In this document: positions 1 to 64,000 of the stretch, in pieces
How the letters are laid out: each line of letters starts with the position of its first letter
How positions within the stretch are numbered: the stretch's first letter is position 1
NCBI GenBank assembly: GCA_964523705.1
Contig: CAZFYA010000002.1
Coordinates: 47,114-111,113 of the forward strand
DNA: 64,000 nt
From: an uncultured Gammaproteobacteria bacterium
Lineage (GTDB): Bacteria; Patescibacteriota; Microgenomatia; Levybacterales; UBA12049
Direction: 5' to 3'
Notes under the pieces: model-generated
Seen by the model: the letters and a program-made list of their open reading frames with translations, nothing else
What the model was told of the DNA's origin: nothing
The model's database searches: none
Position numbers and translations under genes: made by a program

Positions 1-1790
1 ATTCAAGTTCAAATACCTCCGGGTCATTAATATATCGAAAAGCACCCCTGTAGCCAAGCATTGGGTTTGGTTCTTCCGGCTCGAAATCCTTTCCTCCGAT
101 AAGATTTCTATATTCATTGGTCTTAAAGTCTGATGCCCTGTAGACAACAGGACGGGGATAAAACGCTTTACAAAAAGAGCTAAGTCCATTTGCCAATTTT
201 TCAATAAAAATTTGTTTTTTACCGTCTCTGATAAGTTTTTTAGGATGAGTTCCAATTCCGGCCATCATAAATTCAGCTCGTAAAAGCCCAACGCCATCAG
301 TATCCAACCTTGATGTCCGATCGGCAATTTCTGGCTCTGCTAAATTTACATACACCTTAGTTGCAGTCTTTATTTTTTCTGATTGATTGTATGTTTGAAC
401 AACAGTTCCTGCTTTTACATGTCCGCCCTTATACACCTCGCCTTTTATTCCGTTCACAGTAATTAAACTTCCGTTTTTTAAAACAGTTGTAGCTTTTGCT
501 GTACCAACAACTGCTGGAATACCAAGCTCCCTTGAGACTATTGCAGCATGAGAGGTTCTCCCTCCTTTATCAGTTACTATTGCGACAGCTTTTTTCATTG
601 CCGGAACAAAATCAGGGTTTGTTTGAGGGGCAACCAAAATATCTCCCTGCAGAACTTTACCAATTTCTTTTGCGCTATGTATTACCTTAACCTCTCCTGA
701 TGAAATCCCGGGACTTGCAGGATCACCCTTAAGAATTACCTCGAGGTTTTTAGAGGCAAGTTCAGATACAACATCGTGAAGACTTTCTTTTTTCGTTTTT
801 TTACTATCTTCTTTGTCTTCTTTTTTTGTGGTTGTTGTAATTGCTCTTGTTTGAACAATATATATTTTTCCGTTTTTAATAGCCCACTCAATATCCTGTG
901 GAAAATAGTAATGTTTTTCAAGTTTTTTTCCAATTTCTGCTAATTTTATAATGTTTTCATCTGATACTTTTTGCTTCTTTGCTCTAAAAAGAGAAACTTT
1001 TTTCTTCTTATTTTCACCATGGGCTCTTTTAAGCATAAATTTCTGCTTGCCTATTTTTTTATCCAGGATTTTTAAATCGTCTTTGTATAATTCGTAGTGA
1101 TCAGGTGTTTCTGCTCCTTGAACAATTAACTCTCCCAAGCCATAAATTGCTTCAATAACAATTCTCTTTTTATCATTTGTAACAGGATCTATTGTAAACA
1201 TTATTCCTGACTTTTCAGATTCAATCATCTTTTCAACTACCAATGCGATTCCTACCTTAATGTGGTCATATCTTTTTTGATGCCTGTAATATATTGCCCT
1301 GGCTTCAAAAAGAGAAGCCCATCCTTCTTTAATTTTTTCAAGTAAAACTGAATCTCCTTTTACATTTAGAAATGTTTCCTGCTGTCCGGCAAATGAAGCA
1401 TCTGCTAAGTCCTCAGCTGTAGCTGATGAGCGAACAGCAACATATGCTTCTTTTAAAACCCCGCCTAGTTTTCTGTAAGCTTTAATAACATCTTTTATTA
1501 GTTCATCTGATAGTTTTCCTCTTATAATTTCTCTTTTTATGTGGCTTGATACCTGCATTAAGGAATGGCTGTCATTAACATCTACCGTGTTAATGAGATG
1601 CTGAATTTTTCTATCTAGGTTGTTCTCTTTTATAAATTTATAATAGGCATTTGAGGTAATAATAAAACCATTGGGAACAGGAAAGTCTGCCTTTGTCATT
1701 TCCCCAAGATTAGCTCCTTTCCCACCAACTAATGCAGTATCTTCCTTGTCAACTTCATTAAACCACACTATTAATTTTGACAAATGTGCC
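1..1790 (-). CDS. ppsA: Phosphoenolpyruvate synthase (pyruvate, water dikinase), N-terminal ~596 aa; C-terminus lies beyond the left edge of the window
   Basis: Reverse-strand translation starts at 1790 with MAHLSKLIVWFNEVDKEDTALVGGKGANLGEM (PPDK/PEPS N-terminal nucleotide-binding region). It contains the PEP-utilising mobile His-domain signature GGRTSHAAIVSRELGIPAVVGT (around 540-610) and RAEFMM. The frame stays open to position 1. Confidence 0.85.
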
Positions 1791-1837
1791 ATATATTTTA
1801 TTATGTAGGCTTTAATAAAAAATATCAATAGAAGATT

Positions 1838-2869
1838 TTATGAAGCTAAATATTTCTTAAGCTGTTCAACCATTTCTACAGGAGTAGGGTCTTGATTATA
1901 TTCAAGCGCAAGGTAGTATGAAGTCCAATCAGCAATAGTTATTGATGAAAACATCTTATAAAATACGTTATCTCCTTGCATGTTTATAATTTCCGATTCA
2001 ATATTGCTGTTTTTTAAAATATCAACTGTAGCTTGATATCTTTTAATATTTCTTGGGTCATCTTCATTATCCTTTAAAAACAATACGAAAAATTTTGATT
2101 GTGGATTTGTAAAACCAACCATTTCATTATGGTTTGCTTCAGGTAAAAAATTCCAAAATGCAGGGGTTTTAGCATTTTCGTTTATTTTTATCTTCCAAAC
2201 CATTGCAACTGGTTTATACTTAGGAGATGAATATATTACAATAGTTTTTCCTTTCATTTTCTTCGCAAGATCTTTTCCTTTACTTTCAAATAACCTCATG
2301 TCTTCATTAAGCTTATCGGTAAGAGAAAGTAGATTTTCACAAACATCTGGGATTAATCCTTGGTTTACTAATAACTGATACATTGCCGAAAAGAAATATC
2401 CAGTACCCATTCTTGGTTGATAATTTGGAAAGGGGAAGGGAAGTTTTATATGAGGGGCGTTATTTTTTTTACAAAGCTCTTCAAGCTTTCCTCCACTTGA
2501 TATGCCAATGTATTTAAGTTTATTACTTTCAGCTTCGTTTAATGCAGAAAGTGTTTCTTCAGTATTGCCAGAATATGAAGAAATAATGTTTAAACATTTT
2601 TTTGTATAAGCTTCAGGGGGTAAAACATAATACCTGTTTATATAAATTTCAAACGGATTATAATCTGGATTGTCTTTAAACAAGCTATTACAATATGTTC
2701 GTAGAAGATTAGCAGGAAGGGCTGATCCACCCATTCCTGAAATTGCAACGCTTGTAAAATCGCCATCAAGTTTTATGTTTTCAGCAAGTTTTAGTCCAAC
2801 CTTAAACTGATTAGGTGTATCAAGTATAAATTGCTTAAAATTTGACTTATCAACTATATTTTTATCCAT
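1838..2869 (-). CDS. Bifunctional phosphoglucose/phosphomannose isomerase (SIS-domain, archaeal-type PGI/PMI)
   Basis: 343 aa. ISGMGGS SIS-domain motif. Size and layout match the PGI/PMI family. Start overlaps the next gene by 8 nt (operon with phosphohexomutase). Confidence 0.6.
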   Translation of the reverse strand: MDKNIVDKSNFKQFILDTPNQFKVGLKLAENIKLDGDFTSVAISGMGGSALPANLLRTYCNSLFKDNPDYNPFEIYINRYYVLPPEAYTKKCLNIISSYSGNTEETLSALNEAESNKLKYIGISSGGKLEELCKKNNAPHIKLPFPFPNYQPRMGTGYFFSAMYQLLVNQGLIPDVCENLLSLTDKLNEDMRLFESKGKDLAKKMKGKTIVIYSSPKYKPVAMVWKIKINENAKTPAFWNFLPEANHNEMVGFTNPQSKFFVLFLKDNEDDPRNIKRYQATVDILKNSNIESEIINMQGDNVFYKMFSSITIADWTSYYLALEYNQDPTPVEMVEQLKKYLAS

Positions 2870-4241
2870 TTTTTATATGATCAATCAAATTAATTAATTC
2901 ATCGCGTTTCTCTTCCATTATACCTTTTTCTAATGACTCAACATTTAATCTTAAAAGCGGCTCTGTATTGGATGTTCTAACAGAAAACCGCCAATTAGGA
3001 TAACTTATTGCTATACCATCTAATAAGTCTAGTTTTCCATCGTTGTATTTCTCTTTTAATGTAGTCATGATTTTCTCTGAATTTGAAACTTTAAAATTAT
3101 ACTCTCCTGACTCATAGCTTCTTCTGTATATTTCAACAACTTCTGAAAAAGGCTTTCCAATTTTAGTTAAAATTCCAAGTACAAATAAAACGGTTGTTAT
3201 TTGTGATTCTGCATTACCGGTGTCTCTAAAGAAGAAATGACTTGATGATTCACCGGCAAATATAGCTCCGCTCTTGTGCATTGATTCGGTAATATATGCA
3301 TGGCCGACTTTTGTAACTAACATTTTTCCGCCGTTTTCTTCAATAATTTTCTTAGGGGTTAAAAGATAGCGAATATCTACCAATATTGTTTCCTTAGGAT
3401 GCTTTTTAAGAAGTTCTATTGAAATCATTGAGGTAATAATTGACGGGGGAATAACTTTACCTTTTTCATCAATAAAAAACAGCCTGTCTCCGTCACCATC
3501 AGGAGCAAAGCCCATATCAGCTTTCTCCTCTACAACTCTTTTTTGAAGATCAACTAGGTTTTTTGCCTGTAAGGGATCGGGTTGGTGACTTGGAAATGAT
3601 CCGTCTAAATCAAAATTCATCCGAACCAATTCCCCTGGTATATTTTTAAATATTTCATCTATATACTGTGCACCCATAGCATTTGCAGTATCGGCAACTA
3701 CCTTAAATGGCTTAATGTTCATATTCCCGGTTATTTTTATTGCATTTTTTACCTCATCCTGTAAAACTCCGTCTTTTTTTTCAATTGATCCGTTACCACT
3801 TTCTTTAATAAATGTTTTATCCATTGCAATTTTTTTAATTTCCTCCATTCCGGTTGATTTACCAATTTTTACAAGTCCCTTTGGGGTATTTTTAACTATT
3901 TTTAATCCGTTCCATTCCTTTGGGTTGTGTGATGCTGTAATTTGAAAACCACAATCAAAACCGTAATGAAATACTGAAAAATAAAAGGTTGGGGTTGAAC
4001 AAAGCCCAATATCAATTACTTTTGCACCCATATCTCTTAGAGTATTTATAGCTATCTCAAAAAGCTTAGGAGAGGAGAGTCGCATATCTCTTCCTATAAC
4101 AACAGTTAATGTTTCTTTATTAATTTCTTTTTTGAAAAAAGTATATATTGCTTTTGTAATATCTTTAATTATTTCTTCGTTTAGGTCTTTGGGGTATACT
4201 CCTCTAATATCGTATGATTTAAAAATTGAGGGATTAATCAT
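2862..4241 (-). CDS. Phosphomannomutase/phosphoglucomutase (alpha-D-phosphohexomutase family)
   Basis: 459 aa. N-terminal FKSYDIRG. Active-site TASHNPKEWNG (phosphoserine loop). Mg-binding DGDGDR. Confidence 0.85.
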   Translation of the reverse strand: MINPSIFKSYDIRGVYPKDLNEEIIKDITKAIYTFFKKEINKETLTVVIGRDMRLSSPKLFEIAINTLRDMGAKVIDIGLCSTPTFYFSVFHYGFDCGFQITASHNPKEWNGLKIVKNTPKGLVKIGKSTGMEEIKKIAMDKTFIKESGNGSIEKKDGVLQDEVKNAIKITGNMNIKPFKVVADTANAMGAQYIDEIFKNIPGELVRMNFDLDGSFPSHQPDPLQAKNLVDLQKRVVEEKADMGFAPDGDGDRLFFIDEKGKVIPPSIITSMISIELLKKHPKETILVDIRYLLTPKKIIEENGGKMLVTKVGHAYITESMHKSGAIFAGESSSHFFFRDTGNAESQITTVLFVLGILTKIGKPFSEVVEIYRRSYESGEYNFKVSNSEKIMTTLKEKYNDGKLDLLDGIAISYPNWRFSVRTSNTEPLLRLNVESLEKGIMEEKRDELINLIDHIKNG

Positions 4242-4253
4242 TGTTTTTCAATA

Positions 4254-4943
4254 TTAAATTTTTAATAGTAAAATGTCAATGCTTTGTACCAAACTCATCC
4301 CAAGTTGCCCAGACTTTTGCGCATAATCAATTTTATAGAGCTGATTGTGTATACTTAAAAGCTGATCTTTTGAAAAAAGCTTTGCTTGTCTTAATAATTT
4401 TCCTCTTTGCCACGGAGCAAGCCTTTTAACCTCGTCTATAGGATCGTCTGTTGTGTTTAATACTGAAATTAGAAGCCTAAATTGCCTTATAATCATGTAA
4501 AATAACATTTCCTCATCAATCGTTTTTAACGCGTCGTGAAATAAAACAGCGTTATTCTTACTATTCGGTTTTATTGAATCCAGAAAGTAAAAAAGATTTT
4601 GCGGAAGATTAAAACCTTTTGGGATTAAGTTTTTAAATGAGCTTAAAATGCTTTTTTCAATTTTTTTACCCTCCCAAAAAATAAAATTAGAATCTTTTGA
4701 TCTTTGATTCACATAATCAACAATTTCCTTATATTCATTTGAATTTGTTTTTTTACCTATAAAAAAGTTTTCAATAAAAATGTCTTTTGATTCAAAAAAA
4801 AGTGATTTACCATCTATTATTTGCATCAGATCTGTTTTTGAGACAGATTTATCAAAAAAAATCGGGTTTTTTGTTTTTTTTCTCTCTGATAAAAAATACC
4901 CTCTTGAGCTTACTAAATCATCTCCGTGTATAATAACAATCAT
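4254..4943 (-). CDS. holA: Probable DNA polymerase III delta subunit (short HolA-like)
   Basis: 229 aa. N-terminus MIVIIHGDD resembles the HolA N-terminus. No catalytic motifs. Weak assignment. Confidence 0.4.
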   Translation of the reverse strand: MIVIIHGDDLVSSRGYFLSERKKTKNPIFFDKSVSKTDLMQIIDGKSLFFESKDIFIENFFIGKKTNSNEYKEIVDYVNQRSKDSNFIFWEGKKIEKSILSSFKNLIPKGFNLPQNLFYFLDSIKPNSKNNAVLFHDALKTIDEEMLFYMIIRQFRLLISVLNTTDDPIDEVKRLAPWQRGKLLRQAKLFSKDQLLSIHNQLYKIDYAQKSGQLGMSLVQSIDILLLKI

Positions 4944-4946
4944 AGG

Positions 4947-5324
4947 CTATTTTCTTTTCTTTTTATATTCTTTATATAATTTATTTGCTTCTTTTTGAAG
5001 ATGTCTTCCTCTTCCTCTATGGGGTAGAAGTGCACCTGAAAAATTTTTAGGGATATGCAGTAGTTCGTGAATTAAAACTTTTCGTTTTGATTCATCATCT
5101 AATTTATCAAAATATTTAGATAATACTTCAATAACGTAAGCAGGTCTTATGTCTAAAGCGTTTTGAAAAATCTTTGGAAAAGCCCAGATTCTTGCATACG
5201 CTCTTGATTTTGAACCGTTTGTCCTAAAGCAAAAAATCCTACTTTTAACAAGGTAATTAAGGTCTAAAATCTCAATTAGCTTATTCATTTCTTTTTGAAC
5301 GTCTGGTGCTTTTTCCCATTCCAT
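4947..5324 (-). CDS. HExxH zinc-metallopeptidase-like protein (SprT/WLM-like)
   Basis: 125 aa with IHELLHIP (HExxH) motif. Lys-rich C-terminus. Confidence 0.4.
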   Translation of the reverse strand: MEWEKAPDVQKEMNKLIEILDLNYLVKSRIFCFRTNGSKSRAYARIWAFPKIFQNALDIRPAYVIEVLSKYFDKLDDESKRKVLIHELLHIPKNFSGALLPHRGRGRHLQKEANKLYKEYKKKRK

Positions 5325-5408
5325 AATTAATTAGATATGTCCGTTTGTGATCTTTGTTGTTTTTTTATTTTTATCCATTTTGAGGCTTAGCTGGATAATT
5401 ATAACACA

Positions 5409-6557
5409 CTAGTTAATCTTTAAAATCCATTTTAAAAATATAATTACGTTATCAACGCTGTTAAAAAGTGGTGGTTCTTTTACTTCTTTTTTGAATATGC
5501 GAATAGGTAATTGCTTTAATGCTTTTTCTCCTAAAACTTTCTTAACCTCTGTTAACTGCGGACTGCCTTTTACTTTTTTAATTTTTTTTATAGAATTAAA
5601 AATTTCATTACCGTTTCCACTTTTATCAAACATAGAAAATTGGTCAAATGGTTCTGTCATTGCCTTTAAAATAAAAGGAGTAACTGCAACAACATCTTTT
5701 TCTCCCCATGCATTTTCAAATGCTTCATTATAGAATTTTCCAATCTGGCTATCAGTATATCTTTTTAATGTCCAGCCGGTTTCTGTAATAAAGATAGGTA
5801 AATCCTTATTGGTAAAATTTTTAATGTAGTTTTTCTCATACCAAAAACTGTAAACACTTTTATTTGTTGAGACTGACGGAAGAGTCGAAAAGCCAGGATT
5901 TGGATAGGAATGGCTTCCTAAGCCATCAATTTGATTAAAAATCCCCGGAACTGCTTTTTCCATTTCCCAAAAGTAGGCAAATTTATCCATTGCATCAGGA
6001 TAGTTATTTATTGATGCATTGTCCATTCCGGCTGAAATTATAAAAAAGTCAGGGCTTTTAGACTTAAATGCCGTTACTGCATAGCTTAAAAGCTCTGCGT
6101 ATTCCGATGGCTCTGGGCTTCCGCCCCACTCATCGCCTCTATTCACCTCATTAAAAACGACTACGTATCTATTTTTAGTTGGCCAATCAAGTGAGTTTAA
6201 AAAATTAGCAAAATCTAAAATTGATGTAAATTTTGGTTTTTCCCAAACCTTGGTATTAAAATAATCTCCATTTGTAGCAAGCCTTATAATTGGAATTAAA
6301 TGATAAGATCGGCACTCATCCATAAAGAATTGCCACTTTTCCAAGTCCTTATCATATGATTGAATAGGAATAGTAACATATCCCCAGTCTCCATCTTCTG
6401 AATTTATCATTTCCCTTGCTTCTTTTATTTCATCCGGAAAAAGTATATGAACGCCAATCTTGTTATTTGCTGTTGATAGGGGATCATATATTGCATTCAC
6501 CCTGGCCGGAAATAGAAGAACAAGTAAAAATAATAATATAAGTGTGATTCTTTTCAT
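5409..6557 (-). CDS. Secreted glycoside hydrolase, clan GH-A (GH5-like)
   Basis: 382 aa. N-terminal signal peptide MKRITLILLFLLVLLFPARVNA. VVFNEVNRGDEWGG (NE acid/base) and ITETGW (nucleophile Glu) motifs typical of clan A beta-glycanases. Confidence 0.5.
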   Translation of the reverse strand: MKRITLILLFLLVLLFPARVNAIYDPLSTANNKIGVHILFPDEIKEAREMINSEDGDWGYVTIPIQSYDKDLEKWQFFMDECRSYHLIPIIRLATNGDYFNTKVWEKPKFTSILDFANFLNSLDWPTKNRYVVVFNEVNRGDEWGGSPEPSEYAELLSYAVTAFKSKSPDFFIISAGMDNASINNYPDAMDKFAYFWEMEKAVPGIFNQIDGLGSHSYPNPGFSTLPSVSTNKSVYSFWYEKNYIKNFTNKDLPIFITETGWTLKRYTDSQIGKFYNEAFENAWGEKDVVAVTPFILKAMTEPFDQFSMFDKSGNGNEIFNSIKKIKKVKGSPQLTEVKKVLGEKALKQLPIRIFKKEVKEPPLFNSVDNVIIFLKWILKIN

Positions 6558-6640
6558 AGTTTAAATTATATCATTTAGTAAATTTAAATTGCTTTTTTAT
6601 TGATTTTAAATCATCACTTATTTTATAATTCACTCCTAAT

Positions 6641-7216
6641 ATGAATCACGAAGTATTTTTGGGTAAGGTAATTGATGGAAGGCCTTGTGGAATAAAAACT
6701 TCTGATCTTCAAAAAAAGGGCGAAAATCTTGTAATTCAAGGGTTATCCGGAGAGTCTGAAGTGGTCTATGCATCTGATGGGTCAACCTACTTTTCGCTAA
6801 AAGATAAAAGGGATGACCGATATAGAATTCATACAGGCGTTAAAAACTTTTTAGTTCAAAATATCATCCGATCTACTGTTGTTATTGACAATCAAAGAGT
6901 AAGACATCCAGACTTATTTGCAGGTCAACTAATTCGTCATTTTTTGCAAGAAGTTGAGTTAAAAATTGGTAAAGACAAAATGGTTATCTGTGAACATTGG
7001 TATGTACCTGATGCTATTCAAAATGGCATGTATAATGAACTATCTGATAATTTTGATGAATATACTCATGGAATTAATGTATTGGGATTATCAAAAACTG
7101 AAGCTGCATTATCTACATGGAGTGGTAAGCTATATTCCTCTCTTGGTTTTACAATAAATGATAAGGATATTCAAGAAGAAAACCCTCATTTTATAGTAGT
7201 TAAGTTTAGAAGATAA
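6641..7216 (+). CDS. Hypothetical protein (191 aa), higher GC than surroundings
   Basis: Uninterrupted ORF with no recognisable motifs. Convergent with the two-gene operon at 7325-7923. Part of the tRNA-Lys-adjacent islet. Confidence 0.45.
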   Translation: MNHEVFLGKVIDGRPCGIKTSDLQKKGENLVIQGLSGESEVVYASDGSTYFSLKDKRDDRYRIHTGVKNFLVQNIIRSTVVIDNQRVRHPDLFAGQLIRHFLQEVELKIGKDKMVICEHWYVPDAIQNGMYNELSDNFDEYTHGINVLGLSKTEAALSTWSGKLYSSLGFTINDKDIQEENPHFIVVKFRR

Positions 7217-7324
7217 TGTAAATTAAGATAATGGATAAATAAAATTCTATTAAAAAACATTATTTCGAGGCTAATCCGAAGCTGAGCGCCTCGGTCTAGA
7301 ACCGTTTAGTCGTTATAACTGAAT

Positions 7325-7588
7325 TTAAGAAACTGCGGCGTTTTGGAAAATAGTGCTGTATAAGAGCGCATCTTCCGCAGCTTTCAGCTTCTCTTTTTTA
7401 TCAAGTTTTTCCATTTCATTTAAAAATTTAATTAGATATGGTTTTAGCTCGTTATTATTTAACTCGTTCTTTCTTTTTAAAGCTTCTTCGTAAAATCTAT
7501 TAGCCATTATATTTGATCCTCTAAAATATCCAATTGCAACTCTTTTTAGATCTAAAGCCATTGCTCCCAATATTTGTTTGTTTTTCAT
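7325..7588 (-). CDS. Hypothetical protein (87 aa), second gene of an overlapping two-gene operon
   Basis: Start overlaps the stop of the upstream gene (ATGA at 7585-7588). Predicted helical. No motif recognised. Confidence 0.4.
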   Translation of the reverse strand: MKNKQILGAMALDLKRVAIGYFRGSNIMANRFYEEALKRKNELNNNELKPYLIKFLNEMEKLDKKEKLKAAEDALLYSTIFQNAAVS

Positions 7589-7923
7589 ATAAGTTTCCCA
7601 AAAAAATATTTAGTTAAATCTTCAAATCTTTTTCTTAAGGATGAATCTTGAATTTCATTGCTTGTATTATTATCCGAAGGTCGTATATTAATAAACGAAT
7701 TGCAATCAATTATTTTTGTTTCCAAATCAATCCCTCCGCCCCAAAGATTTGATTGATTAGATCCTTTTTCCAATAAAATCTTTTCTGAATTATAATGTCT
7801 GTCTGCTCCAGCAGAACAAATTTTACTTTCAATATCAATAACAGTTTTAATATACGAATCAAATAGTTCTCTTAGTTTTTCAATTTCTTCTTTCGTAAAT
7901 GGCTTAGATTTAGTAATAATCAT
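7585..7923 (-). CDS. Hypothetical protein (112 aa), first gene of an overlapping two-gene operon
   Basis: 4-nt overlap with the downstream 87-aa ORF, an arrangement typical of translationally coupled pairs (for example toxin-antitoxin modules). No family recognised. Confidence 0.4.
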   Translation of the reverse strand: MIITKSKPFTKEEIEKLRELFDSYIKTVIDIESKICSAGADRHYNSEKILLEKGSNQSNLWGGGIDLETKIIDCNSFINIRPSDNNTSNEIQDSSLRKRFEDLTKYFFGKLI

Positions 7924-8100
7924 TTAGAATATTATAACTCGGTTTAGAAGTTATTAAAAGAGCATGAATGTTAGTTTTATGGCTATAGTCCGTGTTTGCT
8001 GGGTGTTGTGGACTAGAACTAAACGTGAGCCGTACAGTACATTCGCTTTGCTCAGTATTTCACGTTGTTCAAGATTCGAGACGAGCTGTCTTCGCCATTA

Positions 8101-8137
8101 AAAAATCTCCTCAACCAAATGCTGGGAGATTTTTCGG
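8101..8137 (-). terminator. Rho-independent terminator hairpin just downstream of tRNA-Lys (bidirectional A-run/T-run)
   Basis: aaaaATCTCC-tcaaccaaatgct-GGGAGATtttt: a 6-7 bp stem flanked by an A-run and a T-run. Confidence 0.5.
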
Positions 8138-8209
8138 TGAGCCGTACAGGATTCGAACCTGTGACCAAGAGCTTAAAAGGCTCCTGCTCTACCGCTGAGC
8201 TAACGGCCC
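8138..8209 (-). tRNA. tRNA-Lys (anticodon UUU)
   Basis: Reverse complement is GGGCCGTTAGCTCAGCGGTAGAGCAGGAGCCTTTTAAGCTCTTGGTCACAGGTTCGAATCCTGTACGGCTCA. Cloverleaf with anticodon loop CTTTTAA. Confidence 0.85.
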
Positions 8210-8305
8210 GCAGGAAATAATTATACCAATCAAAGCTAGACTTGACAAGGATTTGAATAATCCCATAAACTAGAACTAATCTACATGATGAAAGGAGGTG
8301 AGAAC

Positions 8306-8965
8306 ATGACAGGAATCGGAGATACGATTGTTTCCTCCTTAAACGAAGGACTTCTGGCATTTGTTAACTTTATTCCAAAATTAGTCGCAGGTGCAATTGT
8401 AATACTTATTGGTATTATTGTTGCTTCAATTGTTAAACAACTTTTAATTGGTATTTTTAAAGCCTTAAAGATTGAAAAGTTTTTAAGAAAATACGGAGTA
8501 CCGGAATTAAAAGATGACTTTTCCTGGACTAATATACTGTCTGAATTAGTCAGATGGTTTATTATAGTATTATTCCTTATCCCAACTGCAGAAGTCTGGG
8601 GATTGCCAAGAGTTACATCAGTTCTAAATGAAGTATTGATGTATCTTCCAAATGTTTTTGTAGCAGCAATTATTGCCATGGTAGGGTTTGTATTCGCCAG
8701 ATTAACCCATGATGTTGTATTGGTCTCAATTAAAAATGTTGATCCAAGAACATCATCAGCAATTGCTTCTGTTGCAAGATGGGCGATTAATATATTTGTA
8801 ATATTGGCCGTTTTAACTCAACTTGGAGTAGCAGCTGATTTAATAAGAATACTATTCACTGGTCTTGTAGCAATGCTTGCTCTAGCCGGTGGAATTGCAT
8901 TTGGTCTTGGTGGACAAGGTGGAGCTAAAGAGGTCGTAGACGGATTAAAAAGAAAATTTAAGTAA
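8306..8965 (+). CDS. Conserved TM-helix-repeat membrane protein (mechanosensitive-channel-related family)
   Basis: Strong RBS aaaggaggtga 7 nt before ATG at 8306. Multiple TM helices and a Gly-rich C-terminus. The track ORF from 8285 is probably too long. Confidence 0.5.
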   Translation: MTGIGDTIVSSLNEGLLAFVNFIPKLVAGAIVILIGIIVASIVKQLLIGIFKALKIEKFLRKYGVPELKDDFSWTNILSELVRWFIIVLFLIPTAEVWGLPRVTSVLNEVLMYLPNVFVAAIIAMVGFVFARLTHDVVLVSIKNVDPRTSSAIASVARWAINIFVILAVLTQLGVAADLIRILFTGLVAMLALAGGIAFGLGGQGGAKEVVDGLKRKFK

Positions 8966-9011
8966 GAATTGTCTAAAAGTCAATTTTTAGATATAATACT
9001 TAAGTTTTAAT

Positions 9012-9085
9012 GCCGCGTTCGTCTAGTGGCCTAGGACATCGGGTTTTCAGCCCGAGAATCAGGGGTTCGAATCCCCTACGCGGTA
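9012..9085 (+). tRNA. tRNA-Glu (anticodon UUC)
   Basis: GCCGCGTTCGTCTAGTGGCCTAGGACATCGGGTTTTCAGCCCGAGAATCAGGGGTTCGAATCCCCTACGCGGTA. Typical tRNA-Glu D-arm TTCGTCTAG..GGCC.AGGAC. Anticodon loop TTTTCAG. Confidence 0.85.
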
Positions 9086-9093
9086 CATTTAAA

Positions 9094-9414
9094 TTAATCC
9101 TCTTTGTAAACGATTTGTGAAAGAAAATCCCTAACTCCAATAAGAGGTGAGAAAGATAAGTTAGATCTGTTTACAACGTTTTTATCTAAAATAATTTTTT
9201 TACTATCTCCATTTTTACTCAATATAAATGACACCCTATTGCTATCCTCCACAGTAATGATTTTAGGTCTACCAAGTAAAACATGATAGTTTTCTCGTTC
9301 GTTTTTACCAACTGATATTTCATCACTATGTATTGCTATTTTACTACCAGGTTTTAATGGTTTAGTTTGTACTACTTCTCCTGAAAACGTTCTTGTTTCA
9401 ATTTTTATTGACAT
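9094..9414 (-). CDS. Hypothetical protein (106 aa), divergent from uvrA
   Basis: ORF only; no motif recognised. Confidence 0.3.
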   Translation of the reverse strand: MSIKIETRTFSGEVVQTKPLKPGSKIAIHSDEISVGKNERENYHVLLGRPKIITVEDSNRVSFILSKNGDSKKIILDKNVVNRSNLSFSPLIGVRDFLSQIVYKED

Positions 9415-9529
9415 AGTGGGGAATTCTAATACTTTTTGTGTTTTTTGTCAAAGTACTAAAGAACCTACCTATCCCGTTGCTTATATTTCCGATTTCATAT
9501 ATAATATTACTTCGATTTTTATGCCTCTT

Positions 9530-12424
9530 ATGGATAAAATTATTGTAAAAGGAGCAAGAGAACATAATTTAAAAAATATTGACGTTGAAATACCAAAGAA
9601 TAAGCTAGTGGTCTTCACAGGTCTTTCGGGAAGCGGAAAATCCTCACTTGCATTTGACACTATTTATGCTGAGGGTCAGCGAAGATACGTTGAAAGTTTA
9701 TCCTCATATGCAAGACAGTTTTTAGGCATAATGAAAAAACCTGATGTTGATTTTATTGAAGGATTATCTCCGGCTATTTCAATTGATCAAAAATCAGCCT
9801 CACATAATCCAAGAAGCACTGTTGGAACAGTAACTGAAATCTATGACTATTTAAGACTACTTTTTGCAAGAATCGGCCATCCGCATTGTCCAAAATGCGG
9901 CAGCGAGATATCCCATTTATCAAAAGAGCAGATTGTTAAGGCAATTTTTGAATTACTTGATAAAACGAATAGCCAAAAATTAAAACTTTTAATTTTAGCT
10001 CCAATTGTAAAGGACAGAAAAGGGGAGTACACTGAATTATTTTCAGACCTTAAAAAGCGGGGATATAAAAAGGCAAGAGTTGATAACCACATTTACGGAC
10101 TTGATGAAGATTTTATCTTAATTAAAACCAATAAGCATACAATAGAGGCTGTAATTGATGAAATAATCTTATCTAAAACAACTGATAAGCAAAGACTATC
10201 AACTGATGTTGAGCAGGGACTAAAACTTGGAAACGGTGAGATAATTATCTCAATTATTAAGGATAAAGGTTTTTCTCTTCCTGAAAGGGCTAAAAAAATG
10301 GAAGATGAGCTGTTCAGTGAAAAGTTTGCCTGTCCTAAATGTAATATTTCACTTCCTGATATTGAGCCGAGAATGTTTTCATTTAACACGCCTCATGGCG
10401 CATGCCCTAGATGTAATGGCTTAGGAACAATTTTAACAATTGACAAGGATTTAATTTTTAATGACAACTTAACCATTCAGGAAGGCGGAATAATGCCGTT
10501 CTCAAATCTTTTTGAACATGAAACCTGGTTTACAAGAACACTTAAGACATTTTGCAATGAAAATAATATCCCACTTAGCAAAAGACTAAATGAGTTTACC
10601 AATAAGCAAAAGGAGCTATTACTAAATGGCACAGGAGAACAAGTTTATGAAGTTGAGGGAGAGAACAGATGGGGCAAAAAAACTACAATTTATGAGGAGT
10701 TTAACGGAATTGTAGGAGAATTAATGCGAAGACACAGCGAAACTGAATCAAGTTATGCCCGCAATTTTTATGAGAAATATATGCGTTATGAAGTATGTCC
10801 CTTATGTCTTGGAGCAAGACTAAAAAAAGAAGCATTAGGAGTAACAATTAATAACAAATCTATTATTGATGTTTCAGACATGTCCATTGATAATACCTTT
10901 GAGTTTATAAATACACTACCAGCAAAAATTTCAAAAAGGGAAGAGGAAATAGGAAAATTAATTGTTAAGGAAGTAAAACAAAGACTAACCTTTCTTTTAG
11001 ATGTTGGGCTTGATTATTTAACCTTATCAAGAGGAGCACAAACATTAGCTGGAGGAGAAGCGCAAAGAATAAGACTTGCCTCACAAATCGGAAGCGGACT
11101 AACAGGCGTATTATATGTATTAGATGAACCCTCAATTGGTCTTCATCCAAAAGACAACAAAAAATTAATTGATACCTTAAAAAAACTAAGAGATTTGGGA
11201 AATACAGTTTTAGTTGTTGAGCATGATGAAGAGACAATGCTTGAATCAGATTATATTTTTGATTTCGGGCCAAAGGCCGGGGAAAAGGGCGGAGAAATTA
11301 TTGCTAAAGGAACAGTATCTGAAATAAAAAATAATAATAATTCATTAACCGGAAAATACTTAACCAGTAAGGCAAAAATTGATATTTATAAAGACAAAGA
11401 TAAAGAAATCTCATCGCTTGATGGCTTAAAAAAACTAACAATTTATAAAGCAAGTGAGCATAATTTAAAAAATATTGATGTGTCTTTTCCTTTAGGCAAG
11501 TTTACAGTTGTTACAGGCGTATCAGGCAGCGGTAAATCAACTCTTATAAATGACATTTTATACCACGCATTAATGCAGAAAAAAAATCCGTATCATAGGC
11601 AAAAACCGGGAAAGTTTTTAGATATTCAGGGACATGAACTGATAAAAAACGTCTATATGATTGATCAGTCTCCAATCGGAAGAACACCAAGAAGTAATCC
11701 CGCAACTTATACCGGAATTTTTACATATATCAGAGACTTATTTGCTCAAACTAAAGATGCAAAAATAAGAGGTTATGGACCTGGAAGGTTTTCTTTTAAT
11801 GTAAAGGGAGGAAGATGTGAAGCCTGTGAGGGCGAGGGAAGAATAAAAATTGAGATGCAGTTTCTACCGGATGTCTACATAACCTGCGAGGTCTGTAACG
11901 GCAAGATGTATAACGATGAGGTTTTACAAGTCACATTTAGTGGTAAGAATATTGCCGAGGTACTAAATATGAGTGTTTCTGAAGCGTTAAGCTTTTTTTC
12001 ATTTTCAGCGCCACTGTCACATAAGTTAAAAACCTTAAATGATGTAGGCTTATCATATATTAAACTTGGTCAGCCGGCTCCTACCTTATCAGGCGGGGAA
12101 GCACAAAGGGTAAAACTGGCAACAGAACTTTCCAAAAAAGGCCAAAATGCGCTTTACTTGCTGGATGAACCAACAACCGGCCTTCACTTTGCAGATTTGG
12201 AAAAATTACTTTTAGTCCTTAGAAGATTAACTGATCAGAATAATACTGTAATTGTAATTGAGCATAATTTAGATGTTATTAAAAATGCAGATTACATTAT
12301 TGATCTTGGACCAAATGGGGGAGAAAAAGGCGGAGAAATTACTGCCAAAGGAACTCCTTTAGAAATTGTTAAAAATCCAAAGTCTTATACAGGTAAGTTT
12401 TTAAAATCCCACTTAATTTTTTAA
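9530..12424 (+). CDS. uvrA: Excinuclease ABC subunit A
   Basis: [64 protein letters not shown] matches the canonical UvrA N-terminus. Two ABC ATPase modules ([18 protein letters not shown]) and zinc-finger Cys clusters. The track ORF start at 9416 is an upstream extension; the true start is probably 9530 (or 9521). Confidence 0.95.
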
Positions 12425-12447
12425 ATAAAACCTGTAATAATTAAAGA

Positions 12448-14277
12448 GTGAAAAGGTTTTTATTGTTTTTAACAATCACGCTTTTATTTTTACTCACTCC
12501 TTTTAAAGAAATATATGCCTCACAGGATTCTCCATCAGACTACAATGTCTCCTACACGGTTTATGAAAACGCAAATACCCACGTTAATATGCAGGTTAGT
12601 TTAACTAATCAGGAGGATAATTCTTTTTTCAGCTCATATAAGCTTCAGATCGGCTATACGGATATTAATAATTTAAAAGCGTCTGACAGTAAAGGTGAAA
12701 TTACCCCAAACGTTGAAAAAAACCAAAAAGGAAGCACAATTGAACTAAGCTTTAACGATAAAGTTGTTGGGGAAGGTGAAAAACTAACTTTTAATCTTTC
12801 ATTTGACACAAATGAAGTTGCAGAAAACAGAGGTAATGTATGGCAAATAAATATACCTGGGATTTCTTCAAAAAATGACTTTAATTCATTTAACGTTAAT
12901 GTCTATTACCCTAAAAGTTTTGGAAAAGCAGTATACATAAAACCAAATATCCCAGGAGCTTTATCTAAAAATGAATTATCATTTAATAAAGATGAACTTC
13001 AAACATCTGGTATTTCAATTGCTTTTGGACAATATCAAATTTATTCTTTTGATTTAACCTATAATCTTAAAAATTCAAACCTTTATCCTGTAAAAACCGA
13101 AATTGCAATTCCGCCTGAAACAAATTACCAGGAAATTATCTTAAATGACATGGTTCCAAAACCTAATAACATTAAAATTGATGAGGATGGGAACTGGCTT
13201 GCTGAATACTCACTAGCCCCTTCTGAAACAAAAAGAATTCGAGTGCTTGGAAAAGCAAAAGTAAACCTTAACCCAAAAGAGGAGAAAATAACAGATGATG
13301 AAAAGAAAGAGTATTTATCTTCTAAAAAATACTGGGAGGTTAATGATTCTAAAATAAATGAATTGGCCAATGAGCTAAAAAATCCATATGCAATTTATCA
13401 ATATACAGTAAAAAATTTAACTTATGATTTTTCAAGGGTCACATCAAAAAGTGATCGGATGGGAGCAAAACAGGTTTTGGATAATCCAAAGTCTGCAGTT
13501 TGTCTTGAATTTACAGACCTTTTTATTACACTTTCAAGAGCAGCAGGAATTCCGGCAAGAGAGATAAACGGCTTTGCATATACAAAAAACGCTGAAGAAA
13601 GACCATTATCACTGGTTAAAGACGTACTTCATGCATGGCCTGAATACTACGATGAAACACTAAATACCTGGATAATGGTCGATCCGACCTGGGGCAATAC
13701 TACTGGAGGAATAGATTACTTTTTTGTACTAGACACTGACCATTTCGCCTTTATTAGAAAAGGCATGGACAGCAGTTATCCTGTTCCGCCCGGAGGATAT
13801 AAATTATCAAAGGACGATAAACAAAAAGACGTTTTAGTTGAGCTTGACTCAACTTTTGAAAAAATTGAAGACTTTGATATAAAAGCAAATTTTCCAAACC
13901 CTTCATTTTCAGCCGTTCCAATTAGTGGAAACGTAAAAGTTATAAACACAGGAAACTCTATGATTGAAAATAAGGAAATGAATGTTTTGACAAAAAACAT
14001 ATTACCTAATGAACAAACGTTTTCTATTGATAAAATTTTACCTTTTTCCTATCAGCAAGTAGATGTCTCATTTGAAAAAACTCCATTTTTGACAAAAACA
14101 AAAGATATAATTACAATACGAGTCGATAAAAAGGAGGTTTTATCAAATATTGAAATTGCTCCTTTTTACTTAAATAAAAAGGTTATTTTAGGAGGAATTA
14201 TTTGTGTTATATTCATCTTCATCATATCGCTTGTTATCTACTTTTCCAGGCGTATATTTATTCCTAGACAAAAATAA
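12448..14277 (+). CDS. Secreted/membrane-anchored transglutaminase-like cysteine protease domain protein
   Basis: 609 aa. N-terminal signal peptide and C-terminal TM helix. Transglutaminase-like Cys-His-Asp core: AVCLEFTDLF ... HAWPEYYD ... WIMVDPTW. Confidence 0.65.
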   Translation: MKRFLLFLTITLLFLLTPFKEIYASQDSPSDYNVSYTVYENANTHVNMQVSLTNQEDNSFFSSYKLQIGYTDINNLKASDSKGEITPNVEKNQKGSTIELSFNDKVVGEGEKLTFNLSFDTNEVAENRGNVWQINIPGISSKNDFNSFNVNVYYPKSFGKAVYIKPNIPGALSKNELSFNKDELQTSGISIAFGQYQIYSFDLTYNLKNSNLYPVKTEIAIPPETNYQEIILNDMVPKPNNIKIDEDGNWLAEYSLAPSETKRIRVLGKAKVNLNPKEEKITDDEKKEYLSSKKYWEVNDSKINELANELKNPYAIYQYTVKNLTYDFSRVTSKSDRMGAKQVLDNPKSAVCLEFTDLFITLSRAAGIPAREINGFAYTKNAEERPLSLVKDVLHAWPEYYDETLNTWIMVDPTWGNTTGGIDYFFVLDTDHFAFIRKGMDSSYPVPPGGYKLSKDDKQKDVLVELDSTFEKIEDFDIKANFPNPSFSAVPISGNVKVINTGNSMIENKEMNVLTKNILPNEQTFSIDKILPFSYQQVDVSFEKTPFLTKTKDIITIRVDKKEVLSNIEIAPFYLNKKVILGGIICVIFIFIISLVIYFSRRIFIPRQK

Positions 14278-15478
14278 TAAAATACTATACGTTGGCAAAG
14301 CCAAAAACCTTAAGGAAAGGGTCTCAAATTATTTTTCCTCCAAAAAAAACTTAGGTGAGAAAACACTGCTTTTAGTATCAAAAACTAAAAAAATAAAGAC
14401 AATTGAAACTTATTCTGAGGTAAATTCACTGGTTTTAGAGGCAAACTTAATTCGAAAATACAAACCGGAGTTTAATATTCGCTTTACAGATGACAAGGCA
14501 TATTTATATATAAAAATAACCATAAAAGATACGTATCCAAAAGTTTTAGTTTCAAGAAGAATTGATGATAATAAATCACTTTTTTTTGGTCCATATCCAA
14601 ACGCAAAAGAGCTACGACTGGTTTTAAAAACAATCAGAAAAGTATTTCCTTACCAATCAGTTAAAAATCATCCAAAAAAAATCTGTTTATATAATCATCT
14701 GGGGCTTTGTCCCTGTCCTGAAGTATTTAAGCTAAAAGACTATAAAAAAAGAAATATTAAATATATTATAAATTTTTTAAAAGGTGAAAATAAAAAAATA
14801 CTAAAGGAATTAACAAAAGAAAGAAATACTTTTTCAAAAAATGAAGATTTTGAAAAAGCTGCCCTTATTCAAGAAAAAATTAAGGCAATTAATTTAATTA
14901 CAAATCCAGATAATAAGATTTTTGATTTTGAATCAAATCCTAATTTAGCAATTGATATTAAACTAAATCAATTAGAAGAACTTACTAAGGTTCTTAATAA
15001 AAACGGTTATAAAATAAAAAAATTAGAAAGGATTGAATGCTTTGATGTTTCTAATTTATCCGGAACAAAAATAGCTGGTTCAATGGTAGTTTTTAAAAAC
15101 GGGGGAGAAGAAAAAAGTGAATACAGAAAATTTAAGTTAAAAAGTATTAAAAAGCAAAATGATTTTTTGGCAATGGATGAAATAATAAAAAGAAGATTAA
15201 ACCATAACGAATGGAAAAAACCAGACTTAATTGTAGTTGATGGAGGAAAACCGCAAATTAGAGCAGCGCTTAATGCAATAAAGGAAAAAAATAAAAAAAT
15301 ACCAGTAATTGGACTTGCAAAAAAAGAAGAAATAATTATTACATCCGATTTTAAACAAATAAGATTAAAATATGATTCAAAAGCCTTATTAATCTTAAGA
15401 AGACTTCGTGATGAAGCACATCGCTTTGCTATTTTATATCATAAAAAGCTTCGCTCAAAATATTTTTTAAGTTCCTAA
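14204..15478 (+). CDS. uvrC: Excinuclease ABC subunit C, short form lacking the C-terminal (HhH)2 domain
   Basis: GIY-YIG domain PGVYLFLDKNNKILYVGKAKNLKERVSNYF. RNase-H-like endonuclease domain AGSMVVFKNGG...PDLIVVDGGKPQ...VIGLAKKEE. C-terminal LRRLRDEAHRFAI. Start uncertain (ORF overlaps the upstream gene by 74 nt; an internal TTG start is possible). Confidence 0.8.
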   Translation: MLYSSSSYRLLSTFPGVYLFLDKNNKILYVGKAKNLKERVSNYFSSKKNLGEKTLLLVSKTKKIKTIETYSEVNSLVLEANLIRKYKPEFNIRFTDDKAYLYIKITIKDTYPKVLVSRRIDDNKSLFFGPYPNAKELRLVLKTIRKVFPYQSVKNHPKKICLYNHLGLCPCPEVFKLKDYKKRNIKYIINFLKGENKKILKELTKERNTFSKNEDFEKAALIQEKIKAINLITNPDNKIFDFESNPNLAIDIKLNQLEELTKVLNKNGYKIKKLERIECFDVSNLSGTKIAGSMVVFKNGGEEKSEYRKFKLKSIKKQNDFLAMDEIIKRRLNHNEWKKPDLIVVDGGKPQIRAALNAIKEKNKKIPVIGLAKKEEIIITSDFKQIRLKYDSKALLILRRLRDEAHRFAILYHKKLRSKYFLSS

Positions 15479-16843
15479 TTATTTTCTTATAACCTCAAAT
15501 ACATAGGGGTTTATTAAAAAGGAAGCTGGAACATCATCAAGTAGATACTTTTGAAAATCAAGATAAATTGATCTTCTTTTTTCATTCTCAAGCGTTTTTC
15601 TTCCGTCTTCTAATAACTTATCTATTCTTAGATTTTTATACCTCGTAATATTATTTTGCTGTTCTGAATGCCAAAGTGAATACTGGTCAGGATCTTTTGG
15701 AATGCTGTATTCTCCTAAAAATATTTGAAAATTATCCGGTCTTTGATCAACAATTTCAATTGCTATTTCAACACCAAGAAGTTCATGCCAGGTTTTTTTA
15801 ATCTCTTTGGCAATTTCCTCATGCTTTCTAAGAGCCTTAAGCTCAAGCTTAATCACAGCGCTCTCGCTGGCAACTTTTTTTGCCTCCTCAAAAAGCTCTT
15901 TAGCTGTTTTTATATCCTGAAACCGATCATCAATCTCTCCTTTGTTTACCCAGATATTTAAATTATATGGAGTATGGTTTCGCTCTCCCTGTTTAAAATT
16001 ATCAGGCAGTGAATAATCAAGTGCTTTTCTTAAATTCTTATCAGACAAAAGACTATCCTGTGTGTTATAGAAAACAGACACTAATGTCTGATAATCAGTT
16101 TCCTTAGAAACAGTAGCGTTTTTAAATTTGGATAAATCAGTATCCTTAAAACTGGTATTTTGAATTCCTGTGATTTTTGAAACCTCTCCTAAAACAAAAG
16201 CCATTTTTAATGCCTCTTCTGTTGGGTAAAACTGATAATTAATTGTACTTTTATCCTGAATATTTTGAAGTTCAATACTTTGAACAAAACTCCCGTTTAA
16301 GTTCATCTTTCTTATCTTATATTCTCCAACACCAATCAGGTTTTCCTTGTAAATTGGTTGGGAAACAGTAACTAAAAAAGGAGAATATGGTTCTTTAAGT
16401 TTAAAAATTAATGTATACTTATCAGGTTTTTCCAAAACTACATCTTTAAAGTTATAACTTATCTCATCAGCAGTTAATAAAGTGTTATCGGAGAAGAATA
16501 AATCCTTTTTTAGTTTAAAAATATATGTTTTTCCGCTGTCTTTAATCTCCCAGGAAGATGAAATAGCAGGACTGACTGTTCCATCATCCTCAACCTTTGT
16601 TAAACCCATTGATACATTTTCCAGAACAGAAAAGGGAAGAGAATCCGTAGTATATGTTCCAATCATTCCAATTTCCTCGTGTTGAATAAAAGGAATCGCA
16701 TTAACTATATATGAAAAGCTTGAACGGACAATAAAAAAAGCAATTAATCCAAGTGCAAAAGAAAAAAGAATGGTTTTTCCCCATTTTTTAAGATACGCTT
16801 TAATTAACCAAATATATAAACGTCTTCTTTTAAAAATAACCAT
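15479..16843 (-). CDS. ABC-transporter family-5 solute-binding protein (Opp/Dpp-like), membrane-anchored, orphan (no permease genes adjacent)
   Basis: N-terminal TM anchor. LTKVEDDGTVSPAISSSWEI..DSGKTYIFKLKKDLFFSDNTLLTADEI matches the SBP_bac_5 N-lobe pattern. Start taken at M18 of the track ORF (16843). Confidence 0.55.
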   Translation of the reverse strand: MVIFKRRRLYIWLIKAYLKKWGKTILFSFALGLIAFFIVRSSFSYIVNAIPFIQHEEIGMIGTYTTDSLPFSVLENVSMGLTKVEDDGTVSPAISSSWEIKDSGKTYIFKLKKDLFFSDNTLLTADEISYNFKDVVLEKPDKYTLIFKLKEPYSPFLVTVSQPIYKENLIGVGEYKIRKMNLNGSFVQSIELQNIQDKSTINYQFYPTEEALKMAFVLGEVSKITGIQNTSFKDTDLSKFKNATVSKETDYQTLVSVFYNTQDSLLSDKNLRKALDYSLPDNFKQGERNHTPYNLNIWVNKGEIDDRFQDIKTAKELFEEAKKVASESAVIKLELKALRKHEEIAKEIKKTWHELLGVEIAIEIVDQRPDNFQIFLGEYSIPKDPDQYSLWHSEQQNNITRYKNLRIDKLLEDGRKTLENEKRRSIYLDFQKYLLDDVPASFLINPYVFEVIRK

Positions 16844-16847
16844 ATTT

Positions 16848-17066
16848 TTACCTTTGAGGAATAAGTAAGACAATGGACAAAAGTGCAAAAACAACTGCTA
16901 AGGCAATAGTAATCCAGTATAAAAGTTTTTCAACACTTCTTTTACTTCTGTAAAATTCTCCACCTCCGCCACCAAATGCGCCTGATAAACCGCTTCCTTG
17001 AGACTGAAGTAATATTACAGCTATTAGTGCAATTGCAATTACGATTATAATAATGTTTAGAATCAC
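16848..17066 (-). CDS. secG: Preprotein translocase subunit SecG
   Basis: 72 aa. ILLQSQGSGLSGAFGGGGGEFYRSKRSVEKLL with two TM helices: classic SecG. Confidence 0.8.
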   Translation of the reverse strand: MILNIIIIVIAIALIAVILLQSQGSGLSGAFGGGGGEFYRSKRSVEKLLYWITIALAVVFALLSIVLLIPQR

Positions 17067-17105
17067 AAGTTAGATTATATCTTTTTTAAATTTTTAATTC
17101 AAACG

Positions 17106-17516
17106 TTATTTCCTATGTCTAAAAAGCCAGGTGACAAATGAAACAAAAAAGGATTGAAAAAATGAAACAATTAGAAAGGCAAAAAACGTGCTGAAGTAAA
17201 TCTCAGGAACTACAAAACCGGCAAACTTTACTCCACTAAAAGTAAATGCTTCAATTGTAACCTCCCCAACAAATACAGTTAAAAGATAAAAAATAATTAT
17301 ATTTGTAAAAATAGAGAAAAAGCCAAGAGTTAAAAAATTAAGCGGAGCAGAGAAAAAATTCAGAATCGGCTTAACAAGCAAAAACAATAAAGATAAAGCA
17401 AAACCACCAATTAAAAAAGACCATAAGCCCCCTGAAACCTTAACACCTTCAAAAATAAGGGAAATAAAATAAAGTGAAGTAGCGTTTAAAATGGTATTTC
17501 TAAGTAAGCTTTTCAT
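17106..17516 (-). CDS. Small 4-TM membrane protein, phage-holin-4/YvlD-like superfamily
   Basis: 136 aa. Four predicted TM helices. Pattern resembles PF04020-type membrane proteins. By recollection only. Confidence 0.4.
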   Translation of the reverse strand: MKSLLRNTILNATSLYFISLIFEGVKVSGGLWSFLIGGFALSLLFLLVKPILNFFSAPLNFLTLGFFSIFTNIIIFYLLTVFVGEVTIEAFTFSGVKFAGFVVPEIYFSTFFAFLIVSFFQSFFVSFVTWLFRHRK

Positions 17517-17600
17517 AGTTAATTTTTATGCTAGCAAATATTTAAAAAACTTTCAATTTATCTTGCTTAATTTTAGCTATTAGAGTATTATTTTAAACAC

Positions 17601-18671
17601 ATGAATAAAATAAGATGTCCACATTGTAAGAAATTAGTAAGCATTGACGAGGCGGTAAAACATGAACTTGAGGAAACGATTCTAAAACAAGAAAGAGAAA
17701 AACAAAAAATTGCATTAGAAAAAGAAAAGATGGCTGCAAAAGAAAAAGCAGAAAAAAAACTAAATGCTGAAATTAATAAAAAACTTGAATCGGCTGATAA
17801 AGAAAAAAAAGCTTTAGAGGAAAAATTAAGAAAACAGGAAGAAGAAAAAGAAAAAATAGAGGAGAAGATAAAACTTGAGGCAAGAAAAAAAGCAGAAGAA
17901 GAAATTGAGTTAAAACTTAAACAAAAAGATATTCAGCTAGAACAGGCAAGAAAAGCAAACCTTGAGTTAAATAGAAAGCTTGAACAGGGCTCACAGCAGC
18001 TTCAAGGAGAAGCATTAGAAATAAATTTTGAGGAAAAATTAAAAAGCGCTTTTCCAAATGATGAGTTCCTACCGGTTCCAAAAGGAATTGAAGGAGGGGA
18101 TATCTGGCAAAAAATATATTTTAAAGGAAAATTAATCGGTTCAATCCTTTGGGAGCTTAAAAGAACTAAGGCATGGAGTAATCAATGGATTACAAAACTT
18201 AAAGACGACGCAGCAAAAATCAGTGCTAGTGAATCAATAATAGTCTCACAAGTTTTACCAGATAAAATAACAAGCTTTGATAGGAAAAGTGGGATATGGA
18301 TTACCGGCTTTGAGCATGCAATAAATACTTGTCGATTTATAAGATTTTTAATCACATCTATTGCATCTATTAAATCATCAACCAACCAAACAGATGAGGA
18401 ATGGGGAAAAATACGAGATTATATGCTTTCAGACTCATTTAAGCATAGGATGCAGGCTCATTTTGATTCGGTTAAGGCCTTAAGAGAAAATTTAGATGCA
18501 GAAAGGCGAAGTGCTATTTTAAGGTGGAAAAAACAGGAAGTGCAAATTGAAAAACTAGACACTAATACAATAAACTTCTATGGAGAGCTAAAAGCAATTG
18601 CTTCAGATTTACCGGAAATTGAAGGACTCTCTCAACTTGAAGCAGGAAATGAAAGCGAAGAAGAAATATAA
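17601..18671 (+). CDS. DUF2130-family protein (N-terminal Cys zinc-ribbon, long coiled coil, conserved C-terminal domain)
   Basis: CPHCKK zinc ribbon. About 120 aa of Lys/Glu-rich coiled coil. C-terminal GGDIWQKIYFKGKLIGSILWELKRTKAWSNQWITKL resembles DUF2130. Confidence 0.5.
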   Translation: MNKIRCPHCKKLVSIDEAVKHELEETILKQEREKQKIALEKEKMAAKEKAEKKLNAEINKKLESADKEKKALEEKLRKQEEEKEKIEEKIKLEARKKAEEEIELKLKQKDIQLEQARKANLELNRKLEQGSQQLQGEALEINFEEKLKSAFPNDEFLPVPKGIEGGDIWQKIYFKGKLIGSILWELKRTKAWSNQWITKLKDDAAKISASESIIVSQVLPDKITSFDRKSGIWITGFEHAINTCRFIRFLITSIASIKSSTNQTDEEWGKIRDYMLSDSFKHRMQAHFDSVKALRENLDAERRSAILRWKKQEVQIEKLDTNTINFYGELKAIASDLPEIEGLSQLEAGNESEEEI

Positions 18672-19296
18672 AAAAAATATTCTCCCCACATTTAAGGAAG
18701 AAAAACTTTTATGGAGAGAAGGAGTAAGATATGTTGCAGGTGTTGATGAAGTAGGAAGAGGAGCATTAGCCGGACCTTTAATTGCAGCTGCTGTTATTTT
18801 CCCGGCTGATTTTGTACTTAAATACGTAATAAATGACTCCAAAAAGCTATCCATTAAAAAACGATTAGAAATAGAACCTATGATTAAAAAAAGTGCGTTA
18901 TCTATTGGAATAGGCAGTGCAAGTGTTTCATACATAAACAGATACGGAATTGTTAAAGCAACCCAAAAAGCTTTTATAGATGCAATTAATAAATTATCAA
19001 TAAAACCAGAATATGTATTAATTGATGCTTTTTATATAGAAAATTTAGATAAGCTAATTCAAAAACCAATAATTCATGGAGATTCAATATCTACAACTAT
19101 TGCCGCAGCATCAATTATTGCAAAAGTTAAAAGAGACAACTTGATGATTAAACTACATAAAAAACACAATCAATTTGGATTTTTAACAAACAAAGGATAC
19201 GGAACAAAACACCACCAAGAAGAAATAAGAAAACATGGAATTTGCAAACACCACCGAACAATATTTAAATTACTTAAGCAAACATATAATCGCTAG
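18649..19296 (+). CDS. rnhB: Ribonuclease HII
   Basis: VAGVDEVGRGALAGPL (catalytic DE motif). DSKKLS. HGDSISTTIAAASIIAKV. The probable start MKAKKK at 18649 overlaps the upstream gene by 23 nt. Confidence 0.85.
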   Translation: MKAKKKYKKNILPTFKEEKLLWREGVRYVAGVDEVGRGALAGPLIAAAVIFPADFVLKYVINDSKKLSIKKRLEIEPMIKKSALSIGIGSASVSYINRYGIVKATQKAFIDAINKLSIKPEYVLIDAFYIENLDKLIQKPIIHGDSISTTIAAASIIAKVKRDNLMIKLHKKHNQFGFLTNKGYGTKHHQEEIRKHGICKHHRTIFKLLKQTYNR

Positions 19297-19335
19297 CTAA
19301 CTATGTAGGAGCTTTTTGTAAGGAGAATAGAGAAT

Positions 19336-19674
19336 TTATTGCTTAAAAGCATCAACTATCTCATCGTTATACCAACCGTGATAATCAACGGTAAGTTCTT
19401 CGCCTTTTTTAATTTTTCGTAAAGTTATTAATCTTACGTTATCATCATTTTCTATAAGGTCAGAGTTTGGATTACTAGAATGATTTATAAAAGCTCCAAG
19501 TGGTGTTCTTATTAAACCGTCTTTATACTTATCGTTTAATACGTGTGAAAGCCCTAAATCTAACCCTTCTTTAATATCACTTGTTGCAAAAAGACCTAGT
19601 CCGTGGATTTTTGATTTTTCTATCGTTATATAACTTGGTAATGCTTTATAATGAGAAATATTTCTCTTCTGCAT
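19336..19674 (-). CDS. SET-domain protein (putative protein-lysine methyltransferase)
   Basis: 112 aa. GLFATSDIKEG, FINHSSNPN (NHS.xPN motif) and EELTVDY (ELxxDY). Leaderless-type start 6 nt after TATAAT. Preceded by the conserved upstream element. Confidence 0.65.
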   Translation of the reverse strand: MQKRNISHYKALPSYITIEKSKIHGLGLFATSDIKEGLDLGLSHVLNDKYKDGLIRTPLGAFINHSSNPNSDLIENDDNVRLITLRKIKKGEELTVDYHGWYNDEIVDAFKQ

Positions 19675-19696
19675 TTCAACATTATATCACATACTG

Positions 19697-19738
19697 TTTT
19701 GAGGCTAATCCGAAGCTGGGACTAGTTGACTATGTGGG
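19697..19738 (-). promoter_or_regulatory. Conserved upstream element copy (22-nt core ttttgaggctaatccgaagctg, plus second box ctagttgactatgtggg) in front of the SET-domain gene
   Basis: Identical or near-identical copies at 20193-20214, 41059-41100, 41684-41705 and 7267-7284. On the minus strand it is followed by an extended -10 (TGATATAAT) and the start codon. Confidence 0.5.
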
Positions 19739-19748
19739 AACTTTTTAT

Positions 19749-20177
19749 TTAAAGTATTCTTTTAACAATCACGAAATCTTTTCTGCATAAAACATCTTTT
19801 ACATCTTCTTCTATTACTGACCCAATTTCTTTTTCGTCTACTTCTTTTGACTTTGCATTAATGACTTTACCACTCCCTACATATATTACAACATGTCCTA
19901 TTCCTGTTGAAAACTGTGGATTGTAGTGCCCCCAACCACCCTTAAAGAAAAGCAAATCGCCGATCTTAAGTAACTCTTTTTTAGGCTTTATTGTTTTACC
20001 AATTGATGCTTGGTCTAAAGCAGTTCTTGGAAGTTTTACACCAATTCTTCTATATAAATACTGAACAAAGCTTGAGCAATCAAAATTTTTTGGAGCTTCT
20101 GAAGGATTTGATCCAAACTTATAGGGCTTACCTAAGTGTTTTTTGGCAAAATATATTAATTTATTCTTTTTGTTCAC
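19749..20177 (-). CDS. NlpC/P60 (C40) family cell-wall peptidase
   Basis: GKPYKFGSNPSEAPKNFDCSSFVQYLYRRIG (catalytic Cys) and GHVVIYVGSGK (catalytic His). Probable leaderless GTG start at 20177. The longer ORF to 20228 would read through the conserved non-coding upstream element. Confidence 0.65.
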   Translation of the reverse strand: MNKKNKLIYFAKKHLGKPYKFGSNPSEAPKNFDCSSFVQYLYRRIGVKLPRTALDQASIGKTIKPKKELLKIGDLLFFKGGWGHYNPQFSTGIGHVVIYVGSGKVINAKSKEVDEKEIGSVIEEDVKDVLCRKDFVIVKRIL

Positions 20178-20192
20178 GAAACGATTATACCA

Positions 20193-20214
20193 TTTTGATG
20201 CTAATCCGAAGCTG
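20193..20214 (-). promoter_or_regulatory. Conserved upstream element copy (ttttgatgctaatccgaagctg) in front of the NlpC/P60 gene
   Basis: 21/22 identity to the other copies. On the minus strand it is followed by TGGTATAAT and then GTG after 6 nt. Confidence 0.45.
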
Positions 20215-20251
20215 CAAATCGTGAACATTATTAAAACTTATTTCTAACAAA

Positions 20252-20521
20252 TTACAGTCTTTTTAGTAATTGTAAATTGCTCTGAATTAAGGATTTCTTT
20301 TTTGCTCTTGTCCATTTTTTAATCTGTATTTCTCTTTTCATTGCTTCCTGAAGAGTTTTATATTTTTCATAATAAACAAGTTCCACCGGTTTTTTACCAC
20401 GAAGATATTTAGCAGACTTACTTTTACCTGAATTATGTTCGGTTATTCTTCTTTTAAGGTTATTGGTTTGTCCGCAATACAAAGAATTGTCAGAACAACG
20501 GACTATGTAGAAGAAATACAT
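20252..20521 (-). CDS. GIY-YIG nuclease-superfamily small protein (UPF0213/YhbQ-like)
   Basis: 89 aa. YFFYIVRCSDNSLYCGQTNNLKRRITEHN (GIY...YIG...R..EH). Confidence 0.8.
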   Translation of the reverse strand: MYFFYIVRCSDNSLYCGQTNNLKRRITEHNSGKSKSAKYLRGKKPVELVYYEKYKTLQEAMKREIQIKKWTRAKKKSLIQSNLQLLKRL

Positions 20522-20620
20522 ATGGTTCGGCTTATTTCATTCGCTCACCACCTTCTTTTCGCTTGAGCTATAGCCCTGAGCGAAGTCGAAGGGCTGGGAG
20601 TTGTGGATTCGAACTAATTG

Positions 20621-20693
20621 CGAGCCGCCGGGGGATCGAACCCCGAACCTATTCCTTAAGAGGGAATTGCTCTACCAATTGAGCTAGCGGCCC
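20621..20693 (-). tRNA. tRNA-Lys (anticodon CUU)
   Basis: Reverse complement is GGGCCGCTAGCTCAATTGGTAGAGCAATTCCCTCTTAAGGAATAGGTTCGGGGTTCGATCCCCCGGCGGCTCG. Anticodon loop CTCTTAA. Confidence 0.85.
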
Positions 20694-20751
20694 TTTTACT
20701 TCAATCTTGTATTTTAGTATACTATATCAAGCACTCTTAAACAACAATTAT

Positions 20752-20824
20752 GCGCCTGTAGCTCAATGGATAGAGCACTTCGCTTCGGACGAAGTGGTTG
20801 GGGGTTCGACTCCCTTCAGGCGCG
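20752..20824 (+). tRNA. tRNA-Arg (anticodon UCG)
   Basis: GCGCCTGTAGCTCAATGGATAGAGCACTTCGCTTCGGACGAAGTGGTTGGGGGTTCGACTCCCTTCAGGCGCG. Anticodon loop CTTCGGA. Confidence 0.8.
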
Positions 20825-20853
20825 CTAAATTTTTATTCTGCCTATAATCCTTT

Positions 20854-23199
20854 ATGAATAGTAAAGTTTTAAAAATTTTTAAGATATTTTTAGGTTGGCC
20901 AATCACAATAATTTCCTTTATTTTTATTTTTAAAATCATTGCCGATAAATCAGTTGAAGTTATTCCTCTTATAAGTAGTATTAATTTACTTAATTTAGCC
21001 TTAGGACTGTTTTTTTTAATTGCTTTTTTCTTTTTAAGAGGATATTTATGGCATCTTTTAATTAAAAAGGAAGCTAAAATTGAGGCAAAAGAGTCGCTTA
21101 ATCTTTGGGCACTTGCAGAACTTAAAAGGTACACTCCTGGAAATATTTGGTCTTTTTTAGGGCGGGCATTTTCCTTTGAAGAGAAGGGGATAACTAAAAA
21201 GAAAACTGCATTATATCTTTTATACGAGGCTGAATTTTTTATTTTTGGCGCAACTATTGTTTCGTTATTTTCCTTAAAATACACACTTAATCTTTTAAAT
21301 ATTATGCTTGAGGAAAATGTTATCTTGTTAATCTATGTTATCTTCTTTTTACTTCTTTTTCTTTTTATATTCAACAAAAAAATAAAAGCTTTTCCTAGGT
21401 TAAATTATTTAAATAATATAAAGTTAACTCTTCTTTCAACTATTGCTTTGTTTTGTTTTGGAATTGGAAGCTACTTCTCAGCTATCTCTCTATTTAATTT
21501 AGATCTTAGGAATTTTTTATTTGACAGCAGCTTTTTAACTTTTTCTCTTTTAATAGGCTATTTATCAATTATTACACCCATGGGGTTTGGAATAAGAGAA
21601 CTAATAGTTATACTTGGCTTTTCAAAACTAATTGGACTTGAAAATGCCGGAATTTTATCTATTTTTATAAGAGTAGTACTTATCCTTTCAGAGTTAATTT
21701 TTGTATTTTTTGTAACAAGAATAAACAGCATTAAACAAAATATTTTTAATAAACTATATTTTTATATAAGCAAAAATGCTCATGAATTTCTCCTGTTAAT
21801 TGGAACGTTATTTTATTTTCTATACTTTACAATTGCTTCTTTTCTTCGTTTTGATAATTTCTATACCGGAAAATTTGACCTTGGCAATATGGCGCAGACT
21901 GTCTGGAATAGTTTAAATGGTAATCTTTTCATGTTAACAAACCCAAATGGCATAGAGCTTGTCTCAAGGCTATCATTTCATGCCGATTTTGCCTTAGTTT
22001 TTCTTACTCCTTTTTATTATCTTTGGCCAAGCCCAAAAGTTCTCCTTTTAATTCAAACACTAATTATTTCACTTGGTGCAATTTATGTTTATTTAATTGC
22101 AAAGCATGTTTTAAAAAACAAAAATATTGCTTTATTATTTTCTTTTATTTACTTAATTAATCCTCTTACTCAATACGTAAATCTTTATGATTTCCATGCA
22201 GTCTCCTTTGCAATCACGTTTTTATTGGCAGCTTTTTATTACATTCTTAAAAGAAAATATTATTTATTTCTTGTTTTTTCTATCTTAGCAGCTTTAACAA
22301 AGGAGGAAATTTGGCTTACATCAGGAATGATGTTTTTTTATTTTTATATAAAGAACTATAAAATTAAAAATATTAATTACAAAAAAACATTAAGCCTTAT
22401 TTTTGGTCTTTTGTCTTTTATAATATTTTATTATTCAATCTGGGTTTTAATACCAGGTGCATCAGGAAATAGCCATTTTGCGCTGTCGTATTATTCAGAA
22501 TTTGGTGATTCACCGGGAATTGTAGTTAAAAATATTATTTTAAATCCGTTTAAAACTTTTGCAATTGTATTTCACGAAAAAAATATAGACTATTTATATA
22601 ATCTCTTTGCACCTTTAGGATTCTTGTCCATTTTTAGCCCGCTGTATTTAATATTTGCTCTTCCTGATTTAATCATAAATTTGTTAAGCAATAATAAGCA
22701 ATTAAGTGATATTTATTATCAATACACATCCGGTATTATTCCGTTTCTTTTTATCTCTTCAATTTATGGTTCTAAATTTATCTTAAAAAAAATTGGTAGT
22801 AATGTTTTAATCATTTATTTATTAATTGTTTCTTTTGCCTCCGCTTATTATATTGGACCCCTGCCATTTTCAAAAAATCCAAATACAGACATGTTTATAA
22901 AACAGGTTGAAGAAAAAGAGGAGATAAAAAGCTTTTTAGATAAAATACCAAAAGATGTAAAGGTTTCAGCAACAAATAACTTAGGTGCTTATCTTGCAAA
23001 TAGGGAATACCTATTTGTAATTCCGGTTGGAACAAAAAGTGCAGATATGCTTGTATTCCTACTTAATGATAGCTATGCTCAACCATCACTTAATGCGCAA
23101 AAAGAAATGGCAAAAGATTTTGAGAATAATTTAAATTATGAATTGGTATATAAAAATGGCGATTTTGTGGCATTGAAAAAGAAAAATATTGCTAAATAA
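20854..23199 (+). CDS. Large polytopic membrane protein: N-terminal flippase-like/UPF0104 (LPG-synthase-TM-like) region fused to a DUF2079/GT-C-like putative glycosyltransferase
   Basis: 781 aa and more than 20 predicted TM helices. The N-terminal ~290 aa contain RYTPGNIWSFLGRAFSFEEKG. The C-terminal ~480 aa contain FDLGNMAQTVWNSLNG, a long loop and a soluble C-terminal domain. Family names are by recollection. Confidence 0.45.
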   Translation: MNSKVLKIFKIFLGWPITIISFIFIFKIIADKSVEVIPLISSINLLNLALGLFFLIAFFFLRGYLWHLLIKKEAKIEAKESLNLWALAELKRYTPGNIWSFLGRAFSFEEKGITKKKTALYLLYEAEFFIFGATIVSLFSLKYTLNLLNIMLEENVILLIYVIFFLLLFLFIFNKKIKAFPRLNYLNNIKLTLLSTIALFCFGIGSYFSAISLFNLDLRNFLFDSSFLTFSLLIGYLSIITPMGFGIRELIVILGFSKLIGLENAGILSIFIRVVLILSELIFVFFVTRINSIKQNIFNKLYFYISKNAHEFLLLIGTLFYFLYFTIASFLRFDNFYTGKFDLGNMAQTVWNSLNGNLFMLTNPNGIELVSRLSFHADFALVFLTPFYYLWPSPKVLLLIQTLIISLGAIYVYLIAKHVLKNKNIALLFSFIYLINPLTQYVNLYDFHAVSFAITFLLAAFYYILKRKYYLFLVFSILAALTKEEIWLTSGMMFFYFYIKNYKIKNINYKKTLSLIFGLLSFIIFYYSIWVLIPGASGNSHFALSYYSEFGDSPGIVVKNIILNPFKTFAIVFHEKNIDYLYNLFAPLGFLSIFSPLYLIFALPDLIINLLSNNKQLSDIYYQYTSGIIPFLFISSIYGSKFILKKIGSNVLIIYLLIVSFASAYYIGPLPFSKNPNTDMFIKQVEEKEEIKSFLDKIPKDVKVSATNNLGAYLANREYLFVIPVGTKSADMLVFLLNDSYAQPSLNAQKEMAKDFENNLNYELVYKNGDFVALKKKNIAK

Positions 23200-23226
23200 T
23201 TTAAATATAGATAAGATAAAATTAGG

Positions 23227-24033
23227 ATGATAAACGTTGTAAAAGCCACAGGTGAAATCGAACCATTTTCTGAAAGTAAACTTAGGTCCTCAATAAAAAG
23301 AGCAGGGGTGCCGGATAACCAAGCAGATCAACTTATTGAATATATTAAGTCAAACTTGTATGACAATATTCATACCTCGCAAATCTACAAATACATTGAG
23401 GACTTTTTCAAAAAAAATAATTCCTATGCAAGATCAAGGTATAGCCTAAAACAAGCCTTAATGGATTTAGGTCCAACCGGATACCCGTTTGAGGATTACG
23501 TTGCTGATATTTTAGAAAATGAAGGATACAAAACAAAGGTAGGGCAAGTTATCCAGGGAAAGTGCATTACTCATGAAATAGATGTTATAGCAGAAAAAGA
23601 TAGCAAAAAAGTAATAATTGAAGCAAAATTCCATAATGCCGCTGGTATTAAGACTGATTGCCATGTTGCTATGTATACAAAAGCAAGGTTTGATGATTTA
23701 TCAAAAATAAACGGTTTTTCAGAAGCTTGGATTATTACCAATACAAAGGTAACTAAGGACGCCCTAAATTTTGCTTTATGTTCAAACATGAAAGTTATTG
23801 GCTGGAACTACCCGAATGGTAATAGCTTAAGAGAAAAAATTGAACACTCAAAACTATTTCCAATAACTGCCCTTACCACTCTTTCCCAAAACCAAAAACA
23901 ACAATTAATGCAAGAACATATAATAATGTGTAAGGACCTTATTAAAAATTTAAATGTTTTAGACTCCTTATCCTTTCAGAAAAATAGAAAAGAAAAAGTA
24001 CTAGAAGAAGCTAGATTTATCTGCAGTGAGTAA
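23227..24033 (+). CDS. ATP-cone domain protein fused to a restriction-endonuclease-like (PD-(D/E)xK, Mrr-like) domain
   Basis: N-terminal ~90 aa (VVKATGEIEPFSESKLRSSIKRAG) resemble an ATP-cone. The central region has HEIDVIAEKDSKKVIIEAKFH (D...ExK-like). Confidence 0.4.
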   Translation: MINVVKATGEIEPFSESKLRSSIKRAGVPDNQADQLIEYIKSNLYDNIHTSQIYKYIEDFFKKNNSYARSRYSLKQALMDLGPTGYPFEDYVADILENEGYKTKVGQVIQGKCITHEIDVIAEKDSKKVIIEAKFHNAAGIKTDCHVAMYTKARFDDLSKINGFSEAWIITNTKVTKDALNFALCSNMKVIGWNYPNGNSLREKIEHSKLFPITALTTLSQNQKQQLMQEHIIMCKDLIKNLNVLDSLSFQKNRKEKVLEEARFICSE

Positions 24034-25275
24034 TTATACTTCTACAAGCTTATACCTTTCATGTTTATCCGCTAAATAACCGTTTGGAACCGTAGTTAAT
24101 TTATCTGAATAAAGTAAAAAGCCATTTCTTATTGTATGGTCTCCAAACTTACTATTTATGTTATCTATTGTTTTTGTAAGCTTTTCCTGTTTTTGATCAA
24201 CGTCAAACAGGGAAAGGTTTGTATTTTTTCTATCTTTTAAATTTGAAACCCAAAGATGAATCTGTCTTACATATTTTTCTTTTATTAAATCATTTTTAAA
24301 ATAGGGGAGAGAAAAGTTATAGATTTCCCTACCTGTATCAACATATTCTTTAAATGTTTTTCTAAAATGAATATTTTTGTCCCCAACTAAAAAAACCGCT
24401 ATTGTTCTTCCTTTTTTACCAAGTCTTCTAAGCTTTATTCCAATCTCTTCTGATAATTCATAAATATTTTGTAAAATTATTCTTTTATTAGATTCATTCT
24501 TAGGTAAACAATAACTTCTACTAACAGATTTTACCTCTAAAGGCACGGTGTAGGGAATAACTTTTGAATCATCAATTCCAAGACCTACTCTTTGTAAAAA
24601 ATTTCCCTCAACGTTTCCAAATTCATTTATTAATAACTTAAGTGGTGCATTTCGAAGTTGAATTAAGTTAAAAATTCCAATTTCATTTAGCCTTTTTTTA
24701 ATTCGCTCTCCAATTCCACAAACATCAGTAAGCTTTGTGTTTTTATACACACTTATAACATCTTCTTCTTTTATTAAAGTTTTTCCATTAGGCTTATTTA
24801 GTCCTGAAGCAAGTTTTGCTAAAAGCTTATTATGTGATATCCCAAAAGAAGCAGTAATGTGTTCACCAATCTCTTTACTTATTCTTCTTTTAATAATTGC
24901 AATTGTTTTTTCAACTCCACCAAAGAGATTTTCGGTTTTTGTAATATCCATAAATACTTCATCAATTGAAAAAAGTTCTGTAAACGGAGAATAGTCCTTG
25001 CAAATATTTAAAAACTTTTTGGAGACTTCAAAGTATTTATTAAAATTAGCAGGGACTAAAATTAATTTGGGACAAATTTTTAATGCCTCATAGCTTTTTG
25101 AACCGGTTTTTATACCAAGCTTTTTAGCTTCTCTACTTGAGGCAATAATACAAGTTCTGCTGTTCGCCGCCGTAACACCTAAAGGCCTGCCCCTAAGCTT
25201 TGAATTATATTGTTGTTCAACACTGGCAAAAAAAGAATCAAAATCAATATGGAGGATAATTTTTTGAGCAGTCAT
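24034..25275 (-). CDS. dinB: DNA polymerase IV (Y-family translesion polymerase)
   Basis: MTAQKIILHIDFDSFFASVEQ (canonical DinB N-terminus with catalytic Asp residues), SIDEVFMD, little-finger region. The true start is at 25275; the track ORF extends upstream. Confidence 0.9.
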   Translation of the reverse strand: MTAQKIILHIDFDSFFASVEQQYNSKLRGRPLGVTAANSRTCIIASSREAKKLGIKTGSKSYEALKICPKLILVPANFNKYFEVSKKFLNICKDYSPFTELFSIDEVFMDITKTENLFGGVEKTIAIIKRRISKEIGEHITASFGISHNKLLAKLASGLNKPNGKTLIKEEDVISVYKNTKLTDVCGIGERIKKRLNEIGIFNLIQLRNAPLKLLINEFGNVEGNFLQRVGLGIDDSKVIPYTVPLEVKSVSRSYCLPKNESNKRIILQNIYELSEEIGIKLRRLGKKGRTIAVFLVGDKNIHFRKTFKEYVDTGREIYNFSLPYFKNDLIKEKYVRQIHLWVSNLKDRKNTNLSLFDVDQKQEKLTKTIDNINSKFGDHTIRNGFLLYSDKLTTVPNGYLADKHERYKLVEV

Positions 25276-25346
25276 AAGAAAATTATAGAAAAAAAATACG
25301 AAGAAAATCAATATGACCAAGTTGGTCAAAGGACATCAAAAGTTAG

Positions 25347-25389
25347 ATAAAAAAGCCTGCCCCGTAGGAGCCGGAGGCTCCCTTCGGGG
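25347..25389 (-). terminator. GC-rich Rho-independent terminator downstream of the MFS gene
   Basis: Minus strand reads CCCCGAAGGGAGCCTCCGGCTCCTACGGGGCAGGCTTTTTTATC: a compound hairpin plus U-run, strikingly GC-rich in an AT-rich region. Confidence 0.7.
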
Positions 25390-25417
25390 TAAATAGAACA
25401 AAATACGACAATTAAGA

Positions 25418-26611
25418 TCAATTAATTTTGTGTACTCTTCTTATTCTCCTAAAAATAGTAAATGCGCCAAATGAACTTATCCCAACAATTGCCGATGCAA
25501 TAAAAAAGGGAGCAGGAATTAAATAACTGTAAGCAAATGTTCCGGCTAGGGGACCAAATAGTCTTCCAAGAGAACCTACTGACTGAAATATTCCCATAAT
25601 GCTTCCTTGTTCATGTTTTGGAGTTAGCTTTGATGCAAGTCCGGTTAAAACAGGATTAACAATTGCGTTTCCAAATGAAAGTATTGTAAATACCAACAAT
25701 AACTCTAACATATTATGGGAAAAAGGAATCAAGAAAAACGAAACTGCCATAAACATAAGACCTAAAACCGCAAGTTTTTTCTCACCTAGAAATCTAACTA
25801 GTCTTTTTAAAAAGACAAATTGAGTAATAACTGAAACTAATCCTGTATATGCAAATACATATCCAACTTGTAAAACACTAAAACCTAACGAATCATTTGC
25901 AAAAAGCGCAAAAGTTCCCTGCAAAAGTGAATGCGCAAACATAAAGAAGAAAAAAAGCATTATAATCATACCGACTACCGGTCTTGACAGTGCGTCTTTA
26001 AATAATTCAATATCAAATAATTTTTTTCTTGTTTTTAAAGGCACCCTGGTTTTATCTAAGCTTTCAGGAAGAAAAAAATAGGTAAGAACAAAGGCAATAA
26101 AAGAGAGCAATGCTGCAAAAAGTGCCGGCACATGATATCCAAATTGTGCAAGAAGACCTCCAATTGATGGACCGAATATAAAACCTAGTCCAAAACCTGC
26201 AGCAATAATACCCATTCCATATGTCCTGTTTTCATCATCTGTAATATCAGCTATATATGCTTGGGCTGCTGAAATATTTCCTCCTGAAATCCCATCAATT
26301 ATTCTTGAAATAAATAAAAGAAATATTGTATTGGCAATTCCAAGAAGAATAAAAGAAATAATAGTTCCAACCATAGAAACTAAAAGAACAGGTCTTCTGC
26401 CAATCTTATCTGACAATTCTCCTAAGATTGGGGAGAATATAAATTGAAATAATGAAAAAGACGCATACAAAAAACCAATTGTTAAGGGGCTTGCACCTAA
26501 ACTTTCGCCATAAAAAGGCAAAAGTGGCAAAATAATCCCAAATCCAACTAGTTGAACAAAAATAATAACAAATATGGTTAAAAACCTTTTATCAATGCTT
26601 AAAATTTTCAT
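25418..26611 (-). CDS. MFS transporter (DHA1-like drug:H+ antiporter family)
   Basis: 12 TM. GELSDKIGRRPVLLVSMVG (MFS motif A). Start taken at MKILSIDKRF (26611). Confidence 0.85.
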   Translation of the reverse strand: MKILSIDKRFLTIFVIIFVQLVGFGIILPLLPFYGESLGASPLTIGFLYASFSLFQFIFSPILGELSDKIGRRPVLLVSMVGTIISFILLGIANTIFLLFISRIIDGISGGNISAAQAYIADITDDENRTYGMGIIAAGFGLGFIFGPSIGGLLAQFGYHVPALFAALLSFIAFVLTYFFLPESLDKTRVPLKTRKKLFDIELFKDALSRPVVGMIIMLFFFFMFAHSLLQGTFALFANDSLGFSVLQVGYVFAYTGLVSVITQFVFLKRLVRFLGEKKLAVLGLMFMAVSFFLIPFSHNMLELLLVFTILSFGNAIVNPVLTGLASKLTPKHEQGSIMGIFQSVGSLGRLFGPLAGTFAYSYLIPAPFFIASAIVGISSFGAFTIFRRIRRVHKIN

Positions 26612-26697
26612 AAAAAAATGGACCTTCCCACCCACAGGAATATTGCATCAGTTTTCAGGCCAGTTTAATACTTGTGGATTGAATCTACTCTTAAATT

Positions 26698-26775
26698 TGG
26701 GGTGGCTGAGGGGAATTGAACCCCCGACCCTCTGGACCACAACCAGATGCTCTAAGCCACTGAGCTACAGCCACC
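26698..26775 (-). tRNA. tRNA-His (anticodon GUG) with genomically encoded G-1 and 3' CCA
   Basis: Reverse complement is G-GTGGCTGTAGCTCAGTGGCTTAGAGCATCTGGTTGTGGTCCAGAGGGTCGGGGGTTCAATTCCCCTCAGCCACC-CCA. Anticodon loop TTGTGGT. The extra 5' G pairs with discriminator C73. Confidence 0.85.
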
Positions 26776-26779
26776 ATTG

Positions 26780-26852
26780 CGACCCGAGCGCGAATCGAAC
26801 GCGCAACCTACTCCTTAGAAGGGAGTTGCTCTATCCGTTGAGCTACCGGGCC
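26780..26852 (-). tRNA. tRNA-Arg (anticodon UCU)
   Basis: Reverse complement is GGCCCGGTAGCTCAACGGATAGAGCAACTCCCTTCTAAGGAGTAGGTTGCGCGTTCGATTCGCGCTCGGGTCG. Anticodon loop CTTCTAA. Confidence 0.8.
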
Positions 26853-26874
26853 ATATTATATAATATATAATTTG

Positions 26875-26946
26875 AGCGGCGGAGCGGATTCGAACCGCCG
26901 ACCTTCTCCTTGGAAGGGAGACATTCTACCACTGAACTACCACCGC
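26875..26946 (-). tRNA. tRNA-Gly (anticodon UCC)
   Basis: Reverse complement is GCGGTGGTAGTTCAGTGGTAGAATGTCTCCCTTCCAAGGAGAAGGTCGGCGGTTCGAATCCGCTCCGCCGCT. Anticodon loop CTTCCAA. Confidence 0.8.
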
Positions 26947-27008
26947 TGATACTACAATTTTACCATTTTTTAGAGGAAAATTAAAATCAGTTTACAAAAA
27001 TTTCTTAA

Positions 27009-27036
27009 TTGACAAAATATAATCTTATAGTATAAT
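27009..27036 (+). promoter_or_regulatory. Consensus sigma-70 promoter (TTGACA-16-TATAAT) driving a leaderless transcript of the 27043 gene
   Basis: TTGACA at 27009-27014, TATAAT at 27031-27036, and ATG at 27043 only 6 nt downstream of the -10. Confidence 0.55.
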
Positions 27037-27042
27037 TCGTTT

Positions 27043-27972
27043 ATGGGAATTAAGGAAAATATAGATAGATTGCAACAAGAAAAACAACGACATATTGCTG
27101 AACAAGAAGCACGGAGAAAGAAAGAAAAAAGAGAAAGGGAAGCTGAGATAAAAAAAAGAGATGTTTTGTTTCAAGCACAAAACCGACTTAACGATGAGAT
27201 TTGCTCCGAAATCTTCCTCCCGCAGCTTATAGAATTAAATGATTTACTTAACTCTTCTAATGGTTCGCATCAAGACCTAAATATATATAAACTAAGCGAA
27301 ACATTTACTGCTATATATTATGGTGGGGAGACCACAGACGGTTGCTGCGTAAACGTAGTCTGTAATGGTTTTGTCTTAGCCGGAGGATACATTAGACGTT
27401 GGAAATTCGCAGCTTTATCTACTATAGGAGGGGAAAGCAAAACATACAGAGATCCAATTTTTGTAGGCAGGATGACTACAGCAAGGGCAATCAGTTGTAA
27501 CGTTGAAGAAAAAGTAGGGGGTTATAAAAAGTACAATTATCATGAAGGTGAAGATAAAGAAAATCATACTGGAATTATTCATGTAAAAAAATACACAGAT
27601 AGTCGTTTTGATGATGAAAACATTTTGGTTTGTGATATGAAAACTCAGAATTCTATAAAAAACTTATTGCTTCCTACTGACGATGGGTGGTTTCTAGGAA
27701 AAAATATTGAAGATAATCAAAGTGTTTTTGCCAGGCTTTTAGTAGATGCTGCAGAAGATGCAAATAAAAAAAATTTGTCAGGAGATGACAGTTTTTTTGT
27801 TGGGAACAATAATTATGGGACCTATAGAATCTATGTTCCATTAACTACTCCATCAGAACTTGATTATTATTTACCTCAAATACAAGATCCAAGATCCGAT
27901 CTAAGAAGGAAACTTAGCGAAAAAAGTGAAGAGATATTTATAGATATAGCTAAACGTAAACTTGGCTTATAA
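27043..27972 (+). CDS. Hypothetical protein (309 aa): N-terminal charged coiled coil, Cys-rich globular C-terminal domain; orphan gene between tRNA clusters
   Basis: Uninterrupted ORF with higher GC than neighbours. No recognised motif. CCVNVVCNG Cys cluster. Confidence 0.5.
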   Translation: MGIKENIDRLQQEKQRHIAEQEARRKKEKREREAEIKKRDVLFQAQNRLNDEICSEIFLPQLIELNDLLNSSNGSHQDLNIYKLSETFTAIYYGGETTDGCCVNVVCNGFVLAGGYIRRWKFAALSTIGGESKTYRDPIFVGRMTTARAISCNVEEKVGGYKKYNYHEGEDKENHTGIIHVKKYTDSRFDDENILVCDMKTQNSIKNLLLPTDDGWFLGKNIEDNQSVFARLLVDAAEDANKKNLSGDDSFFVGNNNYGTYRIYVPLTTPSELDYYLPQIQDPRSDLRRKLSEKSEEIFIDIAKRKLGL

Positions 27973-28102
27973 AACTAGCGTTTGACAACCCGTAAGGAAT
28001 ACTCTTAAATTAAAATGTAGTCTTAAACGTTGTGGGTTTTGAGGCTAGAATTCCGACCTTCTCCTTGCTGAAATTTTCTTTTTAAGCTAAAATAGGGAAT
28101 AC

Positions 28103-28185
28103 GCCGCGGTGGTGGAATGGCAGACACGAAGGCCTTAAGAGCCTTTGTCCGTAAGGACGTGAGAGTTCGACTCTCTCTCGCGGTA
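28103..28185 (+). tRNA. tRNA-Leu (anticodon UAA)
   Basis: GCCGCGGTGGTGGAATGGCAGACACGAAGGCCTTAAGAGCCTTTGTCCGTAAGGACGTGAGAGTTCGACTCTCTCTCGCGGTA. Long variable arm. Anticodon loop CTTAAGA. Confidence 0.8.
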
Positions 28186-28189
28186 CAAA

Positions 28190-29107
28190 TTAAACCTTAT
28201 TTAATTCTCCTTTAGATTTTAGATAAAAATAACCAATCATAAAGAAAGTAACAACAGGGGAAATACCAGCCGGAACATCATGACCAAAGCCTTCCAAAAG
28301 CATTATTACACCAAGCGCTAAAATTGAATACATTGCTCCATTTTTAAGATATCTAAATTTTTTTACTCTTTGAATATTACTAATAGTTAAGTTTCTCAAT
28401 ACTATTGCGCCAATACCATTTCCCAAAAAAATTAAAGGAACAGAAAAAGTAAAAGCAAAAGCTCCCAAAACCCCATCTATTGAAAAAGAGGCGTCAATTG
28501 CTTCTAAATATAAAAGCTTACTGATGTCTGACTTTCCACTATTTTTCGTTAATTTTCTTTCTTCCTGTTCTGCATATTGTTTAAATCCATGCGTTATAAA
28601 AAATATTGTAGAACCAAGTACAATTCCAAATGCTAATATTGGCTTTACTTCAAGACCAAACCAAACTAAAACAGTTAATAAAATTGAAACAACAGCATAA
28701 AACCATGCTCCTTGTTTTTGAAATAACGGTTCTATTCTTAAGCCAAAGTTTTTCGGTTCAATAAATAACCAATGCAAAAACAAAAAAACCAAAAATGTTC
28801 CACCTAAAGCTAAAAGCACTTCAAACGATTCATGAATTGCTTTTAAAGTACTTTTATCTGCTGAGAATGTTGCTGTAAGAGAGCCGATTGGACCAAGTGA
28901 TGGGTTTGCTATCCAAACAACTGCCCAGGGTAAAATACCCCTCATTAAAAATACAGCAAAGAAAATTCCCCAGGTTAAAAACCACTTCTTGGCTTTTTCC
29001 TGCATTGTTGATAAAACTTCAGCATTAATAATTGCATTATCTATACTTGATACAATTTCAAATGCACAAAGCCCAAGAACTGTTAGTAATAAAAAGAAAA
29101 TATCCAC
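28190..29107 (-). CDS. TerC/DUF475-family integral membrane protein
   Basis: EIVSSIDNAIINA and LEAIDASFSIDGVLGAFAFT repeat signatures typical of the TerC/YkoY-like family. About 9 TM. Confidence 0.5.
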   Translation of the reverse strand: MDIFFLLLTVLGLCAFEIVSSIDNAIINAEVLSTMQEKAKKWFLTWGIFFAVFLMRGILPWAVVWIANPSLGPIGSLTATFSADKSTLKAIHESFEVLLALGGTFLVFLFLHWLFIEPKNFGLRIEPLFQKQGAWFYAVVSILLTVLVWFGLEVKPILAFGIVLGSTIFFITHGFKQYAEQEERKLTKNSGKSDISKLLYLEAIDASFSIDGVLGAFAFTFSVPLIFLGNGIGAIVLRNLTISNIQRVKKFRYLKNGAMYSILALGVIMLLEGFGHDVPAGISPVVTFFMIGYFYLKSKGELNKV

Positions 29108-29200
29108 AACTTTAGATTATATCAATATTTTTCTAAAAATTGGTTATTAATATTTTATTTGTTATAATCTAGACTATTAATAACTACTGAAATTAAATAT

Positions 29201-29782
29201 ATGAACGAATTTTTTAGAAAAACAAGAGCAGGCATAGTAAAGTTAATTAACAAGAAACATTTTTTGGATTTCCTAATCGCAATTATAAGCATTCCTGTAA
29301 TGATAACTTTATTAATAAATAATGTATTAAACCTTCAGGAAAAAAATAAAAATGAAGTAGAAACTACAACAACTACAGCACAACAAATTATAATTCGCGA
29401 TAACCAAAACACAATTCCTTCGCCAACGGAAAAAGAGGAGGAAAAAATAACTCCAACGCCTTCTGAAAATTGTAAAAAGGAAATAGGACCAATAAGTATT
29501 TCATCTCCCAAAGAAGGAGAAGAAGTAGTAGATAATCCGGTCTGCATAACCATTAAACATGACCATGAAACCTACTGCACTGTTGTTTGGTCATATAGGA
29601 TAAATGGTGGCTCATGGTCTGAATACAGTAGTAACTCAGTTTGCTTGTATAACGTTCCAAAAGGGGAGATTAAGTTTGACTTAAGAGTACAAAGCACAGT
29701 ATCAGACGACCAGGAAACATTATCAAGAACCTTTATTTATAATGGGGAAGTCTTAGCTACAGAATCTGCTGAAATTAACTAA
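29201..29782 (+). CDS. Hypothetical membrane-anchored secreted protein (193 aa)
   Basis: N-terminal TM helix, Thr/Pro/Glu-rich linker, Cys-containing C-terminal domain. No family recognised. Confidence 0.4.
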   Translation: MNEFFRKTRAGIVKLINKKHFLDFLIAIISIPVMITLLINNVLNLQEKNKNEVETTTTTAQQIIIRDNQNTIPSPTEKEEEKITPTPSENCKKEIGPISISSPKEGEEVVDNPVCITIKHDHETYCTVVWSYRINGGSWSEYSSNSVCLYNVPKGEIKFDLRVQSTVSDDQETLSRTFIYNGEVLATESAEIN

Positions 29783-29825
29783 ATTACTTCTAATTTAAAC
29801 TTAATTTTGCTAAAATACGAATATA

Positions 29826-29899
29826 CGGGGACTAGCTCAGTTGGCTAGAGCGCGCGGTTTGGGACCGTGAGGTCGGAGGTTCGAGTCCTCTGTCCCCGA
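29826..29899 (+). tRNA. tRNA-Pro (anticodon UGG) with C1-G72 pair
   Basis: CGGGGACTAGCTCAGTTGGCTAGAGCGCGCGGTTTGGGACCGTGAGGTCGGAGGTTCGAGTCCTCTGTCCCCGA. Anticodon loop TTTGGGA. The C1-G72 pair is typical of bacterial tRNA-Pro. Confidence 0.8.
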
Positions 29900-29971
29900 C
29901 ACAAATTTTTTAAAACCACAATAAATGATTGATTTTAAATAGATATTATTTTAAAATTAAGTATTGGTTTT

Positions 29972-30634
29972 TTGTTTAAAAATATGGATTTATCAGACTT
30001 AGGTTCATTAGGAGATCTTGCAAAACAAATGGAAAATGCCTATTCAGAAGGAACAAAGGCAATGAGTCAAGCAGGAAAAGAAGTTGCAAAGGATATAAAG
30101 CCTGACTATAAAATTGTGGCAGATGTAAAAGCGTCGGCAAAAGTAGAAGGGCATAACTATAATGTTGATGCAACTATAACTTTTAATATTGAACTTGAAT
30201 CAGTGCTTCAAGCCGCTAACTCACCACTGGGAGACTTATCTTCTATATTAGATGGAATTGATACTAATCTTGGTGACAATAAAGATGCAGTAATAGAGCA
30301 ACTTAAACAGCCACGAGCAATAGGCGTGGTAAAAAATATCAAACTTAGAAAATTAGATTTATTCAACAATAAAGGAAAAGTAAAAGCCGAATTAAACAAA
30401 GACGGAACCCTGCTTGCAACTATTAAAGATGGAAAAATTCTGATAAACTTTGAGAGCGTTTTATCTTACCCAAAGCATTCAGATGTATATGTAGCAATAC
30501 CTACTATGGAAAAAATGCAAAAAAATATTGTAGTTAATATTAAGAATATTGAATCAAAAATTGATTTTAGTTGGACTGAAAAAGACAAAGATAATCTTAA
30601 AGTATCCGGAAGTCTAAAGTTTTCTAAAATTTAG
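29972..30634 (+). CDS. Hypothetical protein (220 aa)
   Basis: ORF immediately after tRNA-Pro. No motif recognised. Confidence 0.4.
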   Translation: MFKNMDLSDLGSLGDLAKQMENAYSEGTKAMSQAGKEVAKDIKPDYKIVADVKASAKVEGHNYNVDATITFNIELESVLQAANSPLGDLSSILDGIDTNLGDNKDAVIEQLKQPRAIGVVKNIKLRKLDLFNNKGKVKAELNKDGTLLATIKDGKILINFESVLSYPKHSDVYVAIPTMEKMQKNIVVNIKNIESKIDFSWTEKDKDNLKVSGSLKFSKI

Positions 30635-30762
30635 TTAATTTATCTTATGAAAAATTCAACGAATAAAACCATGCTTATAATAGGAAGTATCACCAGAAGC
30701 AGCAATAAAATTAATATACAGATTTTTCATACAATTATTACTAACATCAACCAATACTAAGG

Positions 30763-31743
30763 CTAATCGTGCTCGGGTGGTTCAATTCCTAGTGTTTTAA
30801 GCGAGTAGTCCAAAAGTTCTTTCATCTCACTTCTTCTATTTTCACTATTTAAAAGAATAGCAATTATCTTATGGCCTTTATAATCTAGATAAGTAATAAG
30901 ACACAAACCTGCTTCATCTGTATAGCCGATTTTAACTCCCTTAACCCCAGGATAAGTTGTTAAAAGATTTGTCTCATTTTCTAAGATGTACTCCTTATGT
31001 TTTAGGGTTTTATCAATTTTAAACTCTACGGTTGAACAAACCTTACTAAAGGTCGGGAAGTTTTTTAAAGCATAGTTCGTAATTACCAATAAATCATAAG
31101 CTGTTGTATATTGATTTCCGTCTCCTTCAAGCCCTGAAGGATTAGTAAAATTAGTATCTTTTAACCCTAGTGCCTTTGCCTTATCATTCATTGCTTTAAT
31201 AAAAGCAGCTCTTCCTCCCTCGTAATTTGTTGCCAATACTTCAGCTGCATCGTTTCCTGAGCGAAGAACTAAGCCGTAAAGCAATTCTTCAAGGGTTAAG
31301 ACTTCTCCTTCATTAAGTCCCATCATACTTTCACCGACAATGCATTCCTTTTTAACTAAATAATTATCATCTTTTTTGGGGTTCTCAAGCGCAATTATTG
31401 CGGTCATAATTTTAGTAAGTGAGGCCATAGGAAGTTTTTCCTTTGGGTTTTTTTCAAATAATACTATCTTATCAGTTAAATCATAAACCAATACGGATTT
31501 AGCAGTTAATTCAGGCTCTTTTATACTTGTATTTTGTTTTTCATCAAGTGTTGGGAGCCAAGGATTAATAGTTGTTACCTGGTAGTTTTGAAAAATTGTT
31601 AAAAAATCCGGAATTGGGGAGAGAAGCGTAATTCCTTTGCTGCTTTTAATATTATACTTAAGGTATAAAAAAAATACAGATATAAATACAAAAATTATTA
31701 TTAAAATAAAAAATGATATTTTTTTCATTTGAAAATTAAACAA
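30763..31743 (-). CDS. dacA: D-alanyl-D-alanine carboxypeptidase (S11 family, PBP5/6-like)
   Basis: Signal/TM anchor. SxxK (MASLTK), SxN (RSGND) and KTG-like motifs. Confidence 0.8.
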   Translation of the reverse strand: MFNFQMKKISFFILIIIFVFISVFFLYLKYNIKSSKGITLLSPIPDFLTIFQNYQVTTINPWLPTLDEKQNTSIKEPELTAKSVLVYDLTDKIVLFEKNPKEKLPMASLTKIMTAIIALENPKKDDNYLVKKECIVGESMMGLNEGEVLTLEELLYGLVLRSGNDAAEVLATNYEGGRAAFIKAMNDKAKALGLKDTNFTNPSGLEGDGNQYTTAYDLLVITNYALKNFPTFSKVCSTVEFKIDKTLKHKEYILENETNLLTTYPGVKGVKIGYTDEAGLCLITYLDYKGHKIIAILLNSENRRSEMKELLDYSLKTLGIEPPEHD

Positions 31744-31744
31744 T

Positions 31745-32380
31745 CTAAAGTTTTACTGCACTTTTTATAGTATATTTTCCAACACCTGTTCTTACAAGGT
31801 CTTTTAAATATCCTCCTGTTTTTAATTTTTCTCCTAAGTCCCTGGCAATTGAGCGAATATATGTTCCTGAACCACAAGTTATTTCAAGCTTTAAAATAGG
31901 GTATTTATAATCTAATATCTTTATTTTATAAACCTTAACTTTTCTAGGAGGTAGTTTAAATTTCTCATTTTTTCTGGCTTTTTTATACGCTTCCTGTCCA
32001 TTAATCTTTATGGCTGAGAATATTGGTGGTGTTTGTAAAATCTCACCCTTAAATTGACTTAAAACATCTTTAAGCTCTTTTTTACTTGGAATAATACTAC
32101 TCACTTTTTTAATTTCTCCCTCGCTATCATCTGTTAATGATGTTTTTCCAAGTTCAATTTCAGCCACATAGGTCTTTTTTGTTCTTTTTGAAATTTCTCC
32201 AAGTTTTTTGGTTGCCTCTCGTCCAACACCAACAACTAATACTCCTCTTGCCATTGGATCAAGCGTTCCTGCGTGTCCGACTTTTTCTTTCTTGTATTTC
32301 TTTTTAAATTTATACAAAATCTTATTTGATGAGATACCCTTTGGCTTATTTATCGCAAACACTTTATTTAAGTAATTCAT
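31745..32380 (-). CDS. truB: tRNA pseudouridine(55) synthase, short form without PUA domain
   Basis: FAINKPKGISSNKILYKFKK...GHAGTLDPMARGVLVVGVG (catalytic Asp in GTLDP). Start taken at MNYLNKVF (32380). Confidence 0.8.
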   Translation of the reverse strand: MNYLNKVFAINKPKGISSNKILYKFKKKYKKEKVGHAGTLDPMARGVLVVGVGREATKKLGEISKRTKKTYVAEIELGKTSLTDDSEGEIKKVSSIIPSKKELKDVLSQFKGEILQTPPIFSAIKINGQEAYKKARKNEKFKLPPRKVKVYKIKILDYKYPILKLEITCGSGTYIRSIARDLGEKLKTGGYLKDLVRTGVGKYTIKSAVKL

Positions 32381-32429
32381 GTAATTTAGTATAGCAAAAA
32401 GCCTAATTCTGTGGTATAATTTAACTCCA

Positions 32430-32699
32430 TTGAAAAAAACTACTAGACGTGTCTGCTTTGAATGCGGATCAAAATTAATACTTGTCAGCAAAATTACCCG
32501 AAAAATTGAGGGGTCTCGCTTTACACAAACAGTTTGTGAATACCGTTGTTCAAATGTCGCTTGCCAGACAAAAAAAGATAAAGAAAAAGAAACAAGAATA
32601 AAACTAATGAAAGAAAAAGAAAAAGCCGATAAAAAAAGAAAAAAGGATAAATTAAAAGCAAAAAAAAATATTGTTTTAAGAAGAATTAAAAAAACTTAA
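32430..32699 (+). CDS. Small zinc-ribbon protein with Lys-rich tail (89 aa)
   Basis: CxxC...C..C (CFECGSK...CEYRCSNVAC). Basic, Lys-rich C-terminus. Divergent from truB. Confidence 0.35.
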   Translation: MKKTTRRVCFECGSKLILVSKITRKIEGSRFTQTVCEYRCSNVACQTKKDKEKETRIKLMKEKEKADKKRKKDKLKAKKNIVLRRIKKT

Positions 32700-32833
32700 A
32701 GCTACCACATTGCCTACTAATTTTTTGCTTGAAAGAAAAGATATACTTCAACTGTATTAAATAAGCTATTAAGAACTTATTTTTAAAAATTAAGCCTGTC
32801 TTAAATACCAAGAAAGGCAAAATTATATTAGTA

Positions 32834-34102
32834 GTGGTTATTATTTTCTTAACCACTCTATTTTTGTATTTAACAAACGACAAAAGAGAGGAAATAACGT
32901 ATCAAACCGATACGGCAATTAAGGGAACCTTAATTGCCTCAATTGAGGGATCGGGAACCATAAATTCAGGCAATAGTACAGATATCCAAACTAAGGTTTC
33001 AGGCGTTGTAAGTAAAGTCTATGTTACTAATGGTGATACAGTTGAAAAAGGACAACAGATTGCCTTAGTTGAGCTGGATGAATACGCACTTGAGAGGCAA
33101 AATGCCGCCTGGGTTGATTATTTAGAAGCATTAGAAGATGTAAAAGATTCAGAGAGAGCTAAAGCAACAGCAGACATTGCCATGTGGGAAGCAAGACAGG
33201 ACATTATTGATGCTGAAGAAGATATTAAATATTATCAGGAAAACCCCATAAACCAAACAACAGGAGAAGAATATACGGTTAATGAAAAAGCAATCATTGA
33301 TAAATCCCTTGATGAAGCAAATAAAGCTTACAGTGCAGCAGAAATAAAATACAAGGATGCTGATGCAAAAATAGCCGATTATAATACAAAAGTAAGCTCA
33401 GCCTTAAGAGATTATCAGCAAAATTCTGCAATTATTTATGCACCAACTTCAGGAGTAATAAGTGACTTAACTCTTGCACCAAATGTAGTTGTTGCCGCCT
33501 CATCAAGTATTAGTAATACCAGTGGTCAAACCATAATCTCTTCGCAAACTGTTGGAAAAATAAACAATCCAACCGGACAAATTATCGCAACTATTACTCT
33601 TTCCGAGGTAGATATTATAAGCGTTAAGGCAAACCAAAAAACTACCCTGACTTTAGACGCTTATCCCGATAAAACATTTACCGGAAAGGTATTAGGTGTA
33701 AATACCAGCGGGACAGTTAGCTCTGGAGTAACCTCATATCCTGTTACCATACTTTTAGATAAAGTTGATGTTGATATTTATCCCAATATGGCAGTAAACG
33801 CAATAATAATTACCTCTGTTAAAACTGATGTTATTTTAATTCCAACAACCGCAATTACAACTGTAAATAATGCCTCAACCGTTCAAGTTAAAAAAGATAA
33901 TGAAATTTTAACAATTACCATTGAAATAGGAAGCTCAAATGACACTCAAACAGAAATTATTTCCGGAATAAGTAAGGGAGATGAAATTATAACATCTGTA
34001 ATTAATGAAAATAGCAGTAAGGAAGACAATACAACCTCTCCTTTTAGCGGGGTAGGAAACAGAAGTACAGGTGGTAGTAGAATGCCGATGGGAGGACTTT
34101 AA
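32834..34102 (+). CDS. HlyD-family periplasmic adaptor / membrane fusion protein (MacA-like), module 1
   Basis: N-terminal TM anchor. Biotinyl-lipoyl-like GQQIALVELDE. Long coiled coil. Beta-barrel region. Confidence 0.7.
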   Translation: MVIIFLTTLFLYLTNDKREEITYQTDTAIKGTLIASIEGSGTINSGNSTDIQTKVSGVVSKVYVTNGDTVEKGQQIALVELDEYALERQNAAWVDYLEALEDVKDSERAKATADIAMWEARQDIIDAEEDIKYYQENPINQTTGEEYTVNEKAIIDKSLDEANKAYSAAEIKYKDADAKIADYNTKVSSALRDYQQNSAIIYAPTSGVISDLTLAPNVVVAASSSISNTSGQTIISSQTVGKINNPTGQIIATITLSEVDIISVKANQKTTLTLDAYPDKTFTGKVLGVNTSGTVSSGVTSYPVTILLDKVDVDIYPNMAVNAIIITSVKTDVILIPTTAITTVNNASTVQVKKDNEILTITIEIGSSNDTQTEIISGISKGDEIITSVINENSSKEDNTTSPFSGVGNRSTGGSRMPMGGL

Positions 34103-34105
34103 GAA

Positions 34106-34789
34106 ATGACAACCTCTCTTATAAAGACTGAGAACCTCACTAAAATTTACAAAACTAGTGATTTGGAAACAAAAGCGCTAGAAAATATTAATCTTAAAAT
34201 TAGTAAAGGTGATTTTGTAGCAATTATGGGCCCTTCAGGTAGTGGAAAATCCACCTTAATGCATATATTAGGTGCTTTAGATTTACCCACCGAAGGCAAA
34301 TATTTTTTAGACAATCAAGACGTAGGTAAGCTGACTGATGATAAACTCGCAGAAATAAGAAATAAGAAAATTGGTTTTGTTTTCCAGGCATACAATTTAC
34401 TTCCCAGAATTTCCGCTTTAGAAAACGTAGTAATACCAATGGAATATGCAAATATTGATGAAGAAAGTGCCAAAAAAAAAGCCAAACAATTATTAGAAAT
34501 GGTTGGGCTTTTAGATAGATTAAATTATCCTCCGAACAAATTATCGGGTGGACAACAACAAAGAGTGGCAATTGCAAGAGCTTTAGTAATGGATCCGGCA
34601 ATCATCTTAGCTGATGAACCAACCGGAAACATTGCCTCAATCCAAGCAGAAGAAATAATGTCAATTTTTAAAAAATTAAATAAAAAAGGCCATACGATTA
34701 TTATGATTACCCATGAACCAGATATCGCAAGGCATGCAAAAAAAATTATCTTTATAAAAGACGGCAAAATTATCAAACAAAAAATATGA
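34106..34789 (+). CDS. ABC transporter ATP-binding protein (MacB/LolD-type), module 1
   Basis: Walker A GPSGSGKST. Signature LSGGQQQRVAIARAL. Walker B ILADEPTG. Confidence 0.9.
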   Translation: MTTSLIKTENLTKIYKTSDLETKALENINLKISKGDFVAIMGPSGSGKSTLMHILGALDLPTEGKYFLDNQDVGKLTDDKLAEIRNKKIGFVFQAYNLLPRISALENVVIPMEYANIDEESAKKKAKQLLEMVGLLDRLNYPPNKLSGGQQQRVAIARALVMDPAIILADEPTGNIASIQAEEIMSIFKKLNKKGHTIIMITHEPDIARHAKKIIFIKDGKIIKQKI

Positions 34790-36009
34790 AATTACTAAGA
34801 TTAGTTAAAAATGGCTTTAAAAACCTATCAATTAATAAGATGAGAACAGGTCTTGCAATACTTGGCATTATTATTGGAATCGGAAGCGTAATTACCTTAG
34901 TTTCCATGGGTGAGGCAAGTAAACTTGCTGTTCAATCACAAATTCAATCAATCGGCTCAAATCTCTTAACTGTTTCCCCGGGCTTTCAATCATCAGGAGG
35001 AGTAAGAGGAGCAATGGGACAAGCAACAACTCTTACTAATGATGACGCTAAAGCAATAAAAACATCGGAGAAAATAACAACCATTAAAAACGTATCACCT
35101 GAATATCAGGGAAGAGAACAAGTTATTTACCAAGGGAATAATACTAATACACAAATCATCGGAGTTGAATCAGTTTACGCTGAAGTTAGAAAAATAAACA
35201 TGGCTTCTGGAAGTTTTATTACAGCACAACAAAATAGTGCAATATCCAAGGTTGCAGTTCTTGGACCAACTGTAGTTAGTGATTTATTCGGTGAAAATAT
35301 AAATCCAATTGGAAAATCAATTAGGATTTCAGGAAAATCCTTTACTGTAATTGGCGTTACCAAGTCAAAAGGCGGATCGGGAATGGACAATACTGATGAT
35401 CGAATATACATTCCTCTTTCAACTGCTCAAAAACAAGTTTTTGGGATTAAATATTTAACTTCTATTGCTCTGGAGGCAAAAAGTGAGGACGTTATGACAA
35501 AAGCACAAAACGAAGTAGGCTACCTTCTTTTAGAAAAGCATAAGATTTCAGATGTAGCAAATGCTGATTTTCGAATTATGTCACAGGCTGACATTTTAGA
35601 AACAGCCTCTTCAGTTACTCAAACCTTCACAACCCTTCTTGCTGGAGTAGCAGCAATTTCTCTTTTAGTAGGAGGAATTGGAATTATGAATATTATGCTT
35701 ATGTCAGTAACTGAGCGAACAAGGGAAATAGGTTTAAGAAAAGCACTTGGCGCAAAGAGAAAAAATATCATTCAGCAATTTTTAGCTGAATCCATTATTC
35801 TCACTTTTTCAGGAGGAATAATTGGAGTTTTTTTAGGAATTTTAGGATTTTATATCTACTCAACAATAAATGAATCCACTTTTATAATCTCCCCAACTTC
35901 AGTTTTACTTGCTTTTTTTGTATCTGTTGGAATTGGTATAATTTTTGGCTGGTATCCTGCTCAAAAAGCAGCCAAGCTTCAACCAATAGAAGCTCTAAAA
36001 TATGAGTAA
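34786..36009 (+). CDS. ABC transporter permease (FtsX/MacB-type with periplasmic domain), module 1
   Basis: N-terminal TM, large periplasmic domain, C-terminal FtsX-like 3-TM bundle. Overlaps the ATPase gene by 4 nt. Confidence 0.85.
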   Translation: MKLLRLVKNGFKNLSINKMRTGLAILGIIIGIGSVITLVSMGEASKLAVQSQIQSIGSNLLTVSPGFQSSGGVRGAMGQATTLTNDDAKAIKTSEKITTIKNVSPEYQGREQVIYQGNNTNTQIIGVESVYAEVRKINMASGSFITAQQNSAISKVAVLGPTVVSDLFGENINPIGKSIRISGKSFTVIGVTKSKGGSGMDNTDDRIYIPLSTAQKQVFGIKYLTSIALEAKSEDVMTKAQNEVGYLLLEKHKISDVANADFRIMSQADILETASSVTQTFTTLLAGVAAISLLVGGIGIMNIMLMSVTERTREIGLRKALGAKRKNIIQQFLAESIILTFSGGIIGVFLGILGFYIYSTINESTFIISPTSVLLAFFVSVGIGIIFGWYPAQKAAKLQPIEALKYE

Positions 36010-36035
36010 TTTTGAAGGGAGGTGGAAAAAATAAC

Positions 36036-36485
36036 ATGAAAAAAAATAATACGCTACTTATAATTATTATTGCTGTAATTACCTTAATAATTGGTTTTTT
36101 TGGCGGCATGCAATATCAAAAAGGACAAGTAAGCTCCTGGAATAGAGCAAGAGATGGACAGATTACAAATCAAAATCCACAAGGCCAAACAAACGGACAA
36201 AGAGGAATAAATCCACAAAATGGAAATACAAGAGGAGGAATGATAAACGGAGAAATAACTGCAAAAGACGAAAACAGTATTACTGTTAAAACCGTTGATG
36301 GTGGTAGTAAGATTGTAATCTTTTCTGAAAGCACAAGTATTAACAAATCAAGTGAAGCAACTGTTTCGGATTTAGCTGTTGGGGAAACTGTTTCTGCTTT
36401 TGGAACTACAAATTCCGACGGGAGTATACTTGCTGAAACAATTCAGCTTAATCCAGTTTTTAAAAACAATCCCGTACAAAAATAA
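36036..36485 (+). CDS. Small membrane-anchored secreted protein with Gly/Gln/Asn-rich linker and C-terminal beta-domain (DUF5666-like)
   Basis: RBS gaagggaggtgg precedes ATG at 36036. TM anchor. GQTNGQRGINPQNGNTRGG low-complexity linker. Domain ITAKDENSITVKTVDGGSKIVIF...DLAVGETVSAFGTTNSDGSILAETIQL. Confidence 0.4.
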   Translation: MKKNNTLLIIIIAVITLIIGFFGGMQYQKGQVSSWNRARDGQITNQNPQGQTNGQRGINPQNGNTRGGMINGEITAKDENSITVKTVDGGSKIVIFSESTSINKSSEATVSDLAVGETVSAFGTTNSDGSILAETIQLNPVFKNNPVQK

Positions 36486-36587
36486 GTCTTGTGCTCAATC
36501 TTATTGCATTTTATAATGTTATTAATTAAGCTTTTTAAGTTTTAACATAATTGACAAATAAAATTTTAAAAAGCATACTAAAAAACA

Positions 36588-37829
36588 ATGGGCAAAATTA
36601 CAAACTTTATTAAAAAACCGTTTTTAAGATTTAACAAGCTTTCAAAAATAAAAAAAATAATTGTTGTTGTAATTGTTGTTTTTATTACTATTGGACTTCA
36701 ACAATACTTTGCAAATAAAAGTGCAAATGGATATATCCTAGAGAAAGCTAAAATTTCCTCAATTACAGAAATTGTTTCTGAAACAGGAAATATTGAAACC
36801 ACTGGAAGAGCTGATATCTATTCTACAACAAATGGAATTATTGACGAACTATACGTTAAAAACGGCGATTTAGTAAAAAGAGATCAGGAGTTGTTTAAGG
36901 TAAAAAGCACAGCAACTATTCAGGAACAGCAGGCAGCTTATACTAACTATTTAACTGCAAAAGCAGCGCTAGATTTAGCTCTAGCAACAGATTATGACTT
37001 ACGATCGGACATGTTTACTAAATGGGATACCTACAGAGACATGGCAACAAGTGATGAATATGAAAATGATGATCAAACCCCAAGGGAAAATCAAAGATTA
37101 GCAGCAGAATTTCAATCAGCACAAGATGACTGGTTGTCAGCTGAAAAGAAATATAAGGACCAGCAAACATCAGTCGCAAAAGCGCAGGCAAATATTAACT
37201 CAACCTGGCTTTTATATCAGGCAACCCAAAATTCAACTGTCCTTGCACAGGCAGACGGAACGGTTTCTAATTTAGCAGTAGGCGTTGGAAGCAATGTATC
37301 AGCATATGTAAGTCCTGTTGTTTCAGTAACTCCTGTTTTAACAATTGCTAATTTTTCAAAATATACTGCTAAATTTTTACTTAATGAAACAGATGTTTAT
37401 AAAGTAAAACCGGGGCAAAAAGTAACTTTGGAGGCAGATGCGGTTGACAACAAGGAATATCAGGGGGTTGTCGAAAGAGTCGATGAAATCGGGACAGATT
37501 ATAATGGAGTTGCTAAATACAGTGTTTATGTTGAAATTACAAATCCCGATGAAAGATTAAAATTTGGAATGACAATTGATGCTGACATTATAACCAATAA
37601 GCTTGATAATGTTCTAACTGTACCAAACTCTGCTGTTAAACCATATAAAAACGGTAAGGCGGTAAGAATAGTTGACCCACAAACTAAAGAAGTAAAATAT
37701 ATTCCAGTTGTAATCGGCATTAAAGGAACCAAGGAAACTCAAATTATTAAAGGGATAAGTGAGAATCAAGAAATTATAACCTCGCTTAAAAACGAACAAA
37801 TAAAAAGAACAGGAATGTTTGGAATGTAG
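36588..37829 (+). CDS. HlyD-family periplasmic adaptor (MacA-like), module 2
   Basis: TM anchor, lipoyl-like GDLVKRDQELFKV, coiled coil, beta-barrel. Paralogous to 32834-34102. Confidence 0.7.
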   Translation: MGKITNFIKKPFLRFNKLSKIKKIIVVVIVVFITIGLQQYFANKSANGYILEKAKISSITEIVSETGNIETTGRADIYSTTNGIIDELYVKNGDLVKRDQELFKVKSTATIQEQQAAYTNYLTAKAALDLALATDYDLRSDMFTKWDTYRDMATSDEYENDDQTPRENQRLAAEFQSAQDDWLSAEKKYKDQQTSVAKAQANINSTWLLYQATQNSTVLAQADGTVSNLAVGVGSNVSAYVSPVVSVTPVLTIANFSKYTAKFLLNETDVYKVKPGQKVTLEADAVDNKEYQGVVERVDEIGTDYNGVAKYSVYVEITNPDERLKFGMTIDADIITNKLDNVLTVPNSAVKPYKNGKAVRIVDPQTKEVKYIPVVIGIKGTKETQIIKGISENQEIITSLKNEQIKRTGMFGM

Positions 37830-37835
37830 GTTTTA

Positions 37836-38540
37836 ATGCAAAAAAAAGCCCCACTATTAATTGAGCTAAAAGATATTGTGAAGCGCTATCCATTAGAAAG
37901 CGGGGAATATTATCAGGCTCTAAATGGAATAACCTTAAGCATTCATGAAGGTGAATACGTTGCAATTATGGGCCCCTCGGGTAGTGGAAAATCAACCTTA
38001 ATGCATATTATTGGAGCGTTAGATACACTAACTGGCGGTAAATATTTATTAAAACAAAAAGACATTACAAGTTACACAAGTGATCAGCTGGCTGAAATAA
38101 GAAACAAGGAAATCGGTTTTATTTTTCAATCATTCAATCTTTTACCAAGAACTACTGTTTTTAAAAACGTTGAGCGACCAATGCTTTATGCAAAAATTAA
38201 CGCAGATGATAGAAAAAGAAGGGTAGTAAAGGCCTTAGAAGAAGTTGGGATATTAGATAAAGCGCAAAATTTTGCAAATCATATTTCAGGAGGACAAATT
38301 CAAAGAGTAGCAATTGCAAGAGCTTTAATTATGAATCCCTCAATTATCTTAGCCGATGAGCCAACCGGAAACTTAGATACGGCAAGGTCTCATGAGATTA
38401 TGGATATTTTAACCAAGCTTAACAAGGAAGGAAAAACAATTGTTCTTATTACTCACGAGGACGATATTGCAGAACATGCTAAGCGAAAAATAAAATTACT
38501 GGACGGAAAAATAGTAACTGATCAGAAACTAGGAAAATAA
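37836..38540 (+). CDS. ABC transporter ATP-binding protein, module 2
   Basis: [44 protein letters not shown]. Confidence 0.9.
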   Translation: MQKKAPLLIELKDIVKRYPLESGEYYQALNGITLSIHEGEYVAIMGPSGSGKSTLMHIIGALDTLTGGKYLLKQKDITSYTSDQLAEIRNKEIGFIFQSFNLLPRTTVFKNVERPMLYAKINADDRKRRVVKALEEVGILDKAQNFANHISGGQIQRVAIARALIMNPSIILADEPTGNLDTARSHEIMDILTKLNKEGKTIVLITHEDDIAEHAKRKIKLLDGKIVTDQKLGK

Positions 38541-38542
38541 AT

Positions 38543-39760
38543 ATGGAATACAAAGAATCATTATTGTCATCTATTTACGCTTTAAAAATGAACAAGCTTA
38601 GGACATTTTTAACTATGCTTGGAATAATTATTGGAATATCTTCAGTTATTCTAATTGTTTCAATAGGACAAGGCGCAGTTGCTTTTGTTACTAATGAGCT
38701 ATCATCCTTTGGCACAAATGTTTTTTCCATAAACCCCGGGAGTAATTTAATGAGCGCAACAGCAGGAGCAGCAAACACCTTAACAATGGATGATGTTGAT
38801 GCAATAGAGGAAGATACATCAATTTCTTCAAACATTGAGCTAATTGGGATTAATGCAATGGGAACTGTTAATGCTAGCGCTAATGGAATTGATAAAAGCC
38901 TTATGGCTGTTGGGGCATCATCTGAAATGTACTCTATTTTTAATCCTGATATGATTTATGGCGAGTTTTATCAGGAAGAAGACGACTTATCTTCAGAAAG
39001 AGTAGTAGTTTTAGGAACGGATGTAGTTGAAACATTTTTTGGAAAAGACGCAAACCCGGTAGGAGAGAGAATAAAACTTGACAACATGCCTTTTAAAATT
39101 GTCGGTGTTGCAGAATCAACTAGTTTTCTAGCCGGGGGAATGCTTAATAAATCTGCTTATATTCCAATTTCAGTTATGTTTAATCAAATTCTAGGGGAGG
39201 AATATGTGCAGGAAATTGATATTACGGTAAAAAACACTGAAACAATGAATCAGACAATAGAGGATGTAGAGATATTATTAAGAGATAGACACAACTTAAA
39301 AGAAGATGAGGAAAATGATTTTATTATCCAAAGCTTTCAGGATATGTTAACAACTGTTGAAACAATAACTAACCTTTTAACTCTTATGGTTGCAGCAATT
39401 TCAACAATTTCTCTTGTTGTCGGCGGTGTAGGGGTAATGAATATTATGTTTGTTTCGGTAACTGAAAGAACAAAAGAAATCGGTCTTCTAAAGGCAATTG
39501 GTGCAAGAGAAAGTGATATTCTAAAGCAGTTTTTAATTGAAGCAATTGTAATGACTTCTTTTGGAGGAATCATCGGAATAATTATCGGAGCTTCGCTTTC
39601 ATTTTTAGTATCTATGGTTGCCGGGATTCCGTTTGTAGTAAGTCCTTTTGCAATACTGGCTGCAGTTGGTGTCTCAATGGGAGTTGGAATAATCTTTGGT
39701 ATTTACCCTGCCAAAAAGGCAGCAAGACTTTCTCCAATTGACGCCTTAAGGTATGAATAG
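38543..39760 (+). CDS. ABC transporter permease (FtsX/MacB-type), module 2
   Basis: Same architecture as 34786-36009. Confidence 0.85.
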   Translation: MEYKESLLSSIYALKMNKLRTFLTMLGIIIGISSVILIVSIGQGAVAFVTNELSSFGTNVFSINPGSNLMSATAGAANTLTMDDVDAIEEDTSISSNIELIGINAMGTVNASANGIDKSLMAVGASSEMYSIFNPDMIYGEFYQEEDDLSSERVVVLGTDVVETFFGKDANPVGERIKLDNMPFKIVGVAESTSFLAGGMLNKSAYIPISVMFNQILGEEYVQEIDITVKNTETMNQTIEDVEILLRDRHNLKEDEENDFIIQSFQDMLTTVETITNLLTLMVAAISTISLVVGGVGVMNIMFVSVTERTKEIGLLKAIGARESDILKQFLIEAIVMTSFGGIIGIIIGASLSFLVSMVAGIPFVVSPFAILAAVGVSMGVGIIFGIYPAKKAARLSPIDALRYE

Positions 39761-39762
39761 TG

Positions 39763-40107
39763 TTATACCTTTTTTGGATATTTCTCACCAGCTGTTTTTT
39801 TAGCTCTTTGACCAACCTCCCATTTATCAAACATATCCTTTGAAACATTTACTCTTATTTTCTCCTTTGTGTTTTTTTCAAAATATAAACTGTAAACATC
39901 TTGAGTATATTTTTCATCATCATCTTTATATTCCAAGTGTCTTTTATCAACTAATTTTCCTTCCCAAAAAGATGCAACTTGTTTTGCCCCTTTTTTAGAA
40001 GCCCTTTTTATAAATAAAAAAATAGGGAGTCCAAAAATGACTAAAACTATAATAATAAAAATCAATACTGCCATTAAATTAACATCTTCACCTCCTTTTA
40101 TAACCAA
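39763..40107 (-). CDS. Small single-TM membrane protein (114 aa)
   Basis: One N-terminal TM helix and a charged C-terminal domain. No family assigned. Confidence 0.4.
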   Translation of the reverse strand: MVIKGGEDVNLMAVLIFIIIVLVIFGLPIFLFIKRASKKGAKQVASFWEGKLVDKRHLEYKDDDEKYTQDVYSLYFEKNTKEKIRVNVSKDMFDKWEVGQRAKKTAGEKYPKKV

Positions 40108-40544
40108 CGCCTAACTTGTTTTTTATACTCTTTATATTCTTCTTTAAAAATCTTTTCCATTTGTTTTTCTTCATGAGGAATAAATTTCTTATCAAGAATA
40201 ACAAACATTAAAATAGGGGATAGAAAACTAGAAAGCGCTCCAAGAGCAATTGCTACTCCCAGGAGAATTAAAACAGAACCTAAATACATTGGATGGCGAC
40301 TAAACAAAAATGGTCCTTTAATTACCAAGCTTGATGGAATTTCATTAGGCTTAATAGTTGTTTTTTCTTTTTTAAACAAACTATCTGCCCAGATATTTAT
40401 TGCAATACCAATTGCGATAAATATAATACCAAAAAGACGATAAGAACCTAAAATACTTATAATTGGAAAAAGAAGATATAAAATAAACGCTAGTGCTAAA
40501 AATAGAAATAAAAAAGTTGGGGGAAGAATATTAATACCTTTCAC
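40098..40544 (-). CDS. Isoprenylcysteine carboxyl methyltransferase / phospholipid methyltransferase family membrane protein
   Basis: SRHPMYLG motif (RHPxY). Four TM helices. GTG start. Preceded by CACATAGTCAACTA box and TATAAT. Confidence 0.65.
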   Translation of the reverse strand: MKGINILPPTFLFLFLALAFILYLLFPIISILGSYRLFGIIFIAIGIAINIWADSLFKKEKTTIKPNEIPSSLVIKGPFLFSRHPMYLGSVLILLGVAIALGALSSFLSPILMFVILDKKFIPHEEKQMEKIFKEEYKEYKKQVRRWL

Positions 40545-40604
40545 AAAATAATTATACCATTATAAAACTAATGTGAGAAAAATTAGTTGACTATGTGTCA
40601 GCTT

Positions 40605-41042
40605 TTATTTACTCTGAAGTAAGTAATTTCTATAATTTTTTAAATCAATCTTTGTAATTATAGATAGAGGGGAAGGTAGCTTATTTAGATTGAACCAGCC
40701 GATTTCATCATATTTTTCAGGCTCCATTATCCTAGGCTCACTTCCTTTTTTTAATCTTGTTAAAAAAACTGAAGGAACCCAATGCTGTTTTTCGTTAGGA
40801 ATTAGATGATCTGCAGCTGGAAACTGATGCAGTATTCTTATTTCTATTCCATATTCTTCTTTCATTTCTCTTCTAATTGCATCTTTTAACTTTTCCCCAA
40901 ATTTTACTCCACCCCCTGGTATTTCCCAACAACCTCTTTCATTTCTACAATTTTTACTTCTTTTTGAAAGAAATATTTCACCTTTATCATTTAGAATTAA
41001 TGCACCAACTGAGACCCCAATGTAATCAACTCCCTTTTTCAT
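40605..41042 (-). CDS. NUDIX hydrolase
   Basis: Nudix box GGGVKFGEKLKDAIRREMKEEYGIEI. Leaderless (TATAAT 7 nt before ATG). Preceded by the conserved upstream element. Confidence 0.85.
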   Translation of the reverse strand: MKKGVDYIGVSVGALILNDKGEIFLSKRSKNCRNERGCWEIPGGGVKFGEKLKDAIRREMKEEYGIEIRILHQFPAADHLIPNEKQHWVPSVFLTRLKKGSEPRIMEPEKYDEIGWFNLNKLPSPLSIITKIDLKNYRNYLLQSK

Positions 41043-41058
41043 ATTTTTGATTATATCA

Positions 41059-41100
41059 TCTTGAGGCTAATACAAAGCTGGCCCTAGTTGACTATGTGGG
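41059..41100 (-). promoter_or_regulatory. Conserved upstream element copy (core cttgaggctaatacaaagctg plus box cctagttgactatgtggg) in front of the NUDIX gene
   Basis: The second box is identical over 27 nt to the copy at 19722-19748. Confidence 0.5.
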
Positions 41101-41134
41101 AACTTTTTATGGAAAGAGTAGGGGATTTTTACAA

Positions 41135-41668
41135 TTATCTCAATTTTTCTACTTCAGAAAGTATTTTTTTAAGAAAATCATTTTTTATAATATTCCTATT
41201 GTTTTCAAAAAACTCGCTTAAGTTTATTTTATGTTCTTTCTCATACTCATAAGCTTGAATTGCCATTTCCAGTTCATCTAGTTGTTTAACAAATTTTGCA
41301 ACTTTAGTTTTATTTTCTTGATACTCATCAAAAAGCTTTATGTATTCTTTTTCATTAATTAAGGATAAAATTTGAACTAGAGCAGCTCTCTCTTTTTTTA
41401 TTTTAGACGATAGGTTTTTTATTAATTTCGTTCCTCTTATTGTAACTATATCGCCAATTTTTGCTTCTGCTATATCGTGAATAAGTGCCATTTTAATTGC
41501 CTTTTCCGTGTTCACTCTAACTCTTGGTGCTAAAAACATTGCTAATGTAGCCATCCTAAATGAATGCTCTGCAATGCTTTCTGGTTGTGGAATATTATTT
41601 TCAACCCACCCTGTTCTTTTGATTTTTTTTAGTTTCCCCAAAACTACTGCAAAACCTAAATACTTCAC
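41135..41668 (-). CDS. HD-domain phosphohydrolase (YfbR-like 5'-deoxynucleotidase family)
   Basis: ESIAEHSFRMA ... IHDIAEAKIGDI (H...HD...D metal ligands). GTG start at 41668, 6 nt after TATAAT. Confidence 0.75.
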   Translation of the reverse strand: MKYLGFAVVLGKLKKIKRTGWVENNIPQPESIAEHSFRMATLAMFLAPRVRVNTEKAIKMALIHDIAEAKIGDIVTIRGTKLIKNLSSKIKKERAALVQILSLINEKEYIKLFDEYQENKTKVAKFVKQLDELEMAIQAYEYEKEHKINLSEFFENNRNIIKNDFLKKILSEVEKLR

Positions 41669-41683
41669 GATGTGATTATATCA

Positions 41684-41705
41684 TTTTGAGGCTAATACGA
41701 AGCTG
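41684..41705 (-). promoter_or_regulatory. Conserved upstream element copy (ttttgaggctaatacgaagctg) in front of the HD gene, directly abutting the tRNA-Gln 3' end
   Basis: 20/22 identity to the other copies. Its last 3 nt overlap the tRNA-Gln discriminator region. Confidence 0.45.
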
Positions 41706-41774
41706 CGGAGCTAGGGATCGAACCTAGAGTTTCCTGTTCCAAAGACAGGCGTGTTACCGTTACACCACTCCGCA
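41703..41774 (-). tRNA. tRNA-Gln (anticodon UUG) with U1-A72
   Basis: Reverse complement is TGCGGAGTGGTGTAACGGTAACACGCCTGTCTTTGGAACAGGAAACTCTAGGTTCGATCCCTAGCTCCGCAG. Anticodon loop CTTTGGA. Confidence 0.8.
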
Positions 41775-42461
41775 ATTTATACATACTCCTTCTATCCAAC
41801 CTGCAATTTTCCTGTTAATATTTGCACTTTCGCGTATCTGTATTCTTAACAATCCGTAATAATTATTACCAATGTTTTTTCTTACAGTTTTAGGTTTATG
41901 CTTCTTATAATAGATTTTATCAAATTTCGAGACTGGAAATCCAGTAATCCCAGACCAAAACTTTATAAACCTATTTTTCTTATTTTTGTAATTATCATGA
42001 ATATACATGGCAAAATATATTTTATCGCTTGAAACTTTCAAGCATAATTGTATCCATTTTAAAAAAAGCTTAATCATTAAAGGATCAGAATTCGAAAAAA
42101 CAACTGGTACTCCGCAGTCATATTCTTTTTCTTTACTCCCTTCAGCCCAATAAAGCATAATTCCCATCAACCACAACTCTCGCTGGTTAATTTTCCAATT
42201 AATCTCATTTCTTGCTTTCTCTTTAATGTCTTTTGTAATATCCAGTCTCTGTTGTCTTCTTTTCACCGCCCCTTTCATGGCAGACAATATTTTTTTCTGT
42301 GTTAAACGCTGAGTTTGTTTTTTTGCCAGCTTAACCTCTCTTAACCATAACGACAGAGAAGACTTTGCTACAGGAACATGTATTAATATTTCTCTATAGG
42401 AAAGACCTTTCTTCCTTAAAATTAAAGCTAATTCACGTTCTTTATTTTTTCGAATCATCAA
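41760..42461 (-). CDS. HTH-domain protein with LAGLIDADG-like (homing-endonuclease-like) domain; 3' end overlaps the tRNA-Gln 5' end
   Basis: 233 aa. N-terminal HTH (LSYREILIHVPVAKSSLSLWLREV). LWLMGIMLYWAEGSKEKE...VVFSNSDPLMIKLFLKWIQ resembles a LAGLIDADG motif plus the following beta-strands. By eye only. Confidence 0.4.
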   Translation of the reverse strand: MMIRKNKERELALILRKKGLSYREILIHVPVAKSSLSLWLREVKLAKKQTQRLTQKKILSAMKGAVKRRQQRLDITKDIKEKARNEINWKINQRELWLMGIMLYWAEGSKEKEYDCGVPVVFSNSDPLMIKLFLKWIQLCLKVSSDKIYFAMYIHDNYKNKKNRFIKFWSGITGFPVSKFDKIYYKKHKPKTVRKNIGNNYYGLLRIQIRESANINRKIAGWIEGVCINCGVV

Positions 42462-42632
42462 ACAAAGTTTATAATATCTAGAGTAAGCTATCGTGGTTCA
42501 AAAGTCAATCAGACACAAGTCATTTGGTCTACCATTAGACGACTCGGCAATGTAAAGCTATTATACCAAAATTGAAAGAAATAAGACGGTTGCCTTGTAT
42601 TAGATTATAGAGAGGGGGTGAGAAATATAAAA

Positions 42633-42989
42633 ATGAAAAAAATATTAACAACAATTACGATTTTAACATTAGCCGTAGTTTTAGGACAGGGCTTAATAAC
42701 CTCTGTTGAAGCATACAAAGGTGATTCTTCAAAAACAGGTCCAAGTTGCACTGAAGAAAGACACGAAGCAATGGAAAAAGCTTTAGAAACTAAAAACTAT
42801 GCCGAATGGAAAAAACTAATGGAAAACCGCCCAATTATAAATAAAATTACTGAAGCGAATTTTGCCAAGTTTGCACAAGCTCATCAGCTCATGGAACAAG
42901 GAAAAACTGATGAAGCAAATAAAATAAGGGCTGAACTTAACCTTGGGCAAGGACAAGGTAATGGTTATGGAAGAAATTCTCAAAAATAA
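42633..42989 (+). CDS. Small secreted protein (signal peptide, helical, Gly/Gln-rich tail)
   Basis: RBS agagggggtga. Signal peptide MKKILTTITILTLAVVLGQG. Lies upstream of the ECF sigma operon. Confidence 0.45.
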   Translation: MKKILTTITILTLAVVLGQGLITSVEAYKGDSSKTGPSCTEERHEAMEKALETKNYAEWKKLMENRPIINKITEANFAKFAQAHQLMEQGKTDEANKIRAELNLGQGQGNGYGRNSQK

Positions 42990-43061
42990 CCTTTTAAAAA
43001 ATAGCTTAAATCTCTACTGCTTAAGTGGTAGGGATTTAGCTAGTATAATATAATATGAACA

Positions 43062-43607
43062 ATGCAAGATTTAAAAAAGAAAACAGACGAAGAGGTTGTA
43101 ATTATTGTAAAAAAAGACAGGGAAGCATATGCTGAAATAGTTGAAAGGTATCAACAAAAACTACTTCGCTATGCTAATTATTTAATAAAAGATGACCATA
43201 AGGCAAAAGATGTAGTCCAGGAAACTTTTATTAAAGCGTATATTAATTTAAATTCCTTTAATACAAAAAAGAAGTTTTCAAGCTGGATATATAGAATTAC
43301 ACATAATTTAGCTATAAATGAAGCTAAAAAATACCAAAAAGAGGTAAAATTAATTGATAATATTGAAAACAGGGAACATGAAAAAATCTGGAGAGATATT
43401 GAAAAAAAAGAAATAATAAAAGAGGTTAAACTTTGTTTAGATGATATGCCTATAATTTATAAAGAACCAATATCTCTATATTTCTTAGAAGAGAAATCAT
43501 ATGATGAGATATCAGATATCTTAAGAATACCAAACGGAACAGTTGCAACAAGAATAAACAGAGCAAAAGTAATCTTAAAAAAACTATGCCAAAAAAAACT
43601 AAAATAA
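43062..43607 (+). CDS. RNA polymerase sigma factor, ECF (sigma-70 group 4) family
   Basis: Region 2 (AKDVVQETFIKAYINLNSF...WIYRITHNLAINEAKK) and region 4 (YDEISDILRIPNGTVATRINRAKVILKK). Confidence 0.85.
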   Translation: MQDLKKKTDEEVVIIVKKDREAYAEIVERYQQKLLRYANYLIKDDHKAKDVVQETFIKAYINLNSFNTKKKFSSWIYRITHNLAINEAKKYQKEVKLIDNIENREHEKIWRDIEKKEIIKEVKLCLDDMPIIYKEPISLYFLEEKSYDEISDILRIPNGTVATRINRAKVILKKLCQKKLK

Positions 43608-44155
43608 CTGACATTGAAAAAGAAGTAATGTCAAAAATAAAAAAGGGAGAGGTTAAAATGAAACCTAAAATATATTTTATTTTAGGCTCTATCTTTATGG
43701 CTATTGGAATAATTTTCGCAATTATTGTTTCAGTTATGTTTTTAAGTATTAATGTTTTCTCTTTAAGACTTCACGGGCCTTTTTACCATACACAAATTAA
43801 TCACATGCTTAATGTCTTTCCATGGTGGGCACTAATCGTATCACTTATTGGAATTATTGGAGGATATATTTTACTTAAAAAATATGATTTTTCGTATAAG
43901 AAAAACTTTACCTTAATTGCAATATTTTTAGCAATTTGTATTATACTTACTGCTTATCTTGTTGATTATTTTAGTTTAAATAATCTGTTTTTAAAACAGC
44001 CTCCGTTTAGAGGATTTTACCAAACACAATTTGAGGGAATCTGCAAGAATAACCCAGATTGTCGTATAAATCCAAGAATAAATAGGGATTTCCCAAGCAA
44101 AAAACCTTCTCCAAGAATGTTAAAAAGACCGACAATAAATTCCTTTAATAATTAA
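43586..44155 (+). CDS. Putative anti-sigma factor (membrane protein), translationally coupled to the ECF sigma gene
   Basis: Overlaps the sigma gene by 22 nt. 3-4 TM helices. Gene order is typical of sigma/anti-sigma pairs. Confidence 0.45.
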   Translation: MPKKTKITDIEKEVMSKIKKGEVKMKPKIYFILGSIFMAIGIIFAIIVSVMFLSINVFSLRLHGPFYHTQINHMLNVFPWWALIVSLIGIIGGYILLKKYDFSYKKNFTLIAIFLAICIILTAYLVDYFSLNNLFLKQPPFRGFYQTQFEGICKNNPDCRINPRINRDFPSKKPSPRMLKRPTINSFNN

Positions 44156-44197
44156 CTATCCATTGAATAAAAAAGGACATTTTCATATAATGGTAAA

Positions 44198-45478
44198 ATG
44201 TTGAAAAATGACCCCTGGAAAAGAGCCAAAGACCAACTGAAAAGAACAGCCTCGAGAATAAACCTAAACCAAAAACTATTAAAAAAACTTTTAAAGCCGC
44301 AAAAAATAATTAATGTTAAATTGCCACTTAAAATGGAAAATGGAAAAACAAAAATATTTAAAGGTTACAGGGTGCAACATAATAATATTTTAGGTCCATA
44401 TAAGGGGGGATTAAGATTTCATGAAAAAGTCTCAATGGAAGAAGTTAAGGCGCTGTCTTTTTGGATGACCATAAAAAATGCTGTTGTTAATGTACCTTTT
44501 GGCGGAGGAAAAGGTGGAATAGTTGTTAATCCAAAAAATTTGACAACAACAGAACTAGAAAACTTAACAAGAATATTTACCAGAAAACTTTTTAAATATA
44601 TTGGACCACAAATTGACGTACCGGCTCCAGATGTAAACACCAATCCTAAAATTATGTCTTTTATCGTAGACGAGTATAGTAAGCTATCTAAAAAATGGAC
44701 ACCGGCTGTTGTAACCGGAAAACCAATTGACAAGGGCGGGTCTTTGGGAAGAACAGAGGCAACAGGACTTGGCGGAGTATATACATTAATGTATATTTTA
44801 AAAGCATTAAATATTAAACATAAAGGCTTAACCGTTGCAATTCAGGGCTTTGGAAACGTTGGGCGATACCTTGCACACTTTCTCCAGAAAGAAGGTTTTA
44901 AAGTAGTTGCCTTATCTGATTCAAAAGGTACACTATATATTCCAAAAGGAATTCCAGACACAGAACAAGTGGAAACATGTAAAGAGGAAAAGGGCAGGGT
45001 TGCTTCCTGCTATTGCATCGGCTCTGTTTGTGATTTATCAAATCAAAAACACTTAGGAGGAAAAGATATATCAACCAATAAGCTACTAGAACTTCCGGTT
45101 GATATCTTAATTCCTGCTGCTTTAGAAAATGTTATTACTAAAGAAAATGCCAGTAAAATTAAAGCAAAATATATTTTAGAAATGGCAAATGAGCCAACTA
45201 CAATAGAAGCGGATAAAATTCTAGGAGAGAAGAAAGTTTTAATAATTCCTGATATATTAGCAAATTCAGGCGGAGTAACCACAAGTTATTTTGAATGGTA
45301 CCAAAATTTACATAATCAAAAATGGAGTAAGAGTATGGTGTTTAAAAAACTTAAGGAAAAAATGGAAAAGGCAAGTCAAAATGTATTAAGCACTCAAAAG
45401 AAATACCGTGTTTCGCTTCGTGAAGCAGCCTATATCGTAGCTCTTAAAAATATTGAGAAAAAGGGAAGGAAAAACTAA
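44198..45478 (+). CDS. gdhA: Glutamate dehydrogenase (Glu/Leu/Phe/Val dehydrogenase family)
   Basis: GPYKGGLRFHEKVSMEEVKALSFWMTIKNAVVNVPFGGGKGG (catalytic Lys region). NAD(P)-binding GFGNVG. Confidence 0.9.
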   Translation: MLKNDPWKRAKDQLKRTASRINLNQKLLKKLLKPQKIINVKLPLKMENGKTKIFKGYRVQHNNILGPYKGGLRFHEKVSMEEVKALSFWMTIKNAVVNVPFGGGKGGIVVNPKNLTTTELENLTRIFTRKLFKYIGPQIDVPAPDVNTNPKIMSFIVDEYSKLSKKWTPAVVTGKPIDKGGSLGRTEATGLGGVYTLMYILKALNIKHKGLTVAIQGFGNVGRYLAHFLQKEGFKVVALSDSKGTLYIPKGIPDTEQVETCKEEKGRVASCYCIGSVCDLSNQKHLGGKDISTNKLLELPVDILIPAALENVITKENASKIKAKYILEMANEPTTIEADKILGEKKVLIIPDILANSGGVTTSYFEWYQNLHNQKWSKSMVFKKLKEKMEKASQNVLSTQKKYRVSLREAAYIVALKNIEKKGRKN

Positions 45479-45720
45479 AAAACTAATGTTCCTTCTTTAA
45501 CCGGATTATCTACCTTTATTCCGACCTCCTGTCCTCCTTTTGCTTCATCAATTGGCTTATGATCAAACTGCATTGATGATACTTCCTGCTCAAATCCGTC
45601 TTCCCCAAATTTTATTTTTCCTCCAACCTTAAAAGGCTTGTCAAACTTAACGATTGCAACCCCTATTTTATCGTAATAATGTGTAACCTTACCAATTTGT
45701 TTTGCTGCCATAAAACTCAC
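45475..45720 (-). CDS. Small beta-barrel protein (EF-Tu-domain-2/Mop-like), hypothetical
   Basis: 81 aa. KIGVAIVKF...GGKIKFGEDGFEQEVSSMQFDHKPIDEAKGGQEVGIKVD. No catalytic motif. Confidence 0.35.
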   Translation of the reverse strand: MSFMAAKQIGKVTHYYDKIGVAIVKFDKPFKVGGKIKFGEDGFEQEVSSMQFDHKPIDEAKGGQEVGIKVDNPVKEGTLVF

Positions 45721-45731
45721 CTCCCTTCATT

Positions 45732-46178
45732 TTAATAATTTTTCCTTTTATACATCCCAATTAATTCTGCTTTTTCAAGTATTTTTCCCTTCATTTCATC
45801 TTCAACTGCTTCTTTATCAACACCTTCAGGTAAATTAAGCAAACAGTTAAGTGCATAAAGCTTAAAAAAATATCTATGTGTTCCTGATGGAGGACAAGGA
45901 GCAATGTAATCTAATCCGCCTGATGTATTTGACCCATATACACCAAGTTTTCTATTCTCATCTTCATTTATCTTAAGTATGCTTGGATTAATGTTGAAAA
46001 TAACCCAGTGGACAAAAGTGCCAACTGGTACATCAGGATCATCAACAATTAATACTAGGCTTTTTGTTTCTTTTAGAACATCACTAAATTCAAGAGGAGG
46101 ATTAATATTTAACCCGTCACAAGAATATTTTTCTGGGATTTCTCCGTTTTGTTTAAAAACCGGACTAAAAATTTTCAT
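45732..46178 (-). CDS. YbhB/YbcL-family PEBP (Raf-kinase-inhibitor-like) protein
   Basis: VDDPDVPVGTFVHWVIFNI and APCPPSGTHRYFFKLYAL (PEBP signatures). Start taken at MKIFSP (46178); the longer ORF would overlap tRNA-Gly. Confidence 0.75.
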   Translation of the reverse strand: MKIFSPVFKQNGEIPEKYSCDGLNINPPLEFSDVLKETKSLVLIVDDPDVPVGTFVHWVIFNINPSILKINEDENRKLGVYGSNTSGGLDYIAPCPPSGTHRYFFKLYALNCLLNLPEGVDKEAVEDEMKGKILEKAELIGMYKRKNY

Positions 46179-46203
46179 AATTTCTTCCTCCAGTTTTTTT
46201 TGA

Positions 46204-46274
46204 GCGGGCGATGGGGATCGAACCCACTGCCTTCTCCTTGGCAAGGAGACGTTCTACCGATGAACTACGCCCGC
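46204..46274 (-). tRNA. tRNA-Gly (anticodon GCC)
   Basis: Reverse complement is GCGGGCGTAGTTCATCGGTAGAACGTCTCCTTGCCAAGGAGAAGGCAGTGGGTTCGATCCCCATCGCCCGCT. Anticodon loop TTGCCAA. Confidence 0.8.
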
Positions 46275-46317
46275 TTCTTCGCTGCGCTCATCAGCGCAAG
46301 CGTATTTTCTTCGCTTC

Positions 46318-46572
46318 TCAAGACAAACTTGCAAGCGAAATTAATTTTTCCTTTTTGCTTTTTCTCCAACCTTTTATTTCTCTTTCTCTTTTTAATGCTT
46401 CACTTAAGCTAGGCAAAATTTCTTTATATACCAATGTTGCTGGCAATTTTCCTTTAATCGATTTTGCGCCTAATTTACTAGTATTATGTTCTATAATTCG
46501 TTTTTCTAAATTACTTGTAAATCCTGTATACAAAGAATCATCTTTGCATCTAACTATATATACATAATACAT
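46318..46572 (-). CDS. GIY-YIG nuclease-superfamily small protein (second copy)
   Basis: MYYVYIVRCKDDSLYTGFTSNLEKRIIEHN. The true start is at 46572. The track ORF extension to 46665 reads through tRNA-Phe. Confidence 0.75.
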   Translation of the reverse strand: MYYVYIVRCKDDSLYTGFTSNLEKRIIEHNTSKLGAKSIKGKLPATLVYKEILPSLSEALKREREIKGWRKSKKEKLISLASLS

Positions 46573-46620
46573 AAGCCATGTTTCAGTGCCTGCACTGAGG
46601 TCATTTTCAAATGACCGAAG

Positions 46621-46693
46621 TGCCGAGAGAGTGAGTCGAACACTCATCTGATGTTCTTCAGACACCCGCCGTGACCACCTTGGCTATCTCGGC
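46621..46693 (-). tRNA. tRNA-Phe (anticodon GAA), non-canonical D-arm
   Basis: Reverse complement is GCCGAGATAGCCAAGGTGGTCACGGCGGGTGTCTGAAGAACATCAGATGAGTGTTCGACTCACTCTCTCGGCA. Perfect acceptor and T-arm. Anticodon loop CTGAAGA. The D-stem has a mismatch. Confidence 0.6.
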
Positions 46694-46725
46694 AAAAGTT
46701 TAATTATTATACAACATTTAATTTG

Positions 46726-46799
46726 TGGGCTCTAGAGGACTTGAACCTCTGACCTCTTCGGTGTAAACGAAGCGCTCTAGCCAGCTGAGCTAAGAGCCC
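46726..46799 (-). tRNA. tRNA-Val (anticodon UAC)
   Basis: Reverse complement is GGGCTCTTAGCTCAGCTGGCTAGAGCGCTTCGTTTACACCGAAGAGGTCAGAGGTTCAAGTCCTCTAGAGCCCA. Confidence 0.85.
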
Positions 46800-46804
46800 T
46801 TTTG

Positions 46805-46891
46805 TGCCGAGGACAGGACTTGAACCTGCACGCCTTTTTAAAGGGCACAAGAACCTCAATCTTGCGTGTATACCAGTTTCACCACCTCGGC
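46805..46891 (-). tRNA. tRNA-Leu (anticodon GAG)
   Basis: Reverse complement is GCCGAGGTGGTGAAACTGGTATACACGCAAGATTGAGGTTCTTGTGCCCTTTAAAAAGGCGTGCAGGTTCAAGTCCTGTCCTCGGCA. Long variable arm. Confidence 0.8.
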
Positions 46892-46917
46892 GTGTAAGTA
46901 TTTTACCACAAAGAATG

Positions 46918-47000
46918 TGCCCAAGGGGAGATTCGAACTCCCATACTCTCTCGAGTACTAACTCCTGAAGCTAGCGCGTCTACCGTTTCGCCACCTGGGC
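46918..47000 (-). tRNA. tRNA-Leu (anticodon CAG)
   Basis: Reverse complement is GCCCAGGTGGCGAAACGGTAGACGCGCTAGCTTCAGGAGTTAGTACTCGAGAGAGTATGGGAGTTCGAATCTCCCCTTGGGCA. Long variable arm. Confidence 0.8.
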
Positions 47001-47072
47001 AAGAATACATTGCTATTTTAACAAACCTAAAATCACTTGACAATTGAAGCTTAAATATGTAAGTATTAAGTA

Positions 47073-47654
47073 GTGATGAAGAAGCTTATTTTGCTTTGCT
47101 GTTCCTTTATCATCACTCCACTAACACTGGTATTCTGCATTCTATACTATTCTCACTTAACCAGTAATTTAAATGATTTTAGATTCCTAAAAGATACATA
47201 TTCATCTAAAGTAGCCTTTGCAGCCTTGCCTCAAGCTGAAAACGTAACAGAAGACACTGTAATCCAAAAAGACGCCAGAATAGAGACTCTAGAGCGCTTC
47301 CTAGATAGATATAACTCTGAACTTAAACCCTATGCCTATGACATTATTGCTGCAGCTGACAGATATGGTATTGATTTTAGACTCTTACCGGCAATAGGTA
47401 TGCAGGAATCAAATCTTTGCAAAAAAGCCCCTAAAGACTCATATAATTGCTGGGGGTTTGGAATATATGGTGGAAAAGTAACTAAATTTTCAGGCTACAG
47501 AGAGGCCATAGACACTGTTACAAAAACACTGGCTAATGACTATAAAGGAGAAGGTTTACACACCACAGAGGAGATTATGGCCAGGTACACGCCCTCAAAT
47601 GAAGGGGATTGGGCAAAAAGCGTTAACTACTTCATGGAACAACTTCAATATTAG
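47073..47654 (+). CDS. Secreted glucosaminidase-like (peptidoglycan hydrolase-like) domain protein, paralog 1
   Basis: Signal/TM anchor. LLPAIGMQESNLC...YNCWGFGIYGG resembles a FlgJ-type glucosaminidase/muramidase domain. Confidence 0.4.
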   Translation: MMKKLILLCCSFIITPLTLVFCILYYSHLTSNLNDFRFLKDTYSSKVAFAALPQAENVTEDTVIQKDARIETLERFLDRYNSELKPYAYDIIAAADRYGIDFRLLPAIGMQESNLCKKAPKDSYNCWGFGIYGGKVTKFSGYREAIDTVTKTLANDYKGEGLHTTEEIMARYTPSNEGDWAKSVNYFMEQLQY

Positions 47655-47669
47655 CTTATAGTTAGGGGC

Positions 47670-47698
47670 TTGACAAACCTATAGTCATGTGATATACT
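47670..47698 (+). promoter_or_regulatory. Consensus sigma-70 promoter (TTGACA-17-TATACT) for paralog 2
   Basis: TTGACA at 47670-47675 and TATACT at 47693-47698. Confidence 0.55.
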
Positions 47699-47707
47699 CC
47701 GTTTCAG

Positions 47708-47752
47708 ATCCTAAGGTATGCCCTTCCAAATGCATACGTTAGGATTTTTTTT
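47708..47752 (+). terminator. Hairpin plus T8 tract (terminator/attenuator) located between the promoter and the start codon of paralog 2
   Basis: GATCCTAAGGTATGC-ccttccaaat-GCATACGTTAGGAT followed by TTTTTTTT. Start codon at 47774. Confidence 0.5.
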
Positions 47753-47773
47753 GGACTTTTTGGGTAAACCAAT

Positions 47774-48325
47774 ATGAAACAAAAAATTCTTATAACAACA
47801 CTTATAGTTCTTACATTTCTTTTCCTTGGCAAGGATTTTGCTTTTGCTGAGGAAAAAACTGTGTCAGCAAGAATTGAAACAAAGCTTGCAAAAACTGAGT
47901 ATGATTATCGTGCTGATATTTTAAGAGGATATTTAAATCAATATAACTCTCCTTTAGCTGATAATGCAGAGGATTTTGTAAAATACGCTGATATGTATGA
48001 CCTTGACTGGAGATTTGTTGCTGCTATTTCAGGAGTAGAGTCTACTTTTGGTCATCAAATACCTGCTAACTCATATAACGGATGGGGTTGGGGAGTATAT
48101 GGAGGAAATGTAACCAGGTTTACATCTTGGGAAGATGGTATTGAAACCATTTCTAAAGGTTTAAGAGAAAATTATATGGACAAATGGGGAGCAACTAATG
48201 TTTATGAAATAGGTAGTATTTATGCTGCTTCTCCAACCTGGGCACAAAGAGTTGAAGGCTTTATGTATCAAATTCAAGTGTACTCACTAAAAAATCCTAG
48301 AAACGCCCTTTCGCTTACAATCTAA
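47774..48325 (+). CDS. Secreted glucosaminidase-like domain protein, paralog 2
   Basis: LDWRFVAAISGVESTFGHQ...YNGWGWGVYGG. Same domain as 47073-47654. Confidence 0.4.
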   Translation: MKQKILITTLIVLTFLFLGKDFAFAEEKTVSARIETKLAKTEYDYRADILRGYLNQYNSPLADNAEDFVKYADMYDLDWRFVAAISGVESTFGHQIPANSYNGWGWGVYGGNVTRFTSWEDGIETISKGLRENYMDKWGATNVYEIGSIYAASPTWAQRVEGFMYQIQVYSLKNPRNALSLTI

Positions 48326-48349
48326 TTTTTGTATAATAGGGGTTGGTAA

Positions 48350-48433
48350 GCGGACGTGGTGGAATGGTAGACACGCAAGGTTTAGGACCTTGTGGCTTAA
48401 TAAGCTGTGGGGGTTCAAATCCCTTCGTCCGCA
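48350..48433 (+). tRNA. tRNA-Leu (anticodon UAG)
   Basis: GCGGACGTGGTGGAATGGTAGACACGCAAGGTTTAGGACCTTGTGGCTTAATAAGCTGTGGGGGTTCAAATCCCTTCGTCCGCA. Preceded by TATAAT at 48333. Confidence 0.8.
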
Positions 48434-48449
48434 CCGATAGATAAAATTT

Positions 48450-49277
48450 ATGATTTCAGCTATTGAAAAACAAGATAACGGAAACATTAAATTAACAATT
48501 ACTGTACCATGGGCAGATATTGCAAAAGTAAAATCAGATATTGTTGATGAAATGGTAAAAAATACTCAGCTTCCAGGCTTTAGAAAAGGAAAAGCACCTA
48601 AAAAACTGGTTGAAGAAAAGCTCTCTGAGGAAAAAATTAACGAGGAAATATTTAAAAAGATTCTTCCTCAAGGCTATGTTGAAGCTGTAAAAGAACATAA
48701 ATTGAATCCGGTTATTTCACCAAGAATTCAAATCGGAAAACTTGAGAAAGATAAGGACTTTCAGTTTATTGCCACAACCTGTGAAGCACCAAAAGTTGAA
48801 CTTGGAAATTACAAGGAAAATATTAAAAAAATTAATGCAAAATCAAAAATTGTAATTCCCGGAAAAGAACCAACCTCGCCAAACCTTGAAGAAATAATTA
48901 AAGAGTTGTTAAACAGTGCAAAGTTGAAAATTCCTCAAATCATTATTGATTCTGAAACCGAAAGGCTTTTAGCACAAACCTTAGATGAGATTAAACGACT
49001 AGGCTTAACTCTTGATCAATATTTAGCTTCAAGCAATAAAACAGCTGAAAAACTTAAAGAAGAATACGAATTAAAGGCTAAAAATGACATTAGTTTTGAG
49101 TTTATCTTAAGACAAATTGCCGAGGATGAGAAGATTTCAGTTGAAGAAAAAGAAATTGATGAAGCTATAAGCCAGGGAAAGAGTGAAGAGGAAAAGAAAA
49201 ATCTTGCCTCAAACAGATATTTACTGGCCAGTATTATAAGACAGCAAAAAACACTTGATTTCCTTAAAAACCTGTGA
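48450..49277 (+). CDS. tig: Trigger factor, short form (ribosome-binding and C-terminal arms; PPIase domain apparently absent)
   Basis: 275 aa. GFRKGKAP signature of the trigger factor N-domain. Starts 17 nt after tRNA-Leu. Confidence 0.75.
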   Translation: MISAIEKQDNGNIKLTITVPWADIAKVKSDIVDEMVKNTQLPGFRKGKAPKKLVEEKLSEEKINEEIFKKILPQGYVEAVKEHKLNPVISPRIQIGKLEKDKDFQFIATTCEAPKVELGNYKENIKKINAKSKIVIPGKEPTSPNLEEIIKELLNSAKLKIPQIIIDSETERLLAQTLDEIKRLGLTLDQYLASSNKTAEKLKEEYELKAKNDISFEFILRQIAEDEKISVEEKEIDEAISQGKSEEEKKNLASNRYLLASIIRQQKTLDFLKNL

Positions 49278-49293
49278 TATAACGGGGGTTGTT

Positions 49294-49920
49294 ATGGCCA
49301 AAGTTAAAACAAGGCAACACGACAAAATTGAGGAAGACTCCATTGAGGCATTAAGAGGCTTGGGAAAAGGCGTTGCTAAATCATTTAAAGAAGATCTTGT
49401 TCAAGAATCAATCCATGATATCTGGAAACAACTTTTATCAGTAAGAGGAGAGCAAACTCGAAACACTTCAGGCGACTTAATTGAGGGAGAAGAAATTAAC
49501 TTCAAAAAAGAAGAGACTAAGAAAAATGTAAGAGTTGAAGCTGGAATTGATTACAGAAGTGAAATCCTCCACGCTGAAAAAAGAGCAAGAAGAGAACAGG
49601 ATCAAGTACTTCTTCAAAGAGTTGAAGAGATTGTTGTTGAACTTAAAAAACTATCTAAAACTTCAAAAACACTTGAAGTACAATTTAGAGGGATTACCCA
49701 GATTTCAACACCTAAGACTCCAGGTAAATACCATCAGAACTTTTTTGAATGGATGCTTTCAGTTGTTAAAACAGCCAGGGTTAGAGTTGAAAGCGCTGAA
49801 CAATGGCTAAAAGCAATTAGTGGTAAAGGTAAAAGAAAAGATTACTGGGGATTATATAAAAAACACGGTACAAGCTACGGCTTATCAGGTGAAAGAGCGG
49901 TTGCTCAACAAACAGGTTAA
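49294..49920 (+). CDS. Hypothetical protein (208 aa)
   Basis: RBS gggggttgtt precedes ATG at 49294. Charged and helical. No family recognised. Confidence 0.4.
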   Translation: MAKVKTRQHDKIEEDSIEALRGLGKGVAKSFKEDLVQESIHDIWKQLLSVRGEQTRNTSGDLIEGEEINFKKEETKKNVRVEAGIDYRSEILHAEKRARREQDQVLLQRVEEIVVELKKLSKTSKTLEVQFRGITQISTPKTPGKYHQNFFEWMLSVVKTARVRVESAEQWLKAISGKGKRKDYWGLYKKHGTSYGLSGERAVAQQTG

Positions 49921-49977
49921 CATTTTAGCTACAATTGCCACTTATTATTTTTCCTGTTATAATTTAGCTTAGGTTTT

Positions 49978-50051
49978 GGGCCCATAGCTCAGTTGGTTAG
50001 AGCGTTCGCTTGACGTGCGAAAGGTCAGAGGTTCGAGCCCCCTTGGGCCCA
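49978..50051 (+). tRNA. tRNA-Val (anticodon GAC)
   Basis: GGGCCCATAGCTCAGTTGGTTAGAGCGTTCGCTTGACGTGCGAAAGGTCAGAGGTTCGAGCCCCCTTGGGCCCA. Preceded by TATAAT. Confidence 0.8.
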
Positions 50052-50059
50052 CTTGTATT

Positions 50060-50632
50060 ATGGACAGAAACACTGCATATCAATTATTAACTCAACTCGT
50101 AAAGAATAAAAACCTTCTAAAACATCATTTGGCTACGGAGGCAGTAATGAAAGCACTGTACGTAAAGCTTAATCCAAATAGGAATCCTCAAGATGAGGAA
50201 AAATGGGGACTTGTGGGGTTACTTCATGATGCAGATTATGAATTATCCAAAAATCATCCTGAAAAACACTCTCTAATTTTAGAGGAAAAAATCGGAAACC
50301 AATTACCCCCAGATGTACTATACGCAATTAAAGCCCATGCGTTTCAATACAATGGAGTAGCGCCAAAATCCAAAATGGACTGGGCAATGTATACATCAGA
50401 TGAACTAACCGGTCTAATTATTGCCGCTATGCTTATCCACCCTGATAAAAAATTATCTTCTCTAACTACTGATTTTATTTTAAACAGGTTTAAAGACCAA
50501 AACTTTGCTAAAGGAGCAGCAAGGGAACAGATAAAAATGTGTGAGGAAAGACTTAATATTCCCTTAAATGAATTTATTGATATTTGTCTTAAAGCCATGC
50601 AGCAAATTGCACCACAACTTGAAGCAAAATAA
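50060..50632 (+). CDS. HD-domain phosphohydrolase
   Basis: HHLATEAVMKAL...GLLHDADYE (H..HD). Start at MDRNTAYQ (50060), immediately after tRNA-Val. The track ORF start overlaps the tRNA. Confidence 0.6.
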   Translation: MDRNTAYQLLTQLVKNKNLLKHHLATEAVMKALYVKLNPNRNPQDEEKWGLVGLLHDADYELSKNHPEKHSLILEEKIGNQLPPDVLYAIKAHAFQYNGVAPKSKMDWAMYTSDELTGLIIAAMLIHPDKKLSSLTTDFILNRFKDQNFAKGAAREQIKMCEERLNIPLNEFIDICLKAMQQIAPQLEAK

Positions 50633-50670
50633 TTGACAAACAACCTCAACTTCCTTATGCTTTAAATAGA

Positions 50671-50901
50671 ATGGAAAGACACGAACAAGTTAACACAAAC
50701 AAAAAAAGACTAATTGTAAATAATTTTATCGGTGGAATATCCTGGGGATTAGGAGCAACAATCGGAGTAACAATAATTGTTGGAATAATTACATACATAT
50801 TAAGAGTTGTTAATCTTGTACCGTTTTTAGGAGAGGTTGCAACGCAAGTTACCACAATAGTTTTAAAAAATTTACAATCAGCTCCGTATTTGCTAAAATA
50901 G
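50671..50901 (+). CDS. Small two-TM membrane protein (76 aa)
   Basis: Plus-strand ORF with two hydrophobic helices just upstream of thrS. The overlapping minus-strand ORF 50655-50936 is judged spurious. Confidence 0.35.
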   Translation: MERHEQVNTNKKRLIVNNFIGGISWGLGATIGVTIIVGIITYILRVVNLVPFLGEVATQVTTIVLKNLQSAPYLLK

Positions 50902-50907
50902 CCAACC

Positions 50908-52143
50908 ATGAATAGCCAAAAACTAAAAGACCACAAACAAATAGGACAAGAACAGGAACTGTTTTTTAGCCATGATTATGCACCGGGTGCACCATTCTGG
51001 CTACCAAACGGCATGGTTCTTTTTAAAGAACTTGAAAAATACATCAGAGAATTAACTGATAAAAAAGGGTATAAGGAAACCTCAACTCCGATAATGATTA
51101 AGTCAAAACTTTTTAAAGAGTCAGGACATTGGACAAAGTTTGGAGAGCATAATATGTACAATCTTATCTTGGCTGATGATGAGAATGATAAACATCCTGA
51201 AAGCTATACCATAAAACCAATGAATTGTCCTGAAGCTACTATTATATATCGCTTTAGGCCAAGAACATATAAAGAGCTTCCTTTAAGGCTATCAGAGCTT
51301 GGAAGACTTCACAGAAGAGAAAAAAGCGGGGAAGTAAACGGACTGCTTAGAGTAAGACAATTAACCATGGATGATGCACACATTTTTGCTACTGAAGATC
51401 AGATTATTGATGAGGTTGTAAGCATTTTAGACACAATGATTACCTTTTATAATAGCTTTAACTTTAAGTATGAATTTTGTCTTGCTACAAGGCCTGAAGT
51501 TTTTGCAGGATCTGTTAAAAACTGGGAAAAGGCAGAAAAAGATTTAGAAGAAGCGCTAAAAGTTAAAAAAATTAAGTATAAAGTAAAAGAAAAAGACGGA
51601 GCATTTTACGGACCAAAAATTGACATGCATATAAAAGATTCCCTAGATAGAGATTGGCAATTAGCAACAGTGCAGCTTGATTTTCATATGCCTGAAGCCT
51701 TTAAGCTTTCATATATTAACAAAGATGGCAAAAAGGAAAAACCGGTAATGATTCATCGGGCAATCTTTGGTTCATTTGAGCGTTTTTTGGCAATTTTAAC
51801 CGAGCATTATCAGGGAGCTTTTCCGCTCTGGCTTTCACCTGTTCAAGTAAAACTTATTCCAATAACCGAAAAACACGTAGAATATGCAAGAAAAATTGAA
51901 AAAAAATTAAATGAGGAAAATATAAGGGTTGAGGTTGATGACCGCTCTGAAACCATGCAATCAAAAATAAGGCAAGCTACTTTACAAAAAGTACCCTATA
52001 TGGGTATAATAGGGGACAAAGAAGTAGAAAGTGGTAACACTTACTCAATTTCAATTAGAACAAGAGATGGGAAAGATTTAGGTATTCTAAGTCTTTCTCA
52101 ATTTTTAAGTAGGGTAAAAGAAGAAATTGATAAAAAGACATAG
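50908..52143 (+). CDS. thrS: Threonyl-tRNA synthetase, short form lacking the N-terminal TGS/editing domains
   Basis: 411 aa. Class II motifs (FWLPNGMVLF, HRREKSGEVNGLLRVRQLTMDDAHIF). Zn-binding Cys (MNCPEA). C-terminal anticodon-binding domain. Confidence 0.9.
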   Translation: MNSQKLKDHKQIGQEQELFFSHDYAPGAPFWLPNGMVLFKELEKYIRELTDKKGYKETSTPIMIKSKLFKESGHWTKFGEHNMYNLILADDENDKHPESYTIKPMNCPEATIIYRFRPRTYKELPLRLSELGRLHRREKSGEVNGLLRVRQLTMDDAHIFATEDQIIDEVVSILDTMITFYNSFNFKYEFCLATRPEVFAGSVKNWEKAEKDLEEALKVKKIKYKVKEKDGAFYGPKIDMHIKDSLDRDWQLATVQLDFHMPEAFKLSYINKDGKKEKPVMIHRAIFGSFERFLAILTEHYQGAFPLWLSPVQVKLIPITEKHVEYARKIEKKLNEENIRVEVDDRSETMQSKIRQATLQKVPYMGIIGDKEVESGNTYSISIRTRDGKDLGILSLSQFLSRVKEEIDKKT

Positions 52144-52717
52144 AAAAAGACCAGAGGAAAAAAGATTTTATAGAACCAATCATCAGATTGGTGCTTTAAC
52201 GCTTCGTGTATTGGACAGCGAAGGAAAACAAATAGGAGTTTTAAAAAAATACGAAGCGCTTGAGATGGCCAAAAGTCAAGAATTAGACTTGGTTGAAATT
52301 GCCCCAAAGGCAAATCCACCAGTCGCAAAAATAATTGACTTTAAAAAATTTCTATATCAAGAATCAAAGAAGAAACGGGAAGAGAAAAGAAAAGCAAAAA
52401 ATACTGACACTAAAGAGGTAAGACTTGGACCATTAATGGACGATCACGACTTAATGGTTATGGTTAATAGAGCAAGAGGATTCTTAGAAGACGGGGATAA
52501 GGTAAAATTTGTAATGCGATTTGCAGGAAGACAAATAACACATCCTGAAATCGGAGAAGAAGTATTAAACAGGGCAATAAAGGAATTAGAAGATGTTTCA
52601 AAAATAGAGCGGGAAAAACACTTTGAGGGAAGGCAAATGATTAGTGTTTTATCGCCAGAAAGGAAAAACAAAGATGTCAAAGAAAAAAATCAAGAAATCA
52701 GTTCGCAAAAGATTTAA
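52127..52717 (+). CDS. infC: Translation initiation factor IF-3
   Basis: INHQIGALTLRVLDSEGKQIGVL and the C-domain VKFVMRFAGRQITHPEIG. Start uncertain (infC often uses a non-canonical start); it overlaps the thrS 3' end. Confidence 0.85.
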   Translation: MIKRHRKRPEEKRFYRTNHQIGALTLRVLDSEGKQIGVLKKYEALEMAKSQELDLVEIAPKANPPVAKIIDFKKFLYQESKKKREEKRKAKNTDTKEVRLGPLMDDHDLMVMVNRARGFLEDGDKVKFVMRFAGRQITHPEIGEEVLNRAIKELEDVSKIEREKHFEGRQMISVLSPERKNKDVKEKNQEISSQKI

Positions 52718-52871
52718 GGTAACAAAAAGAGGAAAAGTTATCTTTTCTCATCAATATAAAAGCCACCTTAAAGCCAATAAGTCAAAGTCAAGATTAAGAA
52801 GGCAAAAAGAGCCAGGTATAATGAAAGGCAAGTTTGCTAAGAAAATAAAAAAGATGTTAGGAGAAGCTTAA
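52674..52871 (+). CDS. rpmI: 50S ribosomal protein L35
   Basis: MSKKKIKKSVRKRFKVTKRGKV. RBS AGGA. ATG at 52674 (the track ORF starts at an upstream GTG). Confidence 0.9.
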   Translation: MSKKKIKKSVRKRFKVTKRGKVIFSHQYKSHLKANKSKSRLRRQKEPGIMKGKFAKKIKKMLGEA

Positions 52872-52872
52872 T

Positions 52873-53217
52873 ATGGCAAGAATAAAAAGAGGAAAAATAT
52901 CAAGAAGGAAACATAATAAATTATTAAAGTCTGTTAAGGGTTATAGGGGAACCAAGAGCCGCTTAACAAAAGTAGCTAAAGAAGCAAGTCTTCATGCCGG
53001 AGCATATGCGTATCACGGCAGAAAGCTTAAAAAAAGAGACTTTCGAAGACTTTGGATTTTAAGAATTAGTGAAGCTTGTAAAAAAGAGGGTATTTCTTAC
53101 AGTAAGTTTATAAACGCATTAAAAAAGAAAAAAATAGAACTGGATAGAAAAATTCTAGCAGATCTTATCTTAAACGACCCAAAAACTTTTTCAGAAATTG
53201 TAAAAGCCGCTAAATAA
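52873..53217 (+). CDS. rplT: 50S ribosomal protein L20
   Basis: MARIKRGKISRRKHNKLLKSVKGYRG: canonical L20. Confidence 0.95.
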   Translation: MARIKRGKISRRKHNKLLKSVKGYRGTKSRLTKVAKEASLHAGAYAYHGRKLKKRDFRRLWILRISEACKKEGISYSKFINALKKKKIELDRKILADLILNDPKTFSEIVKAAK

Positions 53218-53263
53218 CCCTTAAGCCTTTTTTACCGTAATTAACCCTGCTATAATTAAGCTT

Positions 53264-54295
53264 ATGGAAGAGAAATTAATCTCAATTAAGAATTCTGCAG
53301 TGTCTTTAATAATTGACGCTTGTGACTTAAAAGAATTACAAGAGCTTGAGATACAATTTTTAGGAAGAAACGGAAGCTTAACAAAAGCAATTAAGGAAAT
53401 TTCAAAGCTACCAATTGAAAAACGACCGGAAATTGGCGCTTTAGCAAATGAAGTTAAAAAAATTCTTGAGGAAACACTTGCTAATCGAAAAAAAGAACTG
53501 GCTGAAATTAAAACAAAAAAAGCCAGAAAAAAAATTGACTACAGTAACCCCTCAATTTTACCCCCACTTGGCCACTTACATTTAATCACTCAGGCGGTTG
53601 AGGAAATTGTTTCAATTTTTGAAAAAATCGGCTTTACAAAGGTTAAACATCCCGAAATTGAACTGGACTGGTATGCATTTGAGGCGTTAAATTTTCCAAA
53701 AGACCATCCGGCAAGAGATGACTGGGAAACCTTTTTTATAAAACAAGATGGTGGTAAAGACAGTGAAATTGTTTTAACACCACACACCTCATCCGGACAG
53801 ATTAGGGAAATGGAGGAAAAAAAACTACCAATTAGAATGTTAAACATTGCCAAATGCTACAGACGTCAGGCTGATGTTTCACATACACCAATGTTTCACC
53901 AATTTGAAGGTTTAGTAGTTGATAAAAACATTTCTCTTTCTCATCTTAAAGGAACCTTGGATTTTTTTGTTAAGTCATATTTTGGAAAGAGTAGGAAATC
54001 AAGGATAAGACCTTATCAATTTCAATTTACTGAACCATCGTTGGAAGTTGATGTTTCCTGCGGAGTATGTAAAGGGAAGGGCTGCAGACTTTGTAAAGAG
54101 GGTTGGCTTGAATTAGGCGGAGCAGGAATGGTTCATCCAAATGTTTTAAAAAATGTAAAAATTGATCCTGAAATTTATAGCGGGTTTGCCTTTGGCTGGG
54201 GAATTGAAAGAGTATTAATGATGAAAGAGGGAATGGAAATTGACGATATAAGATTATTGTATTCAAATAAACTTGAATTTTTAGAACAATTTTAA
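53264..54295 (+). CDS. pheS: Phenylalanyl-tRNA synthetase alpha subunit
   Basis: FPKDHPARD, class II motifs, GWGIERVLMM. Confidence 0.95.
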   Translation: MEEKLISIKNSAVSLIIDACDLKELQELEIQFLGRNGSLTKAIKEISKLPIEKRPEIGALANEVKKILEETLANRKKELAEIKTKKARKKIDYSNPSILPPLGHLHLITQAVEEIVSIFEKIGFTKVKHPEIELDWYAFEALNFPKDHPARDDWETFFIKQDGGKDSEIVLTPHTSSGQIREMEEKKLPIRMLNIAKCYRRQADVSHTPMFHQFEGLVVDKNISLSHLKGTLDFFVKSYFGKSRKSRIRPYQFQFTEPSLEVDVSCGVCKGKGCRLCKEGWLELGGAGMVHPNVLKNVKIDPEIYSGFAFGWGIERVLMMKEGMEIDDIRLLYSNKLEFLEQF

Positions 54296-54297
54296 TT

Positions 54298-56256
54298 ATG
54301 AATATACAAATTTTAGACAGCTGGTTAAGAGAACATTTAAAAACTAAAGCAAATGCTTCTCAAATTGCTAAAACCTTGTCCTTAAGCAGTGTTTCTGTTG
54401 AGAAACTTGAAAAAAAAGGAACAGATTATCTTTACCACATTGAGGTTACCAGTAATAGACCTGATTTAATGTCAGTTTTAGGGATTGCAAGAGAAGCAGC
54501 TGCAACTCTATCAGAAATTGGAATTGAGGCGACTTTTATGCCTTTAAACATTGACAAAAAACAAATAAGTATAAAAGAAAAACTTCCTTTAACAATAGTA
54601 AATGATGAAAGTATTACTTATCGGGTTTTAGCTGCAATTTTAGAAGTAAAAGTTAAAAAATCTCCCAAGTTTATTGCTGAAAGACTTGAATCATCTAATA
54701 TTAGAAGCTTAAATAACTTAATTGATATTACAAACTACGTCATGCGGGAAGTTGGCCACCCATGCCATGTTTTTGATTATGACAGAATTGATACTCATAA
54801 AATAATTATTCGAAAATCAAAAAAAGGAGAAAAAATTAAAACCCTGGATGGTAAAGAGCATGTTTTAGAAGGAGATGATATTGTTGCCGATAATGGAAAA
54901 GGAGAAATTATTGATTTACTTGGAATAATGGGAGTAGCAAACAGCGTTGTAACTGAAAACACAAAAAGAATAATCCTATTTTTTGATAATAATAAGCCTT
55001 CACAAATTCGAAAAACCTCAATGAAACAAGGTATAAGAAGTGAAGCTGCAATTTTAAATGAAAAAGGAGTCGATAGAGAACTTGCCTTAACTGCAATGCA
55101 AAGAGGAATAAAACTTTATGAAGAATTTGCTGAAGGGAAATTATTATCAAATATTATTGATATTTACCCAGTAAAACAAAAGATTAAAGACATTAAGATA
55201 AGTGAGAAAAAGATAGAAAAAGTAATCGGCGTTCATATTCCCATTGAAAAATGCAAAAAAATATTAACTAAATTAAGCTTTGAGGTAAAAACAATAGGAA
55301 AAGAAATAATAGTAAGACCGCCAAGTTTTAGGGCAGAAGACATTACACTTCCCGAAGACTTAATTGAGGAAATTGGAAGAATCTATGGGTATGATAAACT
55401 ACCAAGCGTTATTGTTCCGCTTTTTCAAACGGATGAGAAACAAATAGAAAAAGACGAATACTTCTTAATAAAAAGAGTAAAAAATGCCTTAAAATACTGG
55501 GGTTTTACAGAATGCTATACCTATTCAATGGTTTCGGAAGAACTTTTAGAAGGACCAACTAATGATTCAGTTGAGATAGCAAACCCGATAAATGAAGACA
55601 TGGTTTACATGCGAAAAACTCTTATTCCAAGCTTGCTTGAAGTGATTAAGAAAAACTCCACCAAAAAAGAAATTAGAATTTTTGAAATATCTAACGTTTA
55701 TGAAAAAAGGGGAAATAAACTGCCAGCAGAAATACTTCATTTTGCAGGAATTGTAAAGAAAAACAATCTTTCCTTTTTTGAAGTAAAAGGAATTCTTGAA
55801 CAGTTATTAATTGATCTGGGAATTAAAAATGTTAAATTTAAAGAATCGGAAAGAGAAGTAAACGGCGCATCTCTTTTTATAAACAAAGAATATATCGGGG
55901 AAATACAAATTTTTGATGAAGATTTAATCAATTTTGAGCTAAATTTAGATGAAATTTTAAAGTTTGTAAATCTTAAAAAAAATTACAAACCACTAAGTAA
56001 ATTCCCGCCGGTTATTGAAGATTTAGCAATTATTGCTGATGAAAATGTAAAAACCAATGAGATAATAAAAAAGATTAAAGAACAAAGTGATTTAATCGAA
56101 GACGTTACGCTTTTAGACCAATATGAAAACACAAGAACATTTCATGTTATTTATCAACACTTTGAAAAGAACTTAACTAATAAAGAAGTATCTGAAATCA
56201 GAGAAAAAATCTTATCCTCTCTTAAATCAGCTTTTTCTGCCTACCTTAAAAAATAA
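54298..56256 (+). CDS. pheT: Phenylalanyl-tRNA synthetase beta subunit (short form)
   Basis: B3/4 domain, B5 domain (EDLIEEIGRIYGYD), C-terminal FDX-ACB-like region (FPPVIEDLAIIADE). 652 aa, versus about 800 aa in E. coli. Confidence 0.9.
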   Translation: MNIQILDSWLREHLKTKANASQIAKTLSLSSVSVEKLEKKGTDYLYHIEVTSNRPDLMSVLGIAREAAATLSEIGIEATFMPLNIDKKQISIKEKLPLTIVNDESITYRVLAAILEVKVKKSPKFIAERLESSNIRSLNNLIDITNYVMREVGHPCHVFDYDRIDTHKIIIRKSKKGEKIKTLDGKEHVLEGDDIVADNGKGEIIDLLGIMGVANSVVTENTKRIILFFDNNKPSQIRKTSMKQGIRSEAAILNEKGVDRELALTAMQRGIKLYEEFAEGKLLSNIIDIYPVKQKIKDIKISEKKIEKVIGVHIPIEKCKKILTKLSFEVKTIGKEIIVRPPSFRAEDITLPEDLIEEIGRIYGYDKLPSVIVPLFQTDEKQIEKDEYFLIKRVKNALKYWGFTECYTYSMVSEELLEGPTNDSVEIANPINEDMVYMRKTLIPSLLEVIKKNSTKKEIRIFEISNVYEKRGNKLPAEILHFAGIVKKNNLSFFEVKGILEQLLIDLGIKNVKFKESEREVNGASLFINKEYIGEIQIFDEDLINFELNLDEILKFVNLKKNYKPLSKFPPVIEDLAIIADENVKTNEIIKKIKEQSDLIEDVTLLDQYENTRTFHVIYQHFEKNLTNKEVSEIREKILSSLKSAFSAYLKK

Positions 56257-56259
56257 ATT

Positions 56260-57231
56260 ATGCAAAAGTATGTTTTCCTAAATGATAGAATTTATGGAAA
56301 AGTAAAAATTACTTCTCCTGTTATTTTAGAGCTTCTTAGCTCAAAGCCTTTATTGAGGCTTAAAAATATTGGACAGTTTGGTGTCCCTGATGAATTTTAT
56401 CATTTAAAAAATTATTCAAGATATGAACATAGCTTAGGAGTAATGATATTATTAAAAACTTTAGGAGTAGATGAGGAGGAACAGATTGCAGGACTTTTAC
56501 ATGATATATCACATACTGCGTTCTCTCATGTAATTGACTGGGTGGTAGGAGAGGGACACACTGAAGACTACCAGGATAGTCAACATGAAAAACATATTTT
56601 AGATAAAAAAATATCTTTAATTTTAGAAAAACATAAAATTAATCCCTTAAGAATTGCAAATCATCAAAACTTCCCACTTTTAGAAAAAGATATTCCAAAC
56701 CTTTGCGCAGATAGAATTGATTACTCCTTAAGAGAATTTCCGCTAAAAATCGCTAAAAAATGCTTTAGGGGATTAAACGTAATTGATGAAAAAATTGTTT
56801 TTAACAATAAAGAAATAGCTTTTCTTTTTGCTAAATATTTCTTAAACAGAAACCTTGAGCATTGGGGAGGCTTTGAGGCAGTGAATAGATACCGGCTTTT
56901 TGCAAACATCTTAAAAATTGCTTTAGATAGAAAAGAAATTACATTTAGTGATTTTCAAAAAGACGATTTATATATTCAAAACATTCTAAAACAAAGTAAG
57001 GATAAAAAAATACAGAAAATCTTATTTGTACTTAGAAATAAATCGCTTAATAAATTTTTAAAAAGTAAAAAAATTGCTCATAAGAAATTCAGATATGTTG
57101 ACCCATTAGTTTATAAAAACAATAAGTTTTTAAAATTAGGCGAAATTGATTTTCGTTTCAAAAACATGCTCGATAAAAAAAGAGAGATTAACAAAAGAGG
57201 AGTAAGGCTATTAAAAATAGCTACGGAGTAG
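56260..57231 (+). CDS. HD-domain metal-dependent phosphohydrolase (dGTPase-like)
   Basis: YEHSLGV ... LLHDISHTAFSH ... CADRIDYSLRE. Confidence 0.65.
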   Translation: MQKYVFLNDRIYGKVKITSPVILELLSSKPLLRLKNIGQFGVPDEFYHLKNYSRYEHSLGVMILLKTLGVDEEEQIAGLLHDISHTAFSHVIDWVVGEGHTEDYQDSQHEKHILDKKISLILEKHKINPLRIANHQNFPLLEKDIPNLCADRIDYSLREFPLKIAKKCFRGLNVIDEKIVFNNKEIAFLFAKYFLNRNLEHWGGFEAVNRYRLFANILKIALDRKEITFSDFQKDDLYIQNILKQSKDKKIQKILFVLRNKSLNKFLKSKKIAHKKFRYVDPLVYKNNKFLKLGEIDFRFKNMLDKKREINKRGVRLLKIATE

Positions 57232-59611
57232 GTGTTGGAGTAAGCTCAGGTGTTACTGTTGGCTCTTCTTCCTCTTTTTTCTCTGTTGCTTTTCTTTCTG
57301 ATTTCTCTGTTGGCGGATGATATAAAGAATCATCCTTATAATTATCTTTTAACCAGTCATTAATCCCATCCTGCCAACGATTTCTTCCATCAGTTGATAT
57401 TGGGTCTTTTTCCTCAAAAACAATAAACTTTTTAGTGTCATAATCATCATGTTCAATTTCAGAATCACTGGCAAGCTTACTTCCGTTATCTTCTTTGGAC
57501 ACTTTTACGTCCTGATAAATTGCTGCTAGTCCTTGTGGTTCTGTTCCTTTAATGTAATATTCGGTTCTGGTTGCCTGTCCATCTGCCGGAAGACCTCCTC
57601 CTAATGCATCAATTGTTAAGGCTAATACATTATCAGGTTTTTTAAATTCTTCGTTTGGTAAATCCTTTATTGCCTCTAGTATTACATTTCTCCAAATTGG
57701 CGTTGCACCGGTAACTCCTGAAGCAACTGCGCCCATTTCGCTGTTATCATTGTTTCCAACCCAGCCTAAGACCAAAACGTTTGGCGTCCAACCAACAGCC
57801 CAGTTATCTCTTTTATCATCTGTTGTACCAGTTTTAACGGCAATCTCCCTTGTTCTAATATTTAAATAGCTGTTTTCTCCAAAGGTAATCAGTCTTGCAT
57901 TATTATCAAGTAAAATATGGGAGATTATAAAGGCAATTTCTTCTTTCAAAACTCTTTTTTTAGAACTGGTTTCTTTATATTCATATAATACTTTCCCTTT
58001 CCTATCAGTTACTTTAAGAATTGCAACCGGTTCAACCTTATATCCTCCATTGGCAAAAGCACAATAGGCAGTAGCCAGCTCAAGCGGCACAACCTCTCCT
58101 CCTCCTAAAGTAATTGATAAACCAAATCTTGAAACATTACTTGAAGTCGGTTCAAAGGTTGAAATTCCCATATTATATGCTGTCTCAAGCATGTTTTTAA
58201 TACCAACCATAGCCAACATTTTAACAGCCGGTATATTAAGTGATGAACCAAGGGCAAACCTTACCTGAACAGGACCATGATATTTTCCATCGTAATTAAC
58301 CGGTACATAATCTTCTCCTCCTTGATTTGGAAATACGGTTTTTGTATCCAAAATTACAGTTGATGCAGTATATCCTTTATCAAGCGCTGTAGCATAAGTA
58401 ACCGGCTTAATAGAGGAACCGGGCTGTCTTAAACCCTGGGTAATAACATTAAATTGTCCCTCAAAGGAAACATCTCCCTTAGTACTTGCTGCTTTGGTTG
58501 CAAAAAAATCTCTGCTTCCAACCAGGGATAAAATCTCACCGTTTTTAGGATCAAGCACAACACTTGCTCCATTTCCAACTTTTAAGTTTTTAGCTTTTGC
58601 TACTTCATCTTTAACTATTTCTTCTGCTTTTTTTTGTAAGTCATAATTAAGTGTTGTGGTTACCTGAAGACCGCCTGTTTCAACCATTTGCTCACCAAAC
58701 TTTTCAACCAATAAGTTTCTAACATAAAAAGAAAAATGTGGAGCCTTAATAGAATGACTCTTTGGTAAAAACTTAACGCTTGGTAATTTAGCAACTGCAT
58801 CTTTTTCCTGTTTATCTGTAATATATCCATCTTCTCTCATTCTTCTTAAAACATCCTTAGTCCTATTAATATATGCTTTAGGGTGAAATCCATAAGGATA
58901 AAAATATGAGGGGCTTTGGGGCATCCCTGCAAGAATTGCACATTCAATTAAGTCTAAATCTTCAACTTTTTTACCAAAATAGTTTTCAGCTGCTGTTTCA
59001 ACACCAACATTTGTACCACCATAGGGAACGTTGTTTAAGTAAAGCTCAAGTATCTCATCTTTTGAATATTTTCTATCAACCTCAACTGCTAAAATAAATT
59101 CCTTAATTTTTCTTGGAATTGTTCGCTCAGCTGAAATCAGTGTATTTCTAACCAGTTGCTGGGTTAGCGTTGAACCTCCGGTAATTCCCCTAAAAGTAAT
59201 TGCTCTTAAAAATGACCTTGCATATCCTGCAATGGAATAGCTTTTATGTGAGTAGAAATCCTTGTCTTCAATTGCAATTGTGCCTTCTTTTAAATACTTT
59301 GGCATTTTAGAAAGCTCAACATAAGTTCTGTTTTGCTGATCATAAATATCGTAAAGAACAACACCGTCTCTATCTAGAATTCTTGTAGACTGGGGAATAT
59401 TTCCATCTGATAATTTTCCAGGAGTTGGTAAATCTCTTGAATACCAAAGAAATAGAACAACTACAAAGAGAATAAGACCAATTAAGCCAAAGAAAACATA
59501 TTTTGTTATCTTATTCGCCTTAAAAATCTTAGAAGGCCGCTTAAGCCTTTTTCTTCTTGATCTTCTTGAATAATCCATCATTAATGTAAAGTATAGCAAA
59601 TTTACTCTCAA
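57221..59611 (-). CDS. Class A penicillin-binding protein (bifunctional transglycosylase/transpeptidase, PBP1A-like)
   Basis: GT51 motifs (IAIEDKDFYSH, GGSTLTQQ, RKIKEF). Transpeptidase SxxK (GSSIKP), SLN, KTGTT. N-terminal TM anchor. TPTP-rich C-terminal tail. Confidence 0.9.
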   Translation of the reverse strand: MRVNLLYFTLMMDYSRRSRRKRLKRPSKIFKANKITKYVFFGLIGLILFVVVLFLWYSRDLPTPGKLSDGNIPQSTRILDRDGVVLYDIYDQQNRTYVELSKMPKYLKEGTIAIEDKDFYSHKSYSIAGYARSFLRAITFRGITGGSTLTQQLVRNTLISAERTIPRKIKEFILAVEVDRKYSKDEILELYLNNVPYGGTNVGVETAAENYFGKKVEDLDLIECAILAGMPQSPSYFYPYGFHPKAYINRTKDVLRRMREDGYITDKQEKDAVAKLPSVKFLPKSHSIKAPHFSFYVRNLLVEKFGEQMVETGGLQVTTTLNYDLQKKAEEIVKDEVAKAKNLKVGNGASVVLDPKNGEILSLVGSRDFFATKAASTKGDVSFEGQFNVITQGLRQPGSSIKPVTYATALDKGYTASTVILDTKTVFPNQGGEDYVPVNYDGKYHGPVQVRFALGSSLNIPAVKMLAMVGIKNMLETAYNMGISTFEPTSSNVSRFGLSITLGGGEVVPLELATAYCAFANGGYKVEPVAILKVTDRKGKVLYEYKETSSKKRVLKEEIAFIISHILLDNNARLITFGENSYLNIRTREIAVKTGTTDDKRDNWAVGWTPNVLVLGWVGNNDNSEMGAVASGVTGATPIWRNVILEAIKDLPNEEFKKPDNVLALTIDALGGGLPADGQATRTEYYIKGTEPQGLAAIYQDVKVSKEDNGSKLASDSEIEHDDYDTKKFIVFEEKDPISTDGRNRWQDGINDWLKDNYKDDSLYHPPTEKSERKATEKKEEEEPTVTPELTPTPTP

Positions 59612-59636
59612 ACTTAAAATATGCTATACTTTCGAT

Positions 59637-60800
59637 ATGGAAAAAATTGATGAAATATTAAATAGGGGAGTAGCAAATATTATTCCCTCCAAAAAACTTT
59701 TAGAAAAAGAGTTAAAATCAGGAAGAAAATTAAACATTTATTTGGGAATTGACCCAACCTTTACACAGCTTCATTTAGGAAATGCAGTTGCTTTAAGAAA
59801 AATTCAGCAATTTGCCAATGCAGGACATTATGTTACATTTTTAATCGGCGATTATACCTGTTTAATCGGTGATACTTCAGATAAAGATTCACCGCGCCCT
59901 GCATTATCAGTTGAAGAGATTAACAGTAATTTTAAAACATATAAGAAACAGGCTGAAAAGATTTTGGATTTTTCAAAAGTAATCGTTAGGTATAACAGTG
60001 AATGGCTTAAAAAATTAGATTACGAACAGATAATAAAACTTACAAGACATTTTACCTTAGGAGATTTTATCTCAAGAGAGTTAATTAAAAAAAGACTAAA
60101 TAGCGGAAAAATGATTAACCTCTCAGAAGTCTTGTATCCTGTTGCGCAAGGATATGACAGTTATTGCATGGATACAGATGTTCAAGTGGGTGGAACAGAT
60201 CAAACCTTTAATATCCAAGCAGGGAGAACTCTTCAAAAGAACTTAAGAGGTAAAGAATCATTTGTCTTAACAGTTCCGCTTCTTGAAGGGATTGACGGTA
60301 GAAAAATGAGTAAGTCCTATCAAAACGCAATTTGGTTAGATGATAAACCAAATGACATGTATAGAAAAGTAATGGCAATAAAAGATAATTTAATAATGAA
60401 TTATCTTACCCTAGCAAGTAATGTACCAATGGAAGAATTAGAAAAGCTTGAAAAACTTTCAAAAAACGATCCAATGGCTGCTAAGAAGAAACTTGCATTT
60501 GCAATTACTTCAGAACTGCATTCTGAAAAAGACGCTAAGGAAGCCGAAGAAAACTTTAAGAAAACAGTTCAGGAAAAAGGCTTACCAACTGATATTCCTG
60601 AAATTAAATTTAAAAAAAATCAAAAAATTGAAGATTTATTAGTTGAAAAAAATATTATTGACAGTAAATCAAAGGTAAAAAGACTAGGGGAGCAGCAAGG
60701 ATTAATTCTAAACGATAAAAAAATCAAATCAGACGATACTGCTAAAGAAGGGATTTTAAGAATAGGGAGAAATAGGTATTATAAATTAGTTTTTTCTTAA
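59637..60800 (+). CDS. tyrS: Tyrosyl-tRNA synthetase
   Basis: HIGH-type motif (TFTQLHLGN), KMSKS, GGTDQ, C-terminal S4-like domain. Confidence 0.85.
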   Translation: MEKIDEILNRGVANIIPSKKLLEKELKSGRKLNIYLGIDPTFTQLHLGNAVALRKIQQFANAGHYVTFLIGDYTCLIGDTSDKDSPRPALSVEEINSNFKTYKKQAEKILDFSKVIVRYNSEWLKKLDYEQIIKLTRHFTLGDFISRELIKKRLNSGKMINLSEVLYPVAQGYDSYCMDTDVQVGGTDQTFNIQAGRTLQKNLRGKESFVLTVPLLEGIDGRKMSKSYQNAIWLDDKPNDMYRKVMAIKDNLIMNYLTLASNVPMEELEKLEKLSKNDPMAAKKKLAFAITSELHSEKDAKEAEENFKKTVQEKGLPTDIPEIKFKKNQKIEDLLVEKNIIDSKSKVKRLGEQQGLILNDKKIKSDDTAKEGILRIGRNRYYKLVFS

Positions 60801-61218
60801 CTTCTTTAATACTTCTTTCATTTTTCCTTCAGTGTTCTCTATTTTTATCTAGCTAGGCTGTAGCGAGCCTTCGGAAGGTTTCTTCATATTGTTTTATACC
60901 TTTATTAATAGCTTTTTTTATTATTTGTGCTTTTTTAGGATTATTTTTTTCGTATTTTTTAGCTGCAACATTTGTCATAAAAATATTATATCAAATATCG
61001 TATTAACTCCACAATAAAAGCATTTTTAATAATTATTGAAGCTAAAAAAAGTATTCTTTTTCTTGTCAGGTCTTTAAAAAAAGAAGATTAGTGGGAATTA
61101 TTCAAATGCTACGCATAAATAAATCATAGCAATATAAAGAGCAACTCCCAAATAAATAGCGATTAAGATTTTAAAAAAAATTCTATAAGGTTTTGCCATA
61201 ATAGCATTGCTATATCAA

Positions 61219-61413
61219 TTAGCGGAAAATTTTAGCTTTTAGTTTTTTAAGAACAATATACAACACTAGTAATACATAGAAAATTAAATAAAAAATATCT
61301 GATGGAAATGTATAAGGATAAATATATCCATCGCTATCAGGAACTAAATTATCAATAGCAAAGACAGCGAATAAAGTTGCTATTACAAAAAGAATGATTT
61401 TTAGTTTTTTCAT
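61219..61413 (-). CDS. Small two-TM membrane protein (64 aa)
   Basis: Hydrophobic ORF. TATAAT 8 nt upstream of the ATG. Confidence 0.3.
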   Translation of the reverse strand: MKKLKIILFVIATLFAVFAIDNLVPDSDGYIYPYTFPSDIFYLIFYVLLVLYIVLKKLKAKIFR

Positions 61414-61552
61414 AGTTTAATTATAGCAATTTGACACCTTTAAAAAAATAAAATTTATGATTGACGACAATAACAAAGGACAGCAATAAATAGCAAGAGT
61501 ATCTGATCTCATTGATTGTGCAACACGGTGGTTAATTTTGACTTGAAATGTA

Positions 61553-62161
61553 ATGTCTGCTATAAGAACAATACAGTTTAAAATGAGAAAGGTTTTTAAA
61601 GGCAGAAAAAAGTATATTACAGTACCAATAGCTATTATAGTTGGGTTATTTTTTCTTCCCTTAACGATCTTATTTTTAACTACCTGGCTAGTTAATTCAA
61701 AGGTTTCAAATAAAAAAATAAAAAGTGCTAGCTTTTCTGTAATCGGAGTATTAGCTTTGTTGTTTAGCTCTGCCTATGCAGTCGGAATTACTAATCCTTC
61801 AACGCGAACAGAAAATATTAAAGAACAAACTACAACCAAAGCTAAAACAATAGATGAAGAAAATAAAATCACTTCGACGCCAACATTAGCTGCTATAAAA
61901 ACTCAAACTCCAACCATTACCTTAAAACCTACTAAAACACCCACTCCTACATCTAAACCAACCGCAATACCTGTAGAAAAAACATGGACCCCTATCCCTA
62001 CTCAAGCTCCACAATTATCTGAAGAATTTACTTGTGCCGGTAAAACTACTTGTGGAGAAATGTCTTCTTGTAGTGAAGCTTACTTCTATTTAAATAGTTG
62101 TGGTGTAAGCAGCTTAGACAAAGACAAAGACGGTATTCCATGTGAAAGCATATGTATGTAA
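61553..62161 (+). CDS. Membrane-anchored protein with Thr/Pro-rich linker and C-terminal Excalibur (calcium-binding) domain
   Basis: TM helix. TPTLAAIKTQTPTITLKPTKTPTPTSKPT linker. C-terminal CAGKTTCGEMSSCSEAYFYLNSCGVSSLDKDKDGIPCESIC (DxDxDGxxCE). Start may be at M11 (61583). Confidence 0.55.
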   Translation: MSAIRTIQFKMRKVFKGRKKYITVPIAIIVGLFFLPLTILFLTTWLVNSKVSNKKIKSASFSVIGVLALLFSSAYAVGITNPSTRTENIKEQTTTKAKTIDEENKITSTPTLAAIKTQTPTITLKPTKTPTPTSKPTAIPVEKTWTPIPTQAPQLSEEFTCAGKTTCGEMSSCSEAYFYLNSCGVSSLDKDKDGIPCESICM

Positions 62162-62247
62162 TTAAAATTAAACTCTTGACAAACACTTATTATTGTAAGA
62201 TATAATATAGATGGTCGCCAGGTAATGGCGCCCATCGAAAACAGGTC

Positions 62248-63030
62248 TTAGCTAAAAAAGCGAAGACCTTTTTTCGTATTATCGGGGAAGAATTTAAGCC
62301 CAAAACCGTCTAAAACTTCATTTTGAATATATAGCTTAGGTAGAGTTAGCTCATCAAATCTCCAGTATTCCCCCTTTGCTTTATTATATTCGAAGATATG
62401 AAATACAGGATAGCAATATAAGTCAGCAATCTGAATTCCTATGGTTTTATCAGAAGTAGAAAACAAAAGTCTTTCAATGATATTAGGGCATTTATTTAAT
62501 ATCCCACTAGGATTCCATCTCATTTGGTTGTGAAGCCTATCTAGCTCTTGACCGATAAAGTTTTTCTCTACTTGACCCTCTCTAGGGTCGATTATACAAA
62601 TTCCATAAGAATTTTTGCTTTTAAGATATTTTTGAAATCGTTCAAGAAGAAAAGCATATGCTATATCATAAGGGTTTTGAGAAGGGTATTGTTGCCAATA
62701 AGCAGTCTTATCAATAACGATAGAATAGAGAGTAATTGGAATTTTATTAAGAAAACTAGTCATATCTTTTTCCAGTTCATCATATTTTGCTCTGTCGTTA
62801 AGCTTTATCGGAGACGATTCTTTCAAGTCAGGATTTGCATAACGAAGGAAATTTGATTTGATTTCAATATCCGGATTTTGAAAAAATTTAGTTTTTATAT
62901 CCCTAAGGTCCTTCTCAATTCTAGGAATATCGTTCTCAAAGACTATACATCCAGTCAATGCTAGAAATTTCTTCCCACCTTGATTTAGGGAAATTGTGTC
63001 TCCTGATTCATCGATATACATTATGTGCAT
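62248..63030 (-). CDS. DUF3800-family protein
   Basis: N-terminal M(H/I)MYIDESG signature of DUF3800. About 255 aa. Confidence 0.6.
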   Translation of the reverse strand: MHIMYIDESGDTISLNQGGKKFLALTGCIVFENDIPRIEKDLRDIKTKFFQNPDIEIKSNFLRYANPDLKESSPIKLNDRAKYDELEKDMTSFLNKIPITLYSIVIDKTAYWQQYPSQNPYDIAYAFLLERFQKYLKSKNSYGICIIDPREGQVEKNFIGQELDRLHNQMRWNPSGILNKCPNIIERLLFSTSDKTIGIQIADLYCYPVFHIFEYNKAKGEYWRFDELTLPKLYIQNEVLDGFGLKFFPDNTKKGLRFFS

Positions 63031-63273
63031 AATATTATTATACCCCTCTATTTATCTATGTCTAGCATATTGACTTAGCAAGCTAAAAACTAGAATACTT
63101 GGGATATCCCAGCATTCCTTAGACATCTTCTTAAATTTTTGGTATTATTATCTTCATGGAAATATTTAGAAAACATACTTGGATCTGGAAAATAATTATA
63201 GCAGTGGCAACTATTGCTTTAATTGCAACATCTTTTTTACCATTTCTTTTTCTTCAGTAATACTTAGATACTT

Positions 63274-64000
63274 ATGAACTTACAAACTTCCGTTAAAGAA
63301 GCCTCAAGGGCATATAAGATGTATTCCTCCCGTCTTGAAAAACTGGGAATAACAAAAGTTGAAGATTTTTTATTTCACATTCCTTTTAGATACGATGATT
63401 TTTCTTTAATTTCAAAAATAGCAGAAGTACAGGCCGGGGAAGTAGTAACTGTAAAAGGAAAAGTAGTTGATATTAAAAATGAGTATACAAGGTGGAAAAA
63501 GCTTCAAAAAGCAAAAGTAAAAGATGAAACAGGTGAAATTGATGTTATCTGGTTTAATCAACCATACCTTACTAAAACAATAAAAAAAGGGGATAAGATT
63601 TCTTTATCCGGAAAAGTAACTCTTTTTAGGAATACAAAAATGCTTCAGTCGCCTGATTTTGAAGTTATTTTTAATGAAAACGAAATAATTCATACCGGAA
63701 GAATGGTCCCAATTTATCCAGAAACTAGGGGGGTCAGTTCAAAATGGCTAAGAAGACAAGTACATAATCTTTTAAAAACAGCAGATATTAAAGAGTATTT
63801 ACCAAGTGAAATTCTTAAGAAGAATAATTTAATTGGCTTAAAAGATGCACTAAATAGAGTACATTTTCCAAAGACCCTTAATGAAGTAGAAAAAGCAAGA
63901 GAAAGATTGTCTTTTGATGAACTGTTTTTAATTCAGCTTAACTCATTAAAACGAAAAAAAGAGTGGGATGAAAAAAAACTTAAAAAACCGTTTAAGGTCT
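63274..64000 (+). CDS. recG: ATP-dependent DNA helicase RecG, N-terminal wedge domain; continues beyond the right edge
   Basis: FHIPFRYDDFS (wedge-domain motif), OB-fold region. The ORF stays open to the window end. Confidence 0.8.
   Translation, partial: MNLQTSVKEASRAYKMYSSRLEKLGITKVEDFLFHIPFRYDDFSLISKIAEVQAGEVVTVKGKVVDIKNEYTRWKKLQKAKVKDETGEIDVIWFNQPYLTKTIKKGDKISLSGKVTLFRNTKMLQSPDFEVIFNENEIIHTGRMVPIYPETRGVSSKWLRRQVHNLLKTADIKEYLPSEILKKNNLIGLKDALNRVHFPKTLNEVEKARERLSFDELFLIQLNSLKRKKEWDEKKLKKPFKV

What the first reader, a model, noticed from the sequence alone, without database searches (positions are those of the whole stretch)
6641..8209. Higher-GC islet of three unknown genes beside tRNA-Lys(UUU), with a 13-nt duplication of the tRNA 3' end
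The 13-mer gtgagccgtacag occurs twice: at the 3' end of tRNA-Lys (8137-8149) and again 112 nt away (8025-8037). A chance 13-nt match in 64 kb is unlikely (on the order of 1e-3). That is the signature of an att-core direct repeat left by integration at a tRNA 3' end. Immediately beyond it lie two overlapping ORFs of unknown function (7585-7923 and 7325-7588, a 4-nt ATGA overlap as in TA modules) and a convergent 191-aa ORF (6641-7216). Their GC is visibly higher than the flanking genes. A degenerate copy of the conserved upstream element with a terminator-like hairpin sits between the convergent genes. No integrase is present, so this would be a decayed remnant or cargo of an integrative element.
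Basis: partly seen in the sequence, partly recalled or inferred. Interest (0 to 1): 0.6.

Follow-up and report, generated by a model that had tools for sequence, protein, structure and literature searches.

The report
tRNA-Lys integration scar, native neighbour genes
A 13-base copy of the end of a lysine tRNA gene in a Levybacteria (candidate phyla radiation, CPR) genome is most likely the scar of an old site-specific insertion, but the three neighbouring genes are resident genes with native composition, not foreign cargo, so the finding is largely ordinary.

Summary
The 13-mer GTGAGCCGTACAG does occur twice, at 8025-8037 and 8137-8149. It is the 3' end of tRNA-Lys(UUU), and no copy is expected by chance. 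The ORFs and the ATGA overlap are also real. The claim of higher GC is wrong: the three ORFs have GC 0.33, 0.30 and 0.27, against 0.32 +/- 0.03 for genes of the window, and their codon usage is native.

In a tRNA-integrated element the cargo lies between the tRNA and its displaced fragment. Here that interval is only 99 nt and holds a terminator. All three ORFs lie outside it.

ORF 7585-7923 (Pfam DUF5674) and ORF 7325-7588 form a two-gene operon kept at 60-85% identity in about 70 Levybacteria loci. That distribution is unlike a toxin-antitoxin pair. ORF191 is a lineage-specific orphan under purifying selection (dN/dS 0.13).

The locus is nevertheless a rearrangement hotspot. The sister genome (L025) lacks 7223-8136 entirely, so ORF191 sits 7 nt from the tRNA. 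The next relatives carry dus and greA in this slot, and one of them (L003) has its own 13/14-nt copy of the tRNA end.

Best reading: a decayed integration scar next to a relocated native operon. Interest is low to moderate.

The parts
8136..8209 (-). tRNA-Lys(UUU) gene. Its promoter-like site is TTGTCA-17-TATAAT at 8248-8220.
   Evidence: ARAGORN; Rfam tRNA 72.8 bits; promoter scan 11/12 matches.
8137..8149 (-). Proximal copy of the 13-mer. [quoted passage not shown] I read it as the attL-side core.
   Evidence: Homology with the sister genome L025 resumes exactly at 8137.
8025..8037 (-). Distal copy of the 13-mer. I read it as the displaced tRNA 3' fragment (attR-side core).
   Evidence: 0 expected. 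In one search, 0 of 200 shuffles reached its score. There is no significant similarity to the tRNA beyond the 13 nt (p=0.2).
8038..8099 (-). A 62-nt spacer of unique sequence between the repeats. I read it as a remnant of the integrated element. It holds a weak T-loop-like stretch at 8067-8082.
   Evidence: family D11, 85% over 13 nt. One search found no significant similarity to the tRNA or to the L003 segment. One search found no coding remnant.
8101..8134 (-). Intrinsic-terminator hairpin directly after tRNA-Lys, with a 10-bp outer stem, a U-run after it and an A-run before it. It lies inside the interval bounded by the repeats.
   Evidence: RNA fold -19.3 kcal/mol, z -4.55, 0 of 200 shuffles as good. 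It is absent from L025.
7585..7923 (-). DUF5674 family gene (112 aa), first gene of a conserved two-gene operon. A TATAAT box at 7931-7936 lies 7 nt before the ATG.
7325..7588 (-). 87-aa four-helix-bundle protein, the constant downstream partner of DUF5674. Start and stop overlap as ATGA.
7972..8001 (-). Conserved non-coding block CAGCAAACACGGACTATAGCCATAAAACTA upstream of DUF5674. It travels with the operon in other genomes.
   Evidence: also present in L021-23, L027, L028, L036, L055.
8002..8024 (-). Degenerate copy of the 38-nt element (GTTTAGTTCTAGTCC...), directly abutting the distal 13-mer.
   Evidence: (D18); read from the sequence.
7280..7317 (-). 38-nt repeat element TATAACGACTAAACGGTTCTAGACCGAGGCGCTCAGC, 7 nt after the ORF87 stop codon. 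It is found only around DUF5674 operons and always in the same orientation as the operon.
   Evidence: nhmmer E 1.6e-9. About 15 distinct copies in about 11 genomes, none elsewhere in 673 kb.
7266..7293 (-). Hairpin CGAGGC...GCCTCG between the convergent genes, followed on the minus strand by a T-rich tail. It is a probable terminator of the operon and overlaps the 3' end of the 38-nt element.
   Evidence: Fold of 7235-7325(-) gives -19.7 kcal/mol, z -2.0. The strict terminator scan did not call it.
6641..7216 (+). ORF191, a lineage-specific orphan protein gene. Its promoter-like site is TTGATT-18-TATAAT at 6600-6629.
   Evidence: Only 3 proteins in 5.8 billion. 81% identical copy in L025 with dN/dS 0.13. 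No match in Pfam, NCBIfam, PADLOC, PHROGs or PDB sequences.
7223..8136 (.). 914-nt segment present in the window and absent from the sister genome L025. It holds the operon with its flanks, the distal 13-mer, the spacer and the terminator.
   Evidence: blastn breakpoints: L025 263-2115 matches window 5362-7222, and L025 2117-3657 matches window 8137-9675. L025 sequence.

Best explanation
The window comes from a Candidatus Levybacteria (Patescibacteria/CPR) genome. The two 13-mers are the regenerated 3' end of tRNA-Lys(UUU) and its displaced fragment. They were left by a site-specific integration whose crossover lay at the junction of the T-stem and the acceptor stem.

Nearly all of the integrated element has since been deleted. 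What remains is the 99 nt between the copies (8038-8136), and this remnant now supplies the terminator of the tRNA.

The three ORFs are not its cargo. They lie on the chromosomal side of the displaced fragment.
- DUF5674 and ORF87 form a native operon that is conserved across Levybacteria. It is transcribed from a TATAAT box 7 nt before its ATG. I infer that it encodes a small enzyme-like alpha/beta protein and a four-helix-bundle partner.
- In this lineage the operon was relocated, as a unit of about 0.8 kb with its conserved non-coding flanks, to the position directly behind tRNA-Lys.
- ORF191 is an older, lineage-restricted orphan gene. It replaced the dus-greA genes that more distant relatives carry in this slot.

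Shown: the repeat, its geometry, the native composition, the conservation of the operon, and the presence/absence difference with relatives.

Inferred: that an integrase made the repeat, the order of events, and the biochemical roles of the proteins.
For: Repeat:
- Exact 13/13, co-oriented, an end fragment of the tRNA, 3' fragment downstream; 0 expected by chance.
- Identity stops abruptly. The spacer against the tRNA gives p=0.2. This fits a recombination core better than a decayed duplication.
- Its start, 4 nt inside the T-stem, corresponds to the 'junction between T and acceptor stems' class of crossover described for tDNA islands (PMC4383910).
- An independent parallel exists in L003: GTGAGCCGTATAGG, 427 nt downstream of its tRNA-Lys, starts at the same tRNA position (p about 0.015) and brackets an orphan 94-aa ORF. 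The enclosed DNA is unrelated to that of the window.

Empty site:
- In L025 the stop codon of ORF191 is 7 nt from the tRNA, and homology resumes exactly at 8137.

Native genes:
- GC, GC3 and codon scores.
- DUF5674 has 3340 homologues and ORF87 has 370. They are adjacent in nearly all of about 75 loci, in many contexts.
- 42 invariant residues among 32 aligned DUF5674 homologues (75-84% identical to the query).
- ORF191 has dN/dS 0.13.

Outgroups:
- L003 and L004 carry dus and greA between the 382-aa gene and tRNA-Lys.

Hotspot:
- In other Levybacteria a serine-recombinase-domain ORF abuts tRNA-Lys (L016), and GIY-YIG ORFs abut tRNA-Lys (L004, L014) and tRNA-Gln (L022).
Against: - There is no integrase or recognisable element gene between the repeats. 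The enclosed segment is only 99 nt, far below the 2-kb minimum used by island finders.
- A 13-nt core is short, so a microhomology-mediated event cannot be excluded.
- The DNA missing in L025 is 914 nt, not the 112 nt that a simple att x att excision would remove. No copy of the 13-mer lies at the left junction (7223). At least two events are therefore needed, and their order is inferred by parsimony from two outgroups only.
- I could not check whether the genomes of L025 and L003 carry the operon elsewhere, so 'relocation' is not shown directly.
Confidence: 0.55

Rival explanations
1. The first reader's model, in its only geometrically possible form. Two elements integrated in tandem at tRNA-Lys. 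The outer, older one carried DUF5674-ORF87 (and perhaps ORF191) as cargo and has lost its integrase and its outer repeat. The inner one is the 99-nt remnant.
For: [quoted passage not shown]
- The operon moves between contexts together with its conserved flanks.
- One homologue lies 315 nt from a tyrosine integrase on an IMG/VR contig.
- Tandem arrays at tDNAs are a known phenomenon.
Against: - No third copy of the tRNA end lies at or near 7223 or 6560-6640.
- Composition is native or even lower in GC.
- The operon is near-universal and strongly conserved in the clade, and is mostly not next to tRNAs: about 4 of about 55 distinct contexts, roughly the background rate.
- ORF191 is present in L025 without the operon.
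- No viral relative of ORF191 was found.
Confidence: 0.15
2. The 13-mer copy was not made by an integrase. It is a by-product of illegitimate or microhomology-mediated recombination, or of replication slippage, during the rearrangement that brought the operon next to the tRNA. Alternatively it is what remains of a tandem duplicate of the tRNA.
For: - No integrase is present. The enclosed segment is tiny and holds only a terminator.
- The distal copy plus its spacer (8025-8099, about 72-75 nt) is close to one tRNA length (74 nt), and there is a T-loop-like 13-mer at 8067-8079.
- Levybacteria tRNA ends are breakpoints for insertions without long repeats. In L021 against L022 only CAG is shared at the junction.
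Against: - The spacer shows no significant similarity to the tRNA (p=0.2). Uniform decay would not leave 13/13 intact.
- L003 has a parallel copy that starts at the same nucleotide and encloses unrelated DNA. That points to a site-specific mechanism.
Confidence: 0.2
3. DUF5674 and ORF87 are a toxin-antitoxin or other addiction or defence module, as the ATGA overlap suggested.
For: - Two small genes with overlapping stop and start.
- In one context the pair is next to an AbiEii toxin gene.
Against: - No match in PADLOC, PHROGs, NCBIfam or Pfam to toxin or antitoxin families.
- The pair is conserved at 60-85% (DUF5674) and 35-80% (ORF87) identity across about 70 loci, always adjacent and in the same order. 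That is unlike the patchy, fast-evolving distribution of TA pairs.
- ORF87 is a plain four-helix bundle without an HTH or RHH DNA-binding fold.
- DUF5674 has many invariant polar residues, as in an enzyme.
Confidence: 0.05

Closest known systems
Genomic islands and prophages integrated in tRNA genes (the tDNA plus displaced tDNA fragment signature; Islander, PMC4383910)
   Same: A full tRNA gene and a co-oriented copy of its 3' end downstream. The copy is an end fragment that starts near the junction of the T-stem and the acceptor stem. A related genome has the site without the copy.
   Different: The enclosed DNA is 99 nt, with no integrase and no cargo. The DNA missing from the relative is larger than the interval bounded by the repeats.
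Type II toxin-antitoxin operons
   Same: Two small co-directional genes with a 4-nt overlap.
   Different: No family match. The pair is near-universal and strongly conserved within the clade. The partner has no DNA-binding antitoxin fold.
Pfam PF18924 (DUF5674)
   Same: ORF 7585-7923 matches the family across its full length, well above the gathering score.
Integron gene cassettes and attC arrays (compared only for the 38-nt element)
   Same: Short co-oriented repeats that flank small gene units, sometimes several in a row (L039, L045), with presence/absence of units between near-identical genomes (L021 against L022).
   Different: The attC core motifs (RYYYAAC / GTTRRRY) and the bipartite imperfect palindrome are not present. 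No integron integrase was seen. The element is 38 nt with a central GGTCTAGACC.
GIY-YIG endonuclease genes inserted beside tRNA genes
   Same: In relatives, small selfish-looking ORFs sit directly at tRNA-Lys or tRNA-Gln. In L004 the insertion is bracketed by a duplicated tRNA fragment.
   Different: The window has no GIY-YIG ORF or recognisable remnant of one in 7900-8140. The L004 duplication is of the 5' part of the tRNA, not the 3' end.

Membership tests
tDNA-integrated island or prophage (Islander criteria) | A fragment of the tRNA gene elsewhere in the replicon that is an end fragment, not an internal piece | tested here: met
   The 13-mer covers the last 13 nt of the tRNA up to the base after the discriminator.
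tDNA-integrated island or prophage (Islander criteria) | The 3' fragment lies downstream of the tRNA and in the same orientation | tested here: met
tDNA-integrated island or prophage (Islander criteria) | An integrase gene inside or overlapping the interval between the tRNA and the fragment | tested here: not met
   The interval 8038-8136 is 99 nt with no ORF. None of the ORFs between 2862 and 12424 that were scanned against Pfam matches an integrase family.
tDNA-integrated island or prophage (Islander criteria) | Island length of 2-200 kb with cargo genes between the repeats | tested here: not met
   The repeats are 112 nt apart. The three ORFs lie outside the interval.
tDNA-integrated island or prophage (Islander criteria) | An unoccupied site in a related genome | tested here: met
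   L025 has the tRNA with no second copy, and ORF191 lies 7 nt away. The missing DNA is 914 nt, not 112 nt.
tDNA-integrated island or prophage (Islander criteria) | Composition that deviates from the host | tested here: not met
   GC, GC3 and codon log-likelihood of the three ORFs lie within the window's distribution or below it.
Type II toxin-antitoxin module | Sequence or profile homology of either gene to a known toxin or antitoxin family | tested here: not met
   Pfam, NCBIfam, PADLOC and PHROGs gave only DUF5674, plus sub-threshold noise for ORF87.
Type II toxin-antitoxin module | Antitoxin with a DNA-binding fold (HTH, RHH, AbrB) | tested here: not met
Type II toxin-antitoxin module | Toxicity of one partner that the other neutralises | not testable with these tools
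   This needs expression experiments.
Pfam PF18924 DUF5674 | Full-length match above the gathering score | tested here: met
   82.9 bits against a cutoff of 27; residues 7-103 on profile positions 5-105 of 109.
Integron cassette / attC (for the 38-nt element) | R''/L''...L'/R' imperfect inverted repeats with RYYYAAC and GTTRRRY cores, 57-141 nt | tested here: not met
   I inspected the aligned copies. The motif definition is from my own knowledge. No matching cores were seen. There is no consistent single-strand fold.
Phosphohistidine phosphatase (PHPT1-like) fold, for DUF5674 | Significant structural superposition and a conserved catalytic His | tested here: inconclusive

The most novel reading that the evidence does not exclude
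The DUF5674-ORF87 operon and some neighbouring small gene units in Levybacteria may be mobile cassettes. They would be bounded by a co-oriented 38-nt site (TATAAYGAC..GGTCTAGACC..GCTCAGC) and inserted at the 3' ends of tRNA genes (tRNA-Lys here, tRNA-Gln in L021/L022). That would be an undescribed site-specific cassette system in a CPR lineage. On this reading the 13-mer scar and the 914-nt presence/absence difference are two traces of its activity.
Probability: 0.1. Interest if true: 0.7.

Novelty: new member of a known kind. Interest (0 to 1): 0.27.

Why it matters
The result adds a documented case of tRNA 3' ends acting as recombination and insertion hotspots in a Levybacteria (CPR) genome, and a worked example of the rule that cargo lies between the tRNA and its fragment, not beyond it.

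It gives the uncharacterised DUF5674 family a constant partner protein and conserved flanking DNA. These are concrete handles for working out what this widespread CPR operon does.

It also flags a 38-nt repeat associated with the operon, which could be a regulatory or a recombination site.

None of this changes current understanding unless the cassette reading proves true.

Tried and rejected
- tRNA pseudogene or tandem duplicate. Local alignment of the spacer 8038-8110 with the tRNA is no better than shuffles (p=0.2).
- Shared ancestry of the window's 99-nt remnant with the 425-nt segment of L003. No similarity (p=0.4).
- A retroelement primer-binding site. The plus-strand 13-mer is complementary to the tRNA end, but it lacks the TGG needed to pair with the CCA end (read; PBS rule from my own knowledge).
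- A known RNA in the GC-rich intergenic DNA 7924-8135 or in the 38-nt element. No Rfam match at E<=1 and no consistent fold.
- The 38-nt element as a decayed tRNA 3' half. nhmmer against all 17 tRNAs of the window found nothing.
- Enrichment of the operon next to tRNAs. About 4 of about 55 distinct contexts, close to the background rate.
- Phage origin. No viral relative of ORF191. One IMG/VR contig carries a DUF5674 homologue at its very end.
- Viral attP search. The 17-mer of the tRNA end occurs in 9 viral contigs. Most are chance hits in coding DNA. Two are 45-nt partial tRNA-Lys halves that are not specific to Levybacteria.
- A GIY-YIG or other coding remnant in 7900-8140. None.
- Sequence search of the three proteins against PDB chains. 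Nothing significant.
- Literature on DUF5674. No paper holds the term.
- Locating the operon in the genome of L025. Two look-ups of the most similar homologues led to other assemblies.
Full report
**What is in the sequence.** tRNA-Lys(UUU) lies at 8136-8209 on the minus strand (ARAGORN; Rfam 72.8 bits). The 13-mer GTGAGCCGTACAG occurs exactly twice in the 64 kb, at 8137-8149 and 8025-8037. Shuffles give 0.00 expected matches even with one mismatch allowed. Read on the tRNA strand it is CUGU-ACGGCUC-A-C: the last 4 nt of the T-stem, the acceptor strand, the discriminator and one C. The three ORFs and the ATGA overlap at 7585-7588 are as described.

Between the two copies lie 99 nt. They consist of a strong hairpin followed by a U-run directly after the tRNA (8101-8134; -19.3 kcal/mol, z -4.55) and 62 nt of unique sequence.

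**The GC claim fails.** Sliding GC over 6600-7950 is 0.28-0.34, like the flanks. The three genes have GC 0.328, 0.303 and 0.268, against 0.322 +/- 0.028 for 65 ORFs of the window. Their GC3 and codon usage are unremarkable or on the low-GC side. Only the tRNA and the intergenic DNA (7950-8250) reach 0.44.

**Organism and comparative frame.** A scan of species-representative genomes with the 226-aa membrane protein next to the tRNA (8285-8965) returned 15 loci, most of them from Candidatus Levybacteria or Patescibacteria MAGs. The block tRNA-Lys / 226-aa gene / tRNA-Glu is conserved in 13 of them. What lies downstream of tRNA-Lys differs in every one.
- The two relatives that share the window's wider synteny (L003, 93% identity for the 226-aa protein; L004, 72%) carry dus-like and greA-like genes between the 382-aa gene and the tRNA.
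- None of the 15 loci has ORF191, ORF87 or DUF5674 at this position.

**The sister genome.** ORF191 has only three relatives among 5.8 billion protein clusters. The 81%-identical one sits on contig L025 (GCA_964408565.1). There the order is 382-aa gene, ORF191, seven bases (tataaaa), tRNA-Lys, 226-aa gene (97% identical), tRNA-Glu and uvrA.
- blastn places the breakpoints at window 7222|7223 and 8136|8137.
- The window therefore has 914 extra bases: the operon with its flanks, the distal 13-mer, the spacer and the terminator.
- The right-hand breakpoint coincides with the edge of the 13-mer.
- ORF191 is under purifying selection between the two genomes (dN/dS 0.13), so it is a real gene. It has no detectable family.

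**The two overlapping genes.** ORF 7585-7923 is a full-length member of Pfam DUF5674 (E 2e-23).
- It has 3340 homologues at E<=0.001, the best 120 at 75-85% identity. These correspond to 648 clusters at 50% identity, almost all stand-alone proteins of about 110 aa.
- ORF87 has 370 homologues.
- In about 75 loci gathered from genomes and metagenomes, the ORF87 homologue lies immediately downstream of DUF5674 in nearly all.
- The surrounding genes differ: rpoB, peptide deformylase, NUDIX with GIY-YIG, AbiEii and others.
- A tRNA lies within 300 nt upstream in only about four distinct contexts (Lys here, Asn, Gln, Arg). That is close to what gene density predicts.
- DUF5674 has 42 invariant residues, including C36, R42, WGGG 61-64 and NSFIN-R 75-81.
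- ORF87 is a confidently modelled four-helix bundle with only generic matches.
- Neither gene matches defence, phage or NCBI families.
- This is the profile of a conserved lineage-wide operon, not of a toxin-antitoxin pair or foreign cargo.

**Geometry.** In tRNA-integrated elements the island lies between the regenerated tRNA and its displaced fragment (PMC4383910). Here that interval is 99 nt and the three ORFs lie beyond the fragment. No further copy of the tRNA end exists near 7223 or 6560-6640.

**Is the repeat an integration scar?** Four observations favour it.
- Identity is perfect for 13 nt and then vanishes. The spacer against the tRNA is no better than shuffles (p=0.2), which argues against a decayed tandem tRNA copy.
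- The copy is an end fragment, downstream and co-oriented. It begins near the T-stem/acceptor junction, one of the recognised crossover positions.
- Among 15 tRNA-Lys loci, only the window and L003 have a significant downstream copy. The L003 copy (GTGAGCCGTATAGG, 13/14, p about 0.015) starts at the same tRNA position, extends degenerately into a T-arm-like stretch, and encloses an orphan 94-aa ORF unrelated to the window's spacer. The same site has therefore been hit at least twice.
- L025 lacks the copy.

Against it: no integrase, a very small enclosed segment, and a short core. I put the scar reading at about 0.55 and a non-integrase origin at about 0.2.

**Order of events (inferred).** On the standard model, the DNA outside the displaced fragment is the former trailer of the tRNA. 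Just before the integration, the operon (starting GTTTAGTTCTAGTCC...) therefore already abutted tRNA-Lys.
- The outgroups L003 and L004 lack the operon here, and L025 lacks it too. Parsimony therefore favours arrival of the operon in the window's lineage after its split from L025, followed by the integration and the decay of the element.
- The alternative, loss in L025, needs one more step.
- ORF191 replaced dus-greA earlier, in the common ancestor of the window and L025.

**The 'conserved upstream element'.** The sequence after ORF87 (7280-7317, minus strand) is TATAACGACTAAACGGTTCTAGACCGAGGCGCTCAGC. It is one copy of a 38-nt element.
- nhmmer finds about 15 distinct copies in about 11 genomes. 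All are in loci that carry the operon, all are in the operon's orientation, and they often lie on both sides of it (L021, L027) or in short arrays (L039, L045).
- No copy occurs in the roughly 270 kb of other Levybacteria DNA held, nor elsewhere in the window.
- A degenerate copy (8002-8024) and a conserved block (7972-8001) precede DUF5674 in the window.
- The element is not tRNA-derived, has no Rfam match and no consistent RNA fold.
- Its central palindrome GGTCTAGACC suggests a protein-binding site.
- L021 differs from the near-identical L022 by a 1781-nt insert. The insert begins exactly at the 3' end of tRNA-Gln and ends with this element. Identity is 99.95% on one side and 93.5% on the other.
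- This leaves open, at low probability, a cassette-type mobility system.

**Verdict.** This is a new instance of a known kind of feature, of low to moderate interest. The DUF5674-ORF87 operon and its 38-nt element are the parts most worth further work.

Noticed in passing
window 7280-7317(-) and 8002-8024(-); L021 5884-5921 and 6601-6638; L027 270 and 998; L039 865, 1139, 1989, 3873; L045 2564, 3869, 4699: A 38-nt repeat (TATAAYGAC..GGTCTAGACC..GCTCAGC) occurs only around DUF5674-ORF87 operons. It is always co-oriented with the operon and sometimes forms short arrays that separate small gene units. It has no Rfam match, no stable fold and is not tRNA-derived.
   Followed up: partly
L021 4136-5916 against L022 5920|5921: Two near-identical genomes differ by a 1781-nt insert (two orphan ORFs plus the 38-nt element) that begins exactly at the 3' end of tRNA-Gln(CUG). 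Identity is 99.95% on one side and 93.5% on the other, so the tRNA marks a recombination boundary.
   Followed up: partly
L003 9413-9435, 9532-9816, 9853-9925: The relative L003 has its own degenerate copy of the tRNA-Lys 3' end (13/14, then a T-arm-like stretch with compensating changes), directly after greA. It encloses a 94-aa orphan ORF.
   Followed up: partly
L004 9538-9610, 9590-9850(-), 9860-9905: An 86-aa GIY-YIG ORF sits upstream of tRNA-Lys and is bracketed by a duplicate of the 5' part of the tRNA, itself interrupted by a 17-nt hairpin. GIY-YIG ORFs also abut tRNA-Lys in L014 (1-310) and tRNA-Gln in L022 (5541-5789).
   Followed up: partly
L016 714-2516(+), tRNA-Lys 2413-2486(-): A 600-aa ORF with a serine 'Recombinase' domain (PF07508, E 1.5e-6) runs up to and over the 3' end of tRNA-Lys(UUU). 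The contig ends 2.4 kb beyond.
   Followed up: no
L108 3727-4686(-), 5001-5339(+): On an IMG/VR contig a tyrosine integrase gene lies 315 nt upstream of a DUF5674 homologue, which is at the very end of the contig. There is no tRNA between them.
   Followed up: no
window 7924-7936 and the equivalent positions in about 60 loci: Nearly all DUF5674 genes have a TATAAT-like box 6-9 nt before the start codon and no room for a ribosome-binding site. This suggests leaderless transcripts.
   Followed up: no
window 5324-5409 against L003 6186-6722, L004 2178-2708, L010 8669-9187: Relatives carry an RNaseH-like gene (PF04308, about 175 aa) between the metallopeptidase gene and the 382-aa gene. The window lacks it.
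   Followed up: no
L005, L006, L007 against the window: In several Levybacteria the block tRNA-Lys / 226-aa gene / tRNA-Glu is inverted relative to uvrA and the pgm-holA-peptidase cluster.
   Followed up: no
window 6641-7216 and 8285-8965 against L025: Synonymous divergence differs 2.6-fold across the tRNA (ORF191 dS 0.82; 226-aa gene dS 0.31). This could reflect a recombination boundary or different constraint.
   Followed up: no
window 8242-8285: The 11-mer ACTAGAACTAA occurs both upstream of the 226-aa gene (8269-8279) and in the degenerate element upstream of DUF5674 (8012-8022). The count is within chance expectation.
   Followed up: yes

Follow-up and report, generated by a model that had tools for sequence, protein, structure and literature searches.

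A widespread protein family joining an ATP-cone to a predicted PD-(D/E)xK nuclease core and an HhH-like C-terminal domain

The window (the whole stretch of DNA analysed, 64,000 nucleotides) carries a complete gene of three-domain architecture, lying between genes for a membrane protein and a translesion polymerase. The gene, its parts and its two neighbours are placed as follows.

20854..23199, + strand: DUF2079 membrane protein, 781 aa, co-directional upstream, 27-bp gap (PF09852, E = 7.9e-68)
23227..24033, + strand: complete ATP-cone / PD-(D/E)xK / HhH-like gene, from the ORF list and the sequence
23230..23466, + strand: ATP-cone domain, residues 2–80, with a beta-hairpin lid (strands 3–5 and 11–13) and helices 16–25, 30–42, 50–63 and 68–79
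23467..23493, + strand: linker L81-G82-P83-T84-G85-Y86-P87-F88-E89, bridging the final helix of the ATP-cone and the first of the nuclease
23479..23826, + strand: PD-(D/E)xK core (Mrr_cat / AF1548-type), residues 85–200, with putative catalytic E89, D119, E132 and K134
23491–23493 (E89), 23581–23583 (D119, gat), 23620–23622 (E132, gaa) and 23626–23628 (K134, aaa), + strand: putative catalytic codons
23857..24021, + strand: AF1548-like helical domain, residues 211–265, HhH-like, probably DNA-binding (PF22357)
24034..25329, - strand: DinB/IMS translesion polymerase, 431 aa, convergent downstream (PF00817, E = 5.9e-44, plus IMS_C)

The ORF runs unbroken from an ATG start to a TAA stop and encodes 268 amino acids. 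Its start agrees with those of homologues (MxNVxKAxGE...), and a protein of 100% identity (P0001) is already present in NCBI. An earlier sequence-only reading of this DNA had placed the gene between a giant membrane glycosyltransferase-like gene and dinB, which agrees with the large DUF2079 membrane protein upstream and the convergent DinB downstream.

Searching the protein with Pfam hmmscan yielded three domains, all above the curated gathering scores: ATP-cone (PF03477; residues 2–71, model positions 1–79 of 88, 40.2 bits against a gathering score of 25.8, E = 4.9e-10), Mrr_cat (PF04471; residues 85–186, 32.1 bits against 21, E = 1.4e-7) and AF1548-like_C (PF22357; residues 211–265, 25.0 bits against 23.9). 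The same search found no domain beyond these. An AlphaFold2 model with 30 homologues as input reached a pLDDT of 89.8 and a pTM of 0.82, with no segment below 50. The sequence-only reading had proposed an ATP-cone fused to a PD-(D/E)xK domain of Mrr type, and this fusion is upheld by the two HMMs it pointed to, PF03477 and PF04471, by residue conservation and by a confident model that matches the ATP-cones of NrdR and ribonucleotide reductases (RNR) as well as AF1548, NucS, Can2 and restriction enzymes. It had overlooked the C-terminal HhH-like domain and the kinship of residues 91–263 with AF1548. At the domain level we regard the predicted make-up as secure on profile and model grounds: a sensor module for adenine nucleotides is followed by a PD-(D/E)xK nuclease whose catalytic residues are intact, and an HhH-like tail for DNA binding closes the protein.

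The modelled N-terminal region shows a beta-hairpin lid over a four-helix cone, which is the ATP-cone fold, and its structural matches include 8vhp, 5im3, 7agj, 5olk, 9d3x and 8p23. By both sequence and structure its closest relative is the ATP-cone of NrdR; the family profile reaches E. coli NrdR with E = 5e-4 over the N-terminal 97 residues. Nucleotide contacts in E. coli NrdR are made by V51, K53, S54, E59, P60, F61, K65, L66, R72, S105, I108 and Y131 (bioRxiv 10.1101/2025.03.28.645925). The phmmer alignment places V4, K6, A7, E12, P13, F14, K18, L19, R25, T50 and I53 of the window protein at these positions, 10 of the 12 being identical or conservatively replaced; S54 is exchanged for Ala, and the equivalent of Y131 is uncertain, Y72 being a guess.

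Several of these residues are strongly kept in 143 full-length representatives, each from a distinct cluster at 50% identity: K6 and K18 in 99%, F14 in 91% and T50 in 90%, alongside G9 in 96%. The Arg position of the canonical ATP-cone motif K-R-x-G is Ala or Ser across the family, and the window protein reads K-A-T-G. This need not disqualify it from nucleotide binding, since E. coli NrdR also lacks the canonical Arg, with K-S-N-D where the canonical motif is K-R-D-G. Judged from its residues, the domain would bind adenine nucleotides (ATP; possibly dATP, ADP or AMP), although both binding and specificity are predictions because the Arg is replaced and the Y131 equivalent is guessed.

The last ATP-cone helix, with Y72 and K75, is tied to the helix bearing the catalytic residue E89 by the linker LGPxGxPFE. 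No other part of the protein is as strongly conserved: G82, G85, F88 and E89 are identical in all 143 cluster representatives, and P83 in 141 of them. The linker also has the lowest local pLDDT of the model (82). From its position, it could act as an allosteric relay.

In the model, the following domain adopts the alpha-beta-beta-beta-alpha-beta core fold. The motif quoted in the sequence-only reading is present as H116-E-I-D119-V-I-A-E-K-D and I130-I-E132-A-K134-F-H136, and a further acidic residue, E89, lies on the helix that precedes it. The resulting E...D...ExK motif is intact family-wide (E89, D119 and K134 in all 143 representatives, E132 in 142), and the residues conserved in 100% of the set are G82, G85, F88, E89, G111, E117, D119, K134, R154, D157 and N172. 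Fold matches of this domain include AF1548, NucS, Can2, Card1, Cdn1, MspJI, AspBHI, Shedu SduA and XisH-type factors. Motif and modelled fold together point to a metal-dependent nuclease.

Four residues outside the motif are also kept in the nuclease domain throughout the family: C113 (23563–23565) and C185 (23779–23781) in 97%, and the histidines H116 (23572–23574) and H136 (23632–23634) in 95% and 92%, respectively. In AF1548 the two cysteines and H136 are retained, and H116 is replaced by Gln. These residues may coordinate a metal or act as a redox-sensitive pair.

The closeness of the ATP-cone to NrdR raises the question of whether the protein is a non-cutting, nucleotide-responsive regulator, an NrdR analogue whose PD-(D/E)xK and HhH parts merely bind DNA; some of the PD-(D/E)xK fold matches, namely the XisH-type ones, are indeed excision controlling factors. 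However, conservation of the four catalytic residues at 99–100% family-wide is unexpected in a non-catalytic scaffold. The protein also lacks a Zn-ribbon, scoring 14.4 bits against a cut-off of 124.65 with the NrdR equivalog model TIGR00244, through its ATP-cone part only, and the loci scored for gene neighbours showed no conserved linkage to RNR genes. We therefore consider a purely regulatory protein highly improbable.

Residues 91–263 are closely related to AF1548, a protein of solved structure. Against PDB sequences, phmmer retrieved AF1548 of Archaeoglobus fulgidus (1Y88) over residues 91–263 with E = 1.1e-33, and the family profile matched 1Y88 with E = 8e-46; the likeness runs along the full length of AF1548, its C-terminal helical domain included. 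AF1548 was predicted to be restriction-endonuclease-like in a 2007 GOS paper, with D38, E51 and K53 as predicted catalytic residues (PMC1821046). These are residues D51, E64 and K66 of the crystallised chain and align with D119, E132 and K134 of the window protein. The C-terminal HhH-like module of the latter probably binds DNA.

The family is large. A word-indexed search returned 3,406 clusters at 90% identity, almost all of 265–285 aa and of the same architecture, which together with the phmmer match to 1Y88 puts this architecture far beyond chance. A HMMER scan of 1.84 billion representatives gave 1,144 clusters at 50% identity with E ≤ 1e-3, nearly all of 265–295 aa, and 449 with E ≤ 1e-30. 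Members of deviating length are explained by truncated gene calls, by insertions or by low-complexity artefacts; two members without an ATP-cone (P0209 and P0265) were considered as true variants and set aside, as they looked like truncated gene calls. Database names in use are 'restriction endonuclease', 'ATP cone domain-containing protein' and 'HJR/Mrr/RecB family endonuclease'. The architecture is thus already catalogued in Pfam and in NCBI names, and the window gene is an ordinary member of the family.

A species-level genome scan found the gene in at least 572 species, counted as confirmed loci. Among the matches listed, the carriers within Patescibacteria are Levybacteria, Gottesman-, Chisholm-, Davies-, Wildermuth-, Lloyd- and Jorgensenbacteria, Saccharimonadia and WWE3; Bacteroidota are represented too, including the cultured Fluviicola chungangensis and Cyclobacterium lianum, and Dehalococcoidia, Acidobacteriota and Chlamydiota by single carrier genomes. 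In a neighbour-joining tree the Microgenomates, Parcubacteria-like and Bacteroidota proteins form separate clades, with the window protein inside Levybacteria. The Chlamydiota and Acidobacteriota copies are nested in the Bacteroidota clade, which suggests occasional transfer.

Over 27 syntenic loci, mean identity to the window copy is 54%, between the values for DUF2079 (47%) and DinB (57%), so the nuclease gene evolves like the core genes around it. Mean column identity is 64%. With a tree that follows taxonomy, the family looks vertically inherited and reads as housekeeping rather than anti-phage.

Twelve of the metagenome-assembled records (L009–L011, L014, L026, L027, L032–L035, L041 and L061; TPA assemblies) are titled 'uncultured Gammaproteobacteria bacterium'. 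Their loci are low in GC, of Levybacteria type and alike in synteny. In the tree, the encoded proteins group with Patescibacteria, most of them among Levybacteria and that of L061 in the Parcubacteria-like clade. These titles are probably wrong.

Neighbourhoods were compared by calling ORFs in 80 species loci, clustering the neighbours by BLAST and annotating recurrent clusters with Pfam and NCBIfam. The target ORF was called in 78 loci, which were scored; the gene is intact also in L062 and L076. In the window, its stop codon (24031–24033) abuts that of dinB (24034–24036) with a gap of 0 bp; tail-to-tail overlaps of as much as 27 bp between the two genes occur in related Levybacteria-like loci. 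A promoter and terminator scan around the gene found sites no more numerous than in shuffled sequence and is thus uninformative about the transcription unit; with no terminator-like site between them, the target and dinB transcripts would be mutually antisense. Window neighbours also include MFS, GIY-YIG and NlpC/P60 proteins.

A same-strand DUF2079 gene lies upstream within five genes in 34 of the 36 Levybacteria-like loci, and directly upstream in 28 of all 78 scored loci; a convergent DinB follows downstream in 29 of the 36. Neither was found in any of the 42 loci elsewhere (17 from other Patescibacteria and 25 Bacteroidota-like). With the pairing confined to the Levybacteria-like clade, DUF2079 and DinB were dismissed as functional partners and taken as lineage synteny.

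The DinB neighbour, along with a generic fold similarity to NucS and Hjc, could nevertheless hint at an endonuclease for repair or for particular DNA structures, resembling NucS/EndoMS or Hjc, whose activity follows the dNTP/ATP pool and which acts together with translesion synthesis. We consider this unlikely, as the adjacency is seen in one lineage only and is tail-to-tail, not operonic, the NucS likeness is limited to the generic PD-(D/E)xK core at 16–19% identity, and no repair gene recurs beside the gene in other Patescibacteria or in Bacteroidota.

Some further features of these loci deserve mention. In five Levybacteria-like genomes (L029, L032, L036, L038 and L041) the region downstream of the target encodes, along with DinB, a small membrane protein resembling GlsB/YeaQ, a LexA/UmuD-like S24 peptidase and a conserved ORF of about 86 aa; the group looks like an SOS-type mutagenesis cassette, which in that form is absent from the window. 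A three-gene module encoding a periplasmic adaptor-like protein, an ABC ATPase and a MacB/FtsX-type permease (c8/c3/c5) stands in tandem at 32834–36009 and 36588–39760 of the window. Other Levybacteria-like genomes have a single copy of it directly upstream of DUF2079, whereas in the window it is duplicated and shifted about 10 kb downstream.

The 64-kb window holds 17 tRNA genes (8136–50052), with clusters at 26698–26946 (His, Arg, Gly) and 46620–47000 (Phe, Val, Leu, Leu), and tRNA-Lys and tRNA-Arg lie directly upstream of the DUF2079 gene (20620–20825). An ORF of 309 aa at 27043–27972 has a charged N-terminus, coiled-coil-like by eye, and no Pfam or PADLOC match. A stand-alone GIY-YIG ORF of 89 aa occupies 20252–20521; similar small ones recur, sometimes paired, in related Levybacteria loci (for example L003 and L006).

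Since Mrr_cat is the top-scoring nuclease HMM, a role in defence has to be weighed. By analogy, the protein could be a solitary type IV/Mrr-like restriction or abortive-infection effector, in which the ATP-cone would sense a phage-induced collapse or shift of the nucleotide pool and unleash a non-specific nuclease. Its structural neighbours include Can2, Card1, Cdn1, MspJI, AspBHI and Shedu SduA, it shares a sensor-plus-nuclease logic with effectors activated by cyclic oligoadenylate (cOA), and PADLOC gave weak partial matches to CARF_PDDEXK and PDC-S02 (E of about 7e-4 over about 60 residues).

However, Pfam detected no winged helix of Mrr_N type and no other modification-reader or target-recognition domain. 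PADLOC found no match among ten neighbouring window proteins, and no defence or methyltransferase cluster is recurrent among the 78 scored loci. The window likewise has no methyltransferase adjacent to the gene, as a type II restriction–modification system would. No homologue was found in IMG/VR or, by tblastn, in 50,697 phage records. The tree follows taxonomy, the divergence rate is core-like, and the column identity given above is very high for a defence gene. With PADLOC weak and partial or empty, and both viral collections empty, defence was discarded as the leading explanation, and we rate it as improbable. The sequence-only reading had suggested a "defence or stress effector"; its stress or metabolic half fits better, while the defence half lacks any phage, viral or defence-island association or methylase and sits poorly with a taxonomy-like tree and core-like divergence.

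Outside Levybacteria, the picture differs between groups. The 17 loci from other Patescibacteria show no consistent partner, only now and then CsoR with CopA, MnmA or MgtC. In 16 of the 25 Bacteroidota-like loci, a same-strand gene for a beta-CASP MBL nuclease, a thymidine phosphorylase (TP)-like or a PRPP-synthetase-like protein lies within five genes downstream, and the gap to the next gene in this group ranges from -22 to +48 bp. Further genes seen in this group encode P-type ATPases, universal stress proteins and ArsR.

The gene stands first in a cassette found in Bacteroidota, Chlamydiota and Acidobacteriota, whose other members encode a beta-CASP nuclease and proteins resembling thymidine/AMP phosphorylase and PRPP synthetase. 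NCBIfam assigns the TP-like genes to PRK04350/TIGR02645, with the AMP-phosphorylase model just under its cut-off, and the PRPP-synthetase-like genes belong to the PRK07199 subfamily. An identical four-gene cassette is annotated in RefSeq on plasmids of Pontibacter actiniarum and Criblamydia sequanensis; the latter cassette adjoins phosphoketolase, glycogen phosphorylase, acetate kinase and a P-type ATPase.

Genes that repeatedly flank the target in eight non-Levybacteria loci (L054, L055, L061, L066, L067, L079, L088 and L090) encode P-type ATPases (CopA-type or type-II cation pumps), metal-sensing repressors of CsoR or ArsR type and a multicopper oxidase, with reading frames that sometimes overlap. 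A salvage role does not account for these metal-homeostasis neighbours (P-type ATPases, CsoR/ArsR).

Given that the gene behaves like a core gene in Patescibacteria and sits in a salvage-flavoured operon elsewhere, we propose that the most likely role of the protein is housekeeping turnover of DNA or other nucleic acid, tied to nucleotide salvage or energy stress, and give this about even odds (roughly 0.5). For the window gene itself the salvage hint rests on orthology at about 40% identity, since the cassette is absent from all Patescibacteria loci examined and a search of the window for beta-CASP, TP-like, PRPP synthetase, P-type ATPase, universal stress and ArsR proteins found none.

What the analysis establishes is the domain architecture and fold of the protein, the conservation of its residues, its spread among taxa and its gene contexts; nucleotide binding, nuclease activity and its substrate, the sense in which it is regulated and its role in the cell belong to the working scheme that we infer. 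The protein would be a soluble three-domain enzyme of the AF1548 family, whose ATP-cone binds adenine nucleotides and, by analogy, sets nuclease activity by its nucleotide occupancy. The invariant GPxGxPFE linker, which runs directly into the catalytic helix, could transmit the signal; alternatively, the bound nucleotide could change the oligomeric state, as it does in NrdR and ribonucleotide reductases. With the HhH-like module holding DNA without sequence specificity, cleavage would become coupled to the adenylate or dNTP status of the cell. Such an enzyme would most likely serve controlled turnover of nucleic acid or salvage of nucleotides under energy or nucleotide stress, as a core function in Patescibacteria and from an operon in Bacteroidota, Chlamydiota and Acidobacteriota.

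We also speculate, with considerable doubt, that the family provides the regulated first step of a bacterial pathway, so far undescribed, leading from nucleic acid to phosphoribosyl units or energy and switched by adenylate charge. The ATP-cone-gated nuclease and the beta-CASP exonuclease would free nucleotides, and the TP/AMP-phosphorylase-like and PRPP-synthetase-like enzymes would process them. The stand-alone nuclease would then be the conserved core of this process in Patescibacteria, which rely on scavenged nucleic acids.

To our knowledge, experimental work on ATP-cones has so far dealt only with the RNR activity switch and the sensor of the NrdR repressor, and the literature searched yielded no study describing or assaying an ATP-cone–nuclease fusion, its one relevant paper being the 2007 GOS prediction for AF1548. 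In this widespread and strongly conserved family the ATP-cone stands directly before a nuclease active site, which would extend ATP/dATP allostery to DNA degradation. If the speculative pathway above exists, it would provide the first demonstrated case of an ATP-cone controlling an enzyme outside the ribonucleotide reductases. The family would also offer a handle on how nucleic-acid turnover is coupled to energy or nucleotide status in genome-reduced Patescibacteria and in stressed Bacteroidota or Chlamydiota. The value lies in a testable family; the locus itself is not unusual.

Among known proteins, AF1548 (PDB 1Y88) shares the Mrr_cat and AF1548-like_C domains, but only about 22 residues precede the nuclease helix in its crystallised chain, which lacks an ATP-cone. 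It is archaeal, is still labelled 'hypothetical protein' in PDB, and gives the fold and no mechanism. NrdR is a repressor of RNR genes that combines an ATP-cone with a Zn-ribbon in the reverse domain order; here the ATP-cone is N-terminal and the output is a nuclease with an HhH module. RNR subunits (NrdA, NrdD and the NrdB of Leeuwenhoekiella) likewise carry an N-terminal ATP-cone on an enzyme, the window protein being presumably regulated allosterically in the same manner. However, their catalytic partner is of an unrelated class, and their motif is K-R-D-G as opposed to K-A/S-x-G.

Mrr and type IV PD-(D/E)xK enzymes share with the family the catalytic domain (PF04471) and the E...D...ExK motif. 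Unlike them, the window protein has neither an N-terminal modification-reading winged helix nor a defence-island context, and is inherited in a core-like manner. The CARF/SAVED-nuclease effectors Can2, Card1 and Cdn1 respond to a cyclic oligoadenylate second messenger, whereas the window protein has an ATP-cone in place of CARF, presumably senses a primary metabolite and shows no association with CRISPR or CBASS.

What the first reader, a model, noticed from the sequence alone, without database searches (positions are those of the whole stretch)
27009..27972. Orphan 309-aa protein under a textbook promoter, embedded between two tRNA clusters
The gene at 27043-27972 lies between the tRNA-His/Arg/Gly cluster and tRNA-Leu(UAA). 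It has a consensus TTGACA-16-TATAAT promoter whose -10 ends 6 nt before the ATG, so the mRNA would be leaderless. The protein has a charged N-terminal coiled coil and a Cys-containing globular domain, and I can place it in no family. Its GC is above the local background. tRNA-flanked singletons with strong promoters are typical of accessory, defense or phage-derived cargo.
Basis: partly seen in the sequence, partly recalled or inferred. Interest (0 to 1): 0.55.

Follow-up and report, generated by a model that had tools for sequence, protein, structure and literature searches.

The report
Fast-evolving accessory gene cassette at tRNA-Gly
The gene is real and belongs to a tiny, unnamed, very fast-evolving protein family of Microgenomates (candidate phyla radiation) bacteria; it carries its own conserved strong promoter, has no mRNA leader, and sits in a small insertion at a glycine tRNA gene, but what the protein does is still unknown.

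Summary
The ORF (27043-27972, 309 aa), the perfect TTGACA-16-TATAAT promoter (27009-27036) and the 6-nt gap to the ATG are all real. The GC claim is not: 34.0% against 32.3±2.7% for window genes, with ordinary codon usage. Leaderless layout is normal in this genome.

The protein matches no curated family, phage or plasmid. It does have a few distant relatives (239-315 aa) in Microgenomates, including Levybacteria. All keep the same promoter, spacer included (AATCYYRTAG), and the N-terminus MGxKExxExL.

The gene is bracketed by tRNA-Gly(UCC) and a tRNA-Gly pseudo-fragment (28036-28067). The closest genome without the gene has tRNA-Gly and tRNA-Leu 94 nt apart. A second species carries a second cassette with the same ends.

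In one Levybacteria species, two alleles only 26% identical coexist in the same samples, in genomes 99.9% identical up to ftsZ.

Best reading: accessory single-gene cassette in a recombination hot spot, under purifying selection (dN/dS 0.34). A role in defence or immunity is a low-confidence guess. Phage origin is not supported.

The parts
26874..26946 (-). Functional tRNA-Gly(UCC), the left boundary. Its 5' half plus upstream flank is the sequence repeated at cassette junctions in the related species.
   Evidence: ARAGORN and Rfam. It is 100% identical to the L002 tRNA-Gly but only 68.5% identical to the L004 one, while the neighbouring tRNAs are 92-100% identical. In L002 the 5' half occurs three times in direct orientation.
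26947..27008 (.). Flank 'F' between the tRNA-Gly 5' end and the -35 box. It travels with the tRNA 5' half and presumably holds the promoter of the minus-strand tRNA operon.
   Evidence: It is part of the 94-nt direct repeat (88% identity) in L002. The stretch from the tRNA-Gly 5' end to the ATG (26947-27042) is 88.5% identical between window and L002. F is not homologous to the ancestral spacer seen in L004 (z = -0.8).
27009..27036 (+). Consensus sigma-70-type promoter TTGACA-16-TATAAT, with the family-conserved spacer core AATCTTATAG.
   Evidence: 12 of 12 match and the only one in the window. The same layout and spacer core occur in homologues found by protein similarity alone (L002, L019, L020, L036).
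27043..27972 (+). Leaderless protein-coding gene of 309 aa: conserved N-terminus MGIKENIDRL, ER/K helix, alpha/beta core with a lineage-specific insertion of about 90 aa, and conserved C-terminal helices.
   Evidence: dN/dS is 0.34 against the 74%-identical homologue. AlphaFold2 model: pLDDT 55, pTM 0.57.
28018..28052 (.). Conserved right-end block of the cassette (TAGTCTTAAACGTTGTGGGTTTTGAGGCTAGAATT).
   Evidence: GTTTTGAGGCTAGAATT matches 17 of 17 with L002 6590-6606, which is the right end of that genome's second cassette. TAGTCTTAAAyGT is shared with L002 downstream of its copy of the gene.
28053..28067 (.). tRNA-Gly pseudo-fragment (CCGACCTTCTCCTTG), a direct repeat of 26898-26912.
   Evidence: Exact 15-nt direct repeat. 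Together with the preceding block it aligns to the degenerate tRNA-Gly copy of L002.
28103..28186 (+). tRNA-Leu(UAA), the right neighbour. It is outside the cassette and marks the ancestral partner of tRNA-Gly.
   Evidence: In L004 it lies 94 nt from tRNA-Gly with no gene in between.

Best explanation
The gene codes for a real, soluble cytoplasmic protein. It belongs to a small, undescribed and very fast-evolving family confined to Microgenomates-group Patescibacteria (candidate phyla radiation).

Shown:
- The gene is a self-contained expression unit. A consensus -35/-10 promoter is conserved, spacer included, in every family member, and it sits 6 nt before the ATG.
- The unit lies inside an insertion of about 1.15 kb (roughly 26913-28067) at the tRNA-Gly(UCC) gene. 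On the left is a functional tRNA-Gly whose 5' half and upstream flank came with the insert. On the right is a conserved end block plus a decayed tRNA-Gly piece.
- A related species has the same gene and a second, unrelated cassette with the same ends.
- A genome without the gene has tRNA-Gly next to tRNA-Leu.
- Elsewhere the family occupies strain-variable spots, with alleles that diverge extremely fast.

Inferred:
- Transcription starts at the A of the ATG, and the leaderless mRNA is translated directly.
- The cassettes entered by recombination through the tRNA-Gly sequence. This could be site-specific with a recombinase supplied in trans, or Campbell-type homologous recombination.
- The protein is a helical stalk, built from the N-terminal ER/K helix and the C-terminal helices, that carries a variable alpha/beta head.
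- The head recognises a variable partner in a genetic-conflict setting such as defence, immunity or exclusion. I put this functional step at about 0.3 only. I put the genomic reading (accessory cassette in a recombination hot spot) at about 0.7.
For: Real gene:
- pN 0.149 against pS 0.363, dN/dS 0.34 over 307 codons versus P0002.
- Synonymous changes within the conserved first 10 codons across lineages.

Family:
- The exhaustive HMMER search found only P0003 and P0004 (E about 1e-5) besides the query itself. P0002 and P0006 came from the word-indexed searches.
- A 239-aa member in L023, found only through the promoter DNA motif, scores E = 1e-20 against a profile that did not include it.
- P0007 is annotated as a Levybacteria hypothetical protein.

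Promoter:
- The layout TTGACW-N6-AATCYYRTAG-TATAAT-N6-ATG is identical in lineages with about 25% protein identity, while their upstream flanks are unrelated.
- The motif is unique in the window.

Insertion:
- A 15-nt exact tRNA-Gly repeat plus a 17-nt end block lie downstream of the gene.
- L002 has three direct copies of the tRNA-Gly 5' half that delimit two cassettes.
- The sequence after the third copy is homologous to the L004 empty-site spacer (58 of 76 identical, z = 3.2). The flank next to the functional tRNA is not.
- L004 has tRNA-Gly and tRNA-Leu 94 nt apart.
- The gene's dS (0.50) is lower than that of its neighbours (1.09 and 1.33).

Hypervariability:
- L019 and L036 are 99.95% identical over 8,135 bp up to the ftsZ stop, and seven proteins are 100% identical. 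The family proteins are only 26% identical.
- The right flank is 94% identical and the promoter patch 86-87%.
- Both alleles occur in the same samples (Ga0100388 and Ga0210057).
- Neighbours are MazE-Fic, HATPase_c/DUF4325, an rve transposase, an IS200 transposase and DUF3800.

Architecture:
- Helix over residues 3-71, beta core, helices over 270-307, and no transmembrane segment.
- The shorter proteins (161-184 aa) share only the N-terminal module (hhalign 90%).
Against: - No recombinase lies in or next to the cassette.
- Composition and codon usage are fully native.
- Only one empty-site genome is available. It is a fairly distant relative (TerC 83% identical) with a different tRNA-Gly sequence, so loss in that lineage cannot be excluded.
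- The lower dS could instead reflect synonymous constraint in a highly expressed gene, and the nucleotide identity differs only modestly (85.7% against 81-82%).
- The duplicated tRNA part is the 5' half plus the upstream flank. Known tRNA-targeting integrases duplicate the 3' part.
- The functional guess has no homology support. There is no PADLOC or Pfam hit for any member, and the fold matches are weak and generic.
- Part of the promoter evidence comes from a motif-based search and is therefore ascertainment-biased.
- No expression data exist.
Confidence: 0.55

Rival explanations
1. It is a resident, lineage-specific housekeeping or structural protein, for example a charged-helix cytoskeletal or division-associated factor. 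It happens to lie among tRNA genes, and the L004 lineage simply lost it.
For: - It is single-copy, under purifying selection and driven by a strong promoter.
- Composition is native.
- In Levybacteria it lies just after ftsA-ftsZ, and allele 1 is stable across 59 sample blocks.
Against: - The family is extremely rare. There are about six lineages among 1.8 billion representative proteins.
- Context is not conserved between lineages: tRNA cluster, end of the dcw cluster, transposase island.
- Alleles are 26% identical within genomes that are 99.9% identical.
- tRNA-Gly repeats bracket the gene.
Confidence: 0.12
2. The tRNA-Gly copies arose by local tandem duplication and decay, not by integration. 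The gene was captured or arose between the copies, and the similar 'ends' in L002 reflect repeated unequal crossing-over.
For: - The pseudo-copies look like decayed full-length tRNA-Gly genes rather than short att cores.
- There is no integrase.
- Composition is native.
- Many tRNA genes are packed into this region.
Against: - The flank next to the functional tRNA differs from the ancestral spacer, which instead follows the outermost pseudo-copy.
- Two unrelated cargos share the same left repeat (94 nt, 88%) and right end block (17 of 17).
- The gene's dS is lower than that of its neighbours.
Confidence: 0.15
3. It is a leftover of a larger integrated element or prophage that lost its integrase and other genes. 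The surviving gene is a former element function such as exclusion or anti-defence.
For: - tRNA bracket.
- Self-contained promoter of a type different from the host's usual TGn-extended -10 promoters.
- IS and transposase neighbours in other lineages.
- One weak PHROGs hit (E = 6e-4).
Against: - No homologue or fold match in phage, plasmid, IMG/VR or BFVD collections.
- Promoter and att-like sequences are absent from viral contigs beyond chance.
- Purifying selection still acts on the gene.
- The cassette boundaries are tight around a single gene in two species.
Confidence: 0.12
4. It is a chance ORF or mis-called gene under a chance promoter match.
For: The genome is AT-rich, and promoter-like hits in general are not enriched over shuffles (9 found against 10.6 expected).
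Against: - A 309-codon ORF is conserved at 74% amino-acid identity with dN/dS 0.34.
- Distant homologues carry the same promoter.
- Only 0.12 perfect promoters are expected per window.
Confidence: 0.01

Closest known systems
tRNA-gene-targeted genomic islands and integrative elements (Williams 2002, Nucleic Acids Res; cited from my own knowledge)
   Same: An intact tRNA gene lies at one end and a direct repeat of part of that tRNA at the other. Two cargos sit in tandem at the same tRNA. A related genome has an empty site.
   Different: The insert is only about 1.15 kb with one gene and no integrase. The repeat covers the 5' half of the tRNA plus its upstream promoter flank, not the 3' end. Composition is not foreign.
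Integron gene cassettes
   Same: Single-gene units with conserved ends accumulate in series at one site. Related organisms show arrays of small unrelated genes (L020, L023).
   Different: Each unit has its own promoter. I saw no attC-like inverted repeat, although I made no dedicated attC search, and the window was not screened for an integron integrase (IntI). The target is a tRNA gene.
Leaderless mRNAs with a -10 box 6-7 nt before the start codon, as mapped in Mycobacterium and Streptomyces (references listed in PMC12641261; the rest from my own knowledge)
   Same: Same geometry and no Shine-Dalgarno site. The layout is widespread in this genome: 9-11 of 56 genes have the -10 ending 6-7 nt before the start, and 14 of 56 within 5-8 nt.
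   Different: This promoter has a perfect -35 and a family-conserved spacer. The conserved unit extends into the first codons (ATGGG...).
Strain-variable hot-spot or 'defence island' loci next to toxin-antitoxin modules
   Same: Very divergent alleles are swapped between nearly identical genomes. Neighbours include MazE-Fic, HATPase_c/DUF4325 and transposases.
   Different: No member matches any known or candidate defence protein model. In the window itself there is no neighbouring defence gene.
Frataxin/CyaY-like alpha-beta sandwich fold
Flagellin-type layout (conserved terminal helices, hypervariable middle), as an analogy only
   Same: The N- and C-terminal helical regions are conserved, the central beta-rich region is highly variable between strains, and the promoter is strong.
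   Different: No sequence or Pfam similarity, no export signal, and no flagellar genes nearby.

Membership tests
tRNA-targeted integrative element / genomic islet | Intact tRNA gene at one end and a direct repeat of a tRNA segment at the other | tested here: met
   tRNA-Gly lies at 26874-26946 and the repeat at 28053-28067 (15 of 15). L002 has three direct copies of the 5' half.
tRNA-targeted integrative element / genomic islet | Empty site in a related genome | tested here: met
   In L004 tRNA-Gly and tRNA-Leu are 94 nt apart. That spacer is homologous to the sequence beyond the outer pseudo-copy in L002. Only one such genome is available, and it is a fairly distant relative.
tRNA-targeted integrative element / genomic islet | Integrase or recombinase gene inside the element | tested here: not met
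   The insert holds one ORF with no Pfam, NCBIfam or PHROGs recombinase match. The L002 second cassette holds a protein that I read by eye as acyltransferase-like (it has no recorded Pfam hit) and an alpha/beta hydrolase.
tRNA-targeted integrative element / genomic islet | Duplicated segment runs to the 3' end of the tRNA | tested here: not met
   The well-preserved repeat is the 5' half plus about 50 nt of upstream flank.
tRNA-targeted integrative element / genomic islet | Deviant base composition or codon usage | tested here: not met
   GC is 34.0% against 32.3 +/- 2.7%, GC3 is 0.227 against 0.229, and codon distance ranks 23rd of 56.
Leaderless mRNA gene | -10 box about 6-7 nt before the start codon and no Shine-Dalgarno site | tested here: met
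   TATAAT ends at 27036 and the ATG is at 27043. The same geometry occurs in all homologues. There is a genome-wide peak at 6-7 nt.
Leaderless mRNA gene | Mapped transcription start at the start codon | not testable with these tools
   This needs 5'-end RNA mapping.
Known anti-phage defence systems (PADLOC) | Match to a defence protein model | tested here: not met
   No hits for P0001, P0002, P0004, P0006 or P0007.
Known anti-phage defence systems (PADLOC) | Location in a defence island | tested here: inconclusive
   The Levybacteria copies lie next to MazE-Fic or HATPase_c/DUF4325. The Fic protein hits candidate PDC models. The window copy has only tRNAs, an MFS transporter and TerC as neighbours.
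Phage or prophage gene | Homologue or fold relative in phage collections, or phage genes nearby | tested here: not met
   There is no tblastn hit in 50,697 phage records, no IMG/VR relative and no BFVD fold match. One weak PHROGs hit has unknown function.
Toxin-antitoxin module | Co-oriented small partner gene in the same operon | tested here: not met
   The gene is a singleton with its own promoter in the window and in L002. In Levybacteria the neighbouring MazE-Fic pair is complete without it.
Integron cassette | attC recombination site and an IntI integrase | not tested
   The repeat scan of 26600-28300 listed only three imperfect short inverted-repeat pairs, none at the cassette ends. I made no dedicated attC search and did not screen the window for an integron integrase.
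Frataxin/CyaY fold | Confident structural superposition | tested here: inconclusive

The most novel reading that the evidence does not exclude
Microgenomates genomes may carry a previously unrecognised class of integrase-less, single-gene 'plug-in' cassettes. Each would bring a conserved leaderless promoter module. At tRNA-Gly, each would also bring a replacement tRNA 5' half plus promoter. The cassettes would be exchanged between strains at a few hot spots. The MGxKE family would be their signature cargo: a stalk-and-variable-head recognition protein acting as a new kind of defence or immunity specificity factor, maintained by frequency-dependent selection.
Probability: 0.15. Interest if true: 0.75.

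Novelty: new variant of a known kind. Interest (0 to 1): 0.45.

Why it matters
Candidate phyla radiation bacteria are mostly uncultured, and a large share of their genes have no known function. This locus gives a concrete handle on three things.

- It shows how these small genomes gain and swap accessory genes. The cassettes are tiny, bracketed by tRNA sequence, and carry no recombinase of their own.
- It provides a conserved leaderless promoter module. That module could serve as a marker for such cargo and as a tool for expression studies.
- It identifies a protein family whose alleles differ by about 74% within a single species. Divergence of that size normally marks genes in an arms race.

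If the family proves to be a defence or immunity determinant, it would be a new one. If not, the result is still a clean example of strain-level gene replacement in these bacteria.

Tried and rejected
**Hypotheses tested and rejected**
- Curated family assignment. Pfam, NCBIfam and PADLOC gave nothing, and PHROGs gave only one weak hit of unknown function.
- Similarity to solved structures by sequence profile. Only chance glutathione S-transferase hits appeared (E >= 0.055).
- Phage or plasmid origin. No hits. The 44 matches of the 16-mer spacer in IMG/VR are at about chance level, and none has the -35 box or the ATG. The att-like sequences are absent from viral contigs.
- GC or codon-usage anomaly.
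- A non-coding RNA in the region. Only the tRNAs were found.
- Paralogues in the window. None.
- A transmembrane or secreted protein. There is no hydrophobic segment.
- A diversity-generating retroelement. The divergence spans the whole protein, and no reverse transcriptase turned up in the loci whose genes I annotated.
- A metal-binding cysteine motif. The cysteines are not conserved beyond the closest homologue.

**Approaches that failed or were unavailable**
- The first AlphaFold2 run with 2 sequences was unusable (pLDDT 35).
- The AlphaFold database fold library (afdb50) was not available.
- The genome-contig scan with the protein used only N-terminal peptide patterns and found nothing.
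- The word-indexed homologue searches were swamped by charged-helix words and missed known members.
- Literature searches for leaderless transcription in these bacteria found nothing relevant.
Full report
**1. What is in the sequence**

The ORF at 27043-27972 (+, 309 aa) is present as described. Its ATG is the first start codon after an in-frame stop four codons upstream. It lies between tRNA-His/Arg/Gly (26698-26946, minus strand) and tRNA-Leu(UAA) (28103-28186, plus strand).

TTGACA-16-TATAAT at 27009-27036 matches the consensus at 12 of 12 positions. It is the only such site in the 64-kb window, where 0.12 are expected by chance. The -10 box ends 6 nt before the ATG.

No sizeable ORF lies on the opposite strand. 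No terminator-like hairpin follows the gene.

The GC claim fails. The gene is 34.0% GC. The window is 32.5%, and window ORFs average 32.3 +/- 2.7%. GC3 and codon usage are average.

**2. The host and its promoter style**

Neighbouring genes are ordinary chromosomal genes: DUF2079, an ATP-cone/Mrr-like protein, a DinB-type polymerase, an MFS transporter, TerC, a D-Ala-D-Ala carboxypeptidase and TruB.

Relatives of the TerC neighbour come from Patescibacteria genome bins, including Curtissbacteria and Roizmanbacteria. A family member is annotated in Candidatus Levybacteria, which belongs to the Microgenomates group.

The leaderless layout is the norm in this genome.
- Exact TATAAT boxes peak sharply 6-7 nt before the first start codon: 9 of 56 likely genes, or 11 of 56 allowing one mismatch.
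- 14 of 56 likely genes have a -10-like box ending 5-8 nt before the start.
- Most of these promoters are TGnTATAAT without a -35 box. The promoter studied here instead has a perfect -35 and no TGn.

**3. It is a real gene, and not quite an orphan**

Pfam, NCBIfam and PADLOC give nothing, and PHROGs gives one weak hit of unknown function.

The 5.8-billion-protein search found only the query itself and P0002 (315 aa; 72% identical by BLASTP, 74% in the alignment). Against P0002, dN/dS is 0.34, so the gene is under purifying selection. That selection is looser than on the neighbours, where dN/dS is 0.12 for TerC and 0.075 for the 193-aa gene.

The exhaustive HMMER search added two distant homologues, P0003 and P0004 (E about 1e-5). 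A later search added P0006.

The long members (239-315 aa) share several features:
- the N-terminus MGxKExxExL;
- a charged helix;
- an IFxPxLxELxxLLN helix;
- a diverged beta-rich middle;
- IPxTTPE...DPxSDL and C-terminal helices that, in most members, end in LPE[FY].

The window protein and P0002 have an extra insertion of about 90 residues. Residues 11-41 are 65% charged with almost no hydrophobic positions, and the protein has no transmembrane segment.

With five sequences, AlphaFold2 gives pLDDT 55 and pTM 0.57. The helix over 3-71 and the C-terminal helices over 270-307 are confident, and the insertion is unresolved.

**4. The promoter is part of the family**

Four lineages were found by protein similarity alone: window/L002, L019, L020 and L036. 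All carry the same unit: TTGAC[AT], six bases, AATCYYRTAG, TATAAT, six bases, ATG. Their upstream flanks are unrelated, and their protein identity is only about 25%.

I scanned public metagenome contigs for that DNA pattern and recovered 15 loci.
- Most encode proteins that start with MG followed by a charged helix.
- One is a 239-aa protein that scores E = 1e-20 against a family profile built without it.
- Shorter proteins (161-184 aa) share only the N-terminal module (hhalign 90%, E = 1e-6).
- A few unrelated ORFs also sit behind the same promoter (L028, L031, L034). Some hits are probably chance (L024, L032).

The motif is unique in the window. Synonymous sites are saturated at this protein distance, so a conserved spacer implies selection on the DNA itself. 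It could be a regulator site or a special polymerase contact. I could not tell which.

**5. The gene sits in an insertion at tRNA-Gly**

Downstream of the gene, 28053-28067 repeats 15 nt of tRNA-Gly exactly. The preceding 17 nt (28036-28052) are identical to a block in L002.

In L002 the 5' half of tRNA-Gly occurs three times in direct orientation:
- as part of the functional tRNA;
- as a pseudo-copy with a degenerate 3' half just upstream of the family gene, where the repeat runs 94 nt at 88% identity and includes about 50 nt of upstream flank;
- as a third copy downstream of the gene.

Between the first two copies lie two unrelated genes. One has no recorded Pfam hit and looks acyltransferase-like to me; the other is an alpha/beta hydrolase.

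The closest TerC relative, L004 (83% identical), has tRNA-Gly and tRNA-Leu only 94 nt apart and no gene between them. That spacer is homologous to the sequence following the third copy in L002 (58 of 76 identical, z = 3.2). It is not homologous to the flank beside the functional tRNA.

The simplest reading has four parts.
- The outermost pseudo-copy marks the ancestral tRNA-Gly position.
- Each cassette entered through the tRNA sequence and brought a new 5' half plus an upstream flank.
- Each cassette left a conserved end block plus a decayed tRNA piece on its right.
- The window then lost the ancestral 5' half by a small deletion.

Two further points are consistent with this. The gene's dS (0.50) is lower than that of its neighbours (1.09 and 1.33), although the nucleotide identities differ only modestly. 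The tRNA-Gly is only 68.5% identical between the window and L004, while tRNA-Arg, tRNA-Leu and tRNA-Pro are 92-100% identical.

Several facts weigh against a classical integrative element. There is no recombinase. The repeat covers the 5' part of the tRNA rather than the 3' part. Composition is native. Only one empty-site genome is available.

**6. Elsewhere the family is a strain-level hot spot**

In a Levybacteria species the gene follows the dcw cluster.
- Contigs L019 and L036 are 99.95% identical over 8,135 bp, exactly up to the ftsZ stop codon, and seven proteins are 100% identical.
- After that point one contig has MazE-Fic plus a 247-aa family gene. That gene is cut to 241 aa in L019, where homology to the uninterrupted copy ends and the reverse strand encodes what I read by eye as an IS3-like transposase.
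- The other contig has HATPase_c/DUF4325, a MazE remnant and a 278-aa family gene.
- The two family proteins are 26% identical.
- The 211-bp patch covering the promoter and the first 30 nt of the ORF is 86-87% identical, and the right flank is 94% identical.
- Both alleles occur in the same samples.
- Allele 1 is stable across 59 sample blocks.

Other members lie near a small gene that I read by eye as HicB-like (it has no Pfam hit), and near an IS200-type transposase, DUF3800 and an rve transposase. So the coding body of this gene diverges far faster than the DNA around it, or it is replaced by recombination.

**7. Interpretation**

Shown:
- It is a real gene with a family-specific leaderless promoter module.
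- It lies in a tRNA-bracketed insertion.
- The family is rare, lineage-restricted and hypervariable.

Inferred:
- Transcription starts at the ATG.
- The cassettes entered by recombination through tRNA-Gly, with any enzyme supplied in trans.
- The protein is a helical stalk carrying a variable head.
- It has a role in a genetic conflict such as defence, immunity or exclusion. This last step rests only on its evolutionary behaviour and its neighbours, and I give it about 0.3.

Phage origin found no support.

**8. Verdict**

Its 'accessory cargo' reading is supported. The 'defence or phage' reading is not shown.

The locus is a new variant of known themes: a tRNA-associated islet, a strain-variable hot-spot gene and leaderless expression. 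It encodes an undescribed protein family. Interest is moderate: the conserved promoter cassette and the 26%-identical coexisting alleles are notable, but the function remains open.

Noticed in passing
window, whole (for example starts at 6557-, 29107-, 40544-, 41042-, 41668-, 43062+, 44198+, 53264+, 63030-): Leaderless layout is genome-wide. TATAAT boxes peak 6-7 nt before start codons: 9 of 56 likely genes exact, 11 of 56 with one mismatch, and 14 of 56 within 5-8 nt. Most are TGnTATAAT extended -10 promoters without a -35 box.
   Followed up: partly
window 29972-30634 (+): A gene of about 216-220 aa with no Pfam hit lies between tRNA-Pro(UGG) and the carboxypeptidase gene. It is absent from L001 and L002, where tRNA-Pro directly abuts that gene. 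This is a second tRNA-adjacent insertion.
   Followed up: partly
window 23227-24033 (+): A 268-aa protein combines an ATP-cone, an Mrr-type restriction endonuclease domain and an AF1548-like C-terminal domain, which is an unusual fusion. It gives weak PADLOC hits (CARF_PDDEXK, PDC-S02).
   Followed up: no
window 26874-26946 versus L004 7638-7709: tRNA-Gly(UCC) is only 68.5% identical between the window and L004, while tRNA-Arg, tRNA-Leu and tRNA-Pro at the same locus are 96%, 92% and 100% identical. One lineage appears to have had its tRNA-Gly replaced.
   Followed up: partly
L004 7042-7302 and 7738-8079: The 'empty-site' genome has its own small insertions in the same tRNA cluster. One is an 86-aa ORF between tRNA-Leu and TerC that looks GIY-YIG-like by eye (not checked against Pfam). 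The other is a 113-aa ORF between tRNA-Gly and tRNA-Arg.
   Followed up: no
L020 521-540 and 1386-1403; L023 about 2358, 3142, 4522, 6368 (-); L028 655, 775: A repeated motif GGGAAAATTTGGATTTGAAAC precedes the promoters of several small leaderless genes arranged in arrays. It may be a second conserved promoter or upstream element, or a cassette boundary. It is absent from the window.
   Followed up: partly
L019 9693-10122: Homology to the uninterrupted copy of the gene (L033) ends at L019 9693. From there the reverse strand encodes what looks by eye like an IS3/rve transposase (not checked against Pfam). This changes the C-terminus of the family protein: 241 aa ending in ...QCVKYPFL instead of 247 aa ending in ...SKLPEFR. 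L044 has an rve transposase just upstream of MazE.
   Followed up: partly
L004, L007, L008, L010, L013, L014, L016 (record titles): Several public genome bins with close, syntenic relatives of this Patescibacteria-type TerC locus are titled 'uncultured Gammaproteobacteria' or 'Methanosarcinales'. These are probably mislabelled taxonomy.
   Followed up: no
L002 4942-4959: The first gene of the second cassette, which looks acyltransferase-like to me by eye, is also leaderless (TGATATAAT, six bases, ATG). Both cassettes at this tRNA-Gly therefore bring their own leaderless promoter.
   Followed up: partly
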